Under the pieces are notes generated by a model. The model was not told the DNA's origin. It did not search any database and saw only the letters and a program-made list of their open reading frames with translations. Source: Dickeya solani IPO 2222 (GTDB lineage Bacteria; Pseudomonadota; Gammaproteobacteria; Enterobacterales; Enterobacteriaceae). Taken from it: 32,000 bases of DNA. A program made the translations under genes and the position numbers. Positions 1 through 32,000 of the stretch are shown piece by piece. Positions within the stretch are counted from its first letter, which is position 1, and every line of letters begins with the position of its first letter. Location: NCBI RefSeq assembly GCF_001644705.1, contig NZ_CP015137.1, forward strand, positions 900,001 through 932,000, given 5' to 3'.

Positions 1-130
1 CCCCTTCCTGATTCAGAAGGGCACTCATCAAATGCAGCGGCTCAATAAATTGATGATCTCGTCCGAGGGCGAGAGATTGGGCATCAGCGAGGGCAAGCTG
101 GAACTTGTTGGTAAGACGATCCAGACGCAT
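1..130 (-). CDS. clpB: ClpB disaggregase, first 43 codons only (gene runs off the window start)
   Basis: Reverse complement of 1-130 starts ATG (128-130) and reads [43 protein letters not shown]. This is near-identical to the E. coli ClpB N-terminus as I recall it. It is absent from the ORF track because the window edge truncates it. Confidence 0.85.
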
Positions 131-171
131 AACTCCTCCCATACATACTGGTCAAAATTGCTACTGGAGAT

Positions 172-200
172 TAAGTGAGGTCATCCCTCAAAAATTCAAG
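172..200 (-). promoter_or_regulatory. Candidate sigma-32 heat-shock promoter of clpB
   Basis: Minus strand reads CTTGAA (195-200), a 14-nt spacer, then CCTCACTTA (172-180). Consensus is CTTGAAA-N13-15-CCCCATNT. It sits about 40 nt upstream of the clpB ATG. Confidence 0.45.
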
Positions 201-265
201 ATTATTTTGCCAGTAATAATAGAAGAAAAAACGTTAATCCCTCCGGATCGTCTTAATTCAATAGG

Positions 266-991
266 TTATATCAGCCAAATCAAAGTTGCCATACGTCCGG
301 TCGTTCCATCGCGCCGATAGGAGAAAAACCGGTCTGCGTCGCTGACCGTACAGTCATTGCCGCCGAACACCTGGCTAACGCCAGCGGCCTGTAAACGCAA
401 ACGGGCCAACTGGTAAATATCGGCGAGGAATTTACCATTGCGGGGGATAAAAGCGCAATCGGCAGCGGGATCGCCCTGCATAAAAGCCTCTCGCACCTCA
501 CCCCCGACTTCGAATTGCTGCGGGCCGATCGCCGGCCCCATCCATGCCAGAATGTCAGCCGAGCGAGCACGGAAATGACGTAGCGTCTGTTCCAGCACCC
601 CAGCCTGCAAGCCACGCCAGCCGGCATGCGCCGCCGCAACTTCACTGCCGTCGGCGGAGCAGAACAGGACCGGCAGACAATCGGCAGTCATTACCGCGCA
701 TACCCGATCCTTGCGGCTGGTATAGGCAGCATCGCCCGTCAGTGAAACTGGCGATGCCTGATCAAGGTTGATCACCTGTGTACCATGCACCTGTTCCAAC
801 CAGTGCGGCATGACCGGCAATCCGGCCGCGGTGACCAGACGTCGCCGGTTGTCCTGCACATGCAGCGGATCGTCTCCCACATGATTACCCAGATTGAGCG
901 AGTCATAGGGCGCGCCGCTGACGCCGCCAAGGCGAGTGGTGCTACAGGCCCGCACGGTCACCGGAGCAGGCCAGTCAGGTATTAACATCAT
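266..991 (-). CDS. pgeF: Peptidoglycan editing factor / purine nucleoside phosphorylase YfiH (PgeF) family
   Basis: ORF 266-1021. The product aligns along its length with E. coli YfiH (..WPAP..ACSTTRLGGVS.PYDSLNLG.H.GD....V..NR..L......P.WL.QVHG...; C-term FFSYRRD..TGRMA..IWLI). The start was chosen at MMLIPDWP (ATG 989-991) by alignment. Alternative in-frame starts are at 1006 and 1021. Confidence 0.85.
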   Translation of the reverse strand: MMLIPDWPAPVTVRACSTTRLGGVSGAPYDSLNLGNHVGDDPLHVQDNRRRLVTAAGLPVMPHWLEQVHGTQVINLDQASPVSLTGDAAYTSRKDRVCAVMTADCLPVLFCSADGSEVAAAHAGWRGLQAGVLEQTLRHFRARSADILAWMGPAIGPQQFEVGGEVREAFMQGDPAADCAFIPRNGKFLADIYQLARLRLQAAGVSQVFGGNDCTVSDADRFFSYRRDGTTGRMATLIWLI

Positions 992-1010
992 ATTGCCAGG
1001 CGCCATGCCA

Positions 1011-1988
1011 TCACCAGTCAAGTTGATCTTTAAACGCGACGGTATCCGCTTTCAATGCGGCAATCAGATCTACCATATCCTGCGGCAAGGGTGCATGCCA
1101 CTCCATCTCGATACCGCTGATAGGATGATAAAGACGCAACATGGTGGCGTGCAGCGCCTGACGATCAAAACTGCGCAGCGTCTCGATAAATGCCTCGGAA
1201 GCCCCTTTGGGCAGACGCGGACGACCGCCATACAGCGGGTCGCCCACCAGCGGGTGGTTGATGTGCGCCATGTGGACGCGAATCTGGTGGGTTCGGCCCG
1301 TTTCCAGCCGCAAACGCAGGCGGGTGTGTGCACGGAAATGCTCCATGATGCGATAGTGCGTCACGGCCGGTTTTCCCATCGGATGCACCGCCATGTGCGT
1401 GCGTTTGGTGGAGTGACGGGCAATCGGCTCCTCTACCGTACCGCCGGCAGTCATCGTGCCGATCGCCACCGCTTCATATTCACGGGTGATTTCACGCGCC
1501 TGCAGCGACTCCACCAGCCGGGTCTGGGCTGGCACAGTCTTGGCCACCACCATCAGACCGGTGGTGTCTTTATCCAGACGATGGACAATTCCCGCACGCG
1601 GCACATCGACAATCTCCGGATAGTGGTGCAGCAACGCGTTCAGCACGGTGCCGTCAGGATTACCGGCGCCAGGATGCACCACCAGATTACGCGGTTTATT
1701 GATCACCAGAATGTCCTCGTCTTCATAGACGATATCCAGCGAGATCGGCTGCGCTTCCCAGCGGGCATCTTCCTCGATCAAAGCATCAATAGCGACAGAC
1801 TCCCCGCCAAGCACTTTCTCTTTTGGTTTATCCACCATATTGCCGTTAATCTGTACCCGCTGTTCCAAAATCCACGTTTTTATGCGGGAACGTGAATAAT
1901 CAGGGAACAATTCGGCCAAAGCCTGATCTAAACGTTGTCCAAGTTGAGATTCGGCCACCGTCGCGGTGAGTTGTACTTGTTGGGACAT
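1011..1988 (-). CDS. rluD: 23S rRNA pseudouridine(1911/1915/1917) synthase RluD
   Basis: 325-aa ORF, near-collinear with E. coli RluD (QVQLTATV..QLGQRLDQALAE.FPDYSRSRIK.WI...; HRLDKDTTGLMVVAKT catalytic motif). Confidence 0.95.
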   Translation of the reverse strand: MSQQVQLTATVAESQLGQRLDQALAELFPDYSRSRIKTWILEQRVQINGNMVDKPKEKVLGGESVAIDALIEEDARWEAQPISLDIVYEDEDILVINKPRNLVVHPGAGNPDGTVLNALLHHYPEIVDVPRAGIVHRLDKDTTGLMVVAKTVPAQTRLVESLQAREITREYEAVAIGTMTAGGTVEEPIARHSTKRTHMAVHPMGKPAVTHYRIMEHFRAHTRLRLRLETGRTHQIRVHMAHINHPLVGDPLYGGRPRLPKGASEAFIETLRSFDRQALHATMLRLYHPISGIEMEWHAPLPQDMVDLIAALKADTVAFKDQLDW

Positions 1989-2121
1989 AGTATGTTGCTT
2001 CTTATTAACGTTGGGTTTTAACGGCGATGCCGTTTAAAATAATGTACCATTGTAGCTGGTCTTAATCGGGAGCTTAACGGACAGTTTCCCGGAAAAACAC
2101 TCTGAGGATAATCAAATCGTC

Positions 2122-2856
2122 ATGACGCGTATGAAATACCTGGTGGCTGCTGCCACGTTGAGCCTGACGCTGGCTGGTTGCTCCAATTCCAAAGATGCGG
2201 TTCCCGACCGTCCACCTTCAGAACTGTATGCCACCGCCCAGGAGAAACTGCAGGACGGCAACTTTAAAGCCGCCATCACGCAGTTGGAAGCGCTGGATAA
2301 CCGTTATCCATTCGGCCCTTACTCCCAGCAGGTCCAGCTGGACCTGATCTACGCCTATTACAAATCCGCCGAGTTGCCGTTGGCTCAGGCGTCGATTGAT
2401 CGCTTCATCCGCCTGAACCCGACGCACCCGAACGTGGACTATGTCCTCTATATGCGCGGGCTGACCAACATGGCGCAGGATGACAGCACATTGCAAGGCT
2501 TCTTCGGCGTCGACCGTTCAGACCGCGATCCTCAGTATGCTCGTTCAGCGTTTAAAGCCTTCAACCAGTTGCTTCAGGGATACCCGAACAGCCAATACGC
2601 CACAGACACCAGCAAGCGCCTGGCATTCCTGAAAGAACGTCTGGCCAAGTATGAGCTTTCTGTCGCACAGTATTACACGAAACGCGGCGCTTATGTCGCT
2701 GTGGTTAACCGCGTAGAGCAAATGCTGAAGGACTATCCGGATACGCAGGCAACGCGCACCGCGCTGCCGCTGATGGAAAATGCCTATCGGGAACTGCAAT
2801 TGACTGCACAGGCCGACAAGGTGGCAAAAATCATCGCCGCCAACCCTTCTGCCTGA
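2122..2856 (+). CDS. bamD: Outer membrane protein assembly factor BamD (lipoprotein, TPR-like)
   Basis: 244-aa [24 protein letters not shown].. with a lipobox (LAGC). Highly similar to E. coli BamD/YfiO. Divergent from rluD as in E. coli. Confidence 0.95.
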
Positions 2857-2881
2857 AAAGGCGCCTGAAACCCTATTATCA

Positions 2882-2906
2882 CGGCAACTTCGGTTGCCGT
2901 TTTTTT
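2882..2906 (+). terminator. Intrinsic terminator after bamD
   Basis: CGGCAAC-TTCG-GTTGCCG followed by T7, 26 nt after the bamD stop. Confidence 0.8.
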
Positions 2907-3073
2907 CGCCCTGTTTTTTCTATCTATAGCCGATCATCCTAAATGTAACCGGATAATCCCGCCGACACATCCAATAGATAATGGCACAGCCCTGGCAAGG
3001 CGACAAGCACGCCGCGCCGGTTCCCCAAAGCCGCTCACAAATCAATTCATATGACGGAAAAGCGACCAAAAAA

Positions 3074-3089
3074 GGTGATCAAAATCACC
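3074..3089 (+). promoter_or_regulatory. Candidate cAMP-CRP site (class II position) in the raiA promoter
   Basis: GGTGATCAAAATCACC versus consensus TGTGA-N6-TCACA. A TATGCT -10-like hexamer lies at 3110-3115, which puts the site centre about 40 nt upstream of the expected TSS. E. coli raiA/yfiA is reported to be CRP-dependent. Confidence 0.4.
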
Positions 3090-3155
3090 CACTTTGCATC
3101 GACTAGGGGTATGCTGAAATTACCCAAGACGGAAAAGGCAGAGAGGTAAGTTTTT

Positions 3156-3491
3156 ATGACTATCAACATTACCAGCAAGCAGATGGATATTACCCCCGCA
3201 ATACGTCAGCATGTCGAAGACCGTCTCAGTAAACTGGATAAATGGCAGACCCACCTGATTAATCCGCACATTATCCTGTCTAAAGAGCCGCAGGGTTTTG
3301 TGGTCGACGCCACCATTAGTACGCCCAATGGCCCGTTGGTGGCCAGCGCCAAACACGAAGATATGTATACCGCTGTCAATGAACTCATCACAAAACTGGA
3401 ACGACAGCTGAACAAGGCCCAGCACAAAGGCGAAGCCCGCCGTGCGGACAGTTGCATCAAAGATGTCAATTTGCAGGCCTCGCCAGAATAG
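3156..3491 (+). CDS. raiA: Ribosome-associated translation inhibitor RaiA (YfiA / protein Y)
   Basis: 111-aa [51 protein letters not shown].., near-identical to E. coli RaiA. GAGAGG Shine-Dalgarno upstream. Confidence 0.95.
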
Positions 3492-3553
3492 CAGGATCGG
3501 ATGGCGCCACCGCCGCGCCTCCATTTTTAATGACAGGTTCTGTCCGTTGCCTG

Positions 3554-3579
3554 AAACGCGCCGCAAGGCGCGTTTTTTA
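3554..3579 (+). terminator. Intrinsic terminator after raiA
   Basis: AAACGCGCC-GCAA-GGCGCGTTT followed by a T-run. Confidence 0.75.
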
Positions 3580-3647
3580 CAGTTCCAATTCCCCCTCCCC
3601 CGATGGCTCAACGCTGCACGTTGCACATCGCTCCCGGCGATTTGGTA

Positions 3648-3677
3648 TTGACAGGATGAAAAGGCAACAGTTACCTT
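3648..3677 (+). promoter_or_regulatory. Candidate sigma-70 promoter of pheL-pheA
   Basis: TTGACA (3648-3653), an 18-nt spacer, then TACCTT (3672-3677), about 30 nt upstream of the pheL ATG. Confidence 0.35.
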
Positions 3678-3707
3678 AACCAACATTCCCAACAAGGATT
3701 TGGTGAC

Positions 3708-3779
3708 ATGACGCCACAACTGTTCTTCTTCGTATTCTTCTTTACTCTCCCCGGTGCGGGGGGGCGATTTGTCGTGTGA
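3708..3779 (+). CDS. pheL: pheA operon leader peptide (Phe-rich attenuation leader)
   Basis: ATG at 3708, translation MTPQLFFFVFFFTLPGAGGRFVV* (23 aa, 7 Phe codons, 6 of them in an FFFVFFF run). It lies directly upstream of an attenuator hairpin and pheA. Too short for the ORF track, so I translated it by hand. Confidence 0.85.
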   Translation: MTPQLFFFVFFFTLPGAGGRFVV

Positions 3780-3805
3780 GTAAGAATACGAAGACGAACA
3801 AAAAA

Positions 3806-3833
3806 AGCCTCCTGAAACCAGGAGGCTTTTTTA
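3806..3833 (+). terminator. pheA attenuator (leader terminator)
   Basis: AGCCTCCTG-AAAC-CAGGAGGCT followed by T6. The upstream segment TAAGAATACGAAGACGAAC (3781-3799) is nearly complementary to the Phe-codon run GTTCTTCTTCGTATTCTT, giving the alternative pairing expected of an attenuator. Confidence 0.85.
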
Positions 3834-3857
3834 TTGGACAGCAAACAGGTACACACC

Positions 3858-5015
3858 ATGACCGATAATCCATTACTGGCGCTGCGCGAGCGCATTACCG
3901 CGCTGGATATGCAACTGCTCGAACTGTTGGCGCAACGAAGGGAGCTGGCGCTGGATGTAGCGCGAGCCAAACAGCATTCCCATCGCCCCATTCGCGATAA
4001 AGAACGTGAGCGGGATTTACTGTCCCGGCTGGCGGAAGAAGGTAAAAAGCGACAACTCGACGGTCACTACATTACCCGCTTGTTCCAATTGATTATCGAA
4101 GATTCGGTGCTGACCCAGCAGGCGCTGCTGCAACAGCACCTCAATTCTGGCGCGTCGCACTCCGCCCGCGTCGCTTTTCTGGGTCCCAAAGGCTCTTACT
4201 CCCATTTAGCCGCGCGTCAGTATGCCGCACGCCATTTTGACCAGATGATTGAATGCGGCTGCCTGCGCTTTCAGGACATCATCAACCTGGTGGAAACCGG
4301 CCAGGCCGATTACGCCGTGCTGCCGATAGAAAACACCAGTTCCGGTTCAATCAACGATGTCTACGACCTGCTGCAGCACACCGGGTTATCCATCGTCGGT
4401 GAGCTGACCACGCCTATTGACCATTGCGTACTGGTCGCGGTGGATACCCAACTGGACCAGATCCAGACCGTTTACAGCCACCCACAGCCTTTCCAACAGT
4501 GCAGCCATTTCATCAACCGGTTTCCGCACTGGAAAATCGAGTACTGCGAAAGCACCGCCGCCGCTATGGCGAAAGTCGCCGAGCTCAATTCTCCGCATGC
4601 CGCCGCACTGGGCAGCGAAGCCGGTGGAATGCTTTATCAGTTGCAGGTACTGGAACACAATCTGGCCAATCAGGCGCAAAACATTACCCGATTCATCGTA
4701 CTGGCCCGTAAACCGATCGACGTCACCGAACAAGTGCCGGCTAAAACCACCTTAATCATGGCTACCGGACAGCAATCCGGCGCGCTGGTGGAAGCGCTGC
4801 TGGTCCTGCGCGAACATGGCATCGTGATGACAAAACTGGAGTCGCGGCCGATAAACGGCAATCCGTGGGAAGAGATGTTTTATATCGATGTGCAGGCCAA
4901 TCTGCGCAACGACAATACCCGTAAAGCGCTGCAGGGGCTCGCCGCCATTACCCGCTCGCTCAAAGTCCTGGGCTGCTACCCCAGCGAAAATGTGGTGCCG
5001 GTGGAACCGGCATAA
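3858..5015 (+). CDS. pheA: Bifunctional chorismate mutase / prephenate dehydratase (P-protein)
   Basis: The track ORF 3834-5015 starts at a TTG inside the attenuator T-run. Alignment to E. coli PheA ([18 protein letters not shown]..) puts the real start at ATG 3858 ([17 protein letters not shown]..). The C-terminal ACT domain ..[15 protein letters not shown] is conserved. Confidence 0.95.
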
Positions 5016-5060
5016 CCCACGTCGCATCGGGGTCCGAAATAGGGTCTGCCCCGGCAATAA

Positions 5061-5092
5061 AAAAGCCACCTTCGCTGGGAAGGTGGCTTTTC
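5061..5092. terminator. Bidirectional intrinsic terminator between convergent pheA and tyrA
   Basis: AAAA-AGCCACCTT-CGCTGGG-AAGGTGGCT-TTT, with an A-run on one side and a T-run on the other. Confidence 0.8.
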
Positions 5093-5118
5093 AGGAAACC
5101 ATCAGGATATCCCCAGAG

Positions 5119-6240
5119 CTACTGGCGAATATCGTTCGCCTGACGCAGCAGGGTACGGCTTTCCGCCATGAATCGCCGCGAATAATCACCGAACCAATGT
5201 TCGACTTTCTTGAAGCTGCTGACAAACGCGGCTTTATCTCCCGCTTCCAACAATGCAATCGCCTCACCAAAACGCTGATAGTAACGTTTGATCAATGCCA
5301 GATTGCTGCCGGAAGACATGATGATGTCGGCATAGAGTTGCGGGTCTTGTGCGAACAACCGCCCCACCATCGCCAGTTCAAGCCGGTATATCGGTGAAGA
5401 GAGCGCCAACAATTGTTCCAGTTGCACATTTTCTTCCGCCAGATGCACACCATAGGCAAACGTCGCAAAATGGCGCAACGCCTGAATGAACGCCATGTTT
5501 TGGTCGTGTTCCACCGCGCTGGTGCGATGAAGCCGGGCGCCCCACACCTGGATCTGCTCCAGCAACCACTGATAGGCCTCTGGCTGGCGCCCGTCACAAT
5601 ACACGACGACCTGTTTGGCCAGGCTGCCGATATCCGGACCGAACATCGGGTGCAATCCCAGCACCGGCCCTTGATGCGCCGCCAACATCGCTTGCAGCGG
5701 ACCATTCTTGACCGACGCCAAATCCACCAAAATACAGTCACCCGGCAACCGGGGCAGACGGGCAATAACCTGTTCGGTAACATGGATAGGCACACTGACG
5801 ATCACCATGCCGGCATCCGCCAACAGAGTCTCTGCCTGCGGCCAGTCTTCCTGCTCCAGGATACGCACCTGATAACCGGACAACGTCAGCATTCGGTCAA
5901 ACAGGCGGCCCATCTGACCACGCCCTCCCACGATCACAATCGGGCGCAACGACGGATAGAGCGTTTTAAACCCTTTGTCATTCTCGCTGGCGTAGGACTC
6001 CCGCATCACTCGACGCAGAACATCCTCAATCAAATCTGGGGGAACGCCCAGCGTTTCCGCTTCCTTACGTCGTGAACTCAGCATCGCTGCTTCCCGATCA
6101 GGCGCATAAATGGGCAAACCATAACGGCTCTTTACCTCGCCGACTTCCGCCACCAGATGCAGCCGACGCGACAACAACGCCAATAATGCTTTATCTACCT
6201 CATCTATCTGATCACGCAATGCGGTCAGTTCAGCGACCAT
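5119..6240 (-). CDS. tyrA: Bifunctional chorismate mutase / prephenate dehydrogenase (T-protein)
   Basis: 373-aa [23 protein letters not shown].., near-identical to E. coli TyrA throughout. Confidence 0.95.
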
Positions 6241-6252
6241 CTGTTCTTCTCC

Positions 6253-7317
6253 TCACTGATTGGCGCTTCGCGCGCTAAGCTCTTTATGAACCGAACGCAG
6301 CAATGTCTCTGTACTTTCCCAACTGATGCAGGCATCCGTCACCGATACCCCGTAACGCATGTCGGCGCGCGGTTGTTCAGAGGACTGATTACCTTCGTGG
6401 ATATGGCTCTCCAGCATCAACCCGATAATAGAACGATTACCGGACTTGATCTGTTCAATCGCGGACTCCACCACCAGCGGCTGCCGACGGTAGTCTTTGC
6501 TGGAGTTACCGTGGCTACAATCTATCATCAGCGCCGGATTCAGTCCTGCATCGCGCATCTGTTTTTCGCACTCAGCCACGTCTTCCGCGCTGTAATTCGG
6601 CTTTTTGCCGCCACGCAGGATCACGTGTCCATCCGGGTTCCCCTGCGTCTGCAATAAGCAGACCTGACCGCTCTGGTTGATACCGACAAAACGATGCGGC
6701 ATTGATGCGGCTTTCATGGCATTAATGGCGGTACCGAGGCTACCGTCAGTACCGTTCTTGAAACCCACCGGCATTGATAACCCGGAAGCCATCTCGCGGT
6801 GAGTCTGGGATTCAGTGGTTCTGGCGCCAATCGCCGACCAACTGAACAAGTCCCCCAGGTATTGCGGGCTATTCGGGTCCAGCGCTTCGGTCGCCAGCGG
6901 CAACCCCATGTTTACCAATTTAAGCAGCAAATCGCGGGCGATATGCAGCCCCGCCTCCATATCAAAGGAACCATCCATGTAGGGATCATTGATCAACCCT
7001 TTCCAGCCGACAGTGGTACGGGGTTTTTCAAAATAGACACGCATGACGATATACAGCCGATCGCTCAATTCGGCTGACAGGGATTGCAGACGACGCGCGT
7101 AATCCAGCGCAGCATCCGTATCATGAATGGAACAGGGACCACACACCACCAACAGACGCTTGTCGTTGCCATGAATAATGTCAGCAATGGTTTTACGCGA
7201 CAGAGCAATCGCCTGCTGCTCCGGCTCATTGAGCGGGAATTTGGCTTTCAGTTCGTCGGGAGTAATAAGAACCTGTTCGGCGCTGATATTAATATTATTG
7301 AGTGTGTCTTTTTGCAT
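6253..7317 (-). CDS. aroF: Tyr-sensitive 3-deoxy-7-phosphoheptulonate (DAHP) synthase
   Basis: 354-aa ORF MQKDTLNNINISAEQVLITPDELKA.., collinear with E. coli AroF. It lies 12 nt upstream of tyrA (aroF-tyrA operon). Confidence 0.95.
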   Translation of the reverse strand: MQKDTLNNINISAEQVLITPDELKAKFPLNEPEQQAIALSRKTIADIIHGNDKRLLVVCGPCSIHDTDAALDYARRLQSLSAELSDRLYIVMRVYFEKPRTTVGWKGLINDPYMDGSFDMEAGLHIARDLLLKLVNMGLPLATEALDPNSPQYLGDLFSWSAIGARTTESQTHREMASGLSMPVGFKNGTDGSLGTAINAMKAASMPHRFVGINQSGQVCLLQTQGNPDGHVILRGGKKPNYSAEDVAECEKQMRDAGLNPALMIDCSHGNSSKDYRRQPLVVESAIEQIKSGNRSIIGLMLESHIHEGNQSSEQPRADMRYGVSVTDACISWESTETLLRSVHKELSARSANQ

Positions 7318-7422
7318 GATGATGATCCTGTGTATTCCTTTGGTATAAAGGGAGCGATTTCGTCATTGTCAGTAACAGGTTCACACCTTAGCACACAGGT
7401 CGTAAATTTTTCAAGCCATAGG

Positions 7423-7440
7423 TGTAAAGTTAAAATTACT
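7423..7440. promoter_or_regulatory. Candidate TyrR box upstream of aroF
   Basis: TGTAAAGTTAAAATTACT versus consensus TGTAAA-N6-TTTACA. The invariant G-N14-C positions are kept, with 2 mismatches in the right arm. It sits about 105-125 nt upstream of the aroF ATG. Confidence 0.45.
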
Positions 7441-7959
7441 GTCGTAAAAAATTAGAAATCACAAAACTGGCCAGCGCCCTACCGGGAGAACCTCACCACC
7501 GAATGCAATAATTCATTGAAAGTGCAGGAGGTTATCGCTCTGACGTCATTTCCCCGAGTATTCAGAGGCAGAAAATCAGCAGACCTGAAATGATTTCGCA
7601 GTCTGATGATGTTACCGATGATATTTGACGAATGCGGATGACGGACTTTCACAGAATAGACCGCTGACTACCTGCTTAAACCGAGGTAAACCACGTAGCT
7701 GACAAAAATACCGATCGTCTGTGACACCCAAAAAACGTAAACAAAACTATACACCATTACTCAACATCATGACAACCATTCCCTGCAGCGGTCATAATCG
7801 TATGTTGTGGAATTTAGGAAAGCGGAAAAATGTCAGCGCTAAATTGAGTGATGAACACTTATCAGGCACAGTTATCTGAAATCACTAAAGGAAAAACAGG
7901 AAATTGCGTAATATTAGGCCGTATCCCTCCATTCTAACGCAGTCAAAACAGGTTCAATC

Positions 7960-8337
7960 ATGAGAAACGGTATCGTGTTGATAGGGCTGTTGCTCCTCGT
8001 CGGGTGCCAGTCCACTCCGTCCGTATCGCCGACTAAAGGCGAGCCCAATTTCTGGTATGACGTGGGATATAAAGATGCCACCAGCGGTGTGGTTGTCAGG
8101 GACAACGAAACACTGTCGGAATGGTCTGGCAATCCGGAGGTTGATCGCCATGCCTATCTGAATGGGTATCGAGCCGGGCAGGCAGAATGGTGCTACCCCG
8201 ATAATGTCGCAGCCTGGGGCCGGGCAGGAAAATCCTTCCCGGCTGGCTGCGATACCGTCAATAACGCAGAGAAATTGAAAAAAGTGTGGCAACACGCGGC
8301 GGATGAATCGACCAGTCATCACAGGTCAGCCGACTGA
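7960..8337 (+). CDS. Small lipoprotein, DUF2799/YfiL-like
   Basis: 125-aa ORF with signal peptide and lipobox MRNGIVLIGLLLLVGC. The W..D.G..D...G and Y..GY..G....C spacing resembles what I recall of the YfiL/DUF2799 family, and the position matches E. coli yfiL. The family call is from memory only. Confidence 0.55.
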   Translation: MRNGIVLIGLLLLVGCQSTPSVSPTKGEPNFWYDVGYKDATSGVVVRDNETLSEWSGNPEVDRHAYLNGYRAGQAEWCYPDNVAAWGRAGKSFPAGCDTVNNAEKLKKVWQHAADESTSHHRSAD

Positions 8338-8704
8338 TTTGCCCCTACCCCCTCCAAATAACCTCTATTAAGTTCTTGGGTAGTTCTGTATGAACCGGGC
8401 CAGCGAGTCGCTGGTAAGGGCATCCTATCCATTATGCTTCTCTCGTTATTCCGGACGCTTTCATCATCAGTCCGCCTGAGTATCCTGCCTATTTTGTTGC
8501 CTGCTGATACGGCTTTCGGATAAATCATCTACCTCTGGCAACAAATCAAACTTATAATAACATAACTAAATCATAACAATCCGTAACCAACCACTGGTGT
8601 CAAATGGAATTGAACGCACGCATTCGTTTTGTATTGCCATCATTGCCCTGGTCGAACATTCACCGCTTTTATTCACGCAATCAGCTGGCAAACAGGACTT
8701 TATT

Positions 8705-9655
8705 ATGAAAAGTACGTCACCGCATTCCGGACAAGGACAGCTACTGTCTCACCACTCAAGTGCGCCTGATGATCATTACGCTACGCTCGACGCGGTCAGA
8801 TCAAGAATTCGACAGGCTGGCGATCTCCCCGGCGCGACGGTGGAAGAGCAAATAGCGATTGCCGAAGAACTGGCGACATTCGACCTCGGGCAATTCCTTC
8901 TGGCGCACCGGGGGTTGAATGCCCATTGGACCCATCAGCTGGTCACCTATCCTTCCACCTCCGCAACGCGGTCATCCTACAGTGACCTGGAAAAATTGAT
9001 CTACGAGCGATTACCCGCCGTGCTCGCCACGCGTGAACGGTTCGGTATTTTCCGCCAGCAGTTACAATCACGGCTGCATGACGGAATGGTATTCGCTTCT
9101 GTTCCCTGCGGACTGATGGGGGATTTGCTGTTGCTGGATTACTCGCATCATCAGGATGTACGGTTAATCGGCGTAGACTTGGATCTGCAGGCGCTGGAGG
9201 CCGCGAATTCACTGGCTAAACAACAACATTGCGACGATCGCATCACGTTGCTGCAGTGCGATGCCTGGTCATTACAACTGCCAGAACCTGTAGATGTCCT
9301 GACCAGTAATGGACTCAACGTTTATGAACCCGATGATGAAAAGGTGACGGACCTCTATCGGGCATTCAATCAGGCACTAAAACCTGGGGGTACGTTGATC
9401 ACCAGTTTTATGACACCGCCCCCGGTGCTATCGGCAGAATCGACCTGGCAGGTCACCGAGGAAGAGCAGCGCTTACTTCCCTTACAGCACTTACTGTTTT
9501 CACGTATTTTGGAAGCCAGATGGACCGCATTCCGCACCTATTCCCAAACACAGCGCCAGTTGGAACAAGCGGGATTCAGCAACATACATTTTATTGATGA
9601 CCGCATGCGGATGTACCCTACCGTGATCGCCCGAAAAACGGAAAACGTCGCATAA
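8705..9655 (+). CDS. Class I SAM-dependent methyltransferase (substrate unknown)
   Basis: The track ORF 8597-9655 has an implausible N-terminal extension. ATG 8705 (MKSTSPHSGQ..) follows a CAGGA SD-like motif. Rossmann-MTase motifs are present: VFASVPCGLMGDLL (motif I-like), LIGVDLD (motif II acidic), LKPGGTLITSF (motif post-III). Confidence 0.7.
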   Translation: MKSTSPHSGQGQLLSHHSSAPDDHYATLDAVRSRIRQAGDLPGATVEEQIAIAEELATFDLGQFLLAHRGLNAHWTHQLVTYPSTSATRSSYSDLEKLIYERLPAVLATRERFGIFRQQLQSRLHDGMVFASVPCGLMGDLLLLDYSHHQDVRLIGVDLDLQALEAANSLAKQQHCDDRITLLQCDAWSLQLPEPVDVLTSNGLNVYEPDDEKVTDLYRAFNQALKPGGTLITSFMTPPPVLSAESTWQVTEEEQRLLPLQHLLFSRILEARWTAFRTYSQTQRQLEQAGFSNIHFIDDRMRMYPTVIARKTENVA

Positions 9656-9677
9656 CGCCAATAAGACACCAAAGAAA

Positions 9678-9702
9678 AAGGGGTGGCAAATGCCACCCCT
9701 TA
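9678..9702. terminator. Bidirectional terminator between the methyltransferase gene and rplS
   Basis: AAAAAGGGGTGGCAAATGCCACCCCTT, a GC-rich hairpin flanked by an A-run and TT. It lies 23 nt after the methyltransferase stop and 30 nt after the rplS stop. Confidence 0.7.
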
Positions 9703-9731
9703 TCGCTTTCGGATGTTGCGAAAGCGAATGC

Positions 9732-10094
<363 letters not shown>

Positions 10095-10142
10095 CTAGGT
10101 AAACTGATATATGGGTTCGTCCGGCGCTGCCGCAACGGCCCC

Positions 10143-10898
10143 CTAATACTCATGTTGTTCAGACTGATATTCCTGTTGGAATTCAGCCAACAACGTTGCT
10201 TGCTCGTCAGTCAGAGCTAGGCTTTTCAGAAGTTCAGGTCTTCTAAGCCAGGTTCGGCCCAGCGACTGCTTCAAACGCCAGCGGCGTATTTCCGCATGGT
10301 TGCCCGACAGCAATACCGCCGGCACATCCATACTTTCCAACACTTCAGGCCGGGTATAATGAGGACAATCCAGCAACCCATCGGCAAAAGAATCTTCTTG
10401 TGCCGAAGCTTCATGACCCAGTACGCCGGGAATAAACCGGGCGACCGAATCAATCAGCGTCATTGCCGGCAGTTCGCCACCACTGAGAACGTAGTCGCCG
10501 ATTGACCATTCTTCGTCAATTTCGGTTTTGATGACACGCTCATCAATGCCCTCGTACCTTCCACAAACCAGAATCATCTTCTGATGTGCGGCGAGTTGAC
10601 GTACGCCTTGCTGATCCAATTTGCGACCCTGCGGTGACAGATAAATCACCCGAGCCCCTTCGCCTGCCGCTGCTTTCGCTGCATGAATGGCATCCCGCAA
10701 AGGTTGCACCATCATCAGCATACCGGGACCGCCGCCGTAAGGGCGATCGTCCACCGTGCGATGCCGATCGTAAGTGAAGTCGCGAGGACTCCAGTACTGT
10801 ACGCTCAGCAGGCCATTTTTAACTGCCCGGCCTGTGACTCCATAATCAGTAATGGCGCGGAACATTTCAGGAAACAGGCTAATCACCCCAATCCACAT
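10143..10898 (-). CDS. trmD: tRNA (guanine37-N1)-methyltransferase
   Basis: The track ORF extends to 10955, but alignment to E. coli TrmD ([31 protein letters not shown]..) places the start at ATG 10896-10898 ([13 protein letters not shown]..). Confidence 0.95.
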
Positions 10899-10936
10899 AG
10901 CACCGTTCCACTCATTGACTGCAGACTCTACAGAGT

Positions 10937-11485
10937 TCAAAAACCAGGATCCCAATCTACGTCAATACGATGCGTAGACAGGTCAACGTGCTTGATAACC
11001 TGTTCAGTCAGAAACGGAATCAACCGTTCCTTGACTCCGTAAGCATCTTTCAGGTTGGCTCTTACCACCAGAACGTCATTAGAACCGGTCTCCATCATGT
11101 CGATGACTTTTCCCAGTTCATAGCCACCTACGGTGACGACGTCGCAGCCAATAAGATCTTTCCAGTAATAATCATCCTCACCCAACTCAGGCAGTTGGGC
11201 CGAATCCACGACAATTTCGCAATTGGTCAGTAAATTCGCCGCATCCCGATCGTCAATATCTTTGATCTTGATGACCAGGTCCTGATTATGGTGCCGCCAG
11301 CTCTCGATCTCGATCGGTTGCCACAGCCCTTTATTCCGGATGAACCAAGGTTGATAATCAAAAATACTTTCGGCGTCTTCGGTGGATGAAAATACCCTGA
11401 GCCAACCTTTGATGCCGTACGTCGACCCCATTTTCCCCAATGTAATCGGGTTGACTGGGGCTTTCGGGCTGAGTTGCTTGCTCAT
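10937..11485 (-). CDS. rimM: 16S rRNA processing protein RimM
   Basis: [48 protein letters not shown].. matches E. coli RimM. The start is at ATG 11483-11485, three codons inside the track ORF. Confidence 0.93.
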
Positions 11486-11503
11486 TACCACCACCGCAAC
11501 AGA

Positions 11504-11752
11504 TTATGCTGCTTTTTTCGCGTCTTTGATCAGCGCAGAAACGCGATCAGAAACGGTAGCGCCCTGACCAACCCAATGCTCGATACGGTCAAGATCCAGG
11601 CGCAGGCCTTCTGCTTTACCGGTAGCGATCGGGTTGAAGAAACCTACGCGCTCAATGAAACGACCGTCGCGCGCATTGCGGCTATCGGTCACAACAACTT
11701 GATAGAACGGACGTTTTTTAGCGCCGCCACGAGCCAAACGAATTGTTACCAT
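11504..11752 (-). CDS. rpsP: 30S ribosomal protein S16
   Basis: [41 protein letters not shown].. (82 aa) is E. coli S16. The track ORF (to 11812) carries a spurious 20-aa extension that overlaps a leader hairpin. Confidence 0.96.
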
Positions 11753-11827
11753 AACATCCTCTTTAGTTAATAAAACAACCGGGCCCCATCGAGGAACGGG
11801 GCCCAGTGTCATATAAAAAGCCCGAAG

Positions 11828-11855
11828 ATTTTACTCATTTTGGTGCAAAAAGCAA
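11828..11855 (-). promoter_or_regulatory. Candidate sigma-70 promoter of the rpsP-rimM-trmD-rplS operon
   Basis: Minus strand reads TTGCTT (11850-11855), a 16-nt spacer, then TAAAAT (11828-11833). It is followed by a GGGCCCC-N10-GGGGCCC leader hairpin at 11781-11804. Confidence 0.45.
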
Positions 11856-11911
11856 TCTAAAACCATGCATTCACACTACCGAGTTTTCTGCCGGGGTCAC
11901 ATTTCCCCGAC

Positions 11912-13273
11912 TTAGCGGCCCGGGAAACCTGGCGGCATCATACCTTTCATGCCGCGCATCATCTTGGCCAAGCCACCATTTTTCATCTTTTTCATCATGC
12001 GTTGCATATCATCAAACTGTTTCAGCAGTCGGTTGACATCCTGCACCTGCATGCCGGACCCCGTCGCGATGCGGCGCTTACGCGAACCTTTGATGATTTC
12101 CGGCTTAGCGCGCTCCTGTAGCGTCATGGAATTGATGATCGCCTCCATCCGCACCAGCACCTTGTCATCCATCTGCGATTTCATGTTATCCGGAATCTGC
12201 CCCATGCCCGGCAGCTTGCTCATCATGCTGGCCATACCGCCCATATTGCGCATCTGCTTTAGCTGATCCAAGAAATCGGTCAGATCAAAGCCATCGCCTT
12301 TCTTCAGCTTCTTAGCCAACTTCTCGGCCTGAGAACGGTCGACTTTGCTTTCCAGTTCCTCAATCAGCGAGAGCACATCGCCCATACCAAGAATGCGCGA
12401 AGCGATACGGTCCGGGTAGAAAGGCTCCAACGCATCGGTCTTCTCGCCGACACCCAGGAATTTGATTGGTTTGCCGGTAATATGGCGGATAGACAGCGCC
12501 GCACCGCCACGGGCATCACCATCGATCTTGGTCAGAATCACCCCGGTCAACGGCAGCGCCTCATTAAAGGCTTTAGCCGTATTCGCCGCATCCTGACCGG
12601 TCATGGCGTCAACCACAAACAGGGTTTCCACCGGGTTGATCGACGCATGCACCTGCTTGATTTCGTCCATCATGGCGTCATCGACATGCAGACGACCGGC
12701 GGTATCCACCAGCAGAACATCGTAGAACTTCAGTTTGGCGTGCTGCAGCGCGCGATTAACGATGTCGATAGGCTTTTCATGCGCTTCCGAGGGGAAGAAA
12801 TCGACGCCGACGGTCTCCGCCAGCGTTTCCAACTGCTTGATCGCCGCAGGGCGATACACGTCCGCCGACACAACCAGCACTTTCTTCTTCTGTTTTTCGC
12901 GCAGGAATTTTCCCAGCTTACCAACGCTGGTGGTTTTACCCGCCCCCTGCAGACCCGCCATCAACACCACCGCCGGCGGCTGAGCAGCCAGATTGAGCGC
13001 CTGGTTGACCTCGCCCATGGCGACCACCAGCTCGTTCTGAACAATCTTGACGAACTCTTGCCCCGGCGTCAGGCTCTTGTTGACCTCGTGACCAACCGCC
13101 TGCTCTTTTACACGATTGATGAAATCACGCACCACCGGCAGCGCCACGTCCGCCTCCAGCAGTGCCATACGGACTTCACGCAGCGTATCCTTGATATTGT
13201 CTTCCGTCAGCCGCCCACGGCCGCTGATATTGCGCAGAGTGCGCGATAATCGATCGGTTAAATTTTCAAACAT
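11912..13273 (-). CDS. ffh: Signal recognition particle protein Ffh
   Basis: 453-aa ORF MFENLTDRLSRTLRNISGRGRLTEDNIKDTLREVRMALLEADVALPVV.. It has the GxxGxGKT P-loop (GLQGAGKTT) and a Met-rich M-domain tail. Confidence 0.97.
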   Translation of the reverse strand: MFENLTDRLSRTLRNISGRGRLTEDNIKDTLREVRMALLEADVALPVVRDFINRVKEQAVGHEVNKSLTPGQEFVKIVQNELVVAMGEVNQALNLAAQPPAVVLMAGLQGAGKTTSVGKLGKFLREKQKKKVLVVSADVYRPAAIKQLETLAETVGVDFFPSEAHEKPIDIVNRALQHAKLKFYDVLLVDTAGRLHVDDAMMDEIKQVHASINPVETLFVVDAMTGQDAANTAKAFNEALPLTGVILTKIDGDARGGAALSIRHITGKPIKFLGVGEKTDALEPFYPDRIASRILGMGDVLSLIEELESKVDRSQAEKLAKKLKKGDGFDLTDFLDQLKQMRNMGGMASMMSKLPGMGQIPDNMKSQMDDKVLVRMEAIINSMTLQERAKPEIIKGSRKRRIATGSGMQVQDVNRLLKQFDDMQRMMKKMKNGGLAKMMRGMKGMMPPGFPGR

Positions 13274-13445
13274 ATCTCATGCTCAATGTGAAACTGGCCG
13301 CTACCGCGACGCGAACAGCGAGGAGTATAACACGAAAGCCAGACCAATCTGCGTGCGCCGGCACGGATAACTGGTTGGTGACAGTGACGACTAAGGCTAT
13401 ACTGACCCTTCATTTTACTCAGTTGATATTGAATAACCTATCGCT

Positions 13446-14240
13446 ATGTCTGTCTTCGCCATTGTAGCTTTAGCGGCCTATTTCCTCAGTCTGGGGCTGA
13501 TTATTCCCAGTCTGGTGCGAAAAAACGGAACCTACCGCCGTCTGGCAGTAGTATCCGCTACGATCGCCCTGGTCTGCCATGCAGTGGCCTTGTATCAGCG
13601 TATTTTCGATGTTCAGGTCGGACAAAACCTGAGTCTGCTGAACATTGGGTCTCTCATCAGCCTGATTATCTGCGCGGTGATGACCATCGTGTCGTCACGC
13701 AATCGCGGCTGGTTTCTCCTGCCCATCGTCTATACCTTTGCATTCATTAATCTGGCATTCGCCAGTTTCATGCCGGGTGAGTTTATTACTCACCTCGAAG
13801 CGATGCCCGGTTTGATGGTGCACATCGGTCTGGCGCTGTTTGCTTACGCCACGCTGATGATTGCCGCGTTGTATGCGCTGCAACTGGCACTGCTGGATTA
13901 CATGCTGAAAACCAAGAAACTGGGATTTGCCGCTGACATGCCGCCGCTGCTGGGTATTGAGCGCAAGATGTTCCATATTACCCAGGTGGGCGTTATCCTG
14001 CTGACGCTGACGTTATGCACCGGCCTTATCTACATGAACGATTTGCTCAGCAACAAAGAGAACCTGCATAAGGCGCTGTTCTCCCTGCTGGCATGGTTTG
14101 TCTACATTCTGCTGCTCTGGGGACACTATCACGAAGGCTGGCGCGGACGCCGGGTAGTGTGGTTCAACCTGATCGGCGCACTGTTACTCACGCTCTCCTA
14201 CTTCGGCAGCCGGGTAATACAGAACTACCTGGCGCATTGA
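13446..14240 (+). CDS. ypjD: Inner membrane protein YpjD (CcsA/cytochrome c assembly-like family)
   Basis: 264-aa polytopic ORF collinear with E. coli YpjD (..GQNLSLLN.GSL.SL.IC.VMTIV.SRNRGW.LLPIVY.. WGHYHEGWRGRRVVWFN). Divergent from ffh as in E. coli. Confidence 0.85.
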   Translation: MSVFAIVALAAYFLSLGLIIPSLVRKNGTYRRLAVVSATIALVCHAVALYQRIFDVQVGQNLSLLNIGSLISLIICAVMTIVSSRNRGWFLLPIVYTFAFINLAFASFMPGEFITHLEAMPGLMVHIGLALFAYATLMIAALYALQLALLDYMLKTKKLGFAADMPPLLGIERKMFHITQVGVILLTLTLCTGLIYMNDLLSNKENLHKALFSLLAWFVYILLLWGHYHEGWRGRRVVWFNLIGALLLTLSYFGSRVIQNYLAH

Positions 14241-14275
14241 CCACTTCCGCAGTTGAAACCTTTTATCAAGAGCAT

Positions 14276-14305
14276 AAAAAAAGAGAGCCTACGCTCTCTT
14301 TTTTA
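14276..14305. terminator. Bidirectional terminator between convergent ypjD and luxS
   Basis: AAAAAAAGAGAGC-CTAC-GCTCTCTTTTTT. Confidence 0.8.
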
Positions 14306-14326
14306 CTGACATACGTTTAACGTAAA

Positions 14327-14842
14327 TCAGATATGCAATTCCGCCAGCTTGTCTTTCGGCAGCGCCAGATCGTCATTTTTGTTGACGATAACGTCGTGTC
14401 CCAGAATGTGGCGCGCAATGTCCTGCGCTTCAGTCAGGGAATGCATTTCATAGGTGCCGCACTGATACTCGTTCAGTTCTGGAATCTTACGCTGGTCAGT
14501 GACCTTAAGCACATCCGTCATAGCCGCTTTCCAGGCGTCAGCCACGCGTTGCTCTTCCGGCGTGCCAATCAGGCTCATGTAGAAGCCGGTACGGCAACCC
14601 ATAGGAGAGATATCGATGATTTCTACGCCGTCACCGTTAAGGTGGTCACGCATGAAACCAGCAAACAAATGTTCCAGAGTATGAATACCACGCTCCGGCA
14701 TGATCTCTTGGTTAGGACGACAGAAACGCAGATCAAACACGGTAATCGTATCACCATGAGGGGTTGTCATGGTTTTGGCCACCCGAACTGCTGGCGCAGC
14801 CATACGAGTATGATCGACAGTAAAACTATCTAGTAATGGCAT
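14327..14842 (-). CDS. luxS: S-ribosylhomocysteine lyase (AI-2 synthase)
   Basis: 171-aa [41 protein letters not shown]...[17 protein letters not shown] with the HTLEH metal motif. Confidence 0.97.
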
Positions 14843-14881
14843 CTTGCCACCTCCTCATGAAAAATTTATTTCTCGTTTCCA

Positions 14882-14910
14882 GGAAACTTTTCTTACCGGT
14901 ACCGGTCATA
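14882..14910 (+). promoter_or_regulatory. Candidate sigma-E promoter of micA
   Basis: GGAAACTT (14882-14889), a 16-nt spacer, then TCATA (14906-14910), with the MicA 5' end 7 nt downstream. It resembles the sigma-E consensus GGAACTT-N16-TCNAA. E. coli micA is sigma-E dependent. Confidence 0.55.
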
Positions 14911-14916
14911 ATAAGT

Positions 14917-14996
14917 GAAAGACGCGCATTTATTATCATCATCCCTATTATCAGAGATGTTTCTTTGGCCACCCGATGACAATCGAGTGGCCTTTT
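14917..14996 (+). ncRNA. micA: MicA (SraD) Hfq-dependent sRNA
   Basis: GAAAGACGCGCATTTATTATCATCATCCCT.. matches the E. coli MicA 5' seed (GAAAGACGCGCAUUUGUUAUCAUCAUCCCU) as I recall it. It ends in the terminator GGCCACCCGA-TGACAA-TCGAGTGGCC-TTTT. The luxS-gshA intergenic location and the orientation opposite to both genes match E. coli. Confidence 0.85.
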
Positions 14997-15015
14997 CTTT
15001 TACCGGCTACCTGCG

Positions 15016-16569
15016 TTACTGTCTGGACAGATATGCGTCAAAACTTAACGTGTCTTCCGACTCCAGTTGACGCTGGTGCTGCCATGAACGCTCGCACTCC
15101 GAGGTAAACTGGGCTTCGGACAGAATCTCCAGCGGTTCCTGCAACAGTTGCTCGCGGTATTGCCCTGCCAGTTGCAGACCAACGCCGCCGCTGCCATTTT
15201 CCAGCATCATCGCCAAAATCCGGGCGGAGAACGTCTTGTTCGGGTCGTCGAACCCTTCCACCAGTTGGTCGCAGACCTGTCTATAATATGGCCTAACCTG
15301 CCCTTGATCCAACAATTCTGCAACACGCCGCAGATCTGCAAATAGCGAGCGCCCAACCTCAGCAATTGTCTGACGCGTCGTATCGCAGCCCATGCCTACC
15401 GTCTGCCCTGGTTTACGACCTTCCAAAATCACCTGATTCCAGTTTTTACGTGTGCAGAGCAGTTCCGCTTCACTCATTTCCGGCGCATCCGCCAGCGCAC
15501 ACCAGATCAGGAACAGGTCGAGGAATCGTGCCTGTTCGGCACTGACGCCGGTTGCCGAGAACGGATTGATGTCCAGCGAACGCACTTCGATATACTCGAT
15601 TCCGCCACGCAGCAACGCATCGGAAGGCGACTCGCCCAGACGGGTGACGCGTTTAGGCCGGATCGGCGCATACAATTCATTTTCGATCTGCAACACATTG
15701 GTATTCAGCTGCAGATAGCGGCCATCTTTTTTAAGACCAATCTCCGCATACTCTTCAGAAGGCGTGTGAATCGCCCTTTTCAGTGCTGAAACATAGGTTT
15801 CCAGACTGTTGAAGGTAATCCCAAGGTTACTCTGCGACTTATTGGTATAGCCCAGATCGCTTAAACGCAGCGATGTCGCATATGGCAGATAGAGCATCCC
15901 TTTTTCCGAACGCTCAAACGGCAAATGGGTTTCTTTGCCCTGCAGGAAAGAGGAGCAAATCGCCGGCGATGCACCAAACAGATACGGAATTACCCAGCCG
16001 AAACGGTAGTAATTACGAATCAGTTGAAAATACCCGGCGGAAATCGCTTCCTTGCCGCTGATGGCGTCGGTAATACCATCACGAGCCTGCCAGAATGCCA
16101 GCGGTAGCGAAAAATTATAGTGCACGCCAGAAATGGTCTGCATCAACGCGCCATACCGGTTTTTCAGACCCTCGCGATATAGCGTTTTGAAACGACCAAG
16201 ATTCGACGAGCCATACTGTGCCAGTTCGATATCCTGCCCTGCTTCGATAAAGCAAGGCATACTTAACGGCCACATGCGTTCATCACCCAAATGACGCGCC
16301 ACATAACGATGAATATCACGCAAAAAGGCGAGAAGGTGATCAATATCCTTGTCAACCGGCGTAATGAATTCCAGCAATGCTTCAGCAAAATCCGTGGTAA
16401 TCCAGGGATGAGTTAACGCCGCCCCCAGTTTCTCCGGATGTCCTGTTTTCGCCAGATGTCCATTTGCCATCACACGCAGTGTTTCACGCTCAATACCACG
16501 CTGGATCCCTTTTATCGACTGAGGATGTTTTTCCAGCCAAGACAGCGCTTTTGATACGTCCGGGATCAA
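15016..16569 (-). CDS. gshA: Glutamate-cysteine ligase
   Basis: 517-aa [36 protein letters not shown].., collinear with E. coli GshA. It uses a TTG start (plus strand CAA at 16567-16569), as E. coli gshA does. Confidence 0.96.
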
Positions 16570-16649
16570 ATTGACCTCCCGCTATGAAGATTTAGTCATG
16601 TTAATAAGAATAATGGATGGTATATGGGGACAACAATTGTGATTACAAC

Positions 16650-17078
16650 TCACCCGGTTCCCATCGTCCATTTCATCGCCACGCCAGCTACTACCAGATA
16701 ACGCAACGTTTTTCCGATAAAAATACACATTACGGAACTTGCCCAGGGCATCCTTAGCCAACCCGACAATACGCACAATATATCGCCGACCACTGGCACC
16801 CAGCTAAATAATAATGCTGCGGTGCCGTAACGCTGCAACCAGCGTCGGGCGGTATCCAATCCTTTTTGCGGCTTAAGCTCGGGTACCAGGCGCCCAACAA
16901 TAATATTGGTGATCCCTCCCAACGTATTACCAATGGAAGCGACAATAATCAGCAGCAATGGGCTGGTGCTGTGAGTTAACAGCAACGATACCAATACGAC
17001 TTCCGAACTGCCCGGCAACAGCGTCGCACTCAGGAAGCTGCTCCAGAACAGAGAAAAGACCGCCCAAAACTCACTCAC
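16650..17078 (-). CDS. yqaA: Inner membrane protein YqaA (DedA/SNARE-associated family)
   Basis: 142-aa ORF ..FSLFWSSFLSATLLPGSSEVVLV.. ..LLFSWVPVVGDILCVLSGWLR.. similar to E. coli YqaA. The GTG start overlaps the yqaB stop (GTGA, 17075-17078). Confidence 0.85.
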   Translation of the reverse strand: MSEFWAVFSLFWSSFLSATLLPGSSEVVLVSLLLTHSTSPLLLIIVASIGNTLGGITNIIVGRLVPELKPQKGLDTARRWLQRYGTAALLFSWVPVVGDILCVLSGWLRMPWASSVMCIFIGKTLRYLVVAGVAMKWTMGTG

Positions 17079-17644
17079 AGCGTTCTTACGTCAACGACAT
17101 CCATACCGGCACTGGCAGCAGCCTGAAGGCCAAAATCAGCATCTTCAAACACGACACAGTGCTCAGGGGCGACCTGGATTAATGTTGCGCAACGCAGGAA
17201 GGTATCCGGGAAAGGTTTATGCCGCTGCACATCATCAGCACCAACCAGAGCAGAAAAATAATCACGCAGGCCAAGATGGCGCAACAGACGTTCGGCCAGA
17301 CCATGCGTACTCCCGGTGCCAACAGCCATCGGGCGGCGACCATGATACGCTTTGACGACGTCGACCAGCGGCAGTGGTTGTATGGTGTCCATCAGCATGG
17401 TTTCGGTCAGGGACGCTTTTTCCGCCGCCAGCTTATGCGGATCAAGATCCGACTGATGCTGGTTGATAATCACCTCGGCAATACGCCAGGTCGGTGCGCC
17501 GTTCAGCGCCGTCATGGCATCGTTGTCATAGCTCATACCATACTTTGCCAGTACCTGTTGCCATGCCCGGCAATGGGTTGGTTCCGTATCGAGGAGAGTG
17601 CCATCCATGTCAAAGATGAGGCCCTGATAACGATCGTACATCAT
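17075..17644 (-). CDS. yqaB: HAD-family sugar phosphatase YqaB (fructose-1-phosphate phosphatase / beta-phosphoglucomutase family)
   Basis: 189-aa [27 protein letters not shown].. with the DxDGT HAD motif. Collinear with E. coli YqaB. Confidence 0.88.
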
Positions 17645-17835
17645 GACTCCGTACCCACCGAAAAGAGACGACTACTTTAACGCAAAGTTAAAACATTGTC
17701 GCTCACTCAATAACCTTAGTAAAAACAGTGAAATAGATATATCAGACGAGAGAAATACCAACACACTCGACAAAAGAAAGACGATGACGTTGAAAGCAAA
17801 CGTAGATGGTTTTGAAGAAGACGGTTTGAAGAAGA

Positions 17836-17912
17836 TGGTGCATCCGGGAGGATTCGAACCTCCGACCGCTCGGTTCGTAGCCGAGTACTCTATCCAGCTG
17901 AGCTACGGATGC
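17836..17912 (-). tRNA. tRNA-Arg (anticodon ACG), copy 3 in transcription order
   Basis: Reverse complement GCATCCGTAGCTCAGCTGGATAGAGTACTCGGCTACGAACCGAGCGGTCGGAGGTTCGAATCCTCCCGGATGCACCA, 77 nt. Cloverleaf with CT-ACG-AA anticodon loop and encoded CCA. Matches E. coli argQZYV. Confidence 0.95.
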
Positions 17913-17969
17913 ATTTTTGAAATCGTTCAGATTAAGATTTTACAACAAGAGGAAACAGCATCAGAAGAA

Positions 17970-18046
17970 TGGTGCATCCGGGAGGATTCGAACCTCCGAC
18001 CGCTCGGTTCGTAGCCGAGTACTCTATCCAGCTGAGCTACGGATGC
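17970..18046 (-). tRNA. tRNA-Arg (ACG), copy 2, identical to 17836-17912
   Basis: Same 77-nt sequence as copy 3. Confidence 0.95.
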
Positions 18047-18122
18047 ATTTCAAGACTTACTGCAAACTTCTCTTAAATTGTATCGCTGACAATGCTGTTG
18101 TCAGATAACGCAGTACATTAAA

Positions 18123-18199
18123 TGGTGCATCCAGGAGGATTCGAACCTCCGACCGCTCGGTTCGTAGCCGAGTACTCTATCCAGCTGAGCTATGGATGC
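18123..18199 (-). tRNA. tRNA-Arg (ACG), copy 1, acceptor-stem variant
   Basis: Same as the other copies except GCATCCA..TGGATGC. The 7:66 pair changes from G-C to A-U, a compensatory double change. Confidence 0.93.
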
Positions 18200-18206
18200 A
18201 ATTTAA

Positions 18207-18299
18207 TGGCGGTGAGGGAGGGATTCGAACCCTCGATGCAGCTTTTGACCGCATACTCCCTTAGCAGGGGAGCGCCTTCAGCCTCTCGGCCACCTCACC
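18207..18299 (-). tRNA. serV: tRNA-Ser (anticodon GCU), class II with long variable arm
   Basis: Reverse complement GGTGAGGTGGCCGAGAGGCTGAAGGCGCTCCCCTGCTAAGGGAGTATGCGGTCAAAAGCTGCATCGAGGGTTCGAATCCCTCCCTCACCGCCA. Close to E. coli serV. It is the first gene of the serV-arg cluster, as in E. coli. Confidence 0.93.
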
Positions 18300-18361
18300 G
18301 TACCGACTGGTAATCACTGAATTTCGCTTTCATTCAGCGCTCACCTGTCTGCGTGGCGCAC

Positions 18362-18389
18362 ATATTACTTTCCCGGACTTATAAGTCAA
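18362..18389 (-). promoter_or_regulatory. Candidate strong sigma-70 promoter of the tRNA-Ser/Arg operon
   Basis: Minus strand reads TTGACT (18384-18389), a 16-nt spacer, TAATAT (18362-18367), then the GC-rich discriminator GTGCGCC, typical of stringently controlled stable-RNA promoters. An A/T-rich UP-like tract lies upstream. Confidence 0.55.
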
Positions 18390-18573
18390 ACAATTTTTCC
18401 GATATCAGTTCCGTTTGAACACTTCGCACCCAACAAGAACAGATTAACGACAAAAAGAATGCTTTATCGCCAATAAAACAACCAGTTATTTGCATTCACG
18501 GCTGTAAATGCCCGGAAGACTATCATTGGCAAAAAAGGAAAATACAGGGAGCGGATAGAAACATTTGAACAAC

Positions 18574-18597
18574 AGCGCCTCGCCAACACGAGACGCT
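18574..18597 (-). terminator. Possible csrA terminator hairpin
   Basis: AGCGTCTCG-TGTTGG-CGAGGCGCT on the minus strand (one mismatch), 7 nt after the csrA stop. The downstream U-tract is weak (GTTGTTCAAATGTTT). Confidence 0.35.
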
Positions 18598-18603
18598 ATT
18601 CAA

Positions 18604-18789
18604 TCAATAGGAGGTAGGCTGAGACTTCTCTGCCTGAATACGTTGGTAAATCTCTTCACGGTGTACAGAGACTTCTTTCGGCGCGTTAACACCGATACGA
18701 ACCTGATTGCCCTTTACTCCTAGTACGGTAACCGTAACCTCATCGCCGATCATGAGGGTTTCGCCAACTCGACGAGTTAAAATAAGCAT
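18604..18789 (-). CDS. csrA: Carbon storage regulator CsrA (RsmA)
   Basis: 61-aa [60 protein letters not shown].., identical in core to E. coli CsrA. Confidence 0.98.
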
Positions 18790-19110
18790 TCTTTGCTCCT
18801 TGAAAGATTATAAAGAGTCAGGTCTCTCAGTTCTCCCGTCATTATCCATCATGGTTGGGGAAAACGTAAACCTGGATGACGAAAATGTCTCATCATCTCA
18901 CTCATTGTCTATTACTAATGTTCAGTTTAGTCGATATAAGACAGCTTGCGCTTTTTGTTATCACAACCAGACTTCACCTCATAGGCCGTCTCTGGAGCCC
19001 CACAGACGACCTATGAACAGTCTTGTTTACGGCCATCCTTACCGCAAGCTAAAAACGCCAAAACCACTCATAGTCATAGCATTTTTGCCGGGATAACACG
19101 TATTTAATAT

Positions 19111-21738
<2,628 letters not shown>

Positions 21739-21875
21739 AATTGTCCTGAAATCAAGCTAAAAGAACAGTCGCGGGCAAGGTAGATGCAGCATGCTGATGT
21801 GACCAAGCCAAACGCGAACAAAAAAGTGGGAATAAGATAAATTTTCTTAGGGGGGAAGTAAAATCCCGTATGCGT

Positions 21876-22373
21876 TCAATCGGAAAAATTCATATATACC
21901 GACTGAATTTCGTCGTGGGAAAAACCGCGGTAAAGCAAATAACGCTGAACTTTGGCACGTTCCGGCCAGTTCATTGGCAACGGGGAGCCGAACTTACGTG
22001 TCGCCACTGCTTTCGCTTGTAGATACCAGTCAATGTCGCAAGACTGCAGCGCCATACGCTGGGTAGATTTATCAATGCCCCGCTGGCTGAGCTCGGCACA
22101 AATACGCTGAGTACCATATCCTTTACGGCAGCGACTACTAATATAACGCAGAGCATAGCGTGCATCATCCAGCCAGCCCTGTTGCCGACAACTGTCCACC
22201 GCCTGCTCGATTTGAGTATTGAGCTCAGACAATACAGAACATTCGTCTGCATTATCGCACTCGCGGTTTGTCTGCAAATGCGCCGCAATTTTGCGGCGCA
22301 ATTCCATCTCGCTATGATCTCGCACAGCCAGCACATTCATCGCATAGCGGAGTACTTTCGACATGCCTGTCAT
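21876..22373 (-). CDS. recX: RecA regulator RecX
   Basis: 165-aa ORF ..AMNVLAVRDHSEMELRRKI.. ..GWLDDARYA.RYISSR.RKGYG..RI..EL.Q.GI.., 34 nt downstream of recA as in E. coli. The start could be codon 1 or codon 4. Confidence 0.88.
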   Translation of the reverse strand: MTGMSKVLRYAMNVLAVRDHSEMELRRKIAAHLQTNRECDNADECSVLSELNTQIEQAVDSCRQQGWLDDARYALRYISSRCRKGYGTQRICAELSQRGIDKSTQRMALQSCDIDWYLQAKAVATRKFGSPLPMNWPERAKVQRYLLYRGFSHDEIQSVYMNFSD

Positions 22374-22407
22374 ACCGAAAATGTGCTGCCCATACTACGA
22401 CGTTCCA

Positions 22408-23484
22408 TTAAAAATCGTCGTTGAGTTCGCCAGCGGCTTCTTCATCGTACTCAGCGCTTTTACCGCTAACACCCGGCACGGCTTCATTATCTTTGTGCAG
22501 CAACATTTCGCGCAGTTTCTTGTCGAGTTCGACGGAGATAGTCGGATTTTCCTTCAGGAAATTGCAGGCGTTAGCCTTGCCCTGCCCAATTTTATCGCCA
22601 TTGTAACTGTACCAGGCACCGGCTTTCTCAATCAGTTTGTACTTCACGCCCAGATCAACCAGCTCACCGTAGGTATTGATCCCTTCGCCATACAGAATCT
22701 GGAATTCGGCCTGTTTGAACGGTGCGGCAACCTTGTTCTTCACGACTTTGACGCGAGTTTCGCTCCCGACGACTTCTTCGCCTTCCTTAATCGAGCCGAT
22801 GCGGCGGATATCTAGACGGACGGAAGCATAGAACTTCAGCGCGTTACCACCGGTCGTGGTTTCCGGGTTACCGAACATGACGCCAATCTTCATACGAATC
22901 TGGTTGATAAAGATCAGCAGCGTATTGGATTGTTTCAGGTTACCGGCCAGTTTGCGCATAGCCTGGCTCATCATGCGCGCTGCCAGTCCCATATGCGAAT
23001 CGCCGATTTCCCCTTCGATCTCCGCTTTCGGCGTCAACGCCGCTACGGAGTCAACGATAATTACATCCACTGCGCCGGAGCGAGCCAACGCATCACAGAT
23101 TTCCAACGCCTGCTCGCCGGTATCCGGCTGAGAACACAGCAGATTGTCGATATCAACACCCAGTTTCTTTGCGTAGACTGGGTCCAGCGCGTGCTCAGCA
23201 TCGATGAACGCACAGGTTTTGCCTCCACGCTGCGCGGCCGCAATCACCTGCAGCGTCAGCGTGGTTTTACCAGAGGATTCCGGACCGTAGATTTCGACAA
23301 TACGCCCCATCGGCAAACCACCGACACCCAGAGCGATATCGAGCGACAGGGAGCCCGTGGAGATCGTTTCAACATCCATTGAGCGATCTTCGCCCAAACG
23401 CATGATAGAACCTTTACCGAATTGCTTTTCGATCTGACCCAGCGCTGCCGCCAGTGCCTTTTGTTTGTTCTCATCAATAGCCAT
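22408..23484 (-). CDS. recA: Recombinase RecA
   Basis: 358-aa [103 protein letters not shown]. Confidence 0.99.
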
Positions 23485-23558
23485 TTCTACTCCTGTCGCG
23501 CAGCCTGCTGCTGCCTCTACGCTGTTGCTGATTCATGATTCACCGAACTGATGGCCGC

Positions 23559-23586
23559 ATTATACTGTATACTCATACAGCATCAA
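23559..23586 (-). promoter_or_regulatory. recA promoter with embedded LexA (SOS) box
   Basis: Minus strand reads TTGATG-CTGTATGAGTATACAG-TATAAT. The SOS box TACTGTATACTCATACAGCA lies at 23563-23582 (CTGT-N8-ACAG intact). The layout is the same as E. coli recA (cTTGATACTGTATGAGCATACAGTATAAT). Confidence 0.9.
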
Positions 23587-23593
23587 GCCCATT

Positions 23594-24082
23594 TTATAAA
23601 AATCTCTCCAGCAGCGTCCGCAGGGCAAACGCCACCGCTTGCAAACGAACGTCATGGCGATCGCCGTCAAACTGCATTCTTTGCGCCACACTGTTGCCGT
23701 TTTTATCGCTAAAACCAAACCACACGGTTCCCACCGGTTTGTCTGGCGTTCCGCCGTCCGGCCCGGCAATACCGCTGACTGATACGGCGACATCCGCACC
23801 GGAACGACTCAACGCCCCCGCCGCCATTTCGTTCACGACGTCGCGACTAACCGCGCCAAACTGCGTCAATGTGTTTGCCTGCACGCCAATCAGCGCCTGC
23901 TTGGCCTGATTACTGTAAGTCACAAAACCGTAGTCAAACCATGCCGAACTACCGGGCACATCCGTAATCGCCTTGGCCAGCCATCCGCCGGTACAGGACT
24001 CGGCACAGGTCATTTTCGCCTGACGCGCCTTCAGGCGTTCTCCCACCAGCGCGCTCAGTCGCAATACTTCAGTTTCTGTCAT
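23594..24082 (-). CDS. pncC: Nicotinamide-nucleotide amidohydrolase PncC (CinA C-terminal domain; YgaD)
   Basis: The track ORF runs to 24253, but alignment to E. coli PncC (MTDSELMQLSEQVGQALKARGATVTTAESCTGGW.AK.ITD..GSSAWF..GFVTYSN.AK) puts the start at ATG 24080-24082 (MTETEVLRLSALVGERLKARQAKMTCAESCTGGWLAK..). Confidence 0.9.
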   Translation of the reverse strand: MTETEVLRLSALVGERLKARQAKMTCAESCTGGWLAKAITDVPGSSAWFDYGFVTYSNQAKQALIGVQANTLTQFGAVSRDVVNEMAAGALSRSGADVAVSVSGIAGPDGGTPDKPVGTVWFGFSDKNGNSVAQRMQFDGDRHDVRLQAVAFALRTLLERFL

Positions 24083-24288
24083 CGCAGCACCCTGTTTTAT
24101 CCATCGCGGCTCAATAGTAATGAACCCATTATCCCTCAGGGTAGCACTTTTCCTCCCGCAACCCCGTTGCTTAACAGGAATGCGAGACAGTACGCAACAT
24201 GGCGCGGCTCTTTGTCTTATTATTGTCACCGTGCCTGTATATGATCGACACACAATAATAACGGCGATAGCGTTTTTAAGACATGCAT

Positions 24289-24309
24289 GCCCCGCCTCGG
24301 GGCTTTTTT
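24289..24309 (+). terminator. Orphan plus-strand intrinsic terminator
   Basis: GCCCCG-CCT-CGGGGC followed by T6. There is no plus-strand coding ORF upstream of it; only the ~200-nt pncC-divergent intergenic region. Confidence 0.6.
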
Positions 24310-24332
24310 ATTGGCGTAACGAGACGCAGCCG

Positions 24333-24618
24333 ATGATAACTCGCCAACTGACAACCGGTGATCTCGATGAATTTCGACGCATCTGGCTGGAAAATAACCG
24401 GGTATGGACGTGTTCGAGCCGGAGTTTCAATTATGCGCTATTGCCTATGCGCTATTGCCTATGCGCTATTGCCGCCTATGCCAGGCAAAGCGATGACGGT
24501 CATGAGCGATAACCACCCGGCTATCAGGCTTTACCAATGGCTGCGCTTTCGAGGTATTTCTCTCACCACCCCAACGGCAAATGAATCCCGACAGACGTGG
24601 TATCTGGACCTGAAATAA
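24333..24618 (+). pseudogene. Remnant of a GNAT-like N-acetyltransferase (frameshifted and internally truncated)
   Basis: Frame A (24333-24512) reads MITRQLTTGDLDEFRRIWLENN... Frame A+1 (to 24618) ends ..AMTVMSDNHPAIRLYQWLRFRGISLTT....WYLDLK, which resembles the GNAT C-terminal N..A..LY...GF motif. The two frames are separated by a 14-bp x3 repeat. The total span (286 nt) is too short for an intact GNAT fold. The family call is tentative. Confidence 0.45.
24432..24473. repeat. Perfect tandem repeat, 14 bp x 3 (TATGCGCTATTGCC)
   Basis: Read directly: units at 24432-24445, 24446-24459 and 24460-24473, followed by the related GCCTATGCC. Confidence 0.95.
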
Positions 24619-24983
24619 TGCTGGCCTGTCAGTTGACAGGCCAGTTGGGTAGGAAATCCCAGAAAGGAATGGCGCCCGAATTGCGAAATACCACTGGCTA
24701 CATGATGGATTAACACATCGGGCGAATCGACTTCACGATATACCTGTTGCTTTTCAAGCTGCTGTCGTACTGGCTGCTTCGTTTCCCGGTCACCGACTTC
24801 GGTAAGCGACCAAGGGTTACGTTGTTTGCCACCGTCCTGCAAACTCAAAATCCCTTGGGTATAAAAAACCTTGTTATCGGTGTTTCATCCCTGGAGGGTA
24901 ATTAACGCGACACTCTCCCATTCAGTCTTCGCATCTTGTTCTGCTTTGAGTGCGTTTTGTGACGATACCTTATTTTCTGGCAT
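24531..24983 (-). pseudogene. Unknown-function ORF interrupted by a single in-frame TGA (or a 32-aa small protein with a long 3' region)
   Basis: ATG at 24981-24983 gives MPENKVSSQNALKAEQDAKTEWESVALITLQG, then TGA (24885-24887). The same frame continues NTDNKVFYTQGILSLQDGGKQRNPWSLTEVGDRETKQPVRQQLEKQQVYREVDSPDVLIHHVASGISQ.. into the track ORF 24531-24848. The distance 24983-24848 is 135 nt (45 codons), so the frame is shared. I recognise no family. The 3' end overlaps the hairpin and the GNAT remnant, so the true end is uncertain. Confidence 0.45.
24621..24644. other. Perfect 11-bp-arm inverted repeat (hairpin)
   Basis: CTGGCCTGTCA-GT-TGACAGGCCAG, immediately after the GNAT-remnant stop (24616-24618). 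No clean T-run on either side. It may be a decayed terminator for one or both convergent remnants. Confidence 0.5.
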
Positions 24984-25001
24984 GTTCTTTTTCTCTTTTA
25001 T

Positions 25002-25028
25002 TTATCGGCGAGAAAATCAACAACCTTA
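25002..25028 (-). promoter_or_regulatory. Near-consensus sigma-28 (FliA) promoter
   Basis: Minus strand reads TAAGGTTG (25021-25028), an 11-nt spacer TTGATTTTCTC, then GCCGATAA (25002-25009). Consensus is TAAAGTTT-N11-GCCGATAA. The -10 element matches 8/8, the -35 matches 6/8, and the spacer is exact. It lies 19 nt upstream of ATG 24983. Confidence 0.65.
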
Positions 25029-25117
25029 ACCCAGAAAGAAAATATTTTTACTTCCCAGAATGATTATTCCCTACTGAACTATTGTCACATTGAAATATAG
25101 CGACTGTAGATAGATAT

Positions 25118-25143
25118 AAAAAAAAGCCCACCGACAGGTGGGC
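25118..25143 (-). terminator. Intrinsic terminator T1 of array unit U1
   Basis: Minus strand GCCCACC-TGTC-GGTGGGC followed by T8. Confidence 0.8.
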
Positions 25144-25210
25144 AAAGCTATTGGGTTTTTCAACAGCAAAGATTTAGTAGTACTGGCACGACAGCTATCC
25201 ACTGCCTGAA
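25118..25210 (-). ncRNA. Candidate small RNA, array unit U1 (unnamed family; 5' end approximate)
   Basis: Upstream box TAAGGTTA (plus coordinates 25238-25245) lies 127 nt from the T-tail. A second box TTTTCAGG lies at 25205-25212. The body contains CTGTCGTGCCAGT. Ends in T1. No ORF of 60 aa or more on either strand. Confidence 0.35.
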
Positions 25211-25317
25211 AATAAATTTACCCGTCATTCCTTAAAATAACCTTAGTTTTATATCACCATCATATAAATATTAATAAAAACGGCCATAGAAATAAAACAA
25301 CCCACTGTTGTTCAAGC

Positions 25318-25342
25318 AAAAAAAAGCCCACCAAAGGTGGGC
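25318..25342 (-). terminator. Intrinsic terminator T2 of array unit U2
   Basis: Minus strand GCCCACC-TTT-GGTGGGC followed by T8. It lies exactly 200 bp from T1. Confidence 0.8.
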
Positions 25343-25410
25343 AAAATGACACTATTCTCTGACATGAAGCATCCTGAAGACACAGGTTGGCGGCGTTCCG
25401 CCGCCTGATA
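25318..25410 (-). ncRNA. Candidate small RNA, array unit U2
   Basis: Box TAATGTTG (25437-25444) lies 126 nt from the T-tail. TTATCAGG lies at 25404-25411, followed by the 5' hairpin GGCGGCG-GAA-CGCCGCC, then the single-stranded-looking GTCAGAGAATAGTGTCATTTT, then T2. Confidence 0.35.
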
Positions 25411-25499
25411 AGAATCCTATTATATAAACATTAAGCCAACATTAGGAAAAACAAAAAACGATATTAAACTCGAAGCATCACTAGAAATGAAAGACGACT

Positions 25500-25528
25500 A
25501 AAAAAACAAAGCCCACCAAAAGGTGGGC
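25500..25528 (-). terminator. Intrinsic terminator T3 of array unit U3
   Basis: Minus strand GCCCACC-TTTT-GGTGGGC followed by TTTGTTTTTTT. Confidence 0.8.
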
Positions 25529-25592
25529 AAATACTATCTAATAATTTTAAAAAACCTGGTGTTTCGGCGCGGTAATATCATCACCTGCTGAT
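25500..25592 (-). ncRNA. Candidate small RNA, array unit U3
   Basis: Box TAAGGTTG (25617-25624) lies 124 nt from the T-tail. TTATCAGC lies at 25587-25594. The body contains CGCGCCGAAACACCAGG and TTAGATAGTATTT before T3. Confidence 0.35.
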
Positions 25593-25722
25593 AAAGTTAC
25601 ACCAGAGAGATTAAACCAACCTTAAAAAAAACAATTTACCTATTTATTTTTCGGCCGTTAAAAATAAAAAAAGAAAACCCAACTTGCGACAATAATCCCT
25701 GCCGTCATTATCATCAGAGAAC

Positions 25723-25746
25723 AAAAAGCCCATCAGACGATGGGCT
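25723..25746 (-). terminator. Intrinsic terminator T4 of array unit U4
   Basis: Minus strand AGCCCATC-GTCT-GATGGGCT followed by TTTTT(G). Confidence 0.7.
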
Positions 25747-25812
25747 AAATAAGAATGACAATCGAAAAAATTCCTTACTCTATAACATGGCACGGCAGTC
25801 AATTAACACTAA
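25723..25812 (-). ncRNA. Candidate small RNA, array unit U4 (most diverged)
   Basis: Box CAGGTTGG (25835-25842) lies 119 nt from the T-tail. CTTAGTG lies at 25807-25813. The body contains CTGCCGTGCCATG (compare U1). Ends in T4. Confidence 0.3.
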
Positions 25813-26043
25813 GTGAAAGTGTAACAGAAATCCGCCAACCTGCTCTGGCAGCGGTCATTATTCTTCTATTTTTGTGAGAATGCGCATCCTCCCCTGCCCG
25901 CTATCGGTAACGGCGGCCAGCACTCCGCTAAAACAGTTTTTTATTTCCTGCAGGTTTGCAGGTTTCCCCAGGCATCACGTACACTCGCCAGAAGACACGG
26001 CGACTCCCGCACAAGAAGGGGTTTACTCGCCTATTTCGAGCGG

Positions 26044-26088
26044 TTATGACAATACGTAATTATGACAATACGCAGTTATCACAAATAG
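26044..26088. repeat. 16-bp-period direct repeat spanning the SRPBCC start codon
   Basis: TTATGACAATACG-TAA / TTATGACAATACG-CAG / TTATCACAAATAG, i.e. two perfect 13-mers plus one degenerate copy. This creates two ATGs: 26046 in frame, and 26062 out of frame (an 8-codon dead end). Confidence 0.85.
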
Positions 26089-26645
26089 CAGAACAGAGTC
26101 TGTCTCAGGCAAATCCAGGAGGGGAAGACAACGTGCCACCCGCATTCTTACGTCGATCTGGCATAACGGATAATCACACCGATCGACTCAGTAGTTCATT
26201 GGTGATTTACCGCCCGGCGGATGTGCTGTTCGATTTGTGGCGCGACCCCAAAACGCTACCGGTGCTGATGAACCATGTCGCCCACATCGACATCATCAAC
26301 AGCACGGATTCTCTGTGGCGAATGAAAGCGCCGCTCGGCCAATATATCGAATGGCAAGCGCGTATCGTGGATGAGCAACCCGGCCAGTTTATTCACTGGT
26401 GCTCGCTGCCGGGCGCCAGAATCCCGAATGATGGGCGTCTCTCGTTTCGTCCCGACCCGCATAGTGACGGCACCAAAGTTACCCTCAGTATTCGTTTCGA
26501 TCCTCCGGGCGGTTTTTTGGGGCGCACCCTCAGCCAGGTGTTTCAACTGCTGCCTAAAGAGATGTTGCACAAAACGCTGCTGCGCTTTAAACAGATGGCG
26601 GAACAGCCCGCCGCTGGCGCAATGCCGCCACCTGATGGGCGTTGA
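26046..26645 (+). CDS. SRPBCC-superfamily protein (polyketide cyclase/dehydrase-like lipid/ligand-binding fold)
   Basis: The track ORF 25956-26645 is trimmed to ATG 26046 (MTIRNYDNTQLSQ..). The core ..IYRPADVLFDLWRDPKTLPVLMNHVAHIDII..SLWRMKAPLG..IEWQARIVDEQPGQFIHW.SLPGA.IPN.G.LSFRP...GTKVTLSIRF.PPGG.. fits the cyclase/dehydrase pattern I recall. It has a roughly 60-aa low-complexity N-terminal extension. Confidence 0.6.
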   Translation: MTIRNYDNTQLSQIAEQSLSQANPGGEDNVPPAFLRRSGITDNHTDRLSSSLVIYRPADVLFDLWRDPKTLPVLMNHVAHIDIINSTDSLWRMKAPLGQYIEWQARIVDEQPGQFIHWCSLPGARIPNDGRLSFRPDPHSDGTKVTLSIRFDPPGGFLGRTLSQVFQLLPKEMLHKTLLRFKQMAEQPAAGAMPPPDGR

Positions 26646-26673
26646 TTACCGTCTTTCTTCTTCAGACATTCAT

Positions 26674-26708
26674 AAAAAAACAGACGGCGGGAAAACCCCG
26701 CCGTCTGT
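26674..26708 (-). terminator. Intrinsic terminator of the cybB-like gene (also caps the convergent SRPBCC gene)
   Basis: Minus strand ACAGACGGCGG-GGTTTTC-CCGCCGTCTGT followed by T7. Confidence 0.8.
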
Positions 26709-26728
26709 CATATTGACATCCATCGATA

Positions 26729-27262
26729 TTATTTCTTGTCAGGCATCATCCGCAGCAACGTATCGTCGCGTACCACATAGTGATGATACAGAGCGGCTAC
26801 CGCATGGAGCCCAACCAGGAAATACCCGGCGTTGGCAATCAGTTCATGAATGTTCAGCAATGTCTCCTTGATACCTTCATCCGACTCGGCAGCAAACGGC
26901 ATCGCAATGCCGAACACCGACCAGTCGGCGCCGCGATAGTACATGCCCACCACACCCAACACCGGCAACGCCAGAAACATCAGATAAATAAAGCCATGCA
27001 CAGCATGGGACGCAATCACCAGCAGCCGTCCCGGCTGTGGCGTGATAGGCGGAGTCGGATAACGAAAGCGCTGCACAACCCGCAGGATCATCAACACCCA
27101 CACGGACACGCCACAGCTGTAATGAATAGTCGACATCAGCGCTCGCGCACTACTCCCGCGCGGAGCAAAACCACGCAGCTCCATAGCGGCATAAGTGACT
27201 ATCACCAGCAGCAACACCAGCCAGTGCAACACAATCTGAGATGAATGATACTTGGTCTTCAT
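26729..27262 (-). CDS. cybB: Cytochrome b561 family protein (CybB-like superoxide oxidase/quinone reductase)
   Basis: MKTKYHSSQIVLHWLVLLLVIVTYAAMELRGF.PR......M..IH.SCG.SV.VLM..R...R.RYPTPPI.P.P.., C-term HHY...D.TLLRMMP.K. Collinear with E. coli CybB as I recall it. The start at ATG 27260-27262 is preceded by GAAGGA. The track start at 27286 lies inside a palindrome. Confidence 0.8.
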   Translation of the reverse strand: MKTKYHSSQIVLHWLVLLLVIVTYAAMELRGFAPRGSSARALMSTIHYSCGVSVWVLMILRVVQRFRYPTPPITPQPGRLLVIASHAVHGFIYLMFLALPVLGVVGMYYRGADWSVFGIAMPFAAESDEGIKETLLNIHELIANAGYFLVGLHAVAALYHHYVVRDDTLLRMMPDKK

Positions 27263-27272
27263 GGAATTCCTT

Positions 27273-27292
27273 CTCTGTATGAGCATACAATC
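27273..27292. promoter_or_regulatory. LexA-box-like palindrome upstream of the cybB-like gene
   Basis: CTCTGTATGAGCATACAATC. The core CTGTATGAGCATACAA matches 15/16 of the E. coli recA SOS-box core CTGTATGAGCATACAG, with a mismatch in the distal CAG. The inner TGTATG-AG-CATACA is a perfect palindrome. It lies 11-30 nt upstream of the ATG. Confidence 0.35.
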
Positions 27293-27383
27293 AGTGTGTG
27301 AATATAAAACGCATACAGCCTAACTTCACTATCTTAAGCTAGCATTAGTTTTTAGCTGGTAGCAGTGAAACGTTCTTTTAGGC

Positions 27384-27414
27384 AAAAAAATCCCGCCTTA
27401 ATGGGAAGGCGGGA
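27384..27414 (-). terminator. Intrinsic terminator T5 (stand-alone unit between the LysE-family gene and the cybB-like gene)
   Basis: Minus strand TCCCGCCTT-CCCATT-AAGGCGGGA followed by T7. It lies about 255 nt downstream of the LysE-family stop, which has its own hairpin at 27641-27658. Confidence 0.75.
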
Positions 27415-27419
27415 AAATA

Positions 27420-27450
27420 ACTACTCTCTGACAATGACTACTCTCTGACA
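27420..27450. repeat. 17-bp-period tandem duplication (ACTACTCTCTGACA x2)
   Basis: Identical 14-mers at 27420-27433 and 27437-27450, which duplicates the conserved pre-terminator motif of unit U5. Confidence 0.9.
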
Positions 27451-27634
27451 GGGATGAATAACACAACATCAACAAGGGTTAAGACAAACATTACCAGTTG
27501 CAGTGTATAGAACTGTCATCCGTCAGTAATGTTGGTTGGCAGGATGTAAGTCGACTTTGACAGGGGTAACATCGTCGAATGGGGTCTGTCGGAAAGGAAA
27601 AAGGAACGGTAAAAAGCGCGTCTCAGGGCATACC

Positions 27635-27658
27635 GAGAAAGCGGTCAGCGCTGACCGC
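27635..27658 (-). terminator. Probable terminator hairpin of the LysE-family gene
   Basis: Perfect 18-bp palindrome GCGGTCAGCGCTGACCGC (27641-27658), 12 nt after the stop, followed on the minus strand by TTTCTC (a weak U-tract). Confidence 0.45.
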
Positions 27659-27669
27659 CCGCGCGCGTA

Positions 27670-28305
27670 TCAACGCCGACTATCCACCAGCATTTTTACC
27701 GCCAGCCCAGCCAGCACCGTCCCCATCAGCCAGCGCTGAACGCGTTGCCACAATGGGCGCTCTGCCAAAAAGGCCGCAATGTACCCCGCCGCCATCACCA
27801 ACGACGCATTGACCGTCATGCTGATAGCTATCTGGGTGATGCCCAGCGTCAGCGACTGCGCCAGTACACTCCCCTGTTCCGGGCGGATAAATTGCGGCAG
27901 CAGCGAAAGATAAAGTATCGCAGCTTTAGGATTCAGCAGGTTGGTGACAAGCCCCATGACAAACAGGCGGCGATTGCTGTCCGGTTTCAGCTCGCGCAGT
28001 TGAAAAGGCGATGCACCGCCGCGCACAGCCTGCCAGGCCAGCCACAGTAAATACAACGCACCAGCAATTCGCAGCGCATCGTAGGCCAGCGGTACGGCCA
28101 TTACAATGGCGGTAATACCGAGCGCTGCCGCGCTCATATAGAACAGGAATCCCAGCGCAACGCCTGACAACGACACCAGACCGGCTCGCCGTCCCTGACA
28201 TACAGTACGCGAGAGCAGGTAAATCATATTCGGACCGGGCGTCAACACCAGCCCTAACGCAATGGCGGCAAACGGTAACAGCTGGGACGAACTGATCATC
28301 ATCAA
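27670..28305 (-). CDS. LysE/RhtB-family amino-acid efflux transporter
   Basis: 211-aa polytopic ORF with the family N-terminal signature ..LVLTPGPNMIYLLSRT...GRRAG.... and ..NLLNPKA.L..LSLLPQF... Confidence 0.8.
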   Translation of the reverse strand: MMMISSSQLLPFAAIALGLVLTPGPNMIYLLSRTVCQGRRAGLVSLSGVALGFLFYMSAAALGITAIVMAVPLAYDALRIAGALYLLWLAWQAVRGGASPFQLRELKPDSNRRLFVMGLVTNLLNPKAAILYLSLLPQFIRPEQGSVLAQSLTLGITQIAISMTVNASLVMAAGYIAAFLAERPLWQRVQRWLMGTVLAGLAVKMLVDSRR

Positions 28306-28406
28306 ACCTCGGTAAACGGCAGACAGTCCTCAGATGTAACTGTTTTTGGCCGCCGCCTCAATCTCATTTCGTGCCTGCCGTCATCACGACGAACCGGCGC
28401 TGCCGA

Positions 28407-29060
28407 TTACTCTGCCGGCGGATAGCGGTAATCCCAACGGAAAAAACCGTGATCCTGAAACGAGCCAGACAGTAACGACTGCTTTCGTGTTTTGACATAG
28501 TTTGGCGGCGGGCAGGAGACATTGCACATCCAGTAACCGGGAAACCAGCTTTCCATGCCGGGCAGCTGCGCTATTTTCGTATCCAGCGGGTTAAGCTCCG
28601 GCAACGAGTAGTAAACGAATTCACCGATAGAGTGCTCAACCCACTCCTCGGCGATCCCCAGCTCTGATAATGGGTTGGGATGCAGCGGCGAACGGGCCAG
28701 ATCGACAAACTCATTAACATGGTTCATCGACCAACCACAAAACTCCAGCGAGCGCTGCCGCTCCGCCATTTCGTATAACCGATCCACCGAGATTGCCGGC
28801 AGCGGGTCAGGCTGTTCGGGGAAAAATTCATTGTGCTTTTGCAGGCACAGCAGCAGATAAGATGCCACCAGCGCCCCCAGTTGGTGGATGACCAGAGCCG
28901 GATGCTCGCCAGCGCCACCACCGATAATCAGATTGTCTGGCGCACAGGAAAAATCGTCCGCTCCCCAGGGTGAATCCGTCACCTCTTCAAGCGGATGATA
29001 GATTGGCAATCCGTTAAGGAAGCCAACCAGTTCGTGTTTGATGGTATCGATGTAGCTCAT
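28407..29060 (-). CDS. Hypothetical cytoplasmic protein, no family recognised
   Basis: 217-aa ORF MSYIDTIKHELVGFLNGLPIYHPLEEVTDSPWGADDF... It is acidic and Trp/Pro-rich, with no TM segment or signal peptide. Codon composition resembles that of its neighbours. It is the only long ORF over this span. Confidence 0.6.
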   Translation of the reverse strand: MSYIDTIKHELVGFLNGLPIYHPLEEVTDSPWGADDFSCAPDNLIIGGGAGEHPALVIHQLGALVASYLLLCLQKHNEFFPEQPDPLPAISVDRLYEMAERQRSLEFCGWSMNHVNEFVDLARSPLHPNPLSELGIAEEWVEHSIGEFVYYSLPELNPLDTKIAQLPGMESWFPGYWMCNVSCPPPNYVKTRKQSLLSGSFQDHGFFRWDYRYPPAE

Positions 29061-29299
29061 GGTTACCGGCTTTTAAACAGTCATTAAGACAGATATCGGC
29101 GGGCATGGCCCGAATGGCGCTCTTCGCAGGGTACACCGTGTGCCTCGCCTTCTCCAGACCAATCTTTTCCGGACCACGGGTTACCGCACGAGACAAATCG
29201 ATCCTCCAGCCCCTGGCTCACCAGTCAGAATAAAACTGCACAAAGACCAACGGATAATAGTGGTAATTAACAGGTTTATTTTCAAATCAAAAAAGTTAA

Positions 29300-30210
<911 letters not shown>

Positions 30211-30641
30211 TAAACCTGCACGATTGCGCGACCTGCCGTCTGTTGCATGTCGCGTATTCTTACATCCTCACCGCGTCTTACGGCAGTCCGTGGTTGCCTT
30301 CACCGTGTTCCGTGTTCCCTATTCCCTGTTCAGGGCATGCCTATTAATTCGATAGAAACAACTGTCATTATCCGTTGTGTCAAAAACGGTAAAGTACCTG
30401 CAGTTGCTGTAGGCCTTTGTGACTCTCCAGTAACACCGGTGGTAATCACACCACTGACCATAAGCGAAAAACCGTTGCCCGTCATGATGACAGGTAAACC
30501 GCACTCACCAACAGGGTCCCCTTGTTATCAGCGTTCCTGATGGTGAATTTTCTCTGCTTATAGCTTCGAGCAGTGCAATGGACTCACAGCAATAACCAAA
30601 CCCTATTGTTGATAATAATCATACGGAAGATGAGGAAAGTT

Positions 30642-32000
30642 ATGAGCAATCACACCGCTACACATCGTGTCCCCGGCTGGCAAACGCCGCTGGTGATCGT
30701 GTCTTCACTGTTGATGGCCTACCCGGCGATGGCCGATATTCTGACTCGCGACAACGGCGCGTCGGTGGGCGATAACCAGAACTCGCAAACCGCCGGTCCC
30801 AACGGTCCGGTTCTGTTGCAGGATGTTCAGTTGCTGCAAAAACTGCAACGTTTTGATCGTGAACGCATTCCGGAACGTGTGGTTCACGCCCGCGGCACCG
30901 GCGCGCATGGGGAATTCACCGCCACTGAGGATATTTCGGATCTGACCATCGCCGAGGTATTCAAAAAAGGCAGCGAAACACCGGTATTCGTGCGTTTCTC
31001 CAGCGTAGTGCACGGCAATCACTCCCCGGAAACCCTGCGCGACCCGCGCGGTTTCGCCACCAAGTTCTATACCACGCAAGGCAACTGGGATTTAGTCGGC
31101 AACAACTTCCCCACCTTTTTCATCCGCGACGCCATCAAGTTCCCGGACATGGTGCACGCGTTCAAGCCTGACCCTCGCACCAATCAGGATAATGACGGGC
31201 GCCGGTTCGATTTCTTCTCTCACGTTCCGGAATCCATCCGTACCCTGACCCTGCTCTACTCCAACGAAGGTACGCCGGCCAGCTATCGCAACATGGACGG
31301 CAACGGCGTCCATGCCTACAAGTTGGTCAACGCCAAAGGCGAAGTGCATTACGTCAAATTCCACTGGAAAACCCTGCAGGGCTTGAAAAATCTCGACCCG
31401 AAACAGGTAGAGGAAGTTCAGGGCAAGGATTACAGCCACATGACCAACGATCTGGTGGCTGCCATCAACCGCGGCGATTACCCGAAATGGGATCTCTACA
31501 TTCAGGTGCTGACGCCGGAAGATCTGGCTAAGTTCGATTTCAACCCGCTGGACGCCACCAAAATCTGGCCGGGTGTGCCCGAACGTAAAATCGGCCAGAT
31601 GGTGCTGAACAAGAACCCGGACAACTTCTTCCAGGAAACCGAGCAGGTCGCCATGGCGCCGGCAAATCTGGTGCCAGGGATCGAACCGTCTGAAGACCGG
31701 CTGCTGCAAGGCCGTTTGTTCTCCTACGCCGATACCCAGATGTACCGACTGGGCGCTAACGGCCTGAGCCTGCCGATCAATGCCCCGCTGAAAAAAGCCA
31801 ACAACATCAATCAGGATGGCAGCCTGAACAGCGGCCACACGCAAGACAAAGGGGTGAATTACCAGCCGAGCCGTCTGTATCCGCGTGAAGAACTGGCCTC
31901 CGCGCGCTACAGCCAGACGCCGCTCAGCGGCACCACCCAGCAGCGCAAGATCCAGAAGGAGCAGAACTTCAGGCAGACCGGCGAACTGTATCGTTCTTAC
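30642..32000 (+). CDS. Monofunctional heme catalase with N-terminal Sec signal peptide (periplasmic), 3' end beyond the window
   Basis: Hand translation from ATG 30642 (GAGGAAAG SD upstream) stays open to 32000 (453 codons): MSNHTATHRVPGWQTPLVIVSSLLMAYPAMA|DILTRDNGASVGDNQNSQTAGPNGPVLLQDVQLLQKLQRFDRERIPERVVHARGTGAHGEF..RFSSV..PET.RDPRGFA.KFYT..GNWDLVGNN.P.FFIRD. These are canonical clade-3-type catalase motifs. It is missing from the ORF track because no stop lies inside the window. Confidence 0.92.
   Translation, partial: MSNHTATHRVPGWQTPLVIVSSLLMAYPAMADILTRDNGASVGDNQNSQTAGPNGPVLLQDVQLLQKLQRFDRERIPERVVHARGTGAHGEFTATEDISDLTIAEVFKKGSETPVFVRFSSVVHGNHSPETLRDPRGFATKFYTTQGNWDLVGNNFPTFFIRDAIKFPDMVHAFKPDPRTNQDNDGRRFDFFSHVPESIRTLTLLYSNEGTPASYRNMDGNGVHAYKLVNAKGEVHYVKFHWKTLQGLKNLDPKQVEEVQGKDYSHMTNDLVAAINRGDYPKWDLYIQVLTPEDLAKFDFNPLDATKIWPGVPERKIGQMVLNKNPDNFFQETEQVAMAPANLVPGIEPSEDRLLQGRLFSYADTQMYRLGANGLSLPINAPLKKANNINQDGSLNSGHTQDKGVNYQPSRLYPREELASARYSQTPLSGTTQQRKIQKEQNFRQTGELYRSY

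Follow-up and report, generated by a model that had tools for sequence, protein, structure and literature searches.

A tandem cluster of predicted small RNA genes with PmrA-type promoters beside recA in Dickeya solani

In the potato pathogen Dickeya solani, an ORF-poor gap adjoining recA contains what we interpret as a cluster of four paralogous small RNA (sRNA) genes, probably of the Hfq type, three of which would be activated by PmrA (BasR). We give this reading a probability of roughly 70%, with transcription, PmrA dependence, Hfq binding and targets all predicted from the DNA sequence. The units, U1–U4, lie in tandem on the minus strand at 25100–25830 of the window, the whole 32,000-nt stretch analyzed (strain IPO 2222, NZ_CP015137.1, positions 900,001–932,000). 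They have the same orientation as pncC–recA, which flanks the gap together with an SRPBCC gene. The GC content is 0.34–0.39 over 24850–25900 versus 0.49–0.58 in the flanks, and the largest ORFs within 24984–25873 are 52, 43, 40 and 30 aa, in agreement with a preliminary description of the gap as AT-rich and devoid of ORFs of at least 60 aa. The AT-rich region varies in length between genomes, and in D. dadantii, D. chrysanthemi and D. aquatica a GNAT gene of opposite orientation separates the array from pncC.

The four minus-strand intrinsic terminators in that description were all recovered by a terminator scan, and each caps a unit of ∼90 nt. They lie at 25143–25126 in U1 (GCCCACC-TGTC-GGTGGGC followed by T8), 25342–25326 in U2 (U8), 25528–25511 in U3 and 25746–25727 in U4 (AGCCCATC-GTCT-GATGGGCT followed by T5). 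The RNA tails are U7–U8 in U1–U3 and U5GUU in U4. Around the array there are 12 terminator-like sites per 3 kb, compared with 3.1 ± 2.2 in shuffled sequence. The stems are invariant over 33 distinct sequences, with the loops taking more than 20 different sequences, and in Musicola and Pectobacterium compensatory changes have turned C-G pairs of the stems into U-A.

Two conserved boxes had been proposed for every unit, and this holds for U1–U3, where both are invariant or nearly so across 10 other species. Box 1 (TAAGGTTA, TAATGTTG and TAAGGTTG in U1, U2 and U3, with TTTTCAGG, TTATCAGG and TTATCAGC as box 2) is half of a direct repeat of 17 bp, xTTAAK-N5-xTTAAK; a −10 hexamer of the form TAnnnT comes 10 nt after the repeat. 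On the minus strand, the U1 repeat is ACTAAG-GTTAT-TTTAAG (25231..25247; two hexamers with a 5-nt gap in the −35 position, kept in 9 species) and its −10 hexamer is TAAATT (25215..25220; TAnnnT in all orthologues). The U2 repeat, CCTAAT-GTTGG-CTTAAT (25430..25446), is invariant in all Dickeya and precedes TAGGAT (25414..25419; TAGnAT or TAGACT in orthologues). The U3 repeat, TTTAAG-GTTGG-TTTAAT (25610..25626; pattern scan and orthologue alignment), precedes TAACTT (25594..25599; pattern scan). Between species, the box and the TA...T hexamer are fixed and the 10 nt separating them vary. A fourth promoter of the same type, ACTAATGCTAGCTTAAG followed by 10 nt and TAGGCT (27317..27349, minus strand), stands before cybB (cytochrome b561; 26729–27286) and is kept wherever a Dickeya or Musicola locus covers the region. 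The combined pattern of box, 10-nt gap and −10 hexamer thus occurs 4 times in the window versus 0.03 expected, and none of 100 shuffles reached 4.

In its published definition, a PmrA box is a pair of hexamers separated by 5 nt that overlaps the −35 element or takes its place (PMC10570014, PMC3973317). U1–U3 show this arrangement, with xTTAA(K/Y) hexamers in direct repeat 5 nt apart, and in U1, U2, U3 and cybB alike the box replaces the −35 element 10 nt from the −10 hexamer. In E. coli K-12, the arnB (pbgP), eptA (pmrC) and pmrR promoters read CTTAAGGTTnnnTTAAT followed by 10 nt and TAAAAT, GAGCAT and CATACT; U3, U2 and U1 read TTTAAGGTTGGTTTAAT, CCTAATGTTGGCTTAAT and ACTAAGGTTATTTTAAG followed by 10 nt and TAACTT, TAGGAT and TAAATT. 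Common to both sets are the 17-bp box at −35, the exact spacing to a weak −10 hexamer and the half-site TTAAKGTT; of the 17 positions in the E. coli eptA box, CTTAAGGTTGGCTTAAT, 14 are shared with the U2 box and 15 with the U3 box. The two sets differ in the first hexamer, which in Dickeya-type boxes is mostly xCTAAK rather than xTTAAK as in E. coli, and CCTAAG is a proven PmrA half-site in Klebsiella pbgP. They also differ in what lies downstream: in E. coli, genes for enzymes that modify lipid A and for a small membrane protein, and here, predicted ORF-free RNAs of ∼90 nt. When E. coli BasR was used as a query, the best 120 of 6413 matches all came from Enterobacteriaceae. We conclude that the promoters of U1–U3 probably consist of a PmrA/BasR box in place of the −35 element and are not of the sigma-28 type.

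The proposed pair of boxes did not hold for U4. Its box 1 (CAGGTTGG) is not conserved between species, and its box 2, CTTAGTG, is present but falls at the start site predicted from an extended −10 promoter, TGTTACACT (25818..25826, minus strand). This extended −10 is found in 10 of 11 aligned sequences, with TGTTATCCT in CFBP 2040. U4 lacks a PmrA-type box, the sequence upstream of the extended −10 is unconserved between species, and the different promoter suggests that U4 is probably regulated differently from U1–U3. On the other side of the array, a consensus scan identified one match in the window to the sigma-28 consensus TAAAGTTT-N11-GCCGATAA within 3 mismatches. This is 'U0', TAAGGTTG-N11-GCCGATAA (25002..25028, minus strand; 2 mismatches), which lies outside the PmrA-type set although its −35 half resembles one PmrA half-site.

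Promoter geometry and terminators together delimit the predicted RNAs, all on the minus strand. U1 would be 91 nt (25118..25208), and both nhmmer and covariance-model matches stop exactly at 25208, the +1 expected from the promoter. Its predicted fold has a 5′ hairpin, a single-stranded segment beginning GUGCCAGUACUAC, a second hairpin and the terminator with U8. For U2 (90 nt, 25318..25407) and U3 (88 nt, 25500..25587), the boundaries likewise rest on promoter geometry, predicted fold and covariance model. U2 is predicted to form a 5′ hairpin (GGCGGCGG-AA-CGCCGCC) and a small hairpin (CCUG..CAGG), followed by the invariant AUGCUUCAUGYCAGAGAAUAGUGUC and the terminator with U8. In U3, a variable 5′ part is followed by a conserved core, GCGCC-AAACACCAGG-UUUU, an A/U-rich stretch and the terminator; predicted folds of this type gave no consistent 5′ hairpin, and the core recurs in Musicola and Pectobacterium units. 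U4 would be ∼92 nt (25719..25811, from its putative start site); it has CUGCCGUGCCA in common with U1 and gives a weak covariance-model match at 25720–25782. The body motifs reported earlier are present, CTGYCGTGCCA in U1 and U4 and CGCCG..AAC and AGA(A)TAGT in U2 and U3. The invariant stretches GUGCCAGUACUAC in U1, AUGCUUCAUGCCAGAG in U2 and AAACACCAGG in U3 are all predicted to be unpaired. Every unit has a putative promoter of its own and ends at a Rho-independent terminator whose U tail is long, and no ORF flanks the units on the same strand. The layout of U1–U4 is that of free-standing genes for Hfq-type trans-acting sRNAs, and their products probably bind Hfq. Duplex predictions against the 33 ORF starts in the window gave no target to propose.

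The units form a single family. A covariance model built from U2 only detects U1 at 36.7 bits (E 6.5e-7), U3 at 30.1 (3e-5), 'U5' at 21.1 (6.5e-3) and, in part, U4 at 19.5 (0.017); in the same window, MicA reaches 14.5 (E 0.33). The match boundaries for U1 and U3 coincide with the start sites predicted from the promoters. In a sequence-only profile search, cross-matches between unit types were confined to the 3′ ends. In the family alignment, which was fitted to the structure of the model, 92% of cells pair, five of the six pairs of the 5′ stem change on both sides, and the covariation score, a check suggested in the preliminary description, was reached by none of 500 shuffles. The four units are old and distinct paralogue lineages, comprising the U1, U2 and U3 types and a U4 with another promoter, and are not recent copies. 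The family also extends beyond the array: Pectobacterium has one unit and Musicola four, and a further member is U5, a related sRNA-like gene upstream of cybB (27384..27500, minus strand; terminator 27411–27384) that shares the CCCUGUCAGAGAGUAGU module with U2.

Ten Dickeya genomes carry one-to-one orthologues of U1–U4 in unchanged order, and every Dickeya species examined has them. Between D. solani and D. chrysanthemi or D. aquatica, the RNA bodies are 85–91% identical (0.90–0.91 for U2 and 0.85 for U1), compared with 51–55% at the four-fold sites of recA. The most conserved part is the stretch from promoter to terminator, with the U2 body nearly invariant across the genus, and the spacers between units align no better than shuffled sequence. 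Because the RNA bodies lie far above the recA four-fold sites while the spacers are at the shuffled level, we conclude that these are maintained genes. The earlier suggestion of maintained transcription units rather than a junk duplication thus gains support, with transcription itself predicted from the sequence.

The same sRNA genes might instead be activated by another regulator of the OmpR/PhoB family that reads a similar repeat, for example the PmrA paralogue QseB/PreA. Direct repeats with an 11-bp period at −35 are common to that whole family, and published work reportedly documents cross-talk between PmrA and QseB. Moreover, the PmrA regulon of D. dadantii is atypical, with arnB outside it (PMC3544676). 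Yet the similarity to known PmrA promoters extends beyond the repeat period to the half-site core, which is identical to those of E. coli eptA, arnB and pmrR, to the identical 10-nt distance to the −10 hexamer and to whole 17-mers close to the eptA box (16/17 in the D. chrysanthemi cybB box and 15/17 in Musicola unit c), and we consider a different regulator unlikely. Much less probable still is that the units are FliA-dependent sRNAs with box 1 as a sigma-28 −35 element. The preliminary description had linked the 8-mer of box 1 to a sigma-28 promoter, and its occurrence at 25021–25028 does fall within U0, which shares TAAGGTTG identically with U3 and fits the consensus; the link fails for U1–U3, where box 1 belongs to the PmrA-type repeat. 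U0 is alone in its fit, and the −10 regions of U1–U3 (ACGGGTAA, TATAATAG and TGGTGTAA) lack the CGA core in the window consensus scan and have TAnnnT one turn further on instead. In U2 the first half is TAATGTTG, and the second hexamer, TTAAK, conserved 11 bp downstream, is needed by PmrA but not by sigma-28.

Doubts of another kind concern whether the units make regulatory RNA at all. Hairpins and boxes could be stacked terminators or insulators, together with duplicated promoter fragments in decay, that shield pncC–recA and have no RNA function, as the tandem co-orientation with pncC–recA, the variable length of the AT-rich region and the differing copy number among genera would allow. We regard this as very unlikely: the sequence between promoter and terminator is the best conserved, with U2 nearly constant within the genus, the spacers are unconstrained, the stems covary, and where the GNAT gene intervenes, insulation of pncC is not needed. 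The units could also encode small proteins or type I toxin–antitoxin pairs. In E. coli PmrA drives the small-protein gene pmrR (29-aa PmrR), and U1 contains a 9-codon frame (GTG/ATG CCA GTA CTA ... TGA) that has the same length in Dickeya and in Musicola. Substitutions in this frame, however, are not biased to synonymous sites, no ORF of at least 10 aa with a ribosome-binding site is common to the units or conserved on either strand, and there is no hydrophobic peptide typical of type I toxins. A search for small ORFs and type I toxins found nothing conserved on either strand across units or species; the Ibs/Sib, Ldr/Rdl and Zor/Orz repeats were rejected as candidates for lack of a common or conserved ORF, and we give a coding function very little credence.

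The claim that the family is undescribed has stood up. A search of 24800–26100 against Rfam 15 gave nothing at gathering score, as did the Pectobacterium, Musicola and D. aquatica loci, and no name for these RNAs was found in Rfam or in the searchable Dickeya and Pectobacterium literature. The best sub-threshold scores were RprA at 27.2 bits on U3 (threshold 70), Ysr49 at 23.5 on U2 (95), MicA at 23.5 (41) and the Erwinia RNA Hrs13 at 20.1 on U5 (gathering 52). These four RNAs resemble the units in size, U-rich region and GCCCAYC-type terminator. Their identity with the units was rejected because the scores are far below gathering and the alignments rest on the terminator; the Hrs13 match was not reproduced on D. 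aquatica. A further reason to reject RprA is its promoter, which in E. coli carries an RcsB box and lacks one of the PmrA type. MgrR, a PhoP-activated Hfq sRNA of E. coli and Salmonella that controls the LPS-modifying EptB, came into view through an mgtS-like ORF near one homologous locus (L094). It resembles the units as an intergenic sRNA of ∼98 nt with its own promoter, a direct repeat replacing the −35 element, an intrinsic terminator and membership of an envelope-remodelling two-component regulon. MgrR is nevertheless single-copy, has a PhoP box (GTTTAA-N5-GTTTAA) and lacks sequence similarity to the units; no MgrR match appeared in Rfam at gathering score or at an E-value ≤10, and the lead was dropped.

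Two-component control of sRNAs is well known, as in OmrA/B under OmpR, MgrR under PhoP and RprA under Rcs, and other multicopy sets include Qrr1–5, PrrF1/2 and LhrC1–5. The tandem, OmpR-dependent OmrA and OmrB are like the units in being adjacent paralogous sRNA genes that arose by duplication, with promoter logic and terminator in common and a single two-component regulator. OmrA and OmrB share a 5′ seed and are redundant, whereas the units keep promoter and terminator while their presumed seeds have diverged, which suggests different targets for the paralogues. We found no described enterobacterial sRNA under PmrA/BasR in the literature.

In the mechanism that we propose, the PmrB sensor would be activated by ferric iron, aluminium or mild acid, the signals known from Salmonella and E. 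coli. Phosphorylated PmrA would then occupy the box and recruit sigma-70 RNA polymerase, and transcription would start at the conserved CAG and stop ∼90 nt on at the GC hairpin with its U7–8 tail. The 5′ hairpin (in U1 and U2), the conserved single-stranded stretch and the U-rich 3′ end would give the product the layout of an Hfq-binding, base-pairing regulator. Since the conserved single-stranded sequences differ among U1, U2 and U3, the three would probably act on different mRNAs. The PmrA signature on three of the four units thus suggests a previously undescribed RNA arm of an iron- and acid-sensing envelope-stress response.

PmrA/BasR is best known for resistance to polymyxin and antimicrobial peptides. 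D. dadantii 3937 has pmrCAB, and its PmrA mediates Fe3+ induction of some genes but does not control the arn operon (arnB) and contributes weakly to polymyxin resistance (PMC3544676). Should PmrAB command an sRNA regulon of its own in these plant and insect pathogens, its output there would be mostly post-transcriptional, which would fit this pattern, and the RNAs would be, as far as we could find, the first PmrA-dependent sRNAs described in Enterobacterales. For the role of D. dadantii PmrA, three putative sRNA genes with PmrA boxes beside a PmrA-box cybB offer concrete, testable objects.

A check proposed in the preliminary description, for a unit number that varies while boxes and terminators are kept, was borne out: Pectobacterium has one unit, with the same box, spacing and CAG start, Dickeya has three or four, and Musicola has four related, box-driven units. 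It is about an even bet that the PmrAB system of soft-rot Pectobacteriaceae commands an sRNA regulon of its own, in which an ancestral sRNA, single-copy in Pectobacterium, gave rise, by amplification in Dickeya and Musicola, to three or four tandem paralogues that differ in their seeds. The copy-number series, with promoter and terminator kept and the middle of the RNA diverging, would be a clean natural example of sRNA family expansion and of new target specificities. Outside these genera, nhmmer searches with U1-, U2- and U3-type profiles detected no unit in the region preceding pncC in Brenneria, Lonsdalea, Symbiopectobacterium, Erwinia or Pantoea. A blastn search with the array gave no match in all complete E. 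coli genomes and, among plasmids, one 36-nt terminator-only match in Chimaeribacter that we judged to be chance. A metagenome scan for the box, −10 hexamer and CAGRC returned 14 loci, most of them unrelated or located before protein genes; two are members of the family, one Dickeya-like (L107) and the other Pectobacterium-like (L115).

The array lies between pncC, which like alaS, recX and recA is on the minus strand, and a divergent SRPBCC/polyketide-cyclase gene (25956-26645, +). Many D. solani assemblies encode an identical PncC protein. As the preliminary description had stated, the interval 24984-25873 contains no ORF of 60 aa or more and is AT-rich, with a GC content of 0.34-0.39 compared with 0.49-0.58 in the flanks. 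A terminator scan recovered the four minus-strand hairpins and T tails at exactly the positions first described, and found 12 terminator-like sites in 3 kb compared with 3.1 expected. Across orthologues the terminator stems are invariant and the loops vary (>20 different sequences), with U7-8 tails and, in Musicola and Pectobacterium, compensatory C-G to U-A changes in the stems. The Rfam search proposed earlier returned nothing for the array at gathering score; elsewhere in the window, hits at this score are RyfD (Ysr155; 111-255, -), the Phe leader (3707-3835, +), MicA (14917-14996, +) and four clustered tRNA genes (17839-18299, -). A permissive search gave the array only weak, terminator-carried matches to RprA (27 bits, threshold 70), Ysr49 (23.5 bits, threshold 95) and MicA (23.5 bits, threshold 41).

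The 8-mer preceding each unit (box 1) had been likened to the -35 half of a sigma-28 promoter. This holds for U0 (TAAGGTTG-N11-GCCGATAA, 25002-25028, -), a canonical sigma-28 promoter downstream of the array; U1-U3 do not match the consensus, and we rejected this promoter class for them. The promoter of Musicola unit d, TTAAGGTTGGTTTAAGGTTG, revealed box 1 to be just the leading half of a direct repeat whose period is 11 bp. Split into hexamers, the boxes are TTTAAG-GTTGG-TTTAAT (U3), CCTAAT-GTTGG-CTTAAT (U2) and ACTAAG-GTTAT-TTTAAG (U1). Judged by sequence, these repeats fit the published PmrA box, defined as a pair of xTTAAK/Y hexamers with a 5-nt gap, overlapping the -35 or taking its place (PMC10570014, PMC3973317). 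The E. coli K-12 BasR/PmrA promoters of arnB (CTTAAGGTTAAGTTAAT, 10 nt, TAAAAT), eptA (CTTAAGGTTGGCTTAAT, 10 nt, GAGCAT) and pmrR (CTTAAGGTTCACTTAAT, 10 nt, CATACT) have the 17-bp box and 10-nt gap in common with the Dickeya units, where the -10 is TAnnnT (U3 TAACTT, U2 TAGGAT, U1 TAAATT). The 10-nt gap varies among 52 distinct instances of the promoter, whereas the box and TA...T are fixed. Searching the 32-kb window for the combined pattern gives four occurrences, compared with 0.03 in shuffles; all four are on the minus strand inside 2.2 kb. The predicted promoter architecture of U1-U3 is identical to that of validated PmrA promoters. Its geometry places the predicted start site at the C of a conserved CAG, giving RNAs of 87-98 nt; in U1-U3, the second block noted before each unit (box 2) is indeed conserved and coincides with this CAG.

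To compare the units between species, we fetched orthologous regions via a PncC anchor from 10 other genomes, namely D. dadantii, D. dianthicola, D. fangzhongdai, D. undicola, D. oryzae, D. zeae, D. chrysanthemi, D. aquatica, strain CFBP 2040 and Musicola keenii, together with many Pectobacterium, Brenneria and Lonsdalea loci. Except for D. aquatica, which lacks U1, every Dickeya genome compared retains U4, U3, U2 and U1 as one-to-one orthologues in this order. Conservation sets in sharply a few bases 5' of box 1 and ends just after the T tail, whereas the inter-unit spacers contain indels and are unalignable between species. When D. solani is compared with D. chrysanthemi/aquatica, U2 RNA identity is 90-91%, against 51-55% for recA four-fold degenerate sites, and spacers score no higher than shuffled sequence; U1 RNA identity is 85% (D. 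chrysanthemi only). We conclude that the units are genes on whose RNA sequence purifying selection acts, rather than decaying duplicates, in agreement with the preliminary description, which had preferred maintained units to junk duplication. In one D. solani assembly (CM001860; L083:2834-2933), an assembly gap filled with N separates U2 from U1; the array repeats evidently give assemblers trouble.

The 8-mer assigned to U4, CAGGTTGG, did not hold up, being variable between species. A predicted extended -10, TGTTACACT (25826-25818, -), is conserved and places the U4 start near 25811. Further upstream, we read conserved blocks as a putative extended -10, TGTGAGAAT, that would serve the divergently transcribed SRPBCC gene on the opposite strand. 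The motif reported for both U1 and U4, CUGYCGUGCCA, is present in each.

By sequence alone, cross-matches between the unit types are confined to the 3' ends, and internal sequences are conserved within and distinct between types. A covariance model built from U2 orthologues only matches U1 (36.7 bits), U3 (30.1), U5 (21.1; an additional unit, upstream of cybB) and, weakly, U4 (19.5), compared with 14.5 bits for MicA in the same window. The boundaries of the U1 and U3 matches are the start sites predicted from the promoters. In a 32-sequence alignment of model matches, 92% of cells pair, falling to ≤54% when the partners are slid, and both partners differ in five of the six 5'-stem pairs. The covariation score was reached by none of 500 shuffles, although this alignment was itself fitted to the model structure; with that qualification, the suggested covariation check found that the stems covary. 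The U1 and U2 types show the 5' hairpin consistently; the U3 type does not.

Unit number varies between genera while U1-U3-type boxes and terminators are conserved, the outcome of the comparison first proposed. In Musicola keenii, the box precedes four units (one U3-like, two U2-like and one U1-like). At least 12 Pectobacterium species (11 by strict promoter scan, with P. betavasculorum added by nhmmer) have just one, which is U3-like and lies between the SRPBCC gene and pncC; the box, spacing and CAG start recur there, as does the core GCCGCAAAACACCAGGGUUUUU. No similar units were detected upstream of pncC in Brenneria, Lonsdalea, Erwinia and Pantoea, in E. coli genomes, or in metagenomes outside Dickeya-like and Pectobacterium-like contigs. 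The Dickeya/Musicola lineage likely amplified one ancestral gene, whose copies then diversified. Chimaeribacter arupi plasmid NZ_CP119396.1 (L103:1501-1536) matches the U2 terminator over 36 nt at 97% (CATTTTGCCCACCTTTGGTGGGCTTTTTTTTGC); this match lacks a PmrA box and body similarity, and reflects convergence or chance at the terminator.

A fourth PmrA-type box with a -10 (27317-27349, -) lies directly upstream of cybB (cytochrome b561; 26729-27286, -; NCBIfam equivalog, 228 bits) and is retained by those Dickeya and Musicola loci that extend to it, implying that cybB would be PmrA-regulated in this group. With this box besides those of U1-U3, the neighbourhood looks like a small PmrA-controlled island. 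In D. dadantii, which carries pmrCAB, arnB is not under PmrA control, whereas other genes are induced by Fe3+ through PmrA (PMC3544676). We propose that PmrA~P would activate U1-U3 and cybB, and that the U1-U3 RNAs may bind Hfq and pair with different mRNAs via conserved single-stranded stretches. A tandemly amplified small RNA under a two-component system is of a well-known kind; our literature search found no enterobacterial PmrA-dependent small RNA described, and neither Rfam nor the Dickeya and Pectobacterium small-RNA literature, as far as searched, has a family or name for the U1-U4 RNAs. The family offers a specific, testable regulatory prediction.

U5 (27384-27500, -) is a small-RNA-like gene between a LysE-family gene and the cybB promoter, with a CCCGCC..GGCGGG+T7 terminator, the module CCCUGUCAGAGAGUAGU in common with U2, and no PmrA box. 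Its ∼130-nt block is conserved in all Dickeya, Musicola, Lonsdalea, some Brenneria and Symbiopectobacterium, and in a Pectobacteriaceae contig (L094), where it lies 3' of mgtS/mgtT-like ORFs. The sole Rfam lead, Hrs13 of Erwinia (20 bits, threshold 52), was not reproduced on D. aquatica U5. Within U5, the GUCAGAGAGUAGU module is tandemly duplicated (17 nt; 27416-27450, -) in D. solani and D. dadantii only.

The U0 -10, CCGATAAATAAAA, is conserved in eight Dickeya species, and U0 would drive a ∼370-nt ORF-poor transcript ending at ∼24621 at a convergent hairpin (24644-24621). Because its -35 half resembles a single PmrA half-site, U0 may derive from a PmrA-type unit. Downstream, a 32-aa ORF (24885-24983) has a start codon in D. 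solani only. A GNAT acetyltransferase gene (∼24331-24620, +), intact in D. dadantii, D. chrysanthemi and D. aquatica (154-177 aa), is broken in D. solani, and this remnant contains a perfect 14-nt x3 tandem repeat (24432-24473). In Dickeya sp. CFBP 2040 (L089:2317-3510), an IS (DDE transposase) replaced the U0/GNAT segment directly after U1. A 16-nt direct repeat, TTATGACAATACGCAA x2.6 (26044-26084, +), lies at the annotated SRPBCC start (26046), upstream of an alternative start near 26133, and could be an operator.
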